A stretch of DNA of 64,000 nt from assembly GCA_951406725.2 (NCBI GenBank), contig OX597815.1, positions 162,378,001 through 162,442,000 on the forward strand. Reading direction: 5' to 3'. The position numbers and the translations under genes are program-made. Numbering within the stretch: position 1 is the first letter of the stretch; each line of letters starts with the position of its first letter. The notes beneath the pieces were generated by a model. The model did no database searches, was not told the DNA's origin, and was given only the letters and a program-made list of their open reading frames with translations. Below, one piece after another: positions 1 to 64,000 of this stretch. The DNA is from Octopus vulgaris (lineage: Eukaryota).

Positions 1-420
1 TTCATTCATTCATGCACGCTTATTCACTTACAACTTTCCTTTCATGCACACGTACTACAGACACACTTCTTATAAATACCTTACAAATGCCTCCATAAAA
101 CAAAAACAACAGCAAAAGAATCCGCATGCGCATTGGAGAATTCTACGGACGCTGTCAATACACGTGTTAGGTTGATGGTTCATTCAACAAATTAGATCAA
201 GCACCCTGCACAGCAGGATTTAATTTTACATTTCCTCTTATGTCTTACAGGTACCATCTTCATAGATCAGTGGTTCTCAACCATTTTTGGGGGTTTTTTG
301 GCCTATAAACTACTCTTAGAAACACAAAATACATGATATTATAGAAATATAAAATAAAATATCTTCACGTTGACTAAAGCCTTGCGAATATGTTTGGTAG
401 ACAGAAACAGAAAGAAGCCT

Positions 421-644
421 TTCTTAAAGGCGGTGAGCTGGCAGAAACGTTAGCACGCCGGGCGAAATGCATAGCCGTATTTCGTCTGCATTACGTTGTG
501 AGTTCAAATTCCGCCTAGGTCGACTTTGCCTTTTATCCTTTCGGGGTCGATTAAATAAGCACCAGTTACGCACTGGGGTCGATATAATCGACTTAATCCC
601 TTTGTCCCCTCTGTGTGTAGCCCCTTGTGAGCAGTAAAGAAATA
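421..644 (+). mobile_element. tRNA-derived SINE, family 1 (GGCGGYGAGCTGGCAGAA head), full length, with 18-bp TSD
   Basis: A-box-like GAGCTGGCAGAA and B-box-like GAGTTCAAATTCC; core TTTGCCTTTTATCCTTTCGGGGTCGAT; tail ...GCCCCTTGTGAGCAGTAAAGAAATA. Flanked by AGAAACAGAAAGAAGCCT at 403-420 and 645-662. Many copies in the window. Confidence 0.85.
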
Positions 645-670
645 AGAAACAGAAAGAAGCCTGTCGCGCA

Positions 671-872
671 AACGCATGTATATATACTCTTTTATTTGTT
701 TCAGTCATTTAGTCGAGCAAATCGATCCCAGGACTTATTCTTTGTAAGCCTAGTACTTATTCTATCGTTCTCTTTTGCCGAACTGCTAAGTTACGAGGAA
801 TAAACACACCAGCATCGGTTGTCAAGCGATGTTGGGGGCTCAAACACAAACACACAAACATATACAGGCATA

Positions 873-906
<34 letters not shown>

Positions 907-1105
907 CATATATATATTTATATATATACATACATATATACAATGGGCTTCTTTCAGTTTCCGTCTACCAAATCCACCCACAAGGCTTTGGTCGGCCTGG
1001 GACTATAGTAGAAGAATCTTGCCCAAGGTGCCACACAGTGGGGCTGAACTCGGAACCATCTGGTTCGTAAGCATGCTACTTACCACACAGCCTCTCCTGT
1101 GCCTA
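671..1105 (-). mobile_element. tRNA-derived SINE, family 2 (CACCTTGGGCAAG core, internal microsatellite)
   Basis: Reverse complement of the family seen at 2450-2820 and 36068-36470; internal (TACA)/(TA) repeat. Confidence 0.8.
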
Positions 1106-1109
1106 GTTG

Positions 1110-1260
1110 GAATTTACAAAAAAAAAAACAAAAACAAAATAAAAGACGAAGACGGATGTGTAAACAACAAACAGATATATTAGTTTAACGCACGGAAATG
1201 AGAAAGTTTTTTACGTTTCGAGCCTACGCTTTCAACAGAAAGGAACACAGAAATAAGCCG
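1110..1260. repeat. Dispersed repeat, possibly a Penelope-like terminal repeat; inverted copy at 29035-29187
   Basis: Shared block AAAAGACGAAGAC...TTTCGAGCCTACGCT...CAACAGAAAGGAACAC in both places. Confidence 0.5.
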
Positions 1261-1280
1261 AATATATTCATATACACATA

Positions 1281-1500
1281 TAAGGAGTCCTGAAAAGTTC
1301 CTGGCGTTAGGTACAAGAAAATACAGAAGGATCTGCTAATTATAATTTTATTCGACATATTTCCCTCTCAGTTCCACACACTTATTGCAGCGGTCCTTCA
1401 GTTTTTTTAAGCCCTGTAAAAGAACCCGGAAGGTTGGGCCTCCAACCGGGCCTTTCTTGACACCCTAAAGGCCAGGAACTTTTCAGCGCCTCCTCGCATA
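1281..1500. mobile_element. Tc1/mariner-type MITE
   Basis: Terminal inverted repeats CTGAAAAGTTCCTGGC / GCCAGGAACTTTTCAG; TA flanks. Confidence 0.6.
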
Positions 1501-1807
1501 TGTATTATGTATGTAGATATATATATATATGTATATAAAAATATAATATATGTGTATATATTAACTTGACAACCAATGTTGGTGTAAGTACATTTTATGT
1601 AGCGGTTCAGCAAATTAGGAACGATAGAATAAATATCAGGCTTTAAAAAAAAACAAGTACAGGAGCCGATTTGTTCGAATAAAACTGTTCAAAGAGATGC
1701 CCCAACGTGACCGCAGTCCAGTGTAAATAAATAAAAGCTAAAAGGAAAGATAAAAGATGAGCGGCATTTTATTCATTGTAAGCATTGTGTCTGTTGCAAG
1801 TTTTTAA

Positions 1808-2200
1808 TCTCTCTCTATACAAAGCTGAAGTTGTCTGTGTATGGCAGGTTTGGTAGCCTTCAACTAATACTATCTCCTCCGAGACCCTGCGGCGCAAGTT
1901 GACCAAAATTGAGAGTAGGATAGAAGAAGGCTTGCTCTTACTTCCGTAGAAGAAAAAATTCAAATCGGACCATGTAAACACCAAAAATTATTTACATCAA
2001 AAAGGTGCTTTTTTTGCTATGAAGATCCATATTTTTTACGATTTTCTAACTGCTGTGTCGCCATTTTTCGGTGTATTTCAACCAGAAAAATGTTCACTTA
2101 AAGAGAATAACAAGCTACATAATGCAAAATTTTTACTTTTCCAAAATTCCAATTCTAAAGGGTCGAAACAAACCCGAGCAACGCCGGGCGATACTGCTAG
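1808..2200 (+). mobile_element. Non-autonomous Helitron
   Basis: 5' TC after A; 3' GC hairpin CCCGAGCAACGCCGGG followed by CTAG then T. Near-identical second copy at 13465-13851. Confidence 0.8.
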
Positions 2201-2449
2201 TATATTATAATAGTGTTGTGGGTGACAAGATCATCTCTGCTCCAAAAGCAAAACGTTTGCGAGCTTTCGCTCGTTGGTAAGTGATCCGGATAAAGCAAAA
2301 TCCGAATAGATAAGACGTGAGGTTAAAGAATAACACACAATTTTACTTCCTCTCAAAAAAAGTTTCACTACTTTTCCATAAATTCATTATCGTGTTTGTG
2401 TCTATTTTGAGCTATATCACCACTCGATAGATCGTTGATGTTTTCCTAT

Positions 2450-2614
2450 AGGCGAAGGAGTGGCTGTGTGGTAAGTAGCTTGCTCATCAACCACATGGTT
2501 CCGGGTTCAGTCCCACTGCGTGGCACCTTGGGCAAGTGTCTTCTACAAAAGTTTCGGGCTGATCAAAGCCTTGTGAGTGGACTTGGTAGACGGAAACTGA
2601 AAAGAAGCCCGTAG

Positions 2615-2647
<33 letters not shown>

Positions 2648-2820
2648 GTGTATGTGTGTTTGTCCCCCAAGGTCGCTTGACAACCGAGGCTGGTGTGTTT
2701 ACGTCCCCGTAACTTAGTAGTACTAGACTTACAAAGAATAAGGCCTGGGGTCGATTTGCTCGACTAAAGGCGGTGCTCCAGCATGGCCGCAGTCAAATGA
2801 CTGAAACAAGTAAAAGAGTA
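2450..2820 (+). mobile_element. SINE family 2
   Basis: Head GGCTGTGTGGTAAG...GGTTCAGTCCC; CACCTTGGGCAAG; internal (TA)/(TG); tail GACTGAAACAAGTAAAAGA. Confidence 0.85.
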
Positions 2821-2934
2821 TAATTTAAAACCGTCTTCAGGTGTATTTTTCTCAAACGCATCCACCATCTGATGATCATTACTAGTAAATAACTGAATCG
2901 GACTTTTGAATCATTCTACTCAAAATTTCAACAT

Positions 2935-3097
2935 GAGTGCAAGTGTGGCTGTGTAGTAAGAAGCTTGCTTTCCAACTACATGGTTCCGAGTTCAGTCCCA
3001 CTGCTTGGCACCTTGGGCAAGTGTCTTCTACTATAGCTTCGGGTCGACCAAGGCTTTGTGAGTGGATTTGGTAGACGGAAACTGAAAGAAGCCCGTC

Positions 3098-3146
<49 letters not shown>

Positions 3147-3360
3147 AGTCTGCGTTTGTCCTCCATCACCGCTTGACAATCGGTGTTGGTGTGTTTACGT
3201 CCCCGTAACTTAGCGGTTCAGCAAAAATTACTGATAGAATAAGTACTAGGCTTTTAAAAAGTCCTGAGGTTGATTTGTTCGTCTAAAACCCCTTAATGCA
3301 ATGCTCCAGCATGGCCGCAGTCAAATGACTGAAACAAGTAAAAGAACAAAAGAATAAAAG
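2935..3360 (+). mobile_element. SINE family 2
   Basis: Same structure with internal (TG)n. Confidence 0.85.
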
Positions 3361-3837
3361 AATACACACACACACACACTCACACGTTGTTTTACAGTTC
3401 ACAGTCAATGGTAGCCAGACATGTCCCATATTAATTTTGAATAGCCTTGAAATGAAAACAGTAACATGCTCTCTCAAGGTATATAATTACTGCTTTCTCG
3501 TAATTGTTTGTTCAGCAAATTTTGAAATTTATCTGGAAATAAAATATATCGTACCAGCCAGCAAGCAGCTGTCCATCAACTCGTTTGCTATTCAATTTAC
3601 TATTCAGAAATTATGTAAACTAAAGTGTGACAACGTCTGTGGCACTTTAGAGCGGTATTGTAAAATTTCTGAATAAGATCAGTTTTGATAGTCATTGATT
3701 TGTATTTTAACACAGCGCTGAGAGTTGATGGACGGTTACTGTCCGGTCAATGGGTCGCGTCAAGAAGCGAAAGAACAGTTGTCCTAGTTTGAGCAAATGA
3801 AAACTAGGGTTAGGTACGAATGTAAGGTGATAATAAA

Positions 3838-4060
3838 TAATCCTTTCAACTGGAAGCACAAGGCCTCAAATTTGGGGGAAGGGATTAAGTCGATCACATC
3901 GCCCCCCGCCCCAGTATTTCTCTGGTACTTATTTAATCGACCCCGAAAGGATGAAAGGTAAAGTCGCCCTCTGCGGAATTTGAACTCAGAACGTGAAGAC
4001 GGACGAAATACTACAAAGCATTTTGCCCGGCGTGCTAACGATTCTGCCAGCTCACCGCCT
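3838..4060 (-). mobile_element. SINE family 1, (AAT)-tailed subfamily
   Basis: Reverse complement of the family-1 head and core; tail GGCCTTGTGCTTCCAGTTGAAAGGATTATT. Confidence 0.8.
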
Positions 4061-4967
4061 TAGGTGGTAATAGATAATGGGGGCGATATGCACATTCGCC
4101 ACCGCTGTCTAATATTTCAAGGATAGCTTCCACTCAGCTACTAGGCACCCTGCTCATAACTTCACACTTGTTCCTATCTACTTAGAGATTCGGATCAAAT
4201 CAATCCGTCAAGTAGTTTAACAGAGTCATCTCATTCAGCGCTCCACGATGCTGATTCACGGCATAGACTTACCTCTTCAGGTGCCGTGCTGTAAACTCGC
4301 CGGCTTTCACTGGTTAATATTTTTGTTCTTGTCCACGTTTCGTATTCCTTTGCAAAACGAGAACAACAACAATAACAACAACAACACTTTGGCTACGCAA
4401 TTAAATTTTATAGTCATTTCTGTAATGAGGATAATTATCTACCAAAAATTCGCATTGATATTTTCTGCTTCTGCAACAATTTTTCGTTATCTCTTGTTGG
4501 TACAGTTTCCATATTCACCACCAAAAGTATTTGAGTCTTGCTACGTAAAGAGATATTTAATGAAATAAGTGGCAGTGGGGACGGGGTTAAAAAATCTGAA
4601 AAATTGTCTTTTGTAAAAATTATCACGGGGATTGTTTCTCCCCTTTTCGCAGCACAAAGAGAAGTTTTTGTTTTCAAAGTCGTGGGGGGCAAAACGGCTT
4701 TCCATACTTAATGGTAATAAATTTTTTAGCGGATGTATCTGCTTTCTGCGTTCAAACGGGAGTGGTAAAGCCAAATCGAGTGCTGAATTCAAAATGTGCA
4801 GCAAAGCAATATTGAGTGATGAGTAAAAAAGACCTGAACTATTTGAGTGTCTACTGATATTCATTTGTAAATGATTCACAATGTTATGGCTATAGATTAT
4901 TTTTTTTCTTTGAATGTGTCATTTTAAAGACTGTAGGGTCTGATTGATAGATCGAATATATATGTAA

Positions 4968-5014
<47 letters not shown>

Positions 5015-5708
5015 CCTTAAGTTAGTTAAAATATGTTTGGGACATATTTTAACTTCTGAAGGCAAATTCACTGCAGTTACTGAAAAGAAAAAATCCTCTC
5101 TTATGACAAAAGATGTAAAAACACTATATCTGCCCAGTGCTTCCTTCTAGCGGGCTCCCAGATGCATTCTGGCTGTGTGTGTGTGTGTGTGGGTAGTATA
5201 GTAGTATAAGATATGGATTCAGAGAATCATACGACTATCACAGTGTTAAATTGTTGGTGATCTGATGAGCTAGCTTTCTTTATTTGCTTTAATTTGTGAA
5301 TATACATTCGCATAATATTGAGCATATTTATCAATGCAACGATGTGTGCATAATTTTTCCATGCTGAAATTAATATTACATTAAGGTTGCGAAACGGCTG
5401 TAACTCTATGGAAGTCATGTGTTTAAATTATATATTCATCTCTCATACCACTTAACTTTATCGTTTATACATATATATATATTATATGACAGGTTTTCGT
5501 ACAGTTTCTATCTACCAAATTTCACCTCACATTGGTCCAGGTGGCGCTAGGCTTGGTCGAAGATATTCACCAAAGTATCACGAAGTGGAATAGAACATGA
5601 AACTACATGGTTGCGAAACGCGAACCTCCTAATCACACAGCCATGCCTGCGCCTACAAACATAACTTCTCACTAAAATGGTGTAGTATCTTGTTTCTCTG
5701 TCTGTCTG

Positions 5709-5713
<5 letters not shown>

Positions 5714-5770
<57 letters not shown>
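5714..5770. repeat. (CT)n microsatellite
   Basis: Read directly. Confidence 0.95.
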
Positions 5771-5773
<3 letters not shown>

Positions 5774-6559
5774 CACTTACGTTTTGTCTCTCCACTGAAT
5801 TTTTACATTATGTTCACAAGGTTTATTTTCGGAATCACGGGAAAAAAAAAAGTCGCAGGCAAACTTCAATAAATAAATGACTGATTTAAAGTTTCATTGT
5901 TTTATTTCAGATAATGAGTAAATCGTGATCTATTTTCCCACATAGATGTAGTGCTATTATATAAATTTCTCGTTATTGTGTGCACGTCTTCTATTGTCAG
6001 TTAATAACCAGCTTAAAGATTTTTTTTTCTTCAATTTCTTTAATTAATATCATTGTGCTGGTGTGTCGTACTTGTGAAAAATCCAAAGGTGATGATAAAC
6101 TTTCAGTTTTGTGCTTAATTCCTTGCAGTAAATTGAATTGAAACGAATTAATTAAATAAAATGTTCCTCTCTATCATTTCATGAATTAATAAAACATACA
6201 TAGAAATATGTATGTGTATGCAATTTATATGATGTAGTTATAACTCCTGTATAATAGTATTCAGTATTCAGCTTAACTAAACGACCTTCAAGTGTTCCTA
6301 TGAAATATAGTGATATGTCTAATCATTATTTCTACACATTTCAGGCATTGAATGTACTATAGCAGTTGTCTTTGATGTGCATGTCAAAGAGACGGACAAA
6401 CAGAGAGAAAGAAGAGACACTGCTATTTATATTAATAGATTCGAAGAAAATATAACGTTTTTACTTGTCACTTTTCCTCCTAGTCACAACTGTGACTTTT
6501 TTTTTGTCTTCGGTGATTTTGTCCTTGTTCATTTGTTTTTGTATGTTATTTGCTTAGTG

Positions 6560-6806
6560 CAGGGGTCGGTAAACCGGGGTAAATTACCCTAATCGGGGAA
6601 AAAAGGAAATTCTTGGGGGTAATGAGGACTCGTTAGACATGAGTAAAATTATATAAAAAAAACCTGTTCTTTCAAGAAACCTTTTGAATTTAAAGAATCT
6701 ATGATTTTCTTCCTTTCAAATCATCCGGGGTAAATAAATATTGGGTAAATATCGGGGTAAATAAATATATTTTGGGGTAATTGGTTAAAAAAGTTCCCGA
6801 TCCATG
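6560..6806. mobile_element. hAT-type MITE with 8-bp TSD
   Basis: Imperfect TIRs CAGGGGTCGGTAAAC / GTTCCCGATCCATG; TSD GCTTAGTG at 6552-6559 and 6807-6814; internal GGGGTAAAT subrepeats. Confidence 0.75.
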
Positions 6807-7065
6807 GCTTAGTGCAATGTAGTGAAAGCCGTTTATTGTGATCTCATTGGGGTGGAAATTTTAGATAAAAGTAAGTTATTGATAACATTAAGCAGAGGAT
6901 CTAACAATGGCCTGTGCGTGATTTAGAGTCATCAAGTTACATGACAACAGTTTGAAAACAGTAACAGTGATTATGTGGTATTTTCTGTATTACTTACCAG
7001 AGTTACTAGAATGGATTGTAAATAGCTGACTACTAAACTTTTCATGACCTCACACTGTAGCTGCT

Positions 7066-7067
7066 GT

Positions 7068-7098
<31 letters not shown>

Positions 7099-7121
7099 GC
7101 TGCTGCTGCCGCTGCTGCTGT

Positions 7122-7207
<86 letters not shown>

Positions 7208-7237
7208 TTACTACTACTACTATTGCTGCTGCTGTTG

Positions 7238-7286
<49 letters not shown>
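7066..7286. repeat. Compound (TAC)n/(TGC)n microsatellite
   Basis: Read directly. Confidence 0.95.
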
Positions 7287-8507
7287 ACATCTTTATATTT
7301 TACTTGTTTCAATCATTGAATCGCAATCATGCTGGTGCACCGCATTGAAGAGTTTGAGCAAATCGACTCTGTTTCTTATTTTTAAAGTCTGATATTTATT
7401 CCATGCTTAACGTGCAGTTTACCGTCGTAAAATACTGAAATGAAAGAATTTTGCGATAGAAGCATAAATTGACGTTGATATACCAAAATTCCATAAAATA
7501 CATTTGATATCCAATGGTTGGGCTCCCTGTCTGGGTCACGGCAACTTAAGTTGTCATAAGTTGTCAAACATTCACTTAATTTTGCTGATCCACACGATGA
7601 CAACTTCCATACACAGAATATAGAAGGGTAATGGATACCCACCAAGAAGAAAATTAGATAACAATATGAAAATAGTGATGTTTTATTTACATCGTATTTT
7701 CATAAGTATGTGTGGCGAAACAGATGTAGAGATTGTAACAAGAAAGTTTTTTTATGTTATGGAACATAATTTATTTGTTTTATTAATAGGTGTTGTGGAA
7801 GGATCCGGAACACCCCCACGTGACTGAAAGTGGACAACGGGTTTCAATAAATAAGAACTGTGTGAATTGTCAAGGAGGTGACAATGTTGGTGGACCGTAT
7901 TGGTTACTGTGTCAGTGCGACGTAGTACAGTCAGTTCGAGTAGTACAGAGTACGTTGTGTAAACATTATAATTCTGCGATAGGTTATTTTAGATAACCAC
8001 ATACAAATATTTATCTATTTTACACCCGACGTGTACACGCACATCATAAGAATAGGGTAGGTGTTCATACAATACAAGTGAAACAAATATTCAGATGAAG
8101 CAACGTATATGACATGTGCAGAAAGACTTTGTTAGAAATTCAACATTGGGCTAACTTTTACACATCAATACATATTCATGGTGCTGTGGTGTGTCTTCTT
8201 CGATCGTTCAAAGATGAATATGCAGTGTGAAAACAGCTATGAAGAGAGTGAACGCCAACTCGAATCGAATCACTCTGAAATTTTGGCGCTCAACGTGTCT
8301 ATATATGTAGGCAATGCTCACAGAAAGTTCTAGTTAGACCATCGAACTAATACGTGAACAATGGCCGTACATTGGATAAAATTTTAGTTGTGCGACAGAT
8401 TGAATTGTGATTTCTTTGTGGCAAAGCGTGGGATTGGATCCAATACTATAAAGTCATGAAAAATTTGCGAATTTCATAATCTCATTTCGTACATCAATAA
8501 CTGTTAG

Positions 8508-8713
8508 TTTGTTGTGTCTAGGAGAATCATTCTCTCTTAGTGCCTTATTATTTAACACTCTCACCAGTAAAGTTTCCACTCATTTACTTATTTATTTTTC
8601 TAAAATTTTAGAAAATTTTAGAAAAATAAATAAGTAAATGAGTGGAAACTTTACCGGTGAATGTGTTAAATAATAAGGCACTAAAAGAGAATGCCTCTCC
8701 CAGACTTAACAAA
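8508..8713. repeat. ~205-bp near-perfect palindrome (fold-back or collapsed MITE)
   Basis: TTAGTGCCTTATTATTTAACAC...CACTCATTTACTTATTTATTTTTCTAAAATTTT mirrored by AAAATTTTAGAAAAATAAATAAGTAAATGAGTG...GTGTTAAATAATAAGGCACTAA. Confidence 0.9.
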
Positions 8714-9157
8714 ATATGCTTCAACACACGAACTCACATAAAGATTCTTGCAAACCAAATCTAAAAATGAAATGACTTAGGTTTTCCCATAAATATGACT
8801 CTTTTAAGCTTATATAAAACATATACAGTTTTCACGATATATTAAACATAGGTACGTCAAGAGGTAGAGATTAGACGTGGAAGAGGCAAAGAGCGACTCG
8901 CACTTCCTCGCCCCAACCAACCCTCCCTTGCGATAAATGCCCCCCAGATCTTGTATTCCGCCCTTGGCCTGAACAGCCACCTCAGGCACCAGCACCCTTC
9001 GCATCCATCAGGATGAAGATGTTTACTCACTCCCTATAGACTTATTACCCTGATACGAGTTAATGCTGACGATATTTATGTATTGGATACATTGGCATGT
9101 CACATGGTGTTTATATGAAATTACGAGATATCTCTGGCGTCACTTCCGGTTTCTATC

Positions 9158-9576
9158 GTTAGTTTAGTTAGTTAGTTAGTTAATTTGGCTCAAAAGCAAA
9201 TAGCAAGGCCATGTAGGGGGACATGGAGTTAAGTACAGGGTGGTGTTCATGTAAAGAGTTCAGGCCACTTGAGGTCCAGGGAGGCTTTGAACAAAGCGGT
9301 CGTCGGCATCTTCACCATCTCGTCTGGCAGCTTGTTCCACGGATCCGCAACCCGGACGGAGAAAGCTCCTCTCCTTCGATTGAGATGAAATCGTCGCAGG
9401 TAGAGCTTTTCGGAATGACCCCGCAGCCGACGCTCCGGAGCAGGAGTGAAGAACAGCTCTTTCGAGAGGTTACACTTCCCGCTTATGATGTTGTGGGCGA
9501 GAATGAGATCACCACGGCGGCGGCGTTTTTCAAGAGAATAAAGGTCGAGCGTCCTCAGCCTTTCTTCGTAGGACAA
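9158..9576 (-). mobile_element. CR1-clade LINE, 5'-truncated 3' end (copy 1)
   Basis: ORF 9247-9576 is identical in protein to the C-terminus of the RT ORF at 55968-57203; (TAAC)n tail. Confidence 0.92.
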
Positions 9577-10479
9577 CCTATTCTATCAGTCTCTTTGCCG
9601 AACCACTAAGTTATATGAACGTAAACAAACCAACACTTGTTGTCAAGCAGTGGTGGGAGACAAAAACAAACACATAGATCCGCTTACGAAGATTTCGTTG
9701 ACCCGAGCTATAATAGTAGACACTTGTTGATAGTGTCACATAGACTGAACCTGGAACCATTTGGTTGAGAAGCAAACTTCTTACCATACAGCCACACTTG
9801 CATCTACAAGCTGGAAAAGAATTTTGCAGACACGTTTCTAACATTGCTTTTTGGTACAAGGCAAGCAATTTCGATGGTGTTCAAATGATACTTATTTTAT
9901 CGACCCCGAAGGGGCGAACAACAAAGTCGACCTCGGCGGAATTTGAACTCAGAACACAAAGTCAGATGGAATGCCGTTGAAAATTTTACCTATTGTGCAA
10001 AACGATTCTGCCAGCTTGAAGCCTTAGGCTTTTTCTAATATTGCAACAGAATTATAGGAATGATTGGTTGAACCGTAGACAAGGTCATGTGTGTAACTAG
10101 AGTTTCAAATGGATGAGAGCAATCACTGTGCACGACCTTCTTCCACAACATTGCGAGAACTGTGGTCCGTGGAAATTCTAGCCTGACCATTCCTAAAGTT
10201 ACTGAAGAAGTACGCATCTATCTTTACGGCATTTCGGTAGGCCTTAGAAATGCTTGGCTGTGCCCATTTATTCTCCAAGCATTCAGTCCCTCATTAGGTT
10301 TAGCCTCCAAGCAGTGCAGTTACCAGAGTGTGGCTGAGAATGATCTCGGAGCCAAAAGAGAGAGTTAAGTGAGACCAGTGTAGCCGTCCATCCCTCAGGA
10401 TGCATCATTTTGGCGCTAAACTCATGAACAAAAAGAGAACCGAGCCACGGTCAGTCAGAAACTTATGGTTCGAATACAG

Positions 10480-11045
10480 CTGAAAACTCTGTGGAAAGTG
10501 TCATACAAGATGACTAAACGTGGGTGTGCGGCCCACGATGTTGAAACAAAAAGATAATCATCCCAGTGGATTAGATCATCGTCGCCGCGACCAAAATAGA
10601 TAAATGAATACATAAATAAAAGTACAAAGTCGCTCAAGTGCGATGGTTATGTTTGTAGTCTTTATTGATTGGAAGAGCCTCATTCATCATAAGTTTCTTC
10701 CATGTTCACAGACGATCAGTGAAGATTTGGATGTTCGGAAGAGTTTGAGAAGCCTGATTCATGGACAAACAAAACCTGGATGTCGTACGTCAACGCATTT
10801 CCTTTATGTTCCCAATGTTCAAATACAGATTAAAAGACCGCCGATTTTAGATCACAGAAAATTCACTGAGAGAATGGTATACTACTTTTAGAAATGCAAT
10901 CCAAATTAGAGGGTAGGCGTGTGCTAAAAGCATCTGAACAAAAGTAGAAGGAACTATTTTGAAAGAAACAAATTTGATTAAATTTTAAATAAGGCAGTAA
11001 GTGCGTTCTTTAAAATGTCCGATTTCTTTCTTGACCGACCGCATA
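10480..11045 (+). mobile_element. Degenerate mariner transposase relic
   Basis: Remnants WVCG.DVETKR*SSQW...SPRPK and VMFVVFIDWKSLIHHKFLPCSQTI resemble the N-terminal part of the mariner catalytic domain; stops and frameshifts. Confidence 0.6.
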
Positions 11046-11809
11046 TATACTTGGAAATCCTATTAGAATTTCAATTATATATTGTCTGTTGTAAAACAGA
11101 AAAGATGTAAAGACGTTTGGAGAGTGGAATTACCACTAAGATCAACTGTAATATCTTTTAAATACCATGAGACTGGACGGCTAGACAAGTAAGTATTAAT
11201 GGATTAAACGTTGGAAATCCACAAATGAAATTGTGTAAAGATTTCAGAAGAAAGAACAGTAATTAGATATCATAGAGAGTTTTAGCTATTAATTCTTCAA
11301 AATGTCACATATTATCACTTAACATTACAGAAAGGTTGAAGCAGTTGAAATTAGATTCTTATTTTACAAGATACACTAGCATACTACTCAATGGTAAGTT
11401 TAATGAATCATAGTTTTTGATGTATACATTGGTAGCCGTACATTTATTACTGAAATATATATATTACACCTATTACTACCTACTGTTCCTCGTTTCCAGT
11501 ATCAGGAAACTAATCCCCGTATCTCCACTACAGGTGATAATTAATAGATATCCTTGTAGGTTTTCCAGCTATTTATATATTAGTAGATGCCGAATTCCCA
11601 CTACTTTTCATAACTAGAATATAATACAGTGGGGGTCATTACATACGAACATAATCCATTTCGGGGCCCTGTTCGTCAACCAAATTGTTTGTTACATGAT
11701 TCATTAAAATACGTATAAATAGATGTAATGCGTTCCAAGCCACACCAAAACTCCACATAAAGGCATGCAATGATGCTTTATTTGTTCATAAATTTATATA
11801 TGTATGCAT

Positions 11810-12025
11810 TTTGTATTTTCAAAGTTATTTCGTGTTAATGCTGTCGTATTTCGGTAATTTCAACCAACCAATGATGTGTATTCAGCTGAATAAAATTACT
11901 GCCGTTGCTTGTCAACAACAACAATCGGCGGTGTATATTTCGTTTGTCACTGTTATTTATGACATCGTTCGTGCATTTGTACTGGTTTTAATTTCTCGAT
12001 CTGCCTTTCAAAAGGAAAAGATCCG
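11810..12025. mobile_element. Merlin-like MITE family 2, right half
   Basis: Ends CTGCCTTTCAAAAGGAAAAGATCC, the inverse of the start GGATCTTTTCCCTTTCAACGGCAG at 27090; internal identity with 27218-27470. Confidence 0.6.
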
Positions 12026-12874
12026 ATTATTAGACCTACTTATTTAAAGGAGAGCTTCAGTTTCTCCGGATCTTAACTACTTGAACTGAATCGCATAACC
12101 AACCATTCAAAACCAATCTCATACACAATAGCAAAAAGGATCGACTCCACTTCTGGCTTCGAGTACACGTGTGCAGGTGAAAGTTTCCTCTTTTATATTT
12201 TGTTAACCAGTTTGTTGTTTGTATCCATACTATACACAACTACCTTCTTACAAACGAATTAAAGTCTACGAGTTAATGCCCCCGACGAGACACGAGTAAT
12301 TTCTACGAGACTTGACGGGTGGACGAATTTAAGGGATCTCACGGGTCTAGGGGTTCAATTCTGATCTATGTATGCTATGTTTTACTGCCAATAAATGAAT
12401 GATATAGAGCCCGGAGTATTAATTTGCCCGGGATCTAATATTGATGTTAAGAAGGCCCTGGACGAATGAGCTCTACGTCGAGTCAACCCTGGCTAAGGAT
12501 ATACAGAAATACATACAAACATATTCATACACACAAGCATATATCCATACATACCTGCATACATACATGCATGCATACATACATACATACATACATACGT
12601 ACGTACGCACAATACAAAATGGGACAAGAACGCAAAACGGGACAACAAAACATCCAGATAGACAATACAAAAAAAAAAACACGGACAGGTCATTCGAAGC
12701 CTTTTATCTTCAGTCAAGAACCGGATCATCCTCGCAATTTCGGCTGATTAATCTTGAGATTGCTCCAATCTGGCCAGCCCCAAGGAAAAACTAAGCTAAG
12801 AGCATTAGATTCCTTGGAAAAAAGCTTCGAATGTATACGAAACAAAGACGGAAAAACAGACGATGCATACGTTC

Positions 12875-12960
12875 ATACATACATACATACATACATACAT
12901 ACATACATACATACATACATACATACATACATACATACATACATACATACATACATACAT
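12875..12960. repeat. (TACA)n microsatellite
   Basis: Read directly. Confidence 0.95.
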
Positions 12961-13464
12961 TCATCGAGGGGATTTGGGGTTCTGTTTCTAGTAGGTCAAG
13001 CGACCACGTAGATGGTCCCGCAGTGGAAGTAGTCATCCAAAACAACGATGATATTGCTGATTCGACCCGCAGAAACACCCTACCCCTCACTGTCCCAACC
13101 GAGCAGACTTATGATCAAGTGCGTTTGAGCTATAACCATCCCTTTTTCATATATGTGCGCTTGTATGTGTGCGCGTGCATGTAGCTGTTGTCGTTGTTTG
13201 GAGATAGTGCCTATGCTGAATGTGGTTGGTAGCTTACTGTCATTAACCTCCCAGTACGCTCCTTGAAAAATATTCTACTTCCTTTTTCCTCTTTCACAAA
13301 AACGTATTTCCGATTCTAGTCAGTTAGTTGATTTACAACTCGCATCTGTTGTCTTTATATTTAGGCGAAGATAACCAAACGGAAAAATCACCAGGAAATG
13401 GAACAGAAACTCTTGTGTTTGCTTGCAATGTGAAGGTTAAGTCGATGTTATCATGGTGTTAATG

Positions 13465-13851
13465 CATATATATATAAAGCTGAAGTTGTCTGTGTATGGC
13501 AGGTTTGTAGCCTTCAACTAACACTATCTCCTCCGAGACCCTGCGGTGCAAGTTGACCAAAATTGAGAGTATAATAGAAGAAGGCTTGCTCTTCCTTCCG
13601 TAGAAGAAAAAATTCAGATCGGACCATGTTAACACCAAAAATTATTTACATCAAAAAGATGCTTTTTTTCTATGAAAATCCCTATTTTTTACGATTTTTT
13701 GTCTGCTGTATCGCCATTTTTCGGTGTATTTCAACCAGAAAAATGTTCACTTAAAGAGAATAACAAGCTACAAAATGCAAATTTTTTACTTTCCAAAATT
13801 CCAATTCTAAAGGGTCGAAAAAACCCGAGCAACGCCGGGCGATACTGCTAG
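13465..13851 (+). mobile_element. Non-autonomous Helitron (copy 2)
   Basis: Near-identical to 1808-2200, with the same 3' hairpin + CTAG. Confidence 0.8.
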
Positions 13852-14149
13852 TAGTATTTAAAACTAACTAAAAGCAATGATGCATTGAAAAAAAATAAAC
13901 GGAAAAATAAATAATAATAACGAATAAGCGAAATAGACGCAAGTGTAGCTGTGTGGTAAGAAGTTTGCTTTCCGAATGCATGTTTCCGGGATCAATCCCA
14001 CTGTAATGCATCGTGAGCAGGTGTCTTCTAATATACCCCCGGGCCGACAAAAGCCTTGTTTGTGGACTTGGTAGTTTGGTAGATGTAAACTGAAAGAAGC
14101 TCATCGTATACACACATGCATACACACGTGCATGTGTGCTTGCGTGCAG

Positions 14150-14443
14150 GCATGCATGCATACATACATACATACATACATAAATACATACATACATACA
14201 TACAGGCATGCATACATACATACATACGTACATACATACATACATACATGCATACATACATACACTCATACATACATACATACATACATACATACATACA
14301 TACATACATACATACATACAGGCATGCATACATACATACATACATACATACATACACACACACACATACACACATACATACATACATACACACACACATA
14401 CATACATACACACATACATACATACATACACACATACATACAT

Positions 14444-14474
<31 letters not shown>

Positions 14475-15064
14475 TGCATACATACATACATACATACATA
14501 CATACATACATACATACATACATACATACATACATACATACATACATACATAAACTCAATTAACTGATTCGCATATTACAAATTCAATCTGTAAGCAGAA
14601 CAGTAAAACTATGCAAGATTTTTCTCAGGTTTAAAATGTGATATTGTTTTCGTTATCTACATTCCAACGATGGAACTTTGTATCTTTGTTAGAAACCAGC
14701 GCCTTCTTCAAACGAAGAATTTAAATGAGTAAAAACCGAAGAAAGCATACATACATACATACATACATACATACATACATACATACATACATACATACAT
14801 ACACACACACATACACACATACATACATACATACATACATACATACATACATACACACACATACATACACACATACATACATACATACATACATACATAC
14901 ATACATACATACATACATACATACATACATACATACATACATGTATGTTGAAATTCTAATTAAGAAACCTTGGGTCTAGGTTAGAAACCGGCTCTTTCCC
15001 TATCGGCAAGAAATCTTGAAATAAAACTGAATAATGACATACATACATACATACATACATACAT

Positions 15065-15109
<45 letters not shown>

Positions 15110-15188
15110 AACACACACACACACATACATACATACATACATACATACATACATACATACATACATACATACATACATACATACATAC
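14150..15188. repeat. Cluster of long (TACA)n/(CA)n microsatellites (14150-14552, 14746-14941, 15038-15188)
   Basis: Read directly; source of the YIHT/MYVC ORFs. Confidence 0.95.
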
Positions 15189-15414
15189 GAATACAAAGGG
15201 ACTGTGGATAAAGACGGAGTGACCAAGAATATTATGCTAGGCTTAGAAAAATATAGCTGTCGGAATTCTCCTATTACAACAAGACAACATCCCACAATGC
15301 ATTTGCAGTAACAGTGCTGATTCCAACAGCTGGGATACCTGACATGTCTGTTGAATCAGTCCACTCCATAGACATTAACAGCTGCAAGATACCGACATCA
15401 ACCGGATGTCAGTA

Positions 15415-15880
15415 GTATAAAAGATGGTCTACAGCAAATATTTTGCTCAATGCCACAGATTTGCTTGTCAGTTGTTTGAAGTTAACCAGTTGAGCATGTC
15501 TCTTAGTGGCTGACGATGTATGCATCCCTGATCATGAGCGGAAGTAGTAGGGGAGCATCATAGCCATGTATTGAGACGAGTACTTTGGGGTTTGGATAAT
15601 TCACCTTTGGAAACATGAGCGTTTCGTTCAACATCCTTAAACAAGCCTTATTCAGGGACTTTTTGAGGGATGGGCTACTCGACCTGAAGATAATTCTAAC
15701 TGGGTCCCACCTGCAAGGTCATGTGCTGTTTATCTTGATATGAGATCACCATGTCACGCACATATTGTTGTGATGCATGTGCCTAGTGTACCCTAGACAT
15801 GATGGGTATACTGGGCTTCGTATATTTTACCCCAGTGTCACTTTGATGGCATACTTTCTCACTCAATAATAATAATAATT
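15415..15880 (+). mobile_element. ~465-bp dispersed retroposon-like repeat with (AAT)n tail; inverted copy at 22433-22918
   Basis: Extensive reverse-complement similarity, e.g. TTTTACCCCAGTGTCACTTTGATGGCAT vs ATGCCATCAAAGTGACACTGGGGTAAAA. Confidence 0.75.
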
Positions 15881-16291
15881 ATTATTATTATCATCTCCGC
15901 CTTATATGTATGTTTTTATTGGAAAAGTTCTTTTCATTGGAGATGTACTTGTTACCTCCGCCTTCGCTAAGGCGGAGGTGTTGTTTTCAGTCGTGTGTGT
16001 TTGTTTGTCTGTGGACAAGATATTTCAAGAATTGCTGGATGGATTTGGATGTAACATTCAGGGATGTTTAGCCTCGAGACTGGAACGAACTCATTATATT
16101 TTGGAATCGATCCGGTACCGGACATCGATTCTGAATTATTTTTCCTGTTTTTTTTGTTTTTTTTTAATTAACCTTTGTGAGCGGTCGAGTTCATTTTTAG
16201 TATTCTCGTTTGTGAGAGCAGCCGAGTTTCTTTCAGATATTCTCATTTTTAGAATCATCTCTGGGTAATCGTTGAGAGGACGTTAGTGTTA

Positions 16292-18112
16292 TAGTCGAGT
16301 CATTTGATTCCCTGTTGCATTTGATGTGTGTTCGCTCCATGTGAGTCTTGCTATTGTTTAATTGTGGAAGGTCTACCACACCTAATTGTTATATTGTTAA
16401 ATTTGTTACCTGGGAATTTTTCATTTTTCTTCCCCATTTATGGGTGAAGTTGTGAATAACAAAAATGTGTAGAGTCAACCAGTTCCAGCAGGCAGTTCTG
16501 CTGCAGTAACTGGGAAAATTCTAACCGCAGATGTCCTGCAGGTGAGAGAAATTCGACTGAACGACACGAATTTCAAGAAATACAACGAATTGTTAAGAAA
16601 GGAAGGCGACAGCCTGAAGCTGACACCGCCTAAGGAAATTACTGAAAAAAAAAAAAAACTGAAAAGAGGACTGTAATACACAGAACGTTGTCTCTTGCTG
16701 CAAAAAGAGTGGAAATAGCTGCATTAGAGGCAGCCGAGGAATGCTTGAAAGAGATCAAAAGTCTAACGACATACTACACAAGAGGAATGAAATATGGCAC
16801 AGTGGAGGTACGCTTCGCGAGTGAAGAAGAAGCGATAAAACACTCCATTGTGCCTTTGAGATCAACAGAGTGGGTACTACTACCAACCTATTGTTGCAGA
16901 CGTGCAGCCAGAGTTAGGATTGGTAGAGTACTCCCAGAAATTGACGAGGAGTGACTGGTGGCAGCCATCCTCTATAATACAGAGGAAGAAGCCAAAATTC
17001 TGAAAATCACAAGAACCACGGAGGTAAACTGCTGGGGATACGGCATCGAGGTGTCGGTTCACATCAGTTTACCAGACCTCCACAAAATTGCTGAGGAATT
17101 GGTGTTGCCGGATGAGACGAAGCTGAGAGTTGTGGTGGAGGGAAGACCTCCTATTTGCTTTCCATGTGGAGTACGGGGACACATGAAAGCTAAATGTCCA
17201 CAGAAACCTGAAGAGGAGGAGATAGAGAAAAAACAAGACGAAGGAATTTCAACCGCAGAGGAGCAAAGTATGGAGGAACAGTATACAGTGGTGAAGAGGA
17301 AAGAGTAACACGGACTCTCCAACAAAAATGTATCAGGAAGAAAAGAAAGGGAAGTGGAGAAGAGACGCAGAGTGTGAAACAAGGAAAAACGAACGAGCAG
17401 AAAAAAATGAAAGGCCAACAAAGGTAAGTGACGCAGTCGAAGAGCATAAACAGGAACCGATATCAACAACCAGCAAGGAGGAGAAAGTACAGAAGAAAAA
17501 GGAAGATGAAAGAGAAAGGATAGCAATACAGAGATAGAAATACCAGCAACAGTAGAAGAGATTGGTGAAGAAAAACGAACAGTGATACCGAAGGGAAAAT
17601 ACTTATGAGATATGATACAATACACAAAAAGTGTAGAGATAGAAAAAAAAGATAGCGAAAATGGAGAACGTAATCAGAGTTAAATTGACACCCAACGAGA
17701 ACAATATAGGTTTGAAAGCTGTTCTGCTGGAAAGAGAGAGGAAAGAACGGTTAAAGGAATTGTTAGGTGAAAAGTTAGAAGTGACACCGGTACAGTTTCG
17801 TTTTGATGAATTGCTGCCGGAGGTATTTGGCGTAAATGAGGAAATTAAGAACTGAATAATTAATGACTTCGTGTATTTTTTAAGGGAAAACCAGCAGATA
17901 CAAGGCAGATATTGAACTGTTAGTAAAATGTCATATAAAAACAATAAAATGAAACTGCCTGCTTAAGGGGTCAGGTATGTCATTCCATCCTCATTTTTCA
18001 TTGTATCAATAATTTTATACGATATGTGTTTTTATGTACCCCATTGTATTGTTTTGTCTATTTTCGTGTTGTCCACTCTTTATAGAGGTCTTATGCCTAA
18101 TAAAAGAAATCA
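16292..18112 (+). mobile_element. ORF1-only Tx1/L1-like element, unit A1 (frameshifted)
   Basis: ATG at 16440; ORF pieces 16688-16954, 16958-17308 (CFPCGVRGHMKAKC knuckle) and 17661-17855; ends AATAAAAGAAATCA; no RT or endonuclease. Confidence 0.75.
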
Positions 18113-18126
18113 GGACGTTGGTGTTG

Positions 18127-19740
18127 TATTGAGCCATTTGATTTCCTGTTGCATTTGATGTGTGTTCGCTTCATGTAAATCTTGTTTGAATTGTTGAAGG
18201 TCTACCGCACCTAATTGTTATATTACTGAATTGTTGAATTTATTCTTACCTGAATTTTTATTTTACTTCTCCATTTATAGGTGAAGTTGTGGATAATATC
18301 GCTATGGAATGTCAACCAGTTCCAGAAGGCAGTTACACTGCAGTGACTGGGAAAAGTCTAACAGTAGATATAATACTGCAAGTTAGAGACATTCAGCTGG
18401 AAGAAACAAATTTCAAGAGGTACAATGAACTATTAAGAAAGGAAAGAGACAGCCTAAGGCTGACGCCGCCTAAGGAAGTTATTGAAACGACAGAGAGAAG
18501 GACAATAATATACAGAATGCTGTCTATTGAAATAGTCGCAGTAGAGGCAGTCGAAGAATGCTTTAGAGAAGTCAAAGATCTAACGGCGTACTACACAAGA
18601 GGTAAGAAATACGGCACAGTGGAGGTACGCTTCGCGAGTGAAGAAGAAGCGATAAAACACCCCACTGTGCCTTTGAGATCAACTGAGTGGGTACTACTAC
18701 CAATTTACTGTGCTAAACGTGCGGCCAGAGTGAGGATTGGTAGAGTGCCCCCAGAAATTGAGGTGTGGCTGGTGGCAGCCATCCTTTTTAATACAGAGGA
18801 GGATACGAAAATACTGAAAATTACAAGAACTACGGAGGTAAACTGCTGGGGATACGGCCTTGAGGTGACGACTCACATCAATTTACCAGACCTCCACAAA
18901 ATTGCAGAGGAATTGGTGTTGCCGGACGAGACGAAGCTGAAAGTTGTAGTGGAAGGAAAACCTCCCGTATGCTATCAATGTGGAGTAAGGGGACACATGA
19001 AAGCTAAGTGTCCCCAGAAACACGAAGAGAAGGTGACGGATATGGAACAGCAAGAAGTAGACGTTCAAGGCATAGAGGAACCAGTGGAACATATGGAAGA
19101 AAGATACACAGTGGTGAAGAGGAAGAAAAGACGAGAAAACTCGGACTTACTACCAAAGAGTCCCATGAAGAAAAGAAAAGGAAGTGTAGAGGAAAGACAA
19201 GGGTTACCAAAAGGAGGAAAAGCGAACGAGCAGAAAAGAAACGAGATGTCGGCAAAATTAAACGAGAATGACAAAGAGAGAAAACAGAGAGCGATACCAT
19301 TAATTAGCCCGGGGGAGAAAGTAAAAGGACAGGAAAAAAAAAGGAAGATAGAAGAGAAATGACAACAACGTAGAGTGAAAGACAAGCAGAGAAGGAAGAG
19401 ATGGAAATAGCAACAACAGCAGAAGAGGTTAGTGATGGAAATCAGAAACCTTGGAGGGAAAACAAGAAGAACTATGATACAGCACAGAAAAAAATGTAGA
19501 AATTTAAAAAAAGATCACGGACTTTAAAAAAAAGATTATGAAAAAAACAGAGTAATGAACTGTGATACGTAAACAGAAAAATGGAACTGCTTGTTTAGTT
19601 GGGGCCATGCAGCCATTTCATCTCACCATTTATTCATAATTTCATCCGTTATTTGTTTTAGTGTATCCCTCTGTATTGTTTTGTCTGTTTTTGTACTGTC
19701 CCATCTTTATAAGAGGCCTTGTGCCTAATAAAAGAAATCA
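18127..19740 (+). mobile_element. ORF1-only Tx1/L1-like element, unit A2
   Basis: Same 5' start as A1 (TATTGAGCCATTTGATT); ends GGCCTTGTGCCTAATAAAAGAAATCA; bounded by GGACGTTGGTGTTG at 18113-18126 and 19741-19754. Confidence 0.8.
18289..19362 (+). CDS. Tx1/L1-type ORF1-like nucleic-acid-binding protein (RRM-like segments + CX2CX4HX4C zinc knuckle + K/E-rich tail)
   Basis: 357-codon open frame with SYTAV, YGTVEVRFASEE, RVRIGRVPPEI and VEGKPPVCYQCGVRGHMKAKC. The ATG homologous to A1 is ATA at 18277; the first in-frame ATG is at 18304. Confidence 0.7.
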   Translation: MDNIAMECQPVPEGSYTAVTGKSLTVDIILQVRDIQLEETNFKRYNELLRKERDSLRLTPPKEVIETTERRTIIYRMLSIEIVAVEAVEECFREVKDLTAYYTRGKKYGTVEVRFASEEEAIKHPTVPLRSTEWVLLPIYCAKRAARVRIGRVPPEIEVWLVAAILFNTEEDTKILKITRTTEVNCWGYGLEVTTHINLPDLHKIAEELVLPDETKLKVVVEGKPPVCYQCGVRGHMKAKCPQKHEEKVTDMEQQEVDVQGIEEPVEHMEERYTVVKRKKRRENSDLLPKSPMKKRKGSVEERQGLPKGGKANEQKRNEMSAKLNENDKERKQRAIPLISPGEKVKGQEKKRKIEEK

Positions 19741-19770
19741 GGACGTTGGTGTTGTCTCGGCGGAGGTTTG

Positions 19771-20080
19771 TGTCACAGGCGGTTTGAGTTGTCTTTTGTC
19801 GTGTTAGATGTAAGTCATGGTGTTAAATATTTGCTTGATTGATTGTTACTGTTCAAATTGTTGCTATTGTCATTTTGAATTGTTGTTTTTTTCCATTGTG
19901 AAGAGATAGTGCTGCCCGATGACATAAGATTGAGAGTGGTGGTGGAGAGCAGGCCGCCTATGTGTTATTTTTATATAACATCTCATTTTCATTCGTTTTA
20001 TGTTTTTGTCCCCACTGTGGTGTTGTGTCTGTCTGTAGTGTCCCCTCTGTGTTATGGCCGTAGGTTCAAATAAAGAAACA
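19771..20080 (+). mobile_element. Unit B1: 310-bp internally deleted derivative of unit B2
   Basis: 5' ~125 bp match B2 start, ~70 bp match B2 20855-20921, and 3' ~110 bp match B2 22219-22333. Confidence 0.85.
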
Positions 20081-20110
20081 GGACGTTGGTGTTGCTTCGG
20101 CGTAGGTTTG

Positions 20111-22333
20111 TGTCACAGGCGGTTTGAGTTGTTTTTTGTTATGTTAAACGTAAGTCTTAGTGTTAAATATTTGATTGATTGATTGTTACTGTTCAAATTG
20201 TTGCTCGTGTTATTTTGAATTCTGTTTTTTTTCCCATTGTGGGGAAAATGGAAAGAAACGTCAGCAGGTGGCCATAGTTATGGAAAAGAGATAGACGTGG
20301 AAACGCTGGAAGTAAGTGAAATAAAGGTTGAACCTCGAAAAATGAAGGAGTGCGAGAGGTTGCTGGAAAGAGACAGAAATACACTGAAGTTAACGCCGCC
20401 TGTGGAACTAACAACCAATGTAACGAAAAGGACGGTGATATATAAGACAATGAATATAGCAACAAGGAAAATAGAAATAGCGAGAATAGAGGCTATTGAA
20501 GAGTGTTTAAAGCGTATAAAAAGACTAACCACATTTATAACAAGAGGGAGAAAATACGCTACTGTGAAGGTGCGCTTTACCTCAGAAAAGGAAGCAATGA
20601 AGCACCCAACGGAGACAATAAGATCGGAAGAATGGGTGCTTTTGCCATCGTACTGTGGAAAACGTGCGGCCAGGGTGCGAGTTGGCAAAGTACCCCAGAG
20701 CTGAAAGAAACATAGCTGATGACCACCATGATGTATAACATGAATGAGGAGGGCAAGATACTGAAGGTCACAAGGACCCAAAGAGTTAGTTACTGGGGAT
20801 ATGGAATAGAGTTAACCGTTCAAGCAACAGTGGAAGACCTAAACAGAATTGTCGAAGAGATAGTGCTGCCCGATGACATAAGATTGAGAGTGGTGGTGGA
20901 GGGAAAGCCACCTCTATGTTATACATGTTGGGAAAGGGTCACATGATGGTGAGGTGCCTCCAGAGAGAACAACAAATAGAGCAGACGGAGAGGCAGGAGA
21001 GCACGGACCAGGTGGTACAGGTCGAGATAAAGGTGAAAGCAACGGAGGAGGGGTTCACGGTGTTTGAAAAAGAAAGAGAAGTGGGAGAGTGAGCTTTCTG
21101 CCAGAGTAGCAGAAAAAGAAGAAGAGATGGAAAAGGAAGAGACCAGAAGGAAGCAAGACGAAATGGTGGTGGATAAAAAAAGGGAAAAGTGTTCAAGGAA
21201 AAGACATTGGTGAAGACACCGCTAGTTCCAGTGGAGGAAAGAACATTTAGAAACGCAAGTGGAGAGACTGTTCAGAGTGGTGGAAGAAAAGAAGGTACCA
21301 GGAGCGGAGAAGGAAAAGAGAAATCTAATAAGAAAAGGAAAATTTCGATGGAATTTTGTGACGTATGCAAAAAGCAAAGAAACTGAAAAGAAAGTATTAA
21401 AGTTTAAACATATTATAAGAGTCAAGTTGCCCACGGATGTGTATTCCGAGAATGTGAAGGCCGTCGTGGTTGACAAGGATACCTACAACAGACTAAAATA
21501 TATGTGTGGAGAAGGGATTGACCCGCCATGAGTGAAGATGGAGTTCGATGAATTGCCACCTGTAGTGGAGCTAGCAGATTTAGAACATTTCATGAAATAT
21601 TAAAAACCAAAAAAAAAATTAAATTGTTTTATTGAAAAAAGAGGGATCTTTTCGGTTTGAACGGCAGTTTTTTCTAGCGGTGTCATATGAAATTGTCACC
21701 CATAATTATGACCCTGGTATCTATTGCATTTCAATCTATTTTAGGGCCAGGGTTAGTTAGGGTTAGGGTTAGGGGTGGGGGGAAGGGCATCTTTTTTTTC
21801 TTCACAAATGTAAATAAACCCAATCTGTTTCTTAAACGAGGGATATATTCATACGGCACAGAATGTTTTCACCTCAATAGACGTCAGTGATTGGTTGAAA
21901 TTGCAGAAATTGAAGAAAAAAACGACAAATATCTTACAAACCATAGACTTTTCTCAATAAAGCCAAGAGAAAAAGATGTTTTATAAACACATTCAACCAG
22001 TATACGAAGTTTAGTTACGTGGAAATTATTTTAAAAAACTGCCTTTCAAACCGAAAAAATCCAGAAAGAGAAAAAAGTAAAATTGTTTCATTTAAAAAAA
22101 GAGTAAAAACGAGATTAAGAAAAAACAATAAGATAATAGAACGATTGTAAATAGTTTATATAAACATTCAAACGATACTGCATGGGAGTGGGACCCATGC
22201 AACCATTTCATTTTTCATTTTTATGTAACATCTCATTTTCATTCGTTTTATGTTTTTGTTCCCACCGTGGTGTTGTGTCTGTCTTTGTAGTGTCCCCTCT
22301 GTGTTGTGGCTGTAGAGCCAAAATAAAGAAACA
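20111..22333 (+). mobile_element. ORF1-only Tx1/L1-like element, unit B2 (second family, frameshifted; carries a MITE)
   Basis: ORF pieces 20237-20704 and 20719-20946 (CYTC...GHMMVRC split by a frameshift) are homologous to A2; 21259-21531 is homologous to A1 17661-17855; ends AAATAAAGAAACA. Confidence 0.78.
21644..22062. mobile_element. Merlin-like MITE family 1 (copy 1), nested in B2
   Basis: TIRs GGATCTTTTCGGTTTGAACGGCAGTTTTT / AAAAACTGCCTTTCAAACCGAAAAAATCC; TSD AAAAAGAG / AGAAAGAG (7/8); internal TTAGGG repeats. Confidence 0.8.
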
Positions 22334-22432
22334 TTGACGGAGCTTTGCGCTATCTGAGTGCTCTTCTTCTTCTTCTTCTTATTATTATTTTTTCTTCCTT
22401 TTTTTTCTTCTTTCAAATTCCTTCCTTCAAAT

Positions 22433-22918
22433 TATTATTATTATTATTGAGTGAGAGAGCAGTGCATGCCATCAAAGTGACACTGGGGTAAAATATACGA
22501 AGCCCAATATACCCATCATGACTACCCGTCTGATAAGGGTACACCAGGCACATGCATCACAACCATATGTGCGCGACATGGTGATCTCATATCAAGATAA
22601 ACAGCACATGACCTTGCAGGTGGGGCCCAGTTAGAATTTTCTTCAGGTCGAGTAGCCCATCCCACTTAAAAGGTCCCTGACTAAGGGTTGTTTAAGGACG
22701 TTGAACAAAACACCCATGTTTCCAAATGTGAATCATCCAAATCCCAAACAATCCCTCTCAACACATGGCTATGATGCTCCCCCACTACTTCTGCTCGTGA
22801 TCAGAGATGCACGTATCGTCAGCCACTAAGGGACATGCTCAACTGGTTAAGGTCAAACAACTGACAAGCAAATCTGTGGTATTGAGCAGAATATTTGCTG
22901 TAGCCCATCTTTTATACC
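22433..22918 (-). mobile_element. Dispersed (AAT)-tailed repeat, inverted copy of 15415-15880
   Basis: Reverse-complement similarity; flanked by (ATT)n. Confidence 0.75.
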
Positions 22919-22929
22919 AAGACAAAACA

Positions 22930-22991
<62 letters not shown>

Positions 22992-23001
22992 TATTATTAT
23001 T

Positions 23002-23737
23002 CGAGATAAACTCTACCGGCACGGAAGTGCCGTCAGCCGGGCCTGCCCGAGGTGTTGCCAGGACGACGAAACCGTCCTGCACGCACTCGTCCAGTGCCCG
23101 AGTATTGCTGAAATATGGGTTTATGTCGAACAGCTACTGTCACGTGTAGGACGGATCCGACTATCGGCCGAATCCATAGTGAAGATTGCCCCGCCGACCT
23201 CCTTTAACAAGGAGGGCGAGGCCGTTTTCTTGTGCCTAGTGGCTGTGGCGAAAGAGGTGGTGTGGTGGACTCGTTTGAAAGGGCTAAAGTCATACACTTT
23301 CCTCTTTGGTCAAGGCCTCATCAACTTTTTCAAGTTTCACTTGAAAAGGAAAATGAGGTTAGAGAGGAAAGTGCTGTCCGATAGCAAGTTTTATGAAAGG
23401 TGGGTGAATTGTGCGAGACTGGCCTGTATAAATGGACCAGTTCTCAGGTTTCGCCTGTGATTTCAAAAAGGTAATACAAAAGGAGAAGAAAGGGGACTCT
23501 CTACACCCCCTTTTTAGACCAGGCTCCCGTTGGCTTTTGTAGGGTTTTTTTCCACCAGGAACCTTTCGAAACGTCTCCCCCTTTTGGGAGTTTTTCATTG
23601 TTTTAATAATCATTGTTTTAAAGTTTTTTACACGGATTTTTTAACAAACGGACAAAACCCTTTGTAACCTTTCGTCCTGTCTTGTCCCTTTATGTAATCA
23701 TGCGTGTCAGCCCTTGTGGCCAATAAAAAAGAATTGA
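23002..23737 (+). mobile_element. L1/Tx1-clade LINE 3' end (C-terminal zinc-binding region + 3' UTR) inside an (ATT)n tract
   Basis: RDKLYRHGSAVSRACPRCCQDDETVLHALVQC (CX2C...HX4C); stop at 23460; tail GCCCTTGTGGCCAATAAAAAAGAATT; homologous to 51840-52200 on the minus strand. Confidence 0.85.
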
Positions 23738-23896
23738 TTGATTATTATTATTATTATTATTATTATTCGGCTGAGGTCGACTTTGCCTTTCATCCTTTCG
23801 GGGTTGATAACTTAAGTACCAGTAAAACACTAGGGTCGATATAATCGACTTGTCCCTACCCGACAAATTTGAGGCCTCGTGCCTCCAGTAGAAAAG

Positions 23897-23971
<75 letters not shown>

Positions 23972-24411
23972 CAGCAGCAGCAGCAGTAGTATCATTATTA
24001 TATGGGAAGATGCCTGGCAGACTCAGTAGTGTGCCGACGCTCTAACAGTTCTGCTTAACGATAGATTATTAATACTACAAAACTATCATATTTAGTAAAC
24101 AAAGTAAGAACCATTAACCTAGTACTGTTCTCTCCCTCTTCCTCCCTCTTTCTTCCTCGCTCTCATTCACACATGCGCGCGCACACACACTTGCGCCCCC
24201 CCCCCAACACAATCTTTCTCTAAACGTTCACTAAATGAATAGCTTAACCTATTTAGTGCTAAAAGCAATTTTTTGAATAACATCCTACTTACGACTCTCC
24301 TCTTCCTTCCTTCACTTTTCTTATCTAGCTATACCGTTAAACACACACATACATACAAACAAACACACAAACACAACCCCTACCCACCCACACATACACA
24401 CTCAAATATAT

Positions 24412-24640
24412 ATTTCTTTACTACCCACAAGGGGCTAAACACAGAGGGGACAAACAAGGACAGACAAAGCGATTAAGTCGATTCCATCGCCCCCAGTGCG
24501 TAACTGGTGCTTAATTTATTGACCCCGAAAGGATGAAAGGCAAAGTTGACCTCGGCGGAATTTGAACTCAGAACGTAACGGCAGACGAAATACGGTTACG
24601 CATTTCGCCCGGCGTGCTACCGTTTCTGCCAGTTCGCCAA
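24412..24640 (-). mobile_element. SINE family 1
   Basis: Reverse complement of the 421-644 type. Confidence 0.85.
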
Positions 24641-24833
24641 GCAATCAACATTGTCCTCTCTCATTGACATAAGTTTAGCACAGCTATTACAAGTGTGCTC
24701 CCTACCCGACTTTATTTCCTCATAACTTATAAAAAAAAACGAATATGTAAAAGGTATTTCATAACTTAGAGAAAATGAATATTTTTTAGTTGAGAAATCT
24801 TTTTGTTGTGCTTTGGGTTCTTGAGCAAGACTC

Positions 24834-25252
24834 GGATCTTTTCGGTTTGAACGGCAGTTTTTTCTAGCGGTGCCATATGAAATTGTCACCCATAATTATG
24901 ACCCTAGTATCGAACTATTGCATTTCAATCTATTTTAGGGTTAGGGTTAGGGTTGGAGTTGGGGGAAGGGTATCTTTTTTTCTTCACAAATGTAAATAAA
25001 CCCAATCTGTTTCTTAAACGAGGGACATATTCATACGGCACAGAATGTTTTCACCTCAATAGACGTCATTGATTGGTTGAAATTGAAGAAATTGAAGAAA
25101 AAACAACAAATATCTTACAAACTATAGAATTTTCTCAATAAAGCCAAGAGAAAAAGATGTTTTATAAACACATTCTACCAGTATACGAAGTTTAAAATTT
25201 TTTAGTTACCTAGAAATTATGTTAAAAACTGCCGTTCAAACTGAAAAGATCC
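24834..25252. mobile_element. Merlin-like MITE family 1 (copy 2)
   Basis: TIRs begin GG; perfect 8-bp TSD CAAGACTC at 24826-24833 and 25253-25260; similar to 21644-22062 throughout. Confidence 0.88.
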
Positions 25253-25676
25253 CAAGACTCTTTATTTCACTTTATTACTCCAGTTCCGCAGCTGAAGAAA
25301 TGCGTTGCGGCAACACTGGTGCCAAGCTGTATCGGCCTTAGCCTCTCCCTTGGCTATCATCAGTGGCATGGTGAGAAGAGACTGGTATGCATGGATGACT
25401 GTTGTGTATATTTCCACAAACAACGTTGCTCGGACTTGTGCCTCGCTGAGTAACAGTTTACATACAACGCCATGGCCCTTCGTAACCGAAGGGTTTATTT
25501 TTTTACCCTTGCCCTTTATCTTCTAGTGATAACATGAACATTTCTGAAATATTAGCTGAGGTATACCGCTGCATATTAGTATACCTAATAACACAAGAGA
25601 AGCGCTACAGAGATGCGTTTGATATTCGATGTGTGAGCTTCCTATGTTAGTTTAGACCATCCATATAGTTGTGAGT

Positions 25677-25915
25677 GGAGGCGCGTAGCTTAGGGTGTCA
25701 GCATCATGATCGTAAGATTGTGGTTTCGATTCCTGGACCGGGCGACGCGTTGTGTTCTTGAGCAAAACATTTTATTTCACGTTGCTCCAGTCCACTCAGC
25801 TGGCAAAAATGAGTAACGCTGCGATGGACTGGCATCCCATCCAGCTGGAGAACACATACGCCACGGAAACCGGGAAACCAGGCCCACGAGCCTGGCTAGG
25901 CTTTAAAAAGGGCAT
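25677..25915 (+). mobile_element. tRNA-derived SINE, family 3
   Basis: B-box GGTTTCGATTCC; core GTGTTCTTGAGCAAAACA...CTGCGATGGACTGGCATCCCATCCAG. Other copies at 31790-32030 (-) and 33033-33190 (+). Confidence 0.8.
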
Positions 25916-26173
25916 ACGTATTTGTTAACAAAACTGTCCGATGGACGGGACCGTGAAACTCTGAGTAACAGCTTTTGTTATATTTTCTACTGCTTTTAAA
26001 TAAAGCATATCATTCTATCTCTGGTATTTGAGTACTCTTTTTTTCCACCTTGTTTAACACTTATGTGCTTACTCCGGTATATATATATTTATGTAGGTAT
26101 TTTGAACATGGACTCAAAGCGGTACCGATAACAGAAAACGACCTCCTACATTCCAATTATTTGGTTCCAGTCT

Positions 26174-26331
26174 CAGGTGCGATTCCAGGAACTTTTCGAA
26201 GGGAGGATACAAAGTCAGAAGGGAATACAATTCTAGGAGAAAAGGGTGTAATAACATTATTTAGAAGGGCGCACTTCTTTTCTTGAGAGAGGGCACGGTC
26301 CCCTCAGCCTACCCCCACTGGGTCGGCCCCT
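26174..26331. mobile_element. Possible PIF/Harbinger-type MITE
   Basis: Imperfect TIRs AGGTGCGATTCCAG / CTGGGTCGGCCCCT. Confidence 0.35.
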
Positions 26332-27089
26332 GACTTTTTCACTTCAACTATTACCTCGATCTACGTATTGTTAATTATAGGTGTTTATAGACGTTTAAAT
26401 TAAAGTATAAATCGCAGAACTTTATTCCAACGATGATATCCAACGGTTATTATTTCTCTGTTTTGTTAAGGCGGCGAGCTGGCAGAAACGTTAGCACGCC
26501 GGGCGAAATGCTTAGCGCGAAGTTTGAAAGCGAACAAGTTACAATGGCGATGGCAGCTTAGTTGAAGAGTAACTTGTCGGAAAATTCTTCTGTGCTAGTA
26601 AAAGACTTGCCAAGAGCCTTGGCAAGAAGCCTGAAAACTATTCTGTAATTTGGGAGGTGAAAGTCCTTGCAGACCTTGTAATACCAAAACGCATTACTTG
26701 TTCTGATGATTATCTTGCAAATGTGCCAGAGATAGGCAAACACCTCCCAGTCATTATTCTCGACAATTTCAAAGCATTATTTGCACGATGCACTGTATTT
26801 GTTTCGCAAATTGACGGAGTATGTGAAAATCCTCAAGGGCGCTTATCTTCTCAAGAAAACATTTATTATATAAATCTTCATGTTAACGGTTACTTGAGAT
26901 GCGCCTTCACATATTTGAACGTTCCTTCACCTTTAACCCTGCAAAGCCACGAACCAAACAAAGGAGTTTGTATATGGTCAATTGACTGGCTGAAAATAGC
27001 AGTTAAAACTCACCCAAATTATATCCTTTAAAAAAGGACACAGTGAATTGTTGTTGTCCAAAATACATTATACATGGTAAAGAAATCAG

Positions 27090-27475
27090 GGATCTTTTCC
27101 CTTTCAACGGCAGATCAAGAAATTAATTTTTTGTAACTAGACACTTTCAAACTTCGGACACTGGTAGAATGTGCCATATAAAACATCTTTTACTCTTAGT
27201 GTTGTTGACAAAAGTTTATATTTACGAAGTTATTTCGTGTTAAAGTTGTCGTATTTCGGTAATTTCAACCAATCAATGACGTGTATTCAGCTGAATAAAA
27301 TTACTGCTGTTGTTTGTCAACAACAATATCCGGCGAGGTATATATTTCGTTTGTCACTGTTATTTATGATACATTTCATCTCAGTTATGTTTGTATGAAT
27401 AAACGAGTATATCTGAAGCATGTTTACTTCATAGCACCACCATAATCGTTCGTGCATTTCTACTGCTTTTATTTT
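27090..27475. mobile_element. Merlin-like MITE family 2, left part
   Basis: Starts GGATCTTTTCCCTTTCAACGGCAG, related to the family-1 TIR; shares internal sequence with 11810-12025. Confidence 0.6.
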
Positions 27476-27654
27476 TTCTTCCTGTTTTTCAGCTACTATT
27501 TTCGGAAAGACTTTTTTGCTCCCCTCCCCCTCCATTTTCTTCATTTTTCACTTTGTAAAATTTTCTTTAAGAATTTTTTTTCTAAATATGCAGAAAAATA
27601 CGGACATCATGATTCGGACAAAAATTTCAAAACATTTCTGTATTTACGGTTACA

Positions 27655-27755
27655 GTTTTAGGGTTAGGGTTAGGGTTTTAGGGTTAGGGTTAGGGTTAGG
27701 GTTAGGGTGTTAGGGTTAGAGTTTTAGGGTCGGGTTAGGGTTTTAGGGTTAGTGT
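27655..27755 (+). repeat. Interstitial degenerate (TTAGGG)n tract
   Basis: About 14 TTAGGG-like units with variants (TTTTAGGG, TTAGAG, TCGGG). Confidence 0.9.
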
Positions 27756-28236
27756 TGGGGAAAAAAGTCAAAATTGAAGAAGTTGGGGGAAAGTGGGGTG
27801 GAAATTTAACAATGTCGATTTTTGTCAATTTTCCGGAACCTCCATATCTGGAAACGGTGATTTTCGGAAAAAAAAATTACAAAAGTAAACAAATTTGGTA
27901 GAAAATGGTGGGGGTGGGGGGAGACGGGCGGAAGTCTTTCCGTAATGAGTTCCAGCGGAAGACTGGTGCAGTGTTCTATCCCTCCAACTGTCACTTCTTG
28001 ATGTTCCATAAGGGCCGAAAATGAAACGGTGAAGAGGTTGTCTATGTCTGGTCGTGAATAAATATATACCTAAAACAACTAACGCAAGCCTTGTGTATGT
28101 TATCAAGCCGTCACTCGTGACGTCTGGCTGTACTGTATTGTACTTTATAAAAATGCAACCCTTGTGCAAGTTTTATTGTAAATTTGATTTCAGATTGTAA
28201 AAAGACAATGTATTCTGAACCATATACAGCATATAC

Positions 28237-28711
28237 AAGACATACAGCATCTCGAAAGAGTCCAGAGGCTGGCTACCCGCATGGTTCATGGTCTCAAAAA
28301 TTTGTCCTACGAAGAAAGGCTGAGGACGCTCGACCTTTATTCTCTTGAAAAACGCCGCCGCCGTGGTGATCTCATTCTCGCCCACAACATCATAAGCGGG
28401 AAGTGTAACCTCTCGAAAGAGCTGTTCTTCACTCCTGCTCCGGAGCGTCGGCTGCGGGGTCATTCCGAAAAGCTCTACCTGCGACGATTTCATCTCAATC
28501 GAAGGAGAGGAGCTTTCTCCGTCCGGGTTGCGGATCCGTGGAACAAGCTGCCAGACGAGATGGTGAAGATGCCGACGACCGCTTTGTTCAAAGCCTCCCT
28601 GGACCTCAAGTGGCCTGAACTCTTTACATGAACACCACCCTGTACTTAACTCCATGTCCCCCTACATGACCTTGCTATTTGCTTTTGAGCCAAATTAACT
28701 AACTAACTAAC
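28237..28711 (+). mobile_element. CR1-clade LINE, 5'-truncated 3' end (copy 2)
   Basis: Only about 4 substitutions relative to 56808-57281; (TAAC)n tail. Confidence 0.92.
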
Positions 28712-29185
28712 ATATCATAAAAAACTATCAGCTGTCGAATTTCAGATAAGAAGAGCAACTTTTTTTTCTCCTTTCAGAATATTTGTAACGTAGGCTGTGT
28801 GGTCAAAAAGATTGTTTTGCAACCATATAGTATCAGGTTCGGCATCTTGGGAAAGTATTCTCAACAATAGTCCCGGGCCAACCAATGCTTTGTGAGTGAA
28901 TTTGGTAGACGAAAAATGTGTGGAAGCTGGACTCTTCCGTTGATGAAAAATCGCTCCAATAAACCACGACGTTTGAACCTTTTTAAACGTTTTTGAACCT
29001 TGTTTTTTTCTTATTTTTTTAAATCCGCAAGTTTTTTTAAAATTCTCTCTCTGTTTATTTAATCGTGTTCCTTTCTGTTGAAGAGCGTAGGCTCGAAACA
29101 TAAAAGGCTTTCTCACCTTTCCGAGCGTCAAACTAATACACCTGCTAGTCGTTTTATACACCTGTCTTCGTCTTTTGTTTTTCTG

Positions 29186-29187
<2 letters not shown>

Positions 29188-29283
<96 letters not shown>

Positions 29284-29284
29284 T
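29188..29284. repeat. (TA)n + (TATG)n microsatellite
   Basis: Read directly. Confidence 0.95.
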
Positions 29285-29436
29285 AGTAATATACCGGTGA
29301 GATACAAGGATCAAGGTGTAGGAAATTAGTAAGCTTCGAGCAATCTGTAGAAGGTATAAAAAACAACTTTCAGGAACAATAGTGGTTTATTGGTGTAGAA
29401 GGTTGTAAATTTTTCCCATATCGAAGTTCAACAAGT

Positions 29437-29501
<65 letters not shown>

Positions 29502-30496
29502 GCCAATTTTCTTGATAATGTTTACTGTCGCCTTTTACTGACCTCCAAATTGAGCATGAACGGCAAAATTATAGCAATATCTTCACAGTGATAATCAATA
29601 CACATTGCACCATCATAGGCTGTATATGCCAAATTTTTTTTCGAATTCCGATTGGTCATTTAACCTGCTCGACCAAACCGTGAAATGCCGCAATTATTAT
29701 GTCACCAGATGATTCAGACGGACCAGACTCCTATATTGCTGTTCACATGTTCATATCCCGAAGTATACGTATGACTTTTTGGTTTACAGTCGAAGAAAAG
29801 TGAAAGTAAATTACGATAGAAATCGGAAGTGACGTCAGTGACATAAAATTTCATAAAAGAGCTCCTTCATTATACGACCTCTACAGGCCTCTAGAAGCCA
29901 AGTATATTCTAGTGATTCTAGTGATGTGTTAAGTATTTCAGAAATAGCAGCTGAGGTACACCGTTTCAACGTACTATACCGAGTAGTGAACATTACTAAG
30001 AAAGGAGTTTGATGGCATTTTGTGGCCAGTACAGTTACATGTAAGCAAAGCAGTAATCTTGCACGATTAATGAGCCATGTAGAAAGAACTGGTGGGAAGC
30101 AGTGGCGTTGCTTCTATGGATTCACTTGGAATATACGAGCCAATTCCTTTTTTGAAAAGAGTTATTTGGTTGAGTGGTAAAGAGCTTGTTTCCCAACTAC
30201 ATGGGTGTGAGTTCGGTCTCACTGCGTGACGCCTTGGGCAAGTGTCTTCTACTCTAGCCTCGGATCGACCAAAGCCATGTAAGTGGATTTGGTAGACGGA
30301 TACTGAAAGAAGCCCGTCGTTTTGGCGCCACCAGAAGGGATTCAATATTATCGTAAGGCGCGAAATTGCATTTGATTCTCTGGCAGATAGCTGATAATGA
30401 TTTGGTGACCTTCTGTGTTTGTTTTCTGTTTATTTGTGCATTTATTATATTCTTTTACATGTTTCAGTCAAGCTGGAACACCATCTTTTTAACTTA

Positions 30497-30531
<35 letters not shown>

Positions 30532-30534
30532 TAC

Positions 30535-30565
<31 letters not shown>

Positions 30566-31789
30566 TGTATGTATGTATGTATGTATGTGAGAGTGTCTTT
30601 GTGTTTGTCCTCCATCACCGTTTGACGACTGACGTTAGTGTGCATACGCCACCGTAACTTAGCGGTTCAGCACAGGGAACGAGAGAATAAGTACGAGGCT
30701 TTAAAAAAGTCTTGAGATCAATTTGTTCGACTGAAACCCTTCAAGTCGGTGCCCTAGAATGGCCGCAGTTAAATGACTAAAATGTATAAACAAAACAAAA
30801 ATACAACAACACTTAATACACACATGAGTAAGAGACTATCCGAAGAACGAAGTTACGTTCATTCTACACATCGGTTATATCACATACATTGCTTACATGA
30901 AATTATGCGAAGTTACTGTCGGTTCTATAGCAATTTACTTTTTTTTTATTCTCTTTTTTTTTGTTTTGGACAATTTTTATTGTTTATTTTGGGCAATTTA
31001 CTTTAATTTTTTTCTTACCATGATAAACTGACTGTTTATCGACTTTTTTTCACGCTGGCTGCATTCTTCTATTATAAAACTGTTACTCTGACTAAACACA
31101 GCCGGTTAAATGTTGACCCTATTTCTCAAGAGAGGTTTAACAGCATTTCGCATATTTTATTAATGTAGGACTCATTTTATATACTTATCTAGTCAACCAC
31201 ATTTTATTTCAATTCATTTACGAGCAGATCTACTGTTATCTCTTAAATTCTGCTAGAGGAAATATCTAGGCGTTGCCCCGAGCTAACGGGGACATCATTA
31301 CATTGTCATTCAGCTACGTAATTGAGATTCCCGTTATTTGGAGAGCGTCTTTACCAGTGAAATCCATTTTATGAAGTTAACGAGTATAGAAATGAGATAT
31401 CCGTGTTACTCAAACAGCAAATACGAAAATAAAATCTCGATTTCAAAAGCACATGCATGCTGTGGGGTGAAGAAGTTCGCTTCCCGACCTATTTTTTTAT
31501 GGGTGTAATTTGAGTGTGTTCTGACTGCTATTTCTAGCCGATCACTTGACCGGCTACAATTAGCAGCGTAAGCTCACTTGTTTGGTTCAAGGCTTTGGTG
31601 AGTAAAAAGAGGTTTCGATTCCACTGCGTGGCACCTTGGACAAGTGTTTTCTACTATAGCCTAAGGCCGACCAAGCTTTGTGAGTGAACTTAGACGGAAA
31701 TTGAAAGACGCCCTTCGCGCATGCGAAGGTAGTTGATCTCTATGTAGTAGTGATTATATTTGCATACTTGGTCTTTTAATAAAAAAAAA

Positions 31790-32030
31790 TGCGCTCTTTT
31801 AAAACCTAGCCAGGCTCATGGGCCCGGTTTCTCGGTTTCAATGGCGTATGTGTTCCCCAGCTGGACAGGACGCCAGTCCATCGTAGCGTTATTTATTTTT
31901 GCCAGCTGAGTGTACTGGAGCAACGTGAAATGAAGTGTTTTGCTCAAAAACACAACGCGTCGCCCGGTCCAGGAATCGAAACCACAATTTTACGATCATG
32001 ATGCTGACACCCTAACCACTAAGCCACTTG
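31790..32030 (-). mobile_element. SINE family 3
   Basis: Reverse complement of 25677-25915. Confidence 0.8.
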
Positions 32031-32918
32031 GGCTTTACATTTCCTTTAAATATAGTCGCTTTTTTATTGCATAAGTGATAATACGTTCGCGCGCGTGCGC
32101 ACACATACACACATCGTTTCTCTCTCAAAGAAATATTTTCAGTTCTAGTGTCGCTGTTTTAGTTACGGTGATCTCGTTTACGTGATGGTACTCTTAGTTT
32201 GTATGGTTCTTCTTTCCATAACTGGTGCCTTAGCAACAGCAATTTAATTTAAACACTGTTTCTTCTTTGAATACCAAGAATATGTCTTGTAGGCATCAAT
32301 TATAACCAACTTGGAATCTTTTATTCTAATGTCACCTATCGTTTTAATTGTACATCCATTAAATTTATTTACTGTAAAGAACCTCTTCGCGGTTGCTTGA
32401 CCTGATTGAAATAGTAACCAAATCTTCCCGAGATCGCACTTTACCATTTTGAAAACAGTGGAGATACATTAGATAATTCATAGGAAAGATTACAGAAAAG
32501 TTTAATAAAGTACGATTTCCATGAAAAGTAAAAAAAAACCTGACGTTTCGGTCTCTTGCTCTTCACCAAAGCGTGAGGAAGAGAAAAATCAAGTTGCAGT
32601 ATCACTTTGGGTGTTAGCAAGTAAAGTGACAACATCATTTTGTCTCTCACCTCCTCTCCCATAATCTTGGCAAGTTACGGCTGTGGATTCAACAAGATCG
32701 TTGTTTCAGTTCCTGGATCGGGCGATGTGTTATTCAGTTGTAAATGAGAACGTCAGTAATGGACTGGCGTCCCGTTCACAGGGGATGTTGTGATCCCGAT
32801 CATTCATACGTCGTGTAAACCGGGTAATCGGCCCTTTGAGTCCGAAGACTCGAGTCAGTAGCGTCCAGGGGATGATGATGATGATGTCACCTAACAGTAA
32901 TGAAAACACATACGCATA

Positions 32919-33020
<102 letters not shown>

Positions 33021-33819
33021 GTATACATACAAATTGTGGTTTCGATTCCTGGACCGGGCGACGCGTTGTGTTTTTGAGCAAAACACTTCATTTCACGTTG
33101 CTCCAGTACACTCAGCTGGCAAAAATAAATAACACTACGATGGACTGGCGTCCTGTCCAGCTGGGGAACACATACGCCATTGAAACCGAGAAATTGTATA
33201 TATATATATACAATTTACATCTAATATAGGATAAAATTTTTGAAAATTTTTTATCAATGGCCAGCATATTAAAAAATACCTTTAAAGGTTAAATTTATAA
33301 ACAACTTATAAACAAGGGCAAAAGAAAAATATTCCAATGCCGAAAATAGACTTAATCGTCAATAATCATATAATTTATCACTATATATGCGTGTGTGTGT
33401 ATGTGTGTATGTGTGTGTGTGTATGTATATATATATAGAGAGAGAAAGAGAGAGAGTGAGAGAATATATGTACACACACGCACAGAGCATACTACGTCAT
33501 ACACACACTTACTCACACACACACACACGCACACACACACAAACCAGTACATCATTTCCGTAACCACGCACTATGTAGGCAGAATCGCCAAAAACGTCTG
33601 CTAAAACATTGCATTTCGGTATTCGTTCCAGTTCTTTACATTTTGAGTTCAAAGGTTCAAATCCACCTGAGGTCAGCTTCACATTTCACCCCTTCGCGGT
33701 CGATAAATAAAGTACCAGTTCAATCCTGGGTTCGATTCTTCTCTGCTTCTCTCTTTCTCACGGAGTAATCCACTATGGTCAGACTATAGAGGGACCGATT
33801 CTACCAATTTTAAAATACT

Positions 33820-34710
33820 GGTAGCTCCGTGGTAAGAAGATTCCTTCCCAACTTCATGGTTCCAGGTTCAGTCCCATTAGGTGGTATCTTTGGAAAGCGT
33901 CTTCCACTATAACCTTAGACTGACCAAAGCCTTATGAGTGGATTTGGTTGACGGAAACTGAAAGAGCCCCGTCGTATGTGTTTGTGTGGGGGTGGGGTCC
34001 CACCACCACTTGACAACCGGTGTTGGTGTGTTCCCGTGACCTAGCAGTTCAACAAAGGATTCCCGGTTGAATAAGTAGCAGGCTTTAGAAAAATATAATA
34101 AGTACTGGAGTCGACACGTTCGACTAAAATTCTTCAAGGTTGTGCCCCAGCATGGTCGCAGTGTAATGACGGAGACAAATAAAAGATAAAAGATGAAAGA
34201 TACACAGCATATGGTCGAAGGCATGGCTGTGCGGTAAGAAGCTTGCTTCCCAACCACATAGTTCCGAGTTCAGTTCCACTGTGTGCACCATGGGCAAGTG
34301 CCTTCTACTATAGCCTGGAGCCGACCAAAGCCTTGTGAATAGATTTGGTAGACGGAAATTGAAAGAAGACCATCGTATATAATGTGTGTGTGTGTATTTG
34401 ATCCCACCCCACCATTGCTTGAGAACTGATGTTGGTATGTTTATGTCCCTATAAGATAGCGGTTCGGTAAAAGGGTCCGATAGAATAAGAACTAGACAGG
34501 GGGGAATGTACGTATGCGTGTGTTCGCGCGCGCGTGTCTCCCACCACCGCTTGACAACTGGTGTTGATGTCTTTACGACCCCGTAATATGGCGGTTTGGC
34601 AAAGGAGACCAATAGAATTAGGACCTGGCTTTAAAACAAAAAAGTACTGTAGTCGATTTAATCGACTAAAATTCATGAAGGCAATGCCCCAGCATGGCCG
34701 CAGTCTAATA
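33820..34710 (+). mobile_element. Cluster of SINE family 2 copies
   Basis: Two heads (about 33820 and 34220) and three 3' halves. Confidence 0.75.
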
Positions 34711-34712
34711 AC

Positions 34713-35340
34713 TTATTTCTTTATTACCCACAAGGGGCTAAACACAAAGGAGACAAACAAGGACAGACAGACGGATTAAGTCGATTATATCGACCGCAGT
34801 GCGTAACTGGTACTTAATTTATCTGTTTCTTTACTACCCACAAGGGGCTAAACACAGAGGGAACAAACAAGGACAGACAAACGGATTAAGTCGATTACAT
34901 CGACCCCAGTGCGTAACTGGTATTTAATTTATCGACCTCGAAAGGATGAAAGGCAAAGTCGACCTCGGCGGAATTTGAACTCAGAACATAGTGGCAGACG
35001 AAATACCTATTTCTTTACTACCCACAAGGGGCTAAACACAGAAGGGACAAACAAGGACAGACAAGCGGATTAAGTCGATTATATCGACCGCAGTGCGTAA
35101 CTGGTACTTAATTTATCTGTTTCTTTACTACCCACAAGGGGCTAAACACAGAGGGGACAAACAAGGACAGACAAGCGGATTAAGTCGATTACATCGACCG
35201 CAGTGCGTAACTGGTACTTAATTTCTCGACTCCGAAAGGATGAAAGGCAAAGTCGACCTCGGCGGAATTTGAACTCAGAACGTAGCGACAGACGAAATAC
35301 TGCTAAGCATTTTGCCAGGCGTGCTAACGTTTCTGCTTGC
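34713..35340 (-). mobile_element. Head-to-tail multimer of SINE family 1 (one near-full copy plus three 3' pieces)
   Basis: TTTCTTTA(C/T)TACCCACAAGGGGCTAAACAC recurs at about 34716, 34825, 35010 and 35120. Confidence 0.9.
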
Positions 35341-35616
35341 TGAAACAAGACAAGCAAAAAACGAGTAAAAACACCCAACAAAACAAGACTTCCGACCTTT
35401 ATTCTTTTGTGTATTTATATGTTGGTCGATAGTTTGATAACTTATCTGTTCTATTTAATTCATTAATATATTTGGCTTATTTTAATTACTTGAGTTAATC
35501 TATTTTGCTTCTTTCTCTTTGTTCGTTGGGGTTTTTTTTTTCTCTCTCTCTCATTCCTTTCTCCATTTCATTTCTTGCGTAAATATTTTTTTACTCAGTG
35601 ACGTAGTGAAGATTAA

Positions 35617-35689
<73 letters not shown>

Positions 35690-36067
35690 GCTACCACACT
35701 TCTCGTGGAAAGTTTAAAATTAATGACGCTCGTCGCATGGAAAGCTAATATAAAACACAAAAGACTTTTTACATTCAAAGTTTGATAAAAAAAAAAAGAT
35801 AATGATATAGAAGGTTGTTTGTTTTCTGAATCCACTTGTGGAATATTTGCGGAAAGGATTGTGAGTCAAACGGAGGCGATCCTATATCTACATAGAGTGT
35901 ATTAATTATTATATTGAGTACAAAGGTGCCGAGGGTAAATTTGCCTTTCATCCTTTCGGAATCGATAGAATAAGTACCAGTTAAGGGGTCTTTGTGGTTT
36001 GAGTCCCTGCATGTCGAAATCTTAAAAAAAAAATTAATGTAGGCGTCGGAGTGGCTGCGTGGTAAGT

Positions 36068-36470
36068 ATAGGCGCAGGAGTGGCTGTGTGGTAAGTAGCT
36101 TGCTTACCAACATCATGGTTCCGGGTTCAGTCCTACAGTGTGGCACCTTGGGCAAGTGTCTTCTGTTATAGCCTCGTGCCGACCAAAGCCTTGCGAGTGG
36201 ATTTGGTAGACGGAAATTGAAAGAAGCCCGTCGTATATATGTATATGTATATATATGTGAATGTGTGTGTTTGTGTTTGTCTTCCCAACATCGCTTGACA
36301 ACCGATGCTCGTGTGTTTACGTCCCCGTAACTTAGCGGTTCGGCAAAAGAGACCGATAAAATAAGTACTAGGCTTACAAAGTATAAGTCCTGGGGTCGAT
36401 TTGCTCAACTAAAGGCGGTGCTCCAGCACGGCCGCAATCAAATGACTGAAACAAGTAAAAGAGTAAAAGA
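36068..36470 (+). mobile_element. SINE family 2, full length
   Basis: GGCGCAGGAGTGGCTGTGTGGTAAG...GACTGAAACAAGTAAAAGAG. Confidence 0.85.
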
Positions 36471-36964
36471 GTGTAGCATATGAATGTAATTTCTGACGCT
36501 GAATCCGAATTTGGTATTCATTTATTCCAGAAAAAATTTTGCGAAAATGTTAAGAGGTGTTCAAAGTTCGATAATATTCAGAATTTTCAGCTAATCAGAA
36601 AACAGCGCGTTCGCTTCCTCTTCCATCATCTGTCACAGTAGCGAGAAGGGGGAGGGGTTGGTTGGCATGTCAAAATCTTCATACTGTTCTCTAATCGAAT
36701 TCCTACTGTTATAAAAATAATTATGGGATACGTGGTGGTTACACTCCTTGGTTACTATGGAAACATAGTTCTTTGCTTACTATACTAACAAAAATACTTC
36801 ACGGAGATGTGTAAAATATTCGCTTCTGATTGGCTAAAATACCCAAAGTTTGCAAACTTTAAATGCTAATAACTTTTCAGTTATAAATTTATAGGGAAAA
36901 TGATTTAAAAAAAAAAAAAAAAACTGGAACAAAGTTGGAGACTGTGATTCACACCACAAAGATC

Positions 36965-37720
36965 CCTACTAAGTACTGGAGTTGATGAAATCAACTAGTA
37001 CCCCACTTCCCTAAAATACATTCGTTAGCACACTGAATAAAGCGCTTGGCAGCATTTCGTCCGTCTCTACGTTCTGAGTTCAAATAACTGTATGGTTGAC
37101 TTTGCCTTTCACTCTTTCGAGGGGCGATGTAACAGATTTGACCTCTTCCTCCGAAAATGCTGGCCTTGTGACAAAATTTGAAACCAATATAAATTCATAA
37201 TGTAAGCCATTCCATCTGACGTTCTGTTTCTATCACTGGTCTGCTTGTTCTTAACATAAATACTAAGAAGGCGACGAGCTGGCCGAATCGTTAGCACATT
37301 GGGCATACTTCTTTTCAGCATTTCGTCCGACTTTACGTTCTGAGATCAAATTCCACCAAGGTCGACTTTGCCTTTCATCCTTTCGGGGTCGATAAAATAA
37401 GTACCAGTTGAGCACTGGAGTCGATCTAATCGTCTTTCCCTTACCCCGAAATTACTGGCGTTGTGCCAACATTTGGAACCATCATTCTATTGAGTATAAA
37501 GGCGACGAGCTGGCAGAATTGTTAGCCATTTCATCAGACGCTCTATTCCTGTCAACAACTCGTTCTTATATAAATACTAAGAAAGCGCCGAGCTTTGTGG
37601 TATTTCGTCCTTCTTTACATTTTACATTCAAATATCGCCAAGGTCGACTTTGCCTTTCACTCTTTCAGACATACACCCTCCCCCAAAATTGCTGGCCTTG
37701 CGACAAAATTTGAAACCAAT
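36965..37720 (+). mobile_element. Cluster of degenerate SINE family 1 copies
   Basis: Repeated GGCGACGAGCTGG heads and GTCGACTTTGCCTTTCA cores. Confidence 0.7.
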
Positions 37721-38297
37721 ATAAATTCTAAGTCTAACTTACTGTTGAAAATCCATTTATAGATGGTGTAGGGAAACCGTCTAATAACAACTCCGTTCAG
37801 AAAGCTGGGATAATACTTATATGTACTAATGGGAAAAAAGGGAGACACAATCGAGTAGAATGTTTAAGAGAAAATTTATTGATATGTTAACGCGTGTGTC
37901 TGTGTGTGCGTCATGTATACAGAATAATAGACAGACCGTCATGAGAACAAAGCGTATGTATGATGGATGTATGCGTGCGCGTTAAGTACATATAAGAATA
38001 ACAATGAAGAAGACAGTGAAATAGTCTATAATGAGAAGTTAGACGAATGTTCATAAACACATGAAATGAGAGTACCAGTTGGTAATCAATTGCACACAGT
38101 AATTGAAATACAGTTGCGGCGATGATGCGGAGCCGGTTGCCGTACATGTCGTACATGAAGTTGTGGCTGTAATGCTGCTGCCTGTGTCACTTGGTACAGG
38201 AGTTCTCGAAGGTTGTATATTTGTTGTTGATCCATGGTGAAGTAATTTACGAACAATGCTGTGTCTAAACCTGGGCGTGTTGCTGTTGCTGTGTGCA

Positions 38298-38402
38298 TTA
38301 AGAGATGATGTTGACGAGGTTAAGAAGATGATGTTGACGAGGTTAAGAAGATGATGTTGACGAGGTTAAGAAGATGATGTTGACGAGGTTAAGAAAATGA
38401 TG
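38298..38402. repeat. 23-bp minisatellite x4 (TTAAGAAGATGATGTTGACGAGG)
   Basis: Adjacent units with no spacers. Confidence 0.9.
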
Positions 38403-39079
38403 GTGGCGACGAAGAAAGAGATTGCCGAAATGCTGTTGGACGGATGTTGTCGTCTGGCTCGCAGGTTGTATATTTGCTATTGATCCATGGTGAGGTAATT
38501 CTCGAACAGTGCTGTGTTCAAACGTGGGCATGTTGCTGTTGGACGGGTGTTGTCGTCTGGTGTTGTTTCTGGAACTGGCTGTGTCTTGTGTGGTCAGTGA
38601 CTAGACCTTAAAAGGTCTGGAACCAAAGACCTCGAGATGAGGTGAAGCTGGGTTTTTATGAGGAGCTGTAGGCTCAAACGGTGTTGAGAACAGGCTGTCT
38701 CACGTGATTTATTTAGGAGCTCCGATTGGTTATGCACTGCAGATGGCGCGACAGAGTAAGAGACAAATTACGCCATAGCGACCAATCAGAGTAGTGGATA
38801 CAACGGGGTTCAAATAGCGGCCAAAGGCTAGCTGTTATCTGCTACGTTCGAATATGCGTATATATAATAAATGGGAGAGAGGAATTTCACTTGAGTGTTC
38901 GCTACAGACATCTATGGAACTGATACATTCATTTGAAACCTCTTTTTCATAGTATACCCAGAAACACTTTTGCTTTATCAGCCCACTTAAACTAGCATCA
39001 AAGTCGACATTGACATTGTGTATTCGAAACAATATAACATTTTGTTAGGCACTCTACTCCAAGTTCGGTCGTTGTTGTG

Positions 39080-39560
39080 AAGTGTTGACTTGTGCACCTC
39101 ATTGACTCTGAGAGCTATACCAGCGGAACTCAAACTCCTGGTAGAGCCTTCCATGCTGGAAAGGTAAAAGGACTGAAGCCAAATTTATATGGACCACCTC
39201 TTCCCAGCAGTAAAAATGGTTTTGCGTGAAGTCAACGGCTTACCTAGAAAATATTTAAGTTACAGAAGCATCGACTGCCATTCAAAACCTGCGAGAGGGA
39301 GGCTTCTCTTCAGGGAAACATATGGCACAGTGAAGCAAAATCTGAAACGAAACTAAACAACCTGCCATTAGACGTTAGACCCTGACCTGGAATCCACAAG
39401 GGAGGTGAACGGGAAGACGCTCTAAAAATAGCTGAAGGCAGGATACGAGGTAGAGTTGAAAAGCAGGGATCCAATTGGACTGAAGCAAAAAAGACAGCAC
39501 TGAGTGGTGAACAACTGAGAAAAATTGTCTATGGTTATAGGGATCGAAGGGTTTAAGTCG
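39080..39560 (+). mobile_element. Degenerate, internally deleted RTE-clade element
   Basis: LTWNPQGR*TGRRSKNS* resembles the RTE C-terminal motif WxPxGxRxRGRPKxTW; the upstream part resembles an RTE 5' UTR. Confidence 0.55.
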
Positions 39561-40087
39561 GAGAAAGTAAGGCATTGCATTTGCTGTCTCAAATCAAAAT
39601 CTAAAATTGTTTCAAGTCCCATAAGGAGACGCGTTCAATAAACTTAGCCACTTGGCTCATTAGCTCAAGTGGAAATAATTTATCAACTCAGCTATTTACA
39701 TCATTAACTAACTGTTCAGAATATTATATTATATTTATTTAATAATTATATTGTCAACTCTTGAGATGTGTTGTAATAAGAGTAGATTTTTTTCTGACGC
39801 TGAAAACTTATCAACTCAATAGGCAGGAACAGGTGAATGTAGTTTGCTATGTTCGTTAGAAATTGCCTACTCCAGTTTTAATTATTATACTTTGCTCAAG
39901 ATGACGAATTAGTCTCGCTTGTAATTTATTCTCCATGTCAACGAAATTAGATGAAGTCTTCATTTATTTATTTGTTTACTTTTTCTCGCCTTAGGTGACC
40001 TATCAAAAATAAAAGCAATAGATCGAGTGGATATTGACGTATATACGCTAAAAGTTTTAAAAAGGAGTCCCAATATTTAACGTTGTG

Positions 40088-40619
<532 letters not shown>

Positions 40620-40620
<1 letters not shown>

Positions 40621-41110
40621 TTTTACTATAGGCACAAGGTCAGGAATTTGTGGGGAGGGGAATAGTCGATTTACCCCGACTCCAGTGCTCAGCTGGTACG
40701 TATTTTATCAACCCCGAAAGGATGAAAGGCAAAGACGACTTCGGTGGAATTTAAACTCAGAACGAAAAGACAGACGAAATGCTGCAAAGCATTATGCCCA
40801 ATGTGCTGAGGATTCTGTCAGATCGCCGCCTTAAAAAAAAATCATTTCTACTATAGGTACAAGGCCTGAAATTTTGAAGGAGGGACTAGTCGATTGCGTC
40901 GACCCCAGTGCGCAACAGGGATTGATTTCATTGACCTCGAAAGGATGAAAGGAAGGCACAGAGCCTGAAATATTGGAGGACGGGCTAGTCGATCCCAGCA
41001 CTCATCTGGTGCTTAATTTATCGACTCCGAAAGGATGAAAGGCAAAGTCGGCCTCAGCAGAATTCGAACTTAGAACGTAAAGACGGACGAAATGCTGCTA
41101 AGCATTTTAT
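40620..41110 (-). mobile_element. Cluster of SINE family 1 copies
   Basis: Three GAAAGGATGAAAGG cores. Confidence 0.75.
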
Positions 41111-41900
41111 CTGACGCTCAACCAACACAACAGAAATGGATAAAGAGACAAAAACAACACGAAAACAAAATTACAATACATACGCAAGAAGAAATGAAGA
41201 GAAAGACCTCTCCAAGGCAAATGTCCTGCAAGGCTCGATAGAATAGATATAAGCGAAAGTGAAAGTCGACAACAGCGCAAAAGCTCTGGTCTAAAAACAG
41301 AAATGGAGGGACTGGTCCTTGCTGCATAGGACAAATGACTACAGAATGTGCAACTAGCACAATGAAACAATTGACAACGTCATCTTGTGAAACCTGAGTA
41401 TATAAAAACGTATGATGATTGTGTCTGCAGCTACTTCCATTGAGTAATATGCCAATACTTGGATGTGAAAATAAACAAAAAGTGGCACAAACACGTACCA
41501 TAGACGCTACATGGCAACGACACGGCTACAATAAGTCGGGATGTACCCATCCAAACTGATGAAAAGATCCAGGTGAACCAGGAACTGGGAAACAAATACA
41601 TGTACAGTGATAGACATCGAAGTTCCTTCTGACAAAAGTTTTTCAGAAAACGAAGTGGGAAAACTATCAAAATATAAAACCTTGAACTTTCAAATTGAAA
41701 TTGTCAACATGTGGATGTTGACAAAACAAAGCCACTAGTGATTGCAGCACTAGCTATGATTAAAAAAAAATGAAAAATATGAAAAGAAACATTGAAGTTG
41801 TGAAAGGGCTCAATATTACACACTGTCTACAAAAAAAAAAAAAAAAAAACAGCTTGCAAGGAGCAGTTCACATCTTGCGTAAGACATTATTGATTCAATA
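41110..41900 (+). mobile_element. Degenerate R4/Dong-clade LINE 3' region (restriction-like endonuclease)
   Basis: Remnants SSGLKTEMEGLVLAA, PIQTD, VIDIEVPSD, KLSKYKNLE and HILRKTL. Confidence 0.6.
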
Positions 41901-42181
41901 AAATAGCTCAAATAGAACAACACACAACCTATACAATAAGCACGTAACTAAAACACGACTCTACAGGATTAACACGGCCTACATTACATGTTCCGTACAC
42001 AACAGAACAAACACTGATATAACAAGAAACAAGAAACTAAACCCCGTAATAAAAGTCGTTGATGCAGTACATCGACAGGAAGAGTCTATTCTTCCTTAAC
42101 CCCAACAAAACAGGAATACAATGCTGCACACACTTCAAGGACATGAAAGTGCACCTGGTGCTGCTGAAACTACCGAAGAGA

Positions 42182-42242
<61 letters not shown>

Positions 42243-42459
42243 CCTTTCTACTAAAGGCACAAGGCCTGAAATTTAGGGGGAGGGGACTAGTCGATTGCAT
42301 TGACCCCACTGTTTCATTGGTTCTTAATTTATCGATCCCTAAAACAAAGGAAAGCAAAGTCGATCTCGGCGGAATTTGAACTCTGAATGTAAATACGGGC
42401 GAAATGCCGCTAAGCCCGGCATGCTAACGATTCTGCTAGCTCGCCAACAAGAACAATAG

Positions 42460-42496
<37 letters not shown>

Positions 42497-42512
42497 AATA
42501 ATAATAATAATA

Positions 42513-42919
42513 AAACTGCGCAAGTATAAAGATCTTGAAATAGAAATTAGCAAAGTGTAGAACCTGAAGACTAAAACAATACTTGTTTTCATAGGTGCCC
42601 TGGGAACGATAGCAAAAGGGGCTGATTGCTACCTAGCTCGGATACCAGGAAACCCCGAAATGGCAGAAATTCAAAAGATAGTGCTCATGGGAACTGCCCA
42701 TATCCTACGTAAAATACTCTCTATTAATCTCAAATTTTAAAACAAACAAATAATTTTCTTATGGTTTCTTAAACATTCTCTAGAACAACACTATGTACAA
42801 AATCAGATATATGGCACCCTAGGCATAACACTAACATGAACTTCTAACTTGTCTCTTGAGGGCTCTGGGTGAAACTTGGAGCCAACGTGTACAAATGCAA
42901 AGTAAAAGTCAAACATAAA

Positions 42920-42920
<1 letters not shown>
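42513..42920 (+). mobile_element. R4/Dong-clade LINE 3' end inside an (AAT)n tract
   Basis: KLRKYKDLEIEISKV*NLKTKTILVFIGALGTI...IQKIVLMGTAHILRKILSI; (AAT)n on both sides. Confidence 0.8.
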
Positions 42921-42974
<54 letters not shown>

Positions 42975-42975
<1 letters not shown>

Positions 42976-43900
42976 GCCAGAAATTTGGTGGGTAGGTGTC
43001 AATTGGTGTTTATTTTATCGCAGCAGAAGGGTTGAAAGGCATAGTTAACCCCAGTGGTATTTGAACGTAAGGAACTGGATAAAATGCCGCTAAGCATTTT
43101 GTCCGGTGCAGTAACGATTCTGCCAGCTTGTCGCCTTTACAGAAGAAAATAATTCTTTCCACTATAGTCACAAGGTCGGAAATAGGAGGGGAGGCAGTCG
43201 ATTATATCAACCCCTTTCCCCCAGTTCTCAACAGGTACATGTTTCATCGACGCCGAAAGTATAAAAGGCAAAGTCAGCCTCGGCGGAATTTGAACTCAGC
43301 ATGTAAGGACGGACGAAATGCTGCTAAGCATTTTGTCCGGCGTGCTAACTTTTTTGCCAGCTCGCCAATAATGATGACAATAATCCTTTCTACTATAGGC
43401 ACAAGGACTGAAATTTTGAGGGAGGGGGCCAGTCGATTAGATCGACCCCAGTACACAACTGGTACCTAATTTATCGACCCTCGAAAGGCTGAAAAGCAAA
43501 GTCGACCACTGAAATTTTATGGGTAAAGGGCTCAACTGGTGCTTATTTTATCGATCCCGAAGGGGTGAAAGGCAAAGTCAACCTCGGCAGTATTTTGAGC
43601 TCAGAACTTAAAAATTCGGAAGAAATGCAGCTAAGCCTTTTTATCCGACGTGATAATCCTGACAGCTCGCTGCTTTGAATAATTTGTCTCTTACTTCTAT
43701 GTCCACGAAGCCTGAACATTTTGAGGGCAGGTTAGTCAATTTTCATCACCTCCGATGCTAGTAATTATATGGTAGTAATTTTATCAACCGCGAAAGAACG
43801 AAAGGCAAAGTTTACCTGTGATTTGAACTCGGAATGCAAAACTCTAGAAGAAATATCGCCCGACGCTTTAACGATTCTGCTAAATGATATTTTCTAACAG
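42975..43900 (-). mobile_element. Tandem cluster of about 5 SINE family 1 copies
   Basis: Repeated AAAGGCAAAGTC...GAATTTGAACTC blocks. Confidence 0.75.
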
Positions 43901-44505
43901 AAATACAAAACCTGGCATTCGTAACAATATCGTCGAAAAATTCTATTTCCATCTTTTATTCTAACGATCACAAAAAAATAAAAGTTGAAATCGAGTGAGG
44001 TGTGGATTTGAAATTAGAAGGGAAAGAGTAAGAACGAAATATCACAAGTTCCAGCCATCTGCTGACGATACTATATACAGGAAAAGAAGAATTACTTCCC
44101 TTGAAATCGTATTATTACAGCAAGCCGTCAAGGTAGAGTTGTGTCCCTTGGAATGTAAAAACAAATATAATTTAAAAATAAAACTAATTTTATTATTGAT
44201 TGTTCCAGCGTATCTCTTTCGTCACCCTCGGAGAGTAACGCCATTTTCATTTTATATACTGGGACTATAAGGCGGTCTGACTTACAGGAAATTGTACGTT
44301 CCACTCCTTAATGTAAAGTTGCTCTAAATATAGCGTGGCTGTGTCGTAAGAAGCTTGCTTCCCAACCACATGATTCTGGGTTCAGTCCCACTGTGTGACA
44401 CCTTGGGCAAGTGTCTTCTACTACAGCCTCGGGCCGACCAAAGCCTAGTGAGTGGATTTGTAGTCGGAAACTGGAAGAAGCCTGTCGTATATATATATAT
44501 ATATA

Positions 44506-45090
44506 TTAGGTAATCCCATAAATAATGCGGTTTTTTTAACACTTTTTTTTATTTTTCAAAATTAAGATAAACAAAATTCTTTTTTTTTTTTTATCTAAAA
44601 TATACCCTCGTTCATTTTCTACAATGCTCTTCCATCTATCTCCTCTTCTAAAATTCACTTGTCCGTGACAAAATATACTCCTCCAGTACTGTTGTGACCT
44701 CGTCTACATAATTCTTATTTTTGCCGTCCAAATGATTTTGAAGACTGCAGAATAAATGCTAATCAGATGGGGCAGCGTCTGGCGAATATAGTGGGTAGGG
44801 CATCGTTTTCCATTCAAACAGCTCCAGCCTTTGGAATGTCATCCTCACTGTATGTGGTTGAGAATTATCCTGATGGAAGAACACCTTTCATCTTGAAACC
44901 AAAGATGGTCGTTTTTTTTTTTAGCGCTGACTTAAGCCGCTGAAGCTGCTCGCTGTAGATCTCTCTTTTGTTATCGTTTGGTTTGGATTTAAAAGTACCA
45001 AACCTTTCACATCCCACCAAATAGATAACAACACCTTACGTAGGTGGAGACTTGCTTTAGTCTCGGGTGCCGGTGTTTCTCCTACCCACC
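44506..45090 (-). mobile_element. Mariner transposase 3' relic with right TIR
   Basis: Minus strand LLSIWWDVKG, FHQDNSQPH and PYPLYSPDAAPSD*HLFCSLQNHL (mariner YSPDLAPSDYHLF motif); TIR TTAGGTAATCCCATAAATAATGCGG next to (TA)n. Confidence 0.85.
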
Positions 45091-45967
45091 AGAACCCTGT
45101 CAATAATACTTCGTGGCTGTGTTGACCTAACTTGCTTTGTAGCAAAACCCATTATAAGTGTCGTAATTGCTGGATTCAACCCAACCTTTTGCCTCATTGA
45201 AATTACAATTTGATCATAAGTGCACACCCAATTGCTGTCTAATCAATGGCTGGTGATACTTCAGCGGCATGGCTACAACTTTCCGTGAACACACCCTACA
45301 ACTGCAGCTCAGTTAAGCGCCCAAACTCCAGTGATCCTGTCCCTGACGGCATTGACTCTCTACACATACCTATTTTCATAGCTATATATTCAACTTAGCA
45401 CGATAGAAGAAAACACATTACGGCAACTAGAATATGTATTGATGTGCAAAAATTAGCCCGGATATTGAATTCCTGACGAATACTTTCTGCACCTGTCATA
45501 CACGTCGTTTCATGAACAGCTTCTAAATATATGTAACAATAATGTTCATAAACATAAAGCAGCCTTCTTCCGACCATGTTGCAGTCTTTTCCAAAAATCA
45601 CTTAACTCTACCAATATTTTACAGATTGCTGCAGCCACCTCGATTTTGGTAAGACATTGAATGACTAAGAGAGAGAATGTTTTAAAGAGAGAATTTCTAA
45701 CTAGTGCCTTCTTATTTTACAGGCAAGAAATAAATTTCGAACGCAGAACAGTCGCGAAAACAGCAGAAAAAGACAGAAAAAAGTTGCCAACAGACGGCTC
45801 TGCTGGCAACTTTTCCCCTTTTTTTAAGGGTAAAACACCCAATCGTTTTGCTGTTTTTACAGTTATACTGCGTTTGAAATTCACTTTCTTGTCTGAAAAT
45901 TTACCGAACACATTCGACGCTTCCAAAGTTTGTTTATAAAATATTGCGCCTTCTGATTTATCAAATC

Positions 45968-46249
45968 CAGGTGAAAAGAGAGTCACAAGTAAAAAGAGTC
46001 ACAGGAAAAAAAGTCACGGTAATAAAGTCACAGGAAAAGAAGTCACAGGGGGTTTGTCCGGGGCGGGGGTGTTGACCGGCGAGTTTTGTCCTAGTTGGGG
46101 TTTGTCCTAGAGGGGGTTTTGTCTGGATCCCATAAATTAATAGAAACTTTTTTCTCGAGACTATTACCAGTCACCGTAAATTAAATGTTAATTTTTTTTT
46201 CCTAGCCAAAATTTTGACTTTTTTTCCTGTGACTTCATTACCAGCCACC
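45968..46249. mobile_element. Fold-back-type non-autonomous DNA element (copy 1)
   Basis: AAAAGTCACAGG subrepeats at one end and GTGACTTTT at the other; central GGGTTTTGTCC repeats. Confidence 0.6.
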
Positions 46250-46333
46250 GATTTATCGTGTCTTCTGACATAATGAACATTGTATACGTACTCTTTCAAA
46301 ATTACCTATTTTCTCTCTTTGTTAGAAAAAGAA

Positions 46334-46475
46334 CACACAGACACACACACAGACACACACACACACACACACACGCACTCACTCACTCACTCACTCACAC
46401 ACACACTCACACACACTCACTCATACACACACACTCACTCACACACACACATACACACACACACTCACTCACTCA

Positions 46476-46522
<47 letters not shown>

Positions 46523-46641
46523 TCACTCACTCACTCACACACACACACACACACTCACTCACTCACTCACTCACTCACACACACATCACACACTCACTCA
46601 CACACACACACACACACACTCACTCACTCACTCTCACACAC
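46334..46641. repeat. (CA)n/(CACT)n microsatellite
   Basis: Read directly. Confidence 0.95.
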
Positions 46642-46776
46642 AGTGTGAGCTCTCCTATCGTTGTTGACCGTTGAGGCCTCCACTATTTCTTGCTAAACAA
46701 CCAGCACACACGATATCCTGTTCATTAAGCTCGCTCCCACCATTAAATTGACATTCCCCGAACATGTACACAGTTT

Positions 46777-47068
46777 ACTTGGGAGACACTTGCTGCCGAC
46801 CGCTCATCCTGGCGCAGCGCAATCACCACAGGAGCAAAGACAGCCGAGGAGAGACGGATTCAGTCAGCAGAACAGAAACGCCAGATACGGAAAGCCAGAG
46901 CCACCTGCACCAATAGCACAGCCCCTATCCACTTCTGCCCCACTTGTGGGAGGGGCTTTCTTGCCCGGATTGGCCTCACCAGCCACCTCCGGTCTCATAG
47001 CAGCAATTCCACCAAATGATGTCAATGGTCATCTTCGAACCCGAAGGACGAACATTATTATTATTATT
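46777..47068 (+). mobile_element. RTE-clade LINE 3' end with C2H2 finger and TSD
   Basis: Frame not in the ORF track: TWETLAADRSSWRSAITTG...CPTCGRGFLARIGLTSHLRSH; 3' UTR GTCATCTTCGAACCCGAAGGACGAAC + (ATT)n; TSD TACACAGTTTAC at 46767-46778 and 47068-47079. Confidence 0.9.
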
Positions 47069-47503
47069 ACACAGTTTACCACATGTCAGCTATCGAAGTG
47101 ATCGCTCGCACGCACAAACAAACAAACAAACAAACAAACAAACTAACTAACTAACTAACTAACTAACAAACGCACAAAATAACACAATAGAATGCTAATA
47201 TAAAAGCTAGTTGTCCTACATCTTAAATAAAGAGGTCGGATATTTCAAAAGCAGTGATATTAACGTGGTCAATGTCATAGTTTATTTGAATGCTTTTGAC
47301 TGACACAATACTAAAATCTTGTTTATTGTATAACAATTCCTTTGCTATTTTGTAGATGTAGCTTGGCGGGGAGTTGGCTTGTAAAATTAGTTTTTAAAAT
47401 GTCATGAAGTATTTCACGTAATGAATATGAAAGGATGTTCATAAATAATCTTTACAATTTGAAATGTAGAAGTGTGAAAGTTGTAAAGATAATTTATGGA
47501 TAC

Positions 47504-47569
<66 letters not shown>

Positions 47570-47957
47570 ACAGAATAGAGACTAATTCCTCTACATACAT
47601 ACACACTCACATACATGTACACACAAACCACACGCACATTTATTTTTCGTGATAAGGATTGAGACGGGTAATCAGATGGTTTTAAACTTTTTTTAATTTA
47701 TGGGCGCATGAGTGGCTGTGTGTGTAAAACAATTGCTTTCAAGCCATGTGATCTTGAGTTCACTCTCTCTCCCCATCAATTTATCTACACACGCACACAC
47801 ATACACGCGCGCGCGCACTCACACACATACACGCGCGCGCGCACTCACACACTAGAACCTTCATGATTTTCGTATATTTTTCAGGAACTTGTTCTGTTCT
47901 CGACACCATTCCTGGCTTACCACAAAGTGAACAATGCAGTTGACAATGTATAGAAAT

Positions 47958-48200
47958 GGTGACCGTTAATAAAGTCATAATTTTGGCTAGGAAAAAAAGT
48001 TACAGGAAAAAAAAGTCACAATTCATTTATGGGATCTGGACAAAACCAACCTAGGACAAAACACCCTAGAACAAAACCCACTTAGGACAAAACACCCTCG
48101 GACAAAACCTCTATGACATTTTTCTTGTGACCTTTTTTTCCGTGACTCTTTCTCCTGTGACTTTTTTCCGTGACTTTTTTACCTGTGACTTTTTTATTGG
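47958..48200. mobile_element. Fold-back-type element (copy 2, inverted relative to 45968-46249)
   Basis: GGACAAAAC(A)CC repeats and TTTATGGGATCTGGACAAAA, the inverse of TTTTGTCTGGATCCCATAAA. Confidence 0.6.
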
Positions 48201-48519
48201 CCAAAATAAAAAAGGCCGTGCAAAATACAAAATAGACTATAAAGCACAAAGGATAGAGCGGGTTTACAAGTAGCACAAGTAAACTGTAAAACAATTACAA
48301 TTGATAAGATATTACCTTCAAATTTTGGCACAAGGCTCGTAGTTTACGTGTATGTTGAACCCGAAAGGATAAAAGGCAAAGTCAACCTCAGCGGATTTTG
48401 AACTCAAAACATAAAGACGGCAGAAATGCCACTAAGTGCTTCGCTCGGCTCGCTAACGATGCTGCCAAGTCGCTGCTTTAAAAGTTAATAAAACATTAAA
48501 CAATAAAATTCACTCAAAA

Positions 48520-49315
48520 GGTGTGGGGTGGGGGCTCTATCCGAGGTAACCAAAGAGCCCTCATAGACCCTGGATACTTCCAGGCAGTGTGTTACATATC
48601 CCAGGGCCCAATAATTACAGGTATAAACCTGAACTTGTAATCTGGATAGAGTAACTGCAGGTTTCTCAATAGTTCAGCATAGGTGTTCTCTTTTTCACTG
48701 ATCTTCAACTTTATGTTAACATCCGCTAGGCAGCTAATTTCCACAATTGCGCACAGTTTCTCTTCTCCGTCCCAAATCATTATGTCAGGCCTGTTGTGCT
48801 TACATTTTATTAGGGTCTTCATTGGGACATTCCACCAGTCTTCATTTTTATTATGAGTGGCTATGACTTCTACCATATTGTGGGTTCTTATTTCTTTGTC
48901 CTCAGAATTATCCTTCCGACGGATTTCATTATAGAGTGCCCTAGCTACAACGTCATGTCTCATCGGTAGATAATACCGTGATGACATTTTCGGACAACTG
49001 CATATGTGGGTGATATCTTCAGTGTGAACTCCACAAAGTCTGCATCGGTTGTCACATTGTCATACTGCTTTTCTTGCATCTCTGTCCCTTTTGTGCATCA
49101 GGTTGATATTTCCTGTTCCTGGATTTCGAACGCATACTCTCCGAAGTGGGAAGTAGCTATCCGGCTACTGGTCCATAATAAACTGCTTTGATGATCGATG
49201 TTACTATTATCACAGAGCTTTCTACTAACACATCCATGCATAGTCCTCTGTTCATATAAGCTCATCTCTTCATCTGATGATACGTTGCGGTAGAGTTGTG
49301 CGACTTCTTTGGACA
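48520..49315 (-). mobile_element. R4/Dong-type LINE fragment (CCHC + restriction-like endonuclease)
   Basis: QEQEIST, CRLCG..ED.THI..CP, RHD, HNRPDIMIWD...IVEISC...EKENTY and FIPVIIG. Confidence 0.85.
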
Positions 49316-49394
49316 TGTATGTATGTATGTATGTATGTATGTATGTATGTATGTATGTATGTATGTATGTATGTATGTATGTATGTATGTATGT

Positions 49395-49713
49395 CATCTT
49401 CGTAGTCATAAAACGAGACAGATGAGTGACAACCTGGCCACTGGTGGTGGTGTAATACACCATACTAATCATATCTGTCGGGCATGTGGAAGAGAGTGTA
49501 ATTCGGCAGGAGGACTTAAACAACATGCAAAGGTACATGAAGCCCAGTTACAACTACAGCCGGCTATGACCAGTAAAGGTTTTAGTTGCCAATTTTGTAC
49601 AAGACATTGTAGATCTTTAGCTGGGCTAAAAAGTCACATTCGATCACAGCACCAGTAACAGTTAAGCTTCGTGCAGTGGCCATACTCGATAACGAGGGGG
49701 CAGCCATAATAAT
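49395..49713 (+). mobile_element. RTE-like LINE 3' end with tandem C2H2 fingers, inside (TATG)n
   Basis: HLRSH...CRACGRECNSAGGLKQHAKVH...CQFCTRHCRSLAGLKSHIRSQH; 3' UTR GGCCATACTCGATAACGAGGG + (ATA)n resembles the RTE tail at 47028-47068. Confidence 0.65.
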
Positions 49714-51438
49714 GTATGTATGTATGTAAATACATACATACGTACGTACGACGGGCTTCTTTCAGTTTCCATCAACCAAATCCACTAACAAAGTTTTGGT
49801 CGGCCCGAGGTTATAGTGGAAAACACTTGCCTAAGGTACCACGCAGGAGAAAACTATTTATCATACAGCCACGCCTATTTAAGTAAACTTAGATAAATTT
49901 TAACATTTGTTTCATTTATGGTGTAACTATCCTTGCTTTGGAAAAATCAGTAATCTAGAATGGCTTTGGAACCAAAGATTTCGGAAAATCGATGACGTAC
50001 CCGTATTTGGAATGAAAGAAAGCAAGATGAGAAAGAAAAGGCGAAAGATCGATAAACGACAATCAAACACCAAATGGTTTCTATTTAAGAATAAAACATT
50101 AGAATAAATCTAAGAATAAATTTTCAGCACTGGTCAGTTCATTAGCTCAGCTATTGTGGTTTGGTAGAGTAAAATTAATGTACATTAAGTGCATGTTCTA
50201 AATTATGGTGGTTTCCAGTTTAATGTCATTTAAACATCGTTCTCTCGGAATTTATTTGTTCTCAGTTACTTTGGAAATCGATATTGTCAGGCTATTCAGA
50301 TCTTGTTTCTCTGATGGTTATCTCGTACTCTACACTGTAACTGTACTGTACTCAAAGCTTTTTTTTTGTTTTATTTTCCTTAAATGTATTTTCTATTTAG
50401 TGTTTTTTTTTCCTTCTTCAGTGGCGGCGATTTCTTTTGTATTTGTTTAATTCTCTGATCACATGACAGTCAATGACATTTTGAACTAAGCACAGGACGG
50501 TCATTGCGTATAGACGAGTTACTAACACATAGCAGCTTCGTAGGGCTTACAAAAAGTAAAAGAAAAAAAACAATGAACAAAGAACAAAATGAATCAATTA
50601 ATAAAAATAAAATAAAACTCTAGCCACCCAAAATGCTACTTAAATATCCACTTGAAGCGCATTGTGATATATCTCTTTGTTTTCCAACCGGATAAATTTA
50701 AGACTAACTAAAGGGATCTCCGTCGGTTTCAACGGTGAGCATTTAGCTGTTTGATCAAATGAACTGCCTTCTCGTTGAATTAACACGTCAGTGGCTGAGT
50801 ATTCCTCAGAAGCGTAAACTTTTAGTGGAATTCGCAGGCTGTAAGACAGAGTTGGACTTACGAATTACAGGTGTGATCTATCCTGTTCGTTTCCGAACAG
50901 TTTCTGTCCAGCAGTGGCAAAACTATATTATGTGCCGCCTAGAGCAGCCCTTGAGTTTGCTCTCTTGTAAAAGGCAAGGGAGATAATTCCGAAATTTAAA
51001 TTGATAAAAACTCAAATGGGGTTGGTGCATGGAGTGTGAGTACGGGATTTGATAAGTTTGATGACAACTCTAGACATGTTTCACTTTTATAAGGCCTCTT
51101 CAGCATAATTTGTATTTGAGGAAACGTTCATTGATCAAGTAATTTAAAATAATGATATGAGAAAATTTTCCCGGGACGCCTTCTGCATGAAAAATATAAT
51201 GTTGTGACCCACCACATATTTTTATCTTTTATCGTTTACGTGTTTTGGTCATTCGATTGCAGCCACGCTGGAGCACGACCTCGAAAGATTTAGTCGAACA
51301 AATCGACTCAGTATTAATTTCTTATAGTCTGATACTTATTCTATGACTTATTTGCCGAACCACTAGGTTACAAGAGCATAAAAAAGAAAAAAACCGGTTG
51401 TCGAGCGATTGTGGTCACGCACACACACATTTATTTAC

Positions 51439-51633
51439 AAGCAGTTAAAAATATGTCTGGTCATAGAGTAACCAATGGTTTGACATCCATAAAGCGCTAG
51501 GTCTTATAGACGGCTGGTCTTTGAAAAGGGACATGCATCTGCCATTGAGTCTGACGAGCCTTCTATAAGGCTTAGCGCTTTATGGATGCGAAACTATTGG
51601 TCACTCTGTGACCGGACATATTTTTAACTGCTT
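51439..51633. mobile_element. MITE or hairpin with ~70-bp inverted arms
   Basis: AAGCAGTTAAAAATATGTCTGGTCATAGAGTAACCAAT... mirrored by ...ATTGGTCACTCTGTGACCGGACATATTTTTAACTGCTT. Confidence 0.75.
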
Positions 51634-51652
51634 TATTCTTTAGAGTATGCTT

Positions 51653-51784
<132 letters not shown>

Positions 51785-51839
51785 GTGCGTGTGTGTGTGT
51801 GTGTGTGTAAAATACAGAGTACATATAAACACATTTAGA

Positions 51840-54000
51840 GGTATCCATCATGGATTGGCCAAAGAGAAAAGTGTTTGTCTTCAGCCCCTTCAATCCCGTC
51901 CACCATACAACCTTTTTCACCATGGCCACCAGGCATATAAACACAGCCTTTCCTTCCCGGTTAAAGAAAGGCGGCGAGGCGATCTTCACGATGGATTCAA
52001 TTGACAGCCGGATCTACTCACACGCGACAGCAGGCGTTCGACATAAACCCACAGGTTAGTAATGCTCGGGCACAGGCCGAGTGCATGTAGGACCGTCTCA
52101 TCGTCCTGCTCGGCTGACGGCACTTCCGTGATTGTAAAGTTTATCTCGTACAGACAAAGCTCCCCGATAGCACTGCCAGACCAGAGATTTTTGGAAATTA
52201 CCCATCGGTCCCGGGCCGAAAGTTCTCCGGGAGAGAGCGGCTAGCTGATCTTCTTCGACACTTAAGGTCTCCCCAAAACGTCGTCGCACTTTTCATCCAC
52301 TAACCATTTATAAAAAAACTAAAGTGGACGTTCCACATATTGCATTGTCCGATTGGCTGAGGGCTGTGAGCGCTTTAAGACATTCCACTTTCCAAATGCT
52401 CCTCTCCCGGTCAATATCGTTTTAAAAATTAACAGCTACCTCATCAAAATCTCATAGCTACAAGATAATGCATGATTAGTTTAAAATAATGTGGATGAAG
52501 AAGCATTAATTTTGGCAGAATAATGCGAATACTAAAGGGTTAAGACATTCCACTTTCCAAATGCTCCTCCCTCGGTTTCTGTTTTACCCAGGACTGCAGT
52601 TCCGTTTAAGAAATTAACTGTGGAAATGTGTCAGGCGAACGGTGACCACACCTGTTCACCTGCAAGGAAGCACTGGAGATGTCGTTGCCTCAGTGCATGT
52701 CTGCGCATCATCAACCACGGTATGCTCAGGCCACCACCTAGCGGGTATTGACAGCAGACAGACCGCTGACTATTGGGACGTGTCCTTTTCACAAGCAGCG
52801 GAGGAGTATACGCTCCAGCGTAATCAGAGGTGGCTCGGACAAGGCACGACGGTCAAGTGAAAGTAGATGACGGGCACGATATACGCGTTAACCACCTCTG
52901 CCTGACCTTTCAGGGGTAACTTTCTCTCGGCCCATTTCTATGTGAGAGTAGTCATCCTGCTCTTTACGTCATCTCAGTTTTTGTCCATCTGGAGGTCCGG
53001 ACCGAACCAATCCCGAGCAATTTAACCGGTCCATCCGTCCAGCGCCCAACGACACAGTTGGACGGCATAGACTTGCTTCTCCGGGTGCCAAGCTGCAAGT
53101 CCACTGATTTTTCCTGGTTTAATCGTCGCTCCTGAAACCACTTCGTAGTCTCTAAGAGCGGTGCCGATAGTTTCTATTGTCCCGGTCAACGCCCTCTTAA
53201 CTAGTTCTCTAATCCGGTCGCTGAAATCTTTACGTGCCGGTAATGACGCGTTCAGCTTCCAGTAACCGGGTCCCTGACTATGAAGCCTAAGTAAACTGTT
53301 ACAGATCACGAAACTGTGGTCTGTGTAGTCGACTACTTTAAACTGTGGACAACCTATGCTATCCTTATCTGCTACTTTACAGAATACCCTATCTAGATAC
53401 GATCTGGATGACCCGATGCGGTTTGACCAGATCCACACTGGCACATCCGGGAAATCCAGTCGATACTTGTCAGATAGTTGGAATCGTCTACGAGGCTTTT
53501 GGGTTTACGAGGCTTTTGCACCCTCCTTTCCTTTCTGCTAAACCTACACAGTCCCACCTTACATCTAAAACTCCATTCCAATCTAACACTAAAGAGCGGG
53601 TCGTTCCCACGAAGGCTTCCAGATGTTTGAAAAGATCTGGTCGTCCTGCTCCTGTCTGGGCATAGACGGCAACTAACCTAAGTATGTCACTCGCTGCCTG
53701 TCACGTCCAGGACCACCGATTTACCTTCCGGATCCAGGTAGATCAACTTTATTGCAAGATCCAGATTTTTCTGAACCATCACAGCAACTCCACTTCTCGC
53801 TCCCGGATGACTTGATGCGTACACCTCATAGTCGCCAAAAATATGTCGGAAGTCCCGTGGGTCAGAGATTCTGGTTTTACTAATGGCCACCACGTCGACA
53901 TTCAGTGCTCTGAGGTCGTTGAGCAGGTGACCTCGCTTCCAAGGCGACCCCAGCCCACGTACATTCACGCTACCTATTCTGTACACGGCCATGTTGTCGG
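51840..54000 (-). mobile_element. Degenerate L1/Tx1-clade LINE ORF2: APE endonuclease joined to the post-RT region, RT core deleted
   Basis: MAVYRIGSVNVRGL..., SYLDRVF, YTDH and GPGYWKLNASL (APE), then directly YEVVSGATI and WQCYRGALSVRDKLY; homologous to 23002-23460. Confidence 0.85.
52405..52543. mobile_element. piggyBac-like right-end fragment
   Basis: Ends AAAGGG-TTAA; flanked by a 30-bp direct repeat that begins with TTAA. Confidence 0.45.
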
Positions 54001-54510
54001 AAAAAGGAAAGAAAATAAAAAGAAAACTTACTTGGTTTTGTTTGGAGAAGCATATTGCCTGCCCCACCTGTTGGCTTGGAATGTTTCCAACAGTAGATCA
54101 CCAAGAATTCTCTTGGTGACATTCCCTCGAAAATCTTCGATTTCCTGTGGGAATCGGGCTTTTAAGTGTGTGTATGTGTTTTATGTTGTCTGAATGATTT
54201 GTATGTGTGCAGGTAGGGAGATTATGTTTGTGTGTGTTATTATGTACTTCATTAATTTATTGTTTTTTGTGCTTATTGCCATGTAGTTTGCAATGTTAGT
54301 CTCTTTAATGTGTTTGTTGTTGTTGCTGTGGTTGTGGTTGTTGTGTTTGCGTGCATGGGATGGCCAGTGTGATATTTTGCTACTGCCTCTGCTACTTCCC
54401 CTTCCCAAGCTTCCTGTCATACTGTAACATCTCTTCACTCGCCCTAGGACGCTGGGTGTGTCTCAGCAAATGACTGTAACAAACATGCAGATTAAAAGTA
54501 AAAAAAAAAA

Positions 54511-54620
<110 letters not shown>

Positions 54621-55207
54621 TCCTTTCTGCTTAAGGCACAAGGCCTGAAATTTTGATGGGATGGGGCTTGTCGATTACATCAACCCTAGCGTTTCACTGG
54701 TACATAATTTATTGACCTCGAAAGGATGGAAGGCAAATTCGACCTCAGCTGAATTTGAACTCAGAACGTTAAATTCCGGTTGAGATACTGCAAAGCAATA
54801 ATAATGAAGATGGTTTCTTTATTAGACACCATGGCTCACTGAAAAACGAGGATATTACAAGTATAGAGTTACAGAAAATAGAGAGTGAGATTTTACGTGT
54901 AAACAAAATGATATAGAACAACAAAAAACAATAAAGAAAAATACAAAAGCTCTCAGGTAACAATCAAATTTTAACAAAGAAAATTCCCCAGGTGGGATTG
55001 CGTAATACAACTAGCGTGAATGATATTTGTCAGTTGATGTATGAAATTCGTTCATTCTTTGTTGATTGTGTAATTAATGATTTTTTCCCCCCTTTTGTTC
55101 GTGTTAGGTGCGGTATTCTGGCTGAAGGTATGTGTGAATTAGGTTGCGCTTAGATTCATAATGTTGGTGGCGCACGTGGCAGTGATAGAGGTGATGGGGT
55201 GATGATA

Positions 55208-55243
<36 letters not shown>

Positions 55244-55721
55244 TTAATAGTACCGTTGGAGGTGACGTTGGAGTAATATTGCTCAAAAGTATTTTCCCCT
55301 TCGTTCGAATCTCCCAGTTTTTTTTGGTTTTTTTTTGCATAGTGTTTTTTTAAATTTATTCTCTTGAGAAGCTTTTGCCATTTTGTGTATCTCTCGTCAT
55401 ATTTGTCACACAGTATGTGTGAGTTATCTGTGGTGGGGAGGAGCATGTCTTGTGGGGTATGTACGTTTGTTCTGTTTTTTTTTTTTGCTTTGGTAATATC
55501 TTCTTTTTCTTTTTCTTCTTCTTCTTCTTCTTCTTCTTCTTCTTCTTCTTCTTCTTCTTCTTCTTCCAATCAGGACTCACGCCATTTGCCACAAAGAATA
55601 ATTTCTAATTCGAGCCTGCTATAAGCAACTAAGAATACGTGTGGCAACTTGAAGATCCACCCACCACACGCAATAGACTGGCGGTTGCATGGGCGCGAAA
55701 GCTACGTTGTTATCCTCATTC

Positions 55722-57281
55722 AAACGTGTTATTCAAGGCCTCGATGTCAACAAGGGTCACGGCCCTGACGGCATACACCCACGGGTTATCAAAGCGTTGG
55801 CTCCGGTCATCTGCGAGCCCTTAACACGACTATTCAATATGTCATTGGCGACGGGTGTTATACCTGCAGACTGGAGAACAGCGATAATCTGCCCAATTTT
55901 CAAGAAAGGGAGCCGCGAAGACCCGCTTAATTACTGACCGGTTTCCCTTACATCAATAATCAGCAAGATGTTCGAAACCATCCTTAAGAAAAGTATGATG
56001 CTCCACCTCCTAAACACAGCCTCTATCTCTGATTCCCAACACGGCTTCGTGCCGAAGAGATCATGCTTGACCAAATTACTAGTAATGGAAGAATTGGTGA
56101 CGCGCATCCTCGATGATAGTGATGCTGTTGACATCGTTTTATTGGACTTTGCCAAAGCTTTTGACTCGGTAAACCACCGCCTATTACTTGTCAAGCTTCA
56201 AGCATATAGTTTCCATCCGGATATTGTACGATGGGTTGGTGCCTTCCTCTCAGATCGCTCCTTCCAAGTCCAAGTTAATGGTTCGCGGTCCGACGTCTCC
56301 AGTGCGAGCAGTGGCGTGCCTCAAGGTTCAGTGCTTGGGCCCTTGTTGTTCTTAGTCTTCATAAATGACTTGCCCGACGACCTCACGCAACACACCCTTC
56401 TATTTGCCGACGATATCAAACTGGTCGCTCCTCGCGGTAATATAGAGGATCTTCGTCGATGCCTCCACCAAATTTGGAAGTGGTCTAACGATTGGGACCT
56501 GTGTCTGAACGTGTCAAAGTGCTGTCATCTGCCTGTCGGCTCTACTCCTGCAACTCAACTTGATTTCGAGCCGGGTCGTCTGCTGCTGGAGAGGACCGAT
56601 CAGGTAAAGGACCTAAGTATCTTGGTGGATTCCTCCTTTTCGCCTTCGGCCCAGTGCGTCCATGCTGCCAACAAAGCACGCGGAATTCTGTTCTTGATTC
56701 GACGGTCATTCGGAATGCTCAAAGCAGCCATATTCCTACCACTCTATGTCACGCTGGTGAGACCCATATTGGAGTATGGGATTCAAGCCTCTTCTCCTTA
56801 TCTCATCAAAGACATACAGCATCTCGAAAGAGTCCAGAAGCTGGCTACCCGCATGGTTCATGGTCTCAAAAATTTGTCCTACGAAGAAAGGCTGAGGACG
56901 CTCGACCTTTATTCTCTTGAAAAACGCCGCCGCCGTGGTGATCTCATTCTCGCCCACAACATCATAAGCGGAAAGTGTAACCTCTCGAAAGAGCTGTTCT
57001 TCACTCCTGCTCCAGAGCGTCGGCTGCGGGGTCATTCCGAAAAGCTCTACCTGCGACGATTTCATCTCAATCGAAGGAGAGGAGCTTTCTCCGTCCGGGT
57101 TGCGGATCCGTGGAACAAGCTGCCAGACGAGATGGTGAAGATGCCGACGACCGCTTTGTTCAAAGCCTCCCTGGACCTCAAGTGGCCTGAACTCTTTACA
57201 TGAACACCACCCTGTACTTAACTCCATGTCCCCCTACATGGCCTTGCTATTTGCTTTTGAGCCAAATTAACTAACTAACTA
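55722..57281 (+). mobile_element. CR1-clade LINE, 5'-truncated (RT domain to 3' end), with 18-bp TSD
   Basis: GPDGIHPRV, IFKKGSR, NY*PVSLTS, QHGF, DFAKAFD, SGVPQGSVLGPLLF, FADD and RGHSEKL; (TAAC)n tail; TSD ACGTTGTTATCCTCATTC at 55704-55721 and 57282-57299. Confidence 0.95.
55968..57203 (+). pseudogene. CR1 ORF2 reverse transcriptase (no endonuclease; TGA at 55935-55937 interrupts NYRPVSL)
   Basis: 411-codon open frame with non-LTR RT motifs; the upstream frame 55722-55937 continues it. Confidence 0.9.
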
Positions 57282-57610
57282 ACGTTGTTATCCTCATTCC
57301 GTAAACGGTGGCTTTTTAACAGATGGAGAGCTCATCCTGAGGTACAGAGGATTCGCAATCTAGACTAGGGTCTGAAAGTTTACCACACCATAGTGAGTTA
57401 CACCATGGGTCCGCTGCTTTGTGGCAGAAGTAGAAAGAAAGAGTGAGAGAAAGTTGTGGTGAAAGAGTACAGCGGGGTTCACCACTAACCCTCACCGGAG
57501 TCTCGTGGAGTTTAGGTATTTTTGCTCAATAAGCACTCATAATGCCCGGTCTGGGAATCGAAACCGCGTTCTTGCGACCGCGAGTCCGCTGCCCTAACCA
57601 CTGGGCCATT
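57282..57610 (-). mobile_element. tRNA-headed SINE-like element interrupted by the CR1 (probably continues at about 55620-55721)
   Basis: Minus-strand head TGGCCCAGTGGTTAGGGCAGCGGACTCGCGGTCGCAAGAACGCGGTTTCGATTCCC (A and B boxes), then TTATTGAGCAAAA as in family 3. Confidence 0.65.
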
Positions 57611-60600
57611 GATGTTGCTGCTGTCGGTGATGTGGTAGCTCTTGGCGATAGCGTTTCTTTTTGTTATTTTTGTTGCTGTTGCCTTCATTGTTGCTTCCAT
57701 TCTTGCAGCCGGTGCTGCAACCACTGTTGCTGCGGTTGCACACTTTTGCATGCGTTGGCTTTGTTGCTGGTGTTGAAGTTGTTGTTGTTGTCGTTGTCGT
57801 TGCCACCGTTGATATGATGTTGGTTGTAGTGGAGCGTTTCTTCCAGCTGTCACGTTTTGAAGAACGCTTTAGGTGATTATTGTTTCCACAACAGTGGCAT
57901 CTAGACATTCTACGCTTCACTATCACCTTTAGTCGTTAGCCTCTTGGAATCTTTGTTACGTCAGAGATCATGTCCAGTGTCCCAGGTTTCACCTGAATCC
58001 ATACTCCAATGCAATACATTTCACAACACACTAATAGTCTATTTCTGCTAGTATTTTCGCAATTTTTATCTCAGTCATTCTACATCTCAGGTAAATTGGT
58101 ATCAGTGCAAATTCTTCATTTCTACGTGAGGTGGGATGGTAGAAGTGCTTCTGGGCTAGGGTTTACAAGTGAAAATTCACTCTTTTACAATTATATCGAC
58201 TGGTGAGTGTGACGTAAAGCCGGAAGAAATTTTGTCTGGCATGCTAACGATTCTGAGCGTATAAATGTATCGGATAGAAAAAGTCGAAGGTTACCCGTGA
58301 GAGGCCTTCGACTTTTTCTATCGAGAAGGGTTTTTTTTAGCCTTATATTTACACGCTATTGAACATGTTAGATGTCGTCCAATGATATTAGTTAATCGTT
58401 CACAGACGTCGAGATGCGGTGCAAAACGGAAAGAAAATGGCACCCTCTTTAATGTTGGATGTTTCCCACTGATACGAGTTAACTGTTCCCGGACGTCGAG
58501 ATACTGTGCAAAGCTGAAAGAAAATAGCACCCTCGGCCTCTCACATGTCGAAGTAACACCACTGGCTCATGTACTGAAGCAAAGAATTTCAGACGCTTAT
58601 TTCGTTTCATAAATAATTTCATTTTATGTCGGGATGTTTACATACAAAATGCTGGTGTTGCTAAAATGCAGAAAACATCTTTGAACAGAGTAAACTTAGT
58701 GTATTGAACATGCACATACACAAAATACAGTGCAACTGTTATGGATCAAACATGGCGTATCATGAAATATGCTAGTCGCAGGCGAAAAGGTAACTGCTCT
58801 ATTGTTGTAGTGGAAACAAAACAATAGTTATATAATTAGAAGCGCCTTCAAGTGGACTAACCAATTGTTCCAAAATTGCTGGGAACAAATTATAGTTTAA
58901 GAGTGATAATCCGAATTTGCTCCATGATCCCAATCAAAGGAAATCCCCCATCTTAAGTTAGGATTTCTTTTTTTGTCATTGCTGTAAATATATTTCAAGG
59001 TACCCAACTTACACTGATGCTTACACTGATGCTGAGCAGAAGAATCTTAGAAGATCAACTGTCAGGATCACCAAGCTCTATCAAGAGAGTAACTGCAAAG
59101 CATCTACAGGGGTAGCATCCATGGTTGTGTAATCAGCAAATGAAAGATTTATTCTGACCCAATCACCCAATTCAAATTAATAGAATTGAATGGTAACAGA
59201 AAATCATGGGAACATGTGAAAGCAGTGCGAACGGATGCTGATAATATATAACTTCTCTGCTTCGAGATCCAATGTTCTAAAAAATTATTTATTTCAAGTT
59301 CTCTCGAAAGTTTCTAGAATTTTTTTGATGGCAACATAATCAATGAGTTTTTCTTCTTCCTAAAATGCTTTTTCAAATAACTGATGTTTGAATTACTTCT
59401 CGCATTTTTGCAAGCCTGTTTTAATAAATTTACAACATCGTTTGGTTTGTGAATTGTCACTCAGTCCTTTGGATAAATTTTCCATGACTTTCACAAAAAT
59501 ACGATGGCTTTCGTTGGCTTAATATTAATTTTGTGAGGCCAGTTACATTCTACGGTTGACTGATGGGTTTCTGGTGTATTACTCAACTTTATTTAAGTCA
59601 TCTCGAAAGGATATTAAAAAGAAAAAAATTAGTTTTTTTAAAAAAAATCAATTGAGCAAAAGTTATTTTAAAATTTCGGAATTTCAGTGGAGATAACTCT
59701 TACATTGAAGTGAGGAAAAGTTACTTCCCTTGTAATTTCTGACACCTGTTGTATAGTAACTTGGGTCAACAAAAGCGCCAAATACTTGATTGCTGAACTA
59801 GTTAAAAATAGAAGCTACAGTTGTCTCAGATCATTTTCTACCATTTTCAAAAAGGAAGGGAACTTTTAGTTAAAGTAGTCCTATACTCCGATCTTATTAC
59901 ATTTCTTCCAACAACCTGAAGTTTTTCAAATGTTCACCTGATTATCCTTTTCAAAAAATGTAATTTTGCTTGATAATAACAAAAATTGTTATTCCATCCC
60001 CCCACCGATACCACTGAGACTAAAAGTTACAAGCATTTAAAATTATGTAATTTTGGGCAATTGTAAATCTTCGTTGTTGACGTATCGTCTGCGTTGATCT
60101 CCATAGCAATGGAGATCAGCACACACGAAATCTTTACGCGGATTCCCAGCCTGCTACAAATAGCAACCAAAGCTTCCTTAAACTACCTATAACATCTAAA
60201 AAACAAACAGGACGAAACATTTTGACACAATACCGTTTATTTCCTCGCTTGTGGCAGGCCCAAGTTATTTCCATTTCTTGAGTGGTTTTCATAACATTTA
60301 AATTAAAGTCAATCTCCACGGATGTATTTTTATCGAAATCATATAGAAATGGTTACTGCCTTTTTCTGTTCTCCATCACCAAACTTTGTTTACAGTGTTA
60401 TCATAAGAGAAAAGAAAGTACATTTGATATCGATCTGTTGTGCTCAATTCGTGTTTTGAGTGTCATGAATTCAGTAAAAGATTACATTCGTGAGGACTGA
60501 CTTTATTAATTTCTAGAAAAAAAAAAAAAAAAAATGAGGGCGATTTTCCGGCATCAACACGCAAAACTATACATCAGAAGTATATTTTTTGATAATAATC

Positions 60601-60786
60601 TGTTAAGAATTTTTAAAAACTTCAAATGGTTGAAAGAAATTTATTAAGTTCCCTACACTCACCTAAGCCTAAAAAAGACAACATAGTCACAACTGGGATC
60701 AACGTAGGACCCAAAAAATAACAATACATAGATAGTCATTTGTGATGAAGCTGTAATGTCCCAGTATTTGCCATTAATACCATAAT

Positions 60787-61190
60787 ATTTTCTACTCTAG
60801 GCACAAGGCCCGAAATTTTGGGAGAGGGGCCAGTCGATTAGATCGACCTCAGTACACAACTGGTACTTAATTTATTGACTCTGAAAGGATGAAAGGCAAA
60901 GTCGACCTCGGTAGAATTTGAACTCAGAACATAAAGACAGACGAAATACCTATTTCTATTTCTTTACTACCCACAAGGGGCTAAACATAGAGGGGACAAA
61001 CAAGGACAGACAAACGGATTAAGTCGATTACATCGACCCCAGTGCGTAACTGGTACTTAATTTATCGACCCTGAAAGGATGAAAGGCAAAGTCGACCTCG
61101 GCGGAATTTGAAATCAGAACATAATGGCAGACAAAATACAGCTACGCATTTCACCCGGCGTGCTAACGTTTCTGCCAGCTCACTGCCTTG
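60787..61190 (-). mobile_element. SINE family 1 dimer (full copy joined to the 3' part of the other tail subfamily)
   Basis: Junction GACGAAATACC|TATTTC at about 60950, as at about 35008. Confidence 0.85.
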
Positions 61191-61859
61191 CCATTAATAT
61201 CATGGTGTTAGACATGTTAGTGACATAGTTTGATAGCAGTGTCATTGTTTTATAACGTGTGTTTATGTATGTGTTTATGTGTGCATATGTATCAACAAAT
61301 GTGTGCGCGTATAGGTACAGACATGATGTGTGGTAAGAAGTTCGTTTCCCAACCACACAGTTCTGGGTTCAATCCCAATGTGTGGAACCTTGCTCAAGTG
61401 TCTTTTATTATAGCCAACGAAATCTTTGTGAGTGGATTTGATAGATGAAATTACACACATTCATACGTACATACATACATAAGTATGTAGTTTGAGAAAC
61501 AGGAAAAGCATGGTCTTACAAGAGATCAATGCCATTCAATTTTTGGTGGTTTGGGCAAGATTCTCTTGGCACTTTAGATCTCTTTTTTCTGTTTTTATGT
61601 CTGAAGAGCTGCATCTCACCTGAGTGAACTACTTAAAATCTTGGGATATTGAGTTTTTGTTGCATATAGGATATGGAAGGACACTTAATTATTTCTGAAG
61701 AGTCATGAATAAAGGAGGTAACCTACCAGACATAATCAAAATAAAACCAGGGGCACTCTGACCAATTTATTTCTTATTATGATCTAAAATGCTATAGAAC
61801 TTGAAAGTGGAGGAATTGTATATAGGTGGAATTGTATATAAGTGGAGGAATGGTATATA

Positions 61860-62280
61860 AGCTGCACCAGGCTCCAGTCTGATCTGGCAGAGTTTCTACA
61901 GCTTGATGCCCTTCCTAACGCCAACCACTCTGCGAGTGTAGTGGGTGATTTTTACTTGCCACCTGCACAGGTGCCAGGGGGGTCCGGCATCGGCCACAAT
62001 CGGTTGGAGCTTTTAACGTGCCACCGGTATGGAAGCCAGCCAAGGCGGTGCTGGCAACGGCCACGTTCGGATGGTGCTTTTTATGTGCCACCGGCACAGA
62101 AGCCAGTCGGGGCAGCGCTGGCATCGGCCACGTCTCGGATGGTGCATTTTATGTGCTACCGGCACAGAAGCCAGTCGAGGCAGCGCTGGCAACGGCCACG
62201 TTCGGATGGTGCTTTTGCCGAACGTGGCCGTTGCCAGCGCCACCTCGACTGGCTTCTGTGCCGGTAGCACATAAAAAGCA

Positions 62281-62284
<4 letters not shown>
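61860..62284 (-). mobile_element. RTE-related SINE-like repeat with ~64-bp internal tandem units and a terminal fold-back
   Basis: Reverse complement of 63170-63482; tandem GGTGCTTTTTATGTGCCACCGGCACAGAAGCCAG units. Confidence 0.65.
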
Positions 62285-62322
<38 letters not shown>

Positions 62323-62889
62323 TTATTTATTTACCTTGAAATACATAAGATGGTGAATTAATAATATTAAAATTTTCCAATGTTTTTTTTTTAATATACA
62401 ATAACTTTGCAAATACTATTTCCATAATTCTCAATTTTAATATGTATTTTAACTAACATACAGCAACAACTGTGACCACACAGTGGATTATTATAATGGA
62501 ATAAGCAGATGTGCTTCAAGAGGAAACAAGCTGGGATTTACCTTAACTACCTATATTATATATGCTGTGTTCTTGAGCAAGACACTTTATTTCACGTTGC
62601 TCCAGTTTACTCAACTGTAGAAATGAGTTGCAATGTCACTGGTGCCAAGCTGTATTGCCTTTACCTTTTCCTTAGATAACATTGGTGGCATGGCGAGAGA
62701 AGGCTGGTGCGCATGGGTGACTGTTGGTCTTCCATAATAACCTTGCCTGGACTTGTGCCTCAGAGGGGAACTTTCTGGTGCAATCTCATGGTCATTCATT
62801 ACCAAAGAGACCTTTACCCTTTACCCTTTATGTGTATGTGTGTGTGTGTGTTTGTGTGTGTGTTGGATGTGTGTTTTGCTCTCTCCTAG

Positions 62890-63482
62890 CCTTGATTTCA
62901 AGTGGTAGTAGTAAAGCGAATGTCACCATCATGGAAGTGGTGTCCTTTGTTTAGTCTTCTGTGAAAGCACATCTGGTTGTGGGGAAAATATTACCTAACA
63001 TGGGAACAGGTGAAAGCAGGCAACAGGAAGGGCATCCAGCTATAGAAAATCCACCTCGGCAAATTCCATCTGACCTATGCAAGCATGGAAAAACGGATAC
63101 TAAAATGATGATGATGATGATGATGTGGTGCACCTGAGTACTGTATGCAATAATTTCATTATTATTATTAGATGCTGGTGGCACGTAAAAAGCACCAACC
63201 GATTGTGGAAGTTGCCAGCCTCCCCTGGCACCTGTGCTGGTAGCACGTAAAAAGCACCAACCGATCGTGGAAGTTGCCAGCCTCCCCTGGCACCTGTGCT
63301 GGTGGCACGTAAAAAGCACCCACTACACTCACGGAGTGGTTGCCGTTAGGAAGGGCATCCAGCTGTAGAAACACTGCCAGATCAGGCTGGAGCCTGGTGC
63401 AGCCTCCTGGCTTCCCACACCCCGGTTGAACCGTCCAGCCCATGCTAGCATGGAAAATGGACGTTAAATGATGATGATGATG
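62890..63482 (+). mobile_element. Two RTE-related SINE-like 3' ends (62890-63125 and 63170-63482) with (ATG)n tails
   Basis: AGGAAGGGCATCCAGCT...CATGGAAAA...AAATGATGATG in both. Confidence 0.65.
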
Positions 63483-63769
63483 TAGCATTTTGAAATCGCT
63501 CCCCAAAATTCAAATCATTGTATTAGTCTCACCTTGTTTGAACAATATTAGAAGCCATGTCTACACAAATGTAGTGGCTTTCACTCTTTTCCAGACTGAG
63601 TGATAATTACAAGCCTTGTCTCTATCATGTAGTGGTTTACATGATAGCAACATCAGGATATCAACACCAGATATGATTAATATCAGAGAACATCCATCAC
63701 CCTTTTCAAATTTTAATAGTCATGTTCAAATGTACACAAATGCAGATATCAATATATGTGCATGTGTAT

Positions 63770-63872
63770 ATACATACATACATACATACATACATACATA
63801 CACACACAGACATACATACATACATACATACATACATACATACATACATACATACGTACATACATACGTACA

Positions 63873-63904
<32 letters not shown>

Positions 63905-63920
63905 CACACACACACACATA
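63770..63920. repeat. (TACA)n microsatellite
   Basis: Read directly. Confidence 0.95.
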
Positions 63921-64000
63921 CATGTATGTATATGTATATAAAAATATATGTATGAACACACAGGTGCATATATATGTAGATATGCAAATATGCTCTCACA

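Follow-up and report, generated by a model that had tools for sequence, protein, structure and literature searches.

Tx1-clade elements that target other transposons are the closest described counterparts of the insertions reported here. According to passages of PMC4494074, Tx1L of Xenopus inserts in Tx1D, Tx1-9_AMi targets Harbinger, Tx1-8_Crp and Tx1-4_AMi target LTR elements, and the crocodilian Tx1-Mar and SINEU-3 have a common target in Mariner-N4_AMi, with SINEU-3 tandems that sandwich a duplication. The same passages credit target choice in APE-type LINEs usually to the ORF2 endonuclease. Two further systems are relevant: HAL1 (half-L1) of mammals, described in a passage of PMC5753468 as a non-autonomous LINE derivative coding for ORF1 only, and Dictyostelium TRE5-A, an L1-group element whose ORF1p is tied, in a passage of PMC5911963, to target choice near a promoter.

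The window analysed here is a 64,000-nt stretch of Octopus vulgaris DNA (GCA_951406725.2, contig OX597815.1, 162,378,001-162,442,000, forward strand; features are on its + strand unless noted). In it, the 3' end of a host repeat offers two fixed insertion sites spaced 16 bases apart, and four inserts occupy them in head-to-tail order. The host 5' body (15951-16291), a non-autonomous HINE/DINE-1-like element of roughly 370 bp recognised by its relatives and a 5' hairpin (15954-15979), closes with the upstream copy of site 1 (16278-16291), which has two differences from the other copies. It is followed by insert A1 (16292-18112), ORF1-only with a broken ORF1, a site-1 target duplication (18113-18126) and insert A2 (18127-19740), also ORF1-only. 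A regenerated host segment (19741-19770) then carries site 1 (19741-19754) and site 2 (19757-19770), the latter overlapping the 3' subterminal repeat of the host. Insert B1 (19771-20080) is separated by a 30-nt repeat of both sites (20081-20110) from insert B2 (20111-22333), which is ORF1-only with a broken ORF1 and sits at site 2; the host resumes at 22334-22365 with the site-2 duplication, its 3' subterminal repeat, and the terminal hairpin. The site-1 word thus recurs at 16278, 18113, 19741 and 20081, at each junction as originally predicted, and A precedes B because site 1 lies 16 nt upstream of site 2.

The stack of four was likewise foreseen, except that the extent of B2 includes a nested MITE-like element (21644-22062, unstranded) of 419 bp with 30-bp terminal inverted repeats, which is missing from other B copies and has a second copy at 24834-25252. 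The site-2 junction assigned to the B family proved right for B2, whereas B1 is an internally deleted copy, retaining only B2 positions 1-131, 738-812 and 2107-2223 (89-91% identity in the three pieces), whose 3' junction falls at site 1, so that B1 is bounded by the 30-nt repeat. The junction survey found three B-tailed junctions at site 1. A1 and A2 are 77% identical and belong to different subclades of the ORF1 tree (A1 is row L047; end branches 0.044 and 0.048), which rules out local tandem duplication. An A is the final base at 56 of 60 A junctions, and it may be part of the target rather than of the tail, which would bring that duplication to 15 nt.

By structure only, the host repeat is likely Helentron-type. 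Its relatives show 84-87% identity (40 scored from 4705 first-look candidates). Like the HINE/DINE-1 non-autonomous Helentrons described in part of PMC4067079, it has a 5' subterminal repeat with a nearby inverted copy (a 12-bp 5' stem), a 3' subterminal repeat, a 3' stem-loop and T-rich flanks. In contrast to them, the perfect match between the 5' and 3' subterminal repeats is about 9 bp instead of 12-15 and lies nearer the 3' end, and a RepHel partner with matching ends was found at none of 10 loci (20 kb each, from 150 among the matches listed; 1172 candidates). The Helentron label of the original prediction is supported by these structural features. Rfam gave no ribozyme or other family above threshold at the 10 loci. 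Taking out the inserts was expected to rebuild a single host end, and this is what empty copies look like: of the 29 further top-ranking hosts, 27 run uninterrupted through one copy each of site 1, site 2 and the terminal hairpin, the remaining two being filled at site 1 by an A copy (L016) and by a third family, C (L006).

The two families target fixed sites genome-wide, as proposed, and mostly occupy the same two sites rather than random ones; none of the three outcomes that would have refuted the original prediction was observed. The host 3' end with 14-15 bp target duplications flanked 28/30 of the best A matches and 24/30 of the best B matches. Tail searches blind to the flank placed 22/30 A tails and 13/30 B-type tails there; the off-target A tails, 8/30 on visual inspection and 9 according to a script, lie in a SINE and in other sequences. 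Chance is excluded as the source of the site matches: the junction patterns gave 35, 50 and 13 hits against 0, 1 and 0 when read backwards, and only 12 of 1500 random 24-nt windows matched either site. About 3% of hosts are filled at site 1, and an insert lies directly upstream in 11/23 B copies and 8/26 A copies. Sister subfamilies each hold a target of their own (LTRs, a SINE, other repeats), and the ORF1 subfamily predicts the target, with 21 target changes over the 101 rows that carry a label, where shuffling gave no fewer than 44; labels were assigned by hand, kin share labels and 38/139 rows are unlabelled. Three ORF1 lineages that are only distantly related share site 1, in addition to the three B-tailed copies there. 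The use of site 1 by at least three more lineages, and the other fixed targets of B-type relatives, had escaped the original prediction.

The inserts are elements of about 1.8 kb with ORF1 only (two RRMs and a zinc knuckle). The lack of a reverse transcriptase had also been overlooked. The open frame of A2 (18304-19362; 352 codons from the first Met) is shorter than the 430-460 aa of its longest relatives and is predicted to encode two RRM-like domains and a CCHC knuckle: Pfam zf-CCHC exceeds the cut-off, the structure model (pLDDT 67.8, core mostly 77-93) has tandem-RRM proteins as its best Foldseek hits (E about 1e-5), and an alignment supports the assignment. Identity of A2 ORF1 to the ORF1s of 15 APE-RT-zf LINE copies is 27-36%. 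A median dN/dS of 0.14 (maximum 0.33; 58/210 pairs with unsaturated dS over 0.15, stop-free cores only) indicates that ORF1 is under purifying selection. The inserts have a LINE-type 3' tail as well as the target duplication; a 3' stem-loop and a poly(A)-signal tail are common to them and to full LINEs. Their last base, roughly 6-8 nt past the poly(A)-signal hexamer, abuts the target with no poly(A) tail in between. The relatives combine an ORF2 with APE endonuclease, RT and zf-RVT and an ORF1 with a zinc knuckle, a set of features that fits the L1 group as a whole; a search with the RT gave three unnamed or hypothetical proteins at 29%. Judged from these sequences, the inserts are related to the L1/Tx1-type LINEs of this genome.

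An autonomous partner was sought at both sites. Sites 1 and 2 together gave 114 candidate junctions (about six are spurious and all were kept in the count), and not one had ORF2 within 1.5 kb upstream, compared with 25 of 25 control LINE tails. No LINE, full-length or 5'-truncated, was found at either site among the hits of the family-blind patterns (35, 50 and 13), and none among all 32 A-tail and 39 B-tail hits, at 40 of the 150 closest ORF1 loci or from the zf-RVT search. In the ORF1 tree, A and B sit in a clade of 109 rows (SH-aLRT 92; midpoint root, long branches) to which none of the 18 autonomous ORF1 rows belongs; neither family therefore arose simply by deletion from a sampled LINE. 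Three candidate partners were rejected. L330 has host and ORF1 sequence together with a stretch of ORF2 in sense orientation, but this stretch is truncated at its 5' side, breaks into ORF1 and runs out in a SINE with the host remainder missing, and was read as a nested insertion; L326 proved to be a separate downstream LINE; and in L253 an ORF2 piece does lie upstream of a truncated B but at another site.

On the best reading, the inserts are HAL1-like and are moved by a site-specific ORF2 of Tx1 type that acts in trans. We consider it somewhat more probable than an even chance that these ORF1-only L1/Tx1 relatives were inserted singly by TPRT at their two fixed sites, with ORF2 borrowed from a site-specific full-length partner. 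Each subfamily would have a partner that recognises its tail and cleaves its site with an APE endonuclease, and the duplication would rebuild the target, so that arrays could grow while the host end signals stay intact downstream. Transcripts could start in the upstream target; if such an RNA began with 30 nt of target and was inserted at site 1, the product would have exactly the structure of B1. The element's own ORF1p might package its RNA and help it to compete for ORF2. Consistent with such borrowing, a single duplicated target at another locus holds a tandem of one full LINE and two complete ORF1-only copies (L382, L312), copies 80-84% like these occupy a different target (L094), and site 1 is shared by distant lineages. 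Tx1-Mar and SINEU-3, with their common target and the SINEU-3 tandems, offer a precedent. Site-specific full LINEs do exist in this genome: 4/4 fetched copies of one family share their 3' flank, as do three copies of another. LINEs normally favour their own RNA, and that no LINE was found at either site despite this preference counts against the trans reading. Since the target tracks the ORF1 subfamily, many matched partners would also be needed, and stacking far above site occupancy is not predicted by sequence cutting alone.

Stacking is one of the points in favour of a different, rather unlikely explanation, in which the ORF1-only element sets the site itself: with the particle tethered through ORF1p to a complex that initiates transcription on the host repeat, a borrowed ORF2 of loose specificity would nick about 30 bases downstream of a TATA element, and the insert would thereby acquire a promoter. 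In an automated test, 10/34 target classes have a strict TATA hexamer 24-38 nt upstream of where the duplication starts, against 51/837 control windows; LTR targets of sister subfamilies show an upstream TATA by eye, and one LINE family with unrelated flanks does so in 5/9 copies by hand count (distances were read by eye except in the automated test and the held-out set). ORF1 is under selection, and TRE5-A, the model for this idea, has an ORF1p that binds TBP, Brf1 and Bdp1 (part of PMC5911963). However, the idea was formed after the data had been seen, and held-out loci gave 3/9 classes, or 2/9 without one doubtful duplication (p 0.10). The host repeat has no strict TATA (0/12; in 7/12 there is a less strict run of T/A about 31 nt upstream), site 2 lies 16 nt further on, and SINE targets lack a TATA. 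The predicted ORF1p shows RNA-binding folds only, tethering alone leaves base-exact, subfamily-specific sites unexplained, and the stacking may partly reflect host age (medians of 86% in filled hosts and 88% in top-hit empties). A wider form, which we hold equally doubtful, lets an enzyme-less lineage pick its own site: ORF1p, with help from target-derived RNA ends, would dock a borrowed RT where transcription of other mobile elements begins, and each subfamily would thereby pirate one host promoter and pile onto the few active copies.

Slightly less probable still is a memory carried by the RNA, where transcripts run into the downstream duplication and their target-derived 3' ends anneal to nicked matching DNA, returning each subfamily to its parent's site. 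Inserts that end directly on the target without poly(A), targets that follow lineage, and target-derived 5' leaders (B1; the L054/L058/L245 group) would fit, and in SART1 and R1Bm annealing of target-like RNA aids accurate priming (PMC7265360). Yet full LINEs of this genome lack poly(A) tails too, and neither the three distant lineages that reach the same base of site 1 nor the off-target A tails are explained. Capture by the host or local duplication, with the block spread as a unit by rolling-circle transposition, agrees with host end signals that are intact downstream of every insert; it is very improbable and refuted as an origin, because each insert is flanked by target duplications, array make-up varies between loci, A1 and A2 diverge as described, and filled copies arose independently, the ORF1 tree containing no near-identical pair (the end branches of host-site rows are 0.033 or longer). 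Nor does the repeated word, found at both ends of most copies, belong to A and B as short terminal direct repeats: 1619 empty hosts carry it once, while relatives of A and B elsewhere lack it and show other duplications, which refutes this reading and leaves it hardly any probability.

Base-exact specificity occurs here in elements that lack an endonuclease, a single genome supplying a wide choice of natural subfamilies and targets, and the system makes it testable by swaps whether ORF2, ORF1p or RNA ends set the site. A Helentron-like end joins the list of Tx1-type targets, in a three-level parasite chain of putative Helentron partner, HINE, half-LINE and putative LINE partner. The transcription-start reading, if true, would provide a Pol II counterpart of TRE5-A targeting and be useful for site-directed insertion tools. 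Our literature search, which ran without Repbase and most subscription papers, found no account of fixed targets in ORF1-only Tx1-type elements, of a Helentron serving as target or of TATA-spaced LINE insertion; the supplements and repeat library of PMC13282606 may contain these families.

Compared with HAL1, the inserts derive from L1/Tx1-type LINEs in a cephalopod, have an RRM-RRM-CCHC ORF1 and show base-exact, subfamily-specific targets, of which the passage on HAL1 in PMC5753468 describes none. TRE5-A, by the part of PMC5911963 concerned, is autonomous and targets a window upstream of Pol III genes, position-specific and not base-specific, and a corresponding contact of the octopus ORF1p is hypothetical. 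The Tx1-clade cases in the passages of PMC4494074 come closest: as here, a fixed site in a high-copy non-autonomous DNA transposon is used with target duplication, tandem copies sandwich the duplication, and non-autonomous passengers have a common target and possible co-transcription from the flank. Unlike Tx1-Mar, which is present in its target, no autonomous copy was found at the octopus sites. The octopus array further differs in that its host looks like a Helentron, its two sites, 16 nt apart, receive different families, and its passengers code for ORF1.

Re-inspection of the window confirmed the junction words and coordinates of the original prediction, and its outline reading, site-specific inserts in the 3' end of a host repeat, proved real and genome-wide. 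In the array (window 15951..22365), four inserts of two families (A1, A2, B1 and B2) stand head-to-tail in a ~370-bp HINE/DINE-1-like repeat, whose body lies at 15951..16291 and whose 3' end lies at 22334..22365. The flanks of A and B copies, predicted to fall mostly in the host end, do so throughout the genome: among the 30 best matches to the family A 5' end, including two from the window itself, 27 (by script) or 28 (by eye) start there, as do 24 of the best 30 for family B. The four fetched of the six B matches outside the host end form their own clade. When tails were searched blind to their flanks, site 1, the upstream target, accounted for 21 of 30 A tails by script and 22 by eye. The corresponding B-type figures were 10 and 11 of 30 at site 2, 16 nt further on, with two more at site 1; the remaining B-type tails represent sister subfamilies, four to five sharing one LTR site. 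Random windows matched either site in 12 of 1500 cases. Target duplications measure 14-15 nt.

The host repeat matches thousands of places in the 2.8-Gb assembly (4705 first-look candidates). Empty hosts were expected to read through both sites once, and this was borne out: 27 of the 29 other top matches are empty, with site 1, site 2 and the terminal hairpin each present once, the other two carrying inserts at site 1, and a strict pattern found 1619 empty site-1 copies genome-wide. The pattern of a tail joined to site 1 gave 50 matches (two being altered empty hosts), which against the 1619 empties sets site-1 occupancy at ~3%. The host's 5' stem, 3' subterminal repeat, 3' hairpin and T-rich flanks match the DINE-1/HINE layout in the accessible part of PMC4067079, although its subterminal match is shorter. 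By layout, then, it resembles a HINE; its membership stays putative because none of ten examined loci of RepHel, the Helentron-type coding region sought as its autonomous partner, has its ends. At three loci the host is a longer variant, in whose interior a 37-bp unit stands twice in tandem. Two host loci on contig C18 (L017 and L018) have identical printed flanks and are likely to stem from a segmental duplication or from duplication in the assembly.

Each insert (~1.8 kb) has a T-rich leader, followed by a single ORF and a tail in which a stem-loop and poly(A)-signal hexamer occur but no poly(A) run. The encoded protein contains a CCHC knuckle and a core predicted to form a tandem RRM, and those of its homologues that are named come from Octopus bimaculoides. 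Intact APE-RT-zf LINEs of the same genome, whose tails are of the same kind, encode an ORF1 to which it is 27-36% identical. ORF2 was found within 1.5 kb upstream at none of 114 candidate junctions versus 25 of 25 control LINE tails, and run-on into an ORF2 start at none of 40 loci examined among the 150 closest ORF1 loci. Between subfamilies, ORF1 is under purifying selection (median dN/dS 0.14; 58 of 210 pairs). The inserts are HAL1-like elements, as defined in the accessible text of PMC5753468. In an ORF1 tree of 139 rows, all 18 autonomous rows fall outside a 109-row group made up of A, B and their sisters. Target tracks ORF1 subfamily, needing 21 changes where shuffling gave 44 at the least.

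The target duplication and the LINE tail together indicate target-primed reverse transcription, for which ORF1-only elements require ORF2 in trans. We favour, with moderate confidence, a reading in which ORF2 of a site-specific Tx1-type partner would act in trans to insert them by this route. Direct support comes from a locus other than the window (L382 and L312), whose single duplicated target carries one full LINE in tandem with two ORF1-only copies; similar ORF1-only copies occupy a different target. The use of site 1 by three distant ORF1 lineages also counts for action in trans, whereas the failure to find a LINE at site 1 or site 2 counts against it. It is rather unlikely that ORF1p sets the site by tethering insertion to transcription starts. 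In its favour are the stacking of copies, a TATA hexamer placed ~30 nt upstream (10 of 34 target classes versus 6% of control windows) and the precedent of TRE5-A (accessible part of PMC5911963); against it, the pattern was spotted post hoc and holds in just two to three of nine held-out classes, and the host in the window has only a loose T/A run (strict TATA 0/12). About as unlikely is RNA-templated priming as the determinant, which would fit the lack of poly(A), the target-derived leaders and the precedent of SART1/R1Bm (accessible part of PMC7265360), yet leaves convergence on one base unaccounted for.

Within the array, A1 and A2 arrived separately, being 77% identical and from different subclades. 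B1, which lacks two internal segments, has its 3' junction at site 1 and is therefore bounded by a 30-nt repeat; the same junction site is seen in two further copies with a B tail. Insertion at site 1 of an RNA that started further upstream and had the target as its leader may have produced B1. The A-before-B order is geometric. The host's 3' subterminal repeat, which site 2 overlaps, stays whole downstream, as does the hairpin, after insertion at either site. In other hosts, an insert immediately precedes 11 of 23 B copies and 8 of 26 A copies (counted by eye). Stacking is non-random (p = 2e-11 for B and 6e-7 for A if occupancy is 3%; 0.003 and 0.13 if it is 20%), and host age may contribute. 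A 419-bp TIR element is nested in B2; it recurs at window 24834-25252 and at many loci, frequently inside or adjoining copies of A, B and the third, site-1 family C. Either side of the host, ~470-bp repeat copies (15415-15883 and 22430-22917; 88% identical, inverted) each terminate in an AAT-type run pointing at it, possibly as two LINE 3' fragments within flanking microsatellites. An L1/Tx1-type ORF2 3' fragment with a zf-RVT match lies at 23002-23460.

Other targets were seen elsewhere. Sister ORF1-only subfamilies occupy apparent LTRs at eleven loci, where, by eye, a TATA-like box mostly precedes them by ~30 nt; one of these, L094, is a five-unit array adjoining an integrase ORF. A TATA hexamer also lies ~30 nt upstream of the duplication in a LINE family with unrelated flanks (five loci), in 5 of 9 by hand and 2 of 6 held out (p 0.047). 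At eight loci, other subfamilies are inserted at the end of another, perhaps Penelope-like repeat, whose downstream words seem to resemble a hammerhead core; an Rfam search gave no such match. An abundant SINE-like repeat has A-type copies close to its 5' end at six loci. Short 5' leaders resembling remnants of a current or former target occur at nine loci, in several subfamilies plus one full LINE. A young full-length LINE family with an ORF2 of 1140 aa (L156 and L157, G000:C2 about 73.04-73.07 Mb; L302-L305) includes a five-unit tandem array, and its dispersed copies share a single 3' flank (4/4 fetched).

A survey of octopus repeats describes 13 recently active L1-Tx1 families (accessible part of PMC13282606); in its main text, 'target', 'nested' and 'non-autonomous' do not occur. 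In the literature, Repbase aside, we found no account of ORF1-only elements with fixed targets, nor of a Helentron target. What merits further work is that elements without an endonuclease find their targets in a base-exact, subfamily-specific way. Tx1-type elements that target other transposons and have tandem non-autonomous passengers are published (accessible part of PMC4494074), and the octopus inserts are like these systems in having another, here putative, transposon as target and tandem non-autonomous copies.

What the first reader, a model, noticed from the sequence alone, without database searches (positions are those of the whole stretch)
16292..21570. ORF1-only 'half-Tx1' elements (HAL1-like) with a conserved protein and no RT or endonuclease
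Seen: units are about 1.6-1.8 kb excluding the nested MITE and encode only an RRM-like + CX2CX4HX4C protein followed by a 3' UTR and A-rich end. Families A and B have dissimilar 5' UTRs but conserved protein: YTRGKKYGTVEVRFASEEEAIKHPTVPLRSTEWVLLPIYCAKRAARVRIGRVP vs ITRGRKYATVKVRFTSEKEAMKHPTETIRSEEWVLLPSYCGKRAARVRVGKVP. A2 retains a 357-codon open frame. Known: HAL1 elements are ORF1-only derivatives of L1 mobilised in trans. Inference: an independent, long-lived Tx1-derived analogue whose ORF1 stayed under selection while borrowing ORF2.
Basis: partly seen in the sequence, partly recalled or inferred. Interest (0 to 1): 0.75.

Follow-up and report, generated by a model that had tools for sequence, protein, structure and literature searches.

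The report
Octopus half-LINEs stacked at one target
Four dead copies of octopus jumping genes that carry only an RNA-binding protein and no copying enzyme are stacked at one short target sequence, probably guided there by an enzyme borrowed from a complete relative; this lifestyle is known, but this site-specific form seems undescribed.

Summary
The elements are real. Window 16278-22347 holds four head-to-tail non-LTR retroelements (A1, A2, deleted B1, B2) in an octopus genome. No copy is intact; A2's 357-codon frame is truncated. ORF1 evolved under purifying selection (dN/dS 0.30 A1-A2; 0.08-0.20 A-B, synonymous sites near saturation), and A and B share a colinear 3' UTR starting 24 nt after A1's stop, so the ORF2-less layout belongs to the families, not to local deletions. 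New here: the 14-mer GGACGTTGGTGTTG at each junction, plus a second 14-mer repeated on both sides of B2, read as target-site duplications inside a ~370-bp host repeat. Diverged families therefore hit one site repeatedly, as Tx1L and SINEU-3 do. A cousin ORF1 heads an endonuclease-bearing L1/Tx1-type ORF2 elsewhere in the window. Untested: other genomic copies, the empty site, the partner LINE, RT-based clade, expression. Verdict: new variant of a known kind (HAL1, HeT-A, Ag-Sponge).

The parts
15952..16291 (+). Left part of the interrupted host repeat; begins with the palindrome TTACCTCCGCC..GGCGGAGGT; likely a non-autonomous DNA transposon (Crypton-like termini, recalled, not verified)
   Evidence: no second copy in the window, no Rfam match, empty site not seen
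16278..16291 (+). Target duplication site 1, first copy (12 of 14 identical to the other three)
16292..18112 (+). Unit A1: T-rich 5' UTR, broken ORF1 about 16467-17855 including the C-terminal domain, 257-nt 3' UTR ending AATAAAAGAAATCA
18113..18126 (+). Target duplication site 1, GGACGTTGGTGTTG
18127..19740 (+). Unit A2, 77% identical to A1; most of the C-terminal domain and the start of the 3' UTR are deleted
18304..19362 (+). A2 open frame, 352 aa from ATG: RRM1, RRM2, CCHC knuckle, K/E-rich linker; ends early after a frameshift
19741..19770 (+). Site 1 plus site 2 (30 bp), 5' flank of B1; 27 of 30 identical to 20081-20110; holds GGCGGAGGT, the reverse complement of the host repeat's left-end ACCTCCGCC
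19771..20080 (+). Unit B1: 5' UTR, 74 nt of ORF1 and the 3' end of family B, 89-91% identical to B2; two internal deletions
20081..20110 (+). Site 1 plus site 2 (30 bp), between B1 and B2
20111..22333 (+). Unit B2: broken ORF1 20248-21603 with C-terminal domain; 3' UTR about 303 nt without the MITE, ending AATAAAGAAACA
21644..22062 (.). Nested MITE, 30-bp terminal inverted repeats, 8-bp TSD (hAT-like by TSD length); second copy at 24834-25252, 89% identical, with a perfect 8-bp TSD
22334..22361 (+). Site 2 copy directly after B2 (22334-22347; 10 of 14 to B2's 5' flank, 11 of 14 to B1's) and the inferred right end of the host repeat
23002..23735 (+). Relative, not part of the array: 5'-truncated L1/Tx1-type ORF2 end (zf-RVT) and 3' UTR with a similar AATAAA(A)GAA end, between (ATT)n runs
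54028..54318 (-). Relative: C-terminal domain of an ORF1 of the same family (other subclade), ending 35 nt before an ORF2 start
51840..53992 (-). Relative: broken ORF2 with APE endonuclease start and a C-terminus like the 23-kb copy; RT largely missing

Best explanation
A and B are families of non-autonomous non-LTR retrotransposons descended from an L1/Tx1-type LINE that lost ORF2. Each makes a ~1.8-kb RNA encoding only ORF1 (RRM-RRM-CCHC-linker-CTD). ORF1 coats its own RNA in cis, and the conserved 3' UTR lets the RNA capture ORF2 (APE endonuclease + RT) of an autonomous, sequence-specific Tx1-type partner. That enzyme nicks one site, ...GAGA|GGACGTTGGTGTTG-yy-TCGGCGGAGGTTTG..., near the right end of a short host repeat and copies the RNA there by target-primed reverse transcription. 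Each insertion duplicates 14-30 bp of the site and so renews the target, building a tandem array of different families. SHOWN: anatomy, no ORF2 in the array, selection on ORF1, shared ORF2-less 3' region, the duplications, kinship with an ORF1 that precedes an APE ORF2. INFERRED: cis role of ORF1, trans use of ORF2, sequence-specific partner, host repeat being a DNA transposon. All four copies here are dead.
For: Three of 4 units join site 1 at the same base; site-1 copies are 14/14, 14/14, 14/14 and 12/14 alike while the elements are 77% (A1-A2) and 66% (A-B core) identical, and no other place in the window reaches 12/14, so these are separate insertions, not duplicates of one. A second 14-mer flanks B2 on both sides at the exact junction; 24 of 115,754 outside positions match as well for B2's copy and 1 of 115,754 for B1's. 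dN/dS 0.30 (0.17-0.49; 164 codons) A1-A2, 0.20 A2-B2, 0.08 A1-B2. A1 and B2 3' UTRs align from 24 nt after A1's stop to the end; the proximal part alone beats 1000 of 1000 shuffles. A CTD profile built from 9 outside homologs finds the ORF end just before an APE ORF2 at 54 kb (26.9 bits, E 9e-8; best unrelated 4.3 bits; reversed control 0.5). 4 of 151 family gene models restart the domain order, as tandem units would. Precedent: SINEU-3 in Mariner-N4_AMi forms tandems sandwiching a TSD, and Tx1 inserts in the DNA transposon Tx1D (PMC4494074).
Against: One locus only: no genome, no read view, no octopus DNA in the scanned collections, so neither the empty site nor another copy's flanks were seen. 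The link to the 54-kb LINE is indirect: a profile from A/B-type CTDs alone gives it 6.0 bits, and its best match P0011 lies in the other half of the core tree. Tail likeness to the 23-kb LINE is significant for 1 of 3 units (A2 0 of 500 shuffles; A1 58, B2 69 of 500). Both autonomous-type remnants sit beside (ATT)n runs, not this target, so the partner is not identified. B2's 3' junction lies 16 nt from the other three. No member of the 122-protein alignment showed the ZCCHC3 Pfam domains among the 25 of 38 families listed.
Confidence: 0.65

Rival explanations
1. ORF1-only families, but not target-specific: the 14-mer is the elements' own conserved 5' end, and the array formed by template jumping or by insertion next to earlier copies.
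For: The motif stands at the head of all 4 units and is absent after the last one; the empty site was not seen.
Against: It leaves unexplained the site-2 repeat right after B2 and the match of GGCGGAGGT to the left flank's ACCTCCGCC; the rest of the A and B 5' UTRs is barely alike.
Confidence: 0.13
2. ORF1-only and target-specific, but not one old lineage: A and B lost ORF2 separately, or B's ORF1 came from another LINE and took an A-like tail, so part of the selection signal dates from autonomous ancestors.
For: The 3' UTRs are far more alike (76% A1-A2, 71% A2-B2 over the terminal 117-190 nt) than A-B synonymous sites (pS 0.69-0.74), which fits constraint but also tail exchange. HAL1s arose several times (PMC5753468 passage).
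Against: Homology starts 24 nt (A1) and about 84 nt (B2) after the stop with no credible ORF2 remnant; A1, A2, B2 and P0013 form one supported clade (97/88).
Confidence: 0.12
3. Local deletions of ordinary full-length Tx1-type LINEs after or during insertion.
For: Internal deletions do occur here (B1, A2); a family member precedes an ORF2 at 54 kb; other copies could not be examined.
Against: Three copies of two deep lineages would each need a clean loss of all of ORF2; none keeps ORF2 sequence; a search for 1092-3115-aa relatives found 0 of 7444 candidates (weak since the ORFs are seldom fused).
Confidence: 0.07
4. LTR-element Gag, or a host gene family or its retrocopies.
For: The CCHC knuckle matches Gag nucleocapsids and ZCCHC8; homologs are annotated as uncharacterised host genes.
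Against: Matches are confined to the knuckle region; the fold is tandem RRM; the first unit has no upstream copy of the 3' end, so no LTR; no introns; all copies broken; hundreds of diverged relatives (492 at E<=0.001).
Confidence: 0.03

Closest known systems
HAL1 (half-L1) of mammals (passages in PMC5753468, PMC3627910, PMC5786205; Bao & Jurka 2010 not held)
   Same: ORF1 only, ORF1 kept under selection, ORF2 borrowed in trans.
   Different: HAL1 comes from the L1 clade with coiled-coil/RRM/CTD ORF1 and (recalled) poly(A) tails and dispersed insertion; here a type-I RRM-RRM-CCHC ORF1 with an extra C-terminal domain, no poly(A), one target site.
HeT-A (Jockey clade) and Ag-Sponge (CR1 clade), the other ORF1-present non-autonomous LINEs listed in PMC5786205
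   Same: ORF1-only; HeT-A also has a zinc knuckle and forms head-to-tail arrays (PMC13534243 passages).
   Different: HeT-A arrays grow at chromosome ends; this array is interstitial with duplicated target between units. No Tx1-derived case is in that list.
SINEU-3 in Mariner-N4_AMi, crocodilians (PMC4494074 section 14)
   Same: Non-autonomous, tied to Tx1 elements, inserted in a non-autonomous DNA transposon, tandems sandwiching a 16-bp TSD.
   Different: SINEU-3 is a short snRNA-derived non-coding SINE; these encode ORF1.
Xenopus Tx1L in Tx1D (passages in PMC1950540, PMC4494074)
   Same: Sequence-specific insertion inside a DNA transposon; long TSD (23 bp recalled).
   Different: Tx1L is autonomous with its own endonuclease and RT.

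Membership tests
ORF1-present non-autonomous LINE (HAL1-like kind) | Encodes a LINE ORF1 and no ORF2 | tested here: met
   257 nt (A1) and about 303 nt (B2) from stop to 3' end
ORF1-present non-autonomous LINE (HAL1-like kind) | ORF1 under purifying selection among ORF2-less elements | tested here: met
   dN/dS 0.30 A1-A2 and 0.08-0.20 A-B with shared ORF2-less 3' region; tail exchange not excluded for A-B
ORF1-present non-autonomous LINE (HAL1-like kind) | Retrotransposition marks (TSD, precise 3' end) | tested here: met
   14-30-bp duplications and common AATAAA(A)GAAA(T)CA ends; no poly(A)
ORF1-present non-autonomous LINE (HAL1-like kind) | Many independent genomic copies with the same ORF2-less structure | not testable with these tools
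   no genome; 3 long copies in the window; 492 protein relatives without context
ORF1-present non-autonomous LINE (HAL1-like kind) | Identified autonomous partner sharing the 3' tail | tested here: inconclusive
   A2 tail matches the 23-kb LINE tail, A1 and B2 do not
HAL1 proper | Derived from the mammalian-type L1 clade (Transposase_22 ORF1) | tested here: not met
   architecture is two RRMs plus CCHC, type I by PMC5203782; Transposase_22 not among families listed
Tx1 clade | RT phylogeny places the parent in Tx1 | not testable with these tools
   no RT in the array; RT mostly missing from the 54-kb relative
Tx1 clade | Type-I ORF1 (RRM + CCHC) before an APE ORF2 with L1/Tx1-type C-terminal zinc domain | tested here: met
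   indirect, via P0011-type subclade; Exo_endo_phos E 0.017, below cut-off; zf-RVT E 1.5e-5 on the 23-kb copy
Tx1 clade | ORF1 homology to known Tx1 ORF1 / ZCCHC3 | tested here: inconclusive
   Atlas rank 10, score 0.90, ZCCHC3 RBD cluster (a lead); not listed by Pfam
Tx1 clade | Target-sequence preference | tested here: met
   4 of 4 units within 16 nt of one site; one locus only
Crypton non-autonomous element (host repeat) | Termini shared with a tyrosine-recombinase Crypton family | tested here: inconclusive
   resemblance recalled; motifs absent from the text of 6 supplements of PMC3212892, whose main text says no terminal repeats were found in animal Cryptons; 0 matches
LTR retroelement / Gag-only element | LTR at both ends and capsid fold | tested here: not met

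The most novel reading that the evidence does not exclude
Octopods carry one ancient ORF1-only lineage, old enough for synonymous sites to saturate, that split into many families and has kept hijacking a sequence-specific Tx1 endonuclease to pile up inside one DNA-transposon family: a layered parasitism (half-LINE on LINE on MITE on autonomous transposon) and perhaps the longest-lived protein-coding LINE parasite outside Drosophila telomeres. Its extra C-terminal domain could be what couples it to the partner.
Probability: 0.3. Interest if true: 0.6.

Novelty: new variant of a known kind. Interest (0 to 1): 0.42.

Why it matters
It would add a fourth LINE lineage (L1/Tx1-type) to the published list of ORF1-keeping parasites and join two traits so far described apart: keeping ORF1 and using a site-specific Tx1 endonuclease in trans. 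A fixed target makes insertions easy to count and date across octopus genomes, so it is a handy system for asking why ORF1 must be supplied in cis. It also explains a set of spurious 'CCHC-domain' gene models in octopus annotations. The lifestyle itself is known and recurs in this scan, so the gain is for transposon specialists.

Tried and rejected
No own genome. Sequencing runs: 20 of 24 listed runs in 10 studies hold part of the stretch, best share 0.49; no RNA holder listed; no read or contig layout was obtained, so copy number, empty site and expression are open. The search for related loci: alignment too diverse; single protein, 0 of 115 pattern matches confirmed. Junction pattern in metagenomes: 2 hits, both GC-rich (62-64%) with no likeness beyond the motif, taken as chance. 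Host-end pattern: 0 hits in viral and genome contigs. ORF2 C-terminal remnant in the 3' UTRs, suspected by eye: A1 288, B2 76, A2 1 of 300 shuffles reach the score; the A2 hit is 10 residues at 5.3 bits and was not accepted. A second ORF1-CTD-plus-tail element at 54.8-55.2 kb: not supported (protein frames 237, 929 and 705 of 1000 shuffles; DNA 5 of 300). 3' end as LTR with PBS: no upstream copy before A1. snRNA or other RNA target: no Rfam match at E<=1 in 15300-16400 or 17850-22500. The 488-bp inverted repeats round the array as transposon ends: not tested beyond; more likely two copies of a common repeat (recalled). CTD fold: no Foldseek match at E<=0.001, best Z 6.0, rmsd 3.0, 67 aligned: only a common ferredoxin-like arrangement. 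Earlier scan notes by sequence, place and first word search: nothing.
Full report
Source. The window is most likely from an octopus: 4 of the 5 closest proteins are named Octopus bimaculoides, and of 30 family proteins looked up, 16 carry a species name, all octopods (11 O. bimaculoides, 3 O. vulgaris, 1 O. sinensis, 1 Argonauta hians). No genome is held and no read layout was obtained, so DNA evidence rests on this window.

Anatomy. Self-comparison shows four units on the + strand: A1 16292-18112, A2 18127-19740, B1 19771-20080, B2 20111-22333. A1 and A2 are 77% identical over 1311 nt; A and B are 66-67% identical in the ORF core; B1 is 5' UTR, 74 nt of ORF and 3' end of family B at 89-91% identity to B2. 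A 419-bp MITE with 30-bp inverted ends and an 8-bp duplication sits in B2's 3' UTR. Every unit ends AATAAA(A)GAAA(T)CA without poly(A). None is intact: A1 and B2 have stops and frameshifts, and A2's 352-aa frame ends after a frameshift in the linker and lacks most of the C-terminal domain.

Protein. A model of A2 residues 1-244 from a 122-sequence alignment is confident (pLDDT 89). Foldseek's best matches are tandem RRMs (IMP3 RRM12, E 2e-5); VIA gives the La RRM for residues 55-138 (Z 9.3, rmsd 2.7, 82 aligned) and a ferredoxin-like fold for 139-219 (Z 7.6, rmsd 2.9, 78 aligned). A CCHC knuckle follows (PF00098), then a K/E-rich linker and a ~90-aa domain conserved in A1, B2 and outside homologs. 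Folded in homolog P0068 it is well defined (pLDDT 92-95 over residues 171-230) but matches only generic ferredoxin-like folds (Z 6.0 at best; none at E<=0.001). RRM plus CCHC is the type-I ORF1 that PMC5203782 (passages) associates with the Tx1 clade in non-mammalian animals. The Atlas lists a ZCCHC3 cluster at rank 10, score 0.90, a lead only; Pfam did not list those domains. The family is large: 492 representatives at E<=0.001.

Link to a LINE. A CTD profile from 9 outside homologs finds, besides B2 and A1, one more place in the window: an ORF end at 54318-54028 (-), 26.9 bits, E 9e-8, against 4.3 bits for the best unrelated hit and 0.5 for the reversed sequence. It stops 35 nt before an ORF2 start whose first 101 aa resemble APE endonucleases (Pfam E 0.017, below cut-off; L1 ORF2 E 0.005) and whose C-terminus matches the zf-RVT-bearing fragment at 23 kb. 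So this ORF1 family does head an L1/Tx1-type LINE. The link is two-step: the remnant's best match is P0011 (E 2e-4), which lies in the other half of the core tree, and A/B-type CTDs alone give it 6.0 bits (tree of 44 rows: 42 of the 122 aligned that filled 72% of the core, plus A1 and part of B2). It is a cousin, not the parent.

ORF2-less by family. From stop to 3' end there are 257 nt in A1 and about 303 nt in B2. tblastn with the window's ORF2 remnants and its other RT finds nothing in the array, and a suspected ORF2 remnant did not hold up. The A1 and B2 3' UTRs align from 24 nt after A1's stop to the end, and the stop-proximal part alone scores above 1000 of 1000 shuffles, while it does not match the 23-kb LINE's proximal UTR (167 and 42 of 1000). 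Nei-Gojobori dN/dS with stop codons skipped: A1-A2 core 0.30 (0.17-0.49, dS 0.31, 164 codons), N-terminus 0.26 (0.11-0.61, 51 codons), A2-B2 0.20 (dS 1.9, 209 codons), A1-B2 0.08 (dS 3.5, 152 codons); CTD 35% identical with synonymous sites saturated. Decay after insertion pushes these values up. The simplest reading is one loss of ORF2 before A and B split, with ORF1 and the tail both constrained since; tail exchange or two losses remain possible. Absence of ORF2 fusions among proteins (0 of 152; 0 of 7444 long candidates) is weak support only.

Target. GGACGTTGGTGTTG precedes all 4 units (12, 14, 14, 14 of 14; nothing else in the window reaches 12). Both B units are preceded by 16 more bases whose last 14 recur at the first base after B2 (10 and 11 of 14; matched by 24 and 1 of 115,754 outside positions). 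B1 is thus flanked by a 30-bp repeat (27 of 30), B2 by a 14-bp one, A1 and A2 by a 14-bp one. Near-identical spacers between strongly diverged elements mean separate insertions at one site; 3 of 4 share the 3' junction to the base. The site carries GGCGGAGGT, the reverse complement of ACCTCCGCC in a palindrome at 15952, which suggests that 15952-16291 and 22334-22361 are the two parts of one ~370-bp repeat. I recall such termini from non-autonomous Crypton elements, but could not verify it. Four of 151 family gene models with a domain hit restart the domain order (P0005, P0021, P0060, P0088; five poly-knuckle proteins set aside), hinting at tandems elsewhere without showing what lies between.

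Mechanism. Cis ORF1 packages the RNA, the conserved tail recruits a partner's ORF2, the partner's endonuclease sets the site, and each duplication renews it. The partner is unidentified: the two autonomous-type remnants here adjoin (ATT)n runs, and tail likeness to the 23-kb copy is significant for A2 only.

Literature. PMC5786205 (passages) lists HeT-A, HAL1 and Ag-Sponge as ORF1-present non-autonomous LINEs, none from Tx1. PMC3627910 (passages) gives 29-44 Myr of ORF1 maintenance for guinea-pig HAL1. PMC4494074 (passages and section 14) describes SINEU-3 tandems sandwiching a TSD in Mariner-N4 and Tx1 in Tx1D; PMC1950540 (passages) the specific Tx1L endonuclease. PMC13282606 (first third of text, term searches of text and its one supplement) reports 80 L1-Tx1 families in O. 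vulgaris, with 0 occurrences of Crypton, ORF or non-autonomous in the main text and 0 of HAL1, ORF1 or Crypton in the supplement; its sequence library was not seen. PMC5753468, PMC13534243, PMC3212892 and PMC13465315 were seen as passages; Bao & Jurka 2010 is not held. Searches (listings only) showed no title or abstract on an ORF1-only Tx1 element or one from cephalopods; Repbase and subscription journals were not searchable. Earlier scan notes (unchecked) report half-LINEs in several other genomes, so the lifestyle is recurrent.

Verdict. Observation partly confirmed, interpretation partly supported and extended by target specificity. New variant of a known kind; confidence 0.65; interest 0.42.

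Noticed in passing
window 15415-15883 and 22430-22917: Two copies of a 488-bp repeat, 88% alike, in inverted orientation on either side of the host repeat and array, with (TAA)n/(ATT)n runs pointing inwards.
   Followed up: no
window 54811-54960 (-): An isolated 3' tail ending AATAAAGAAACCA that resembles A2's tail (0 of 500 shuffles; A1 16, B2 15 of 500); no ORF1 or ORF2 remnant found upstream.
   Followed up: partly
window 55938-57283 (+), 28188-28711 (+), 9167-9576 (-): A very young LINE of another kind: 421-aa open RT frame and two 3' fragments 98-100% identical.
   Followed up: no
window 21644-22062 and 24834-25252: MITE with 30-bp inverted ends, 8-bp TSD and an internal (GGGTTA)n telomere-like run.
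   Followed up: partly
P0132, P0158-P0160: Four near-identical family proteins lie on separate Logan contigs of 1849-1930 nt, close to the unit length here; could be whole ORF1-only units or transcripts.
   Followed up: no
P0022, P0064: O. bimaculoides gene models in which pieces of this ORF1 are joined to apparent host domains (WD40-like and LDL-receptor-like by eye): likely annotation artefacts or exonisation.
   Followed up: no
window 48592-49658 (-): Fragments resembling a restriction-like-endonuclease LINE (CCHC, RHD and KPD-type motifs, zinc fingers; by eye).
   Followed up: no
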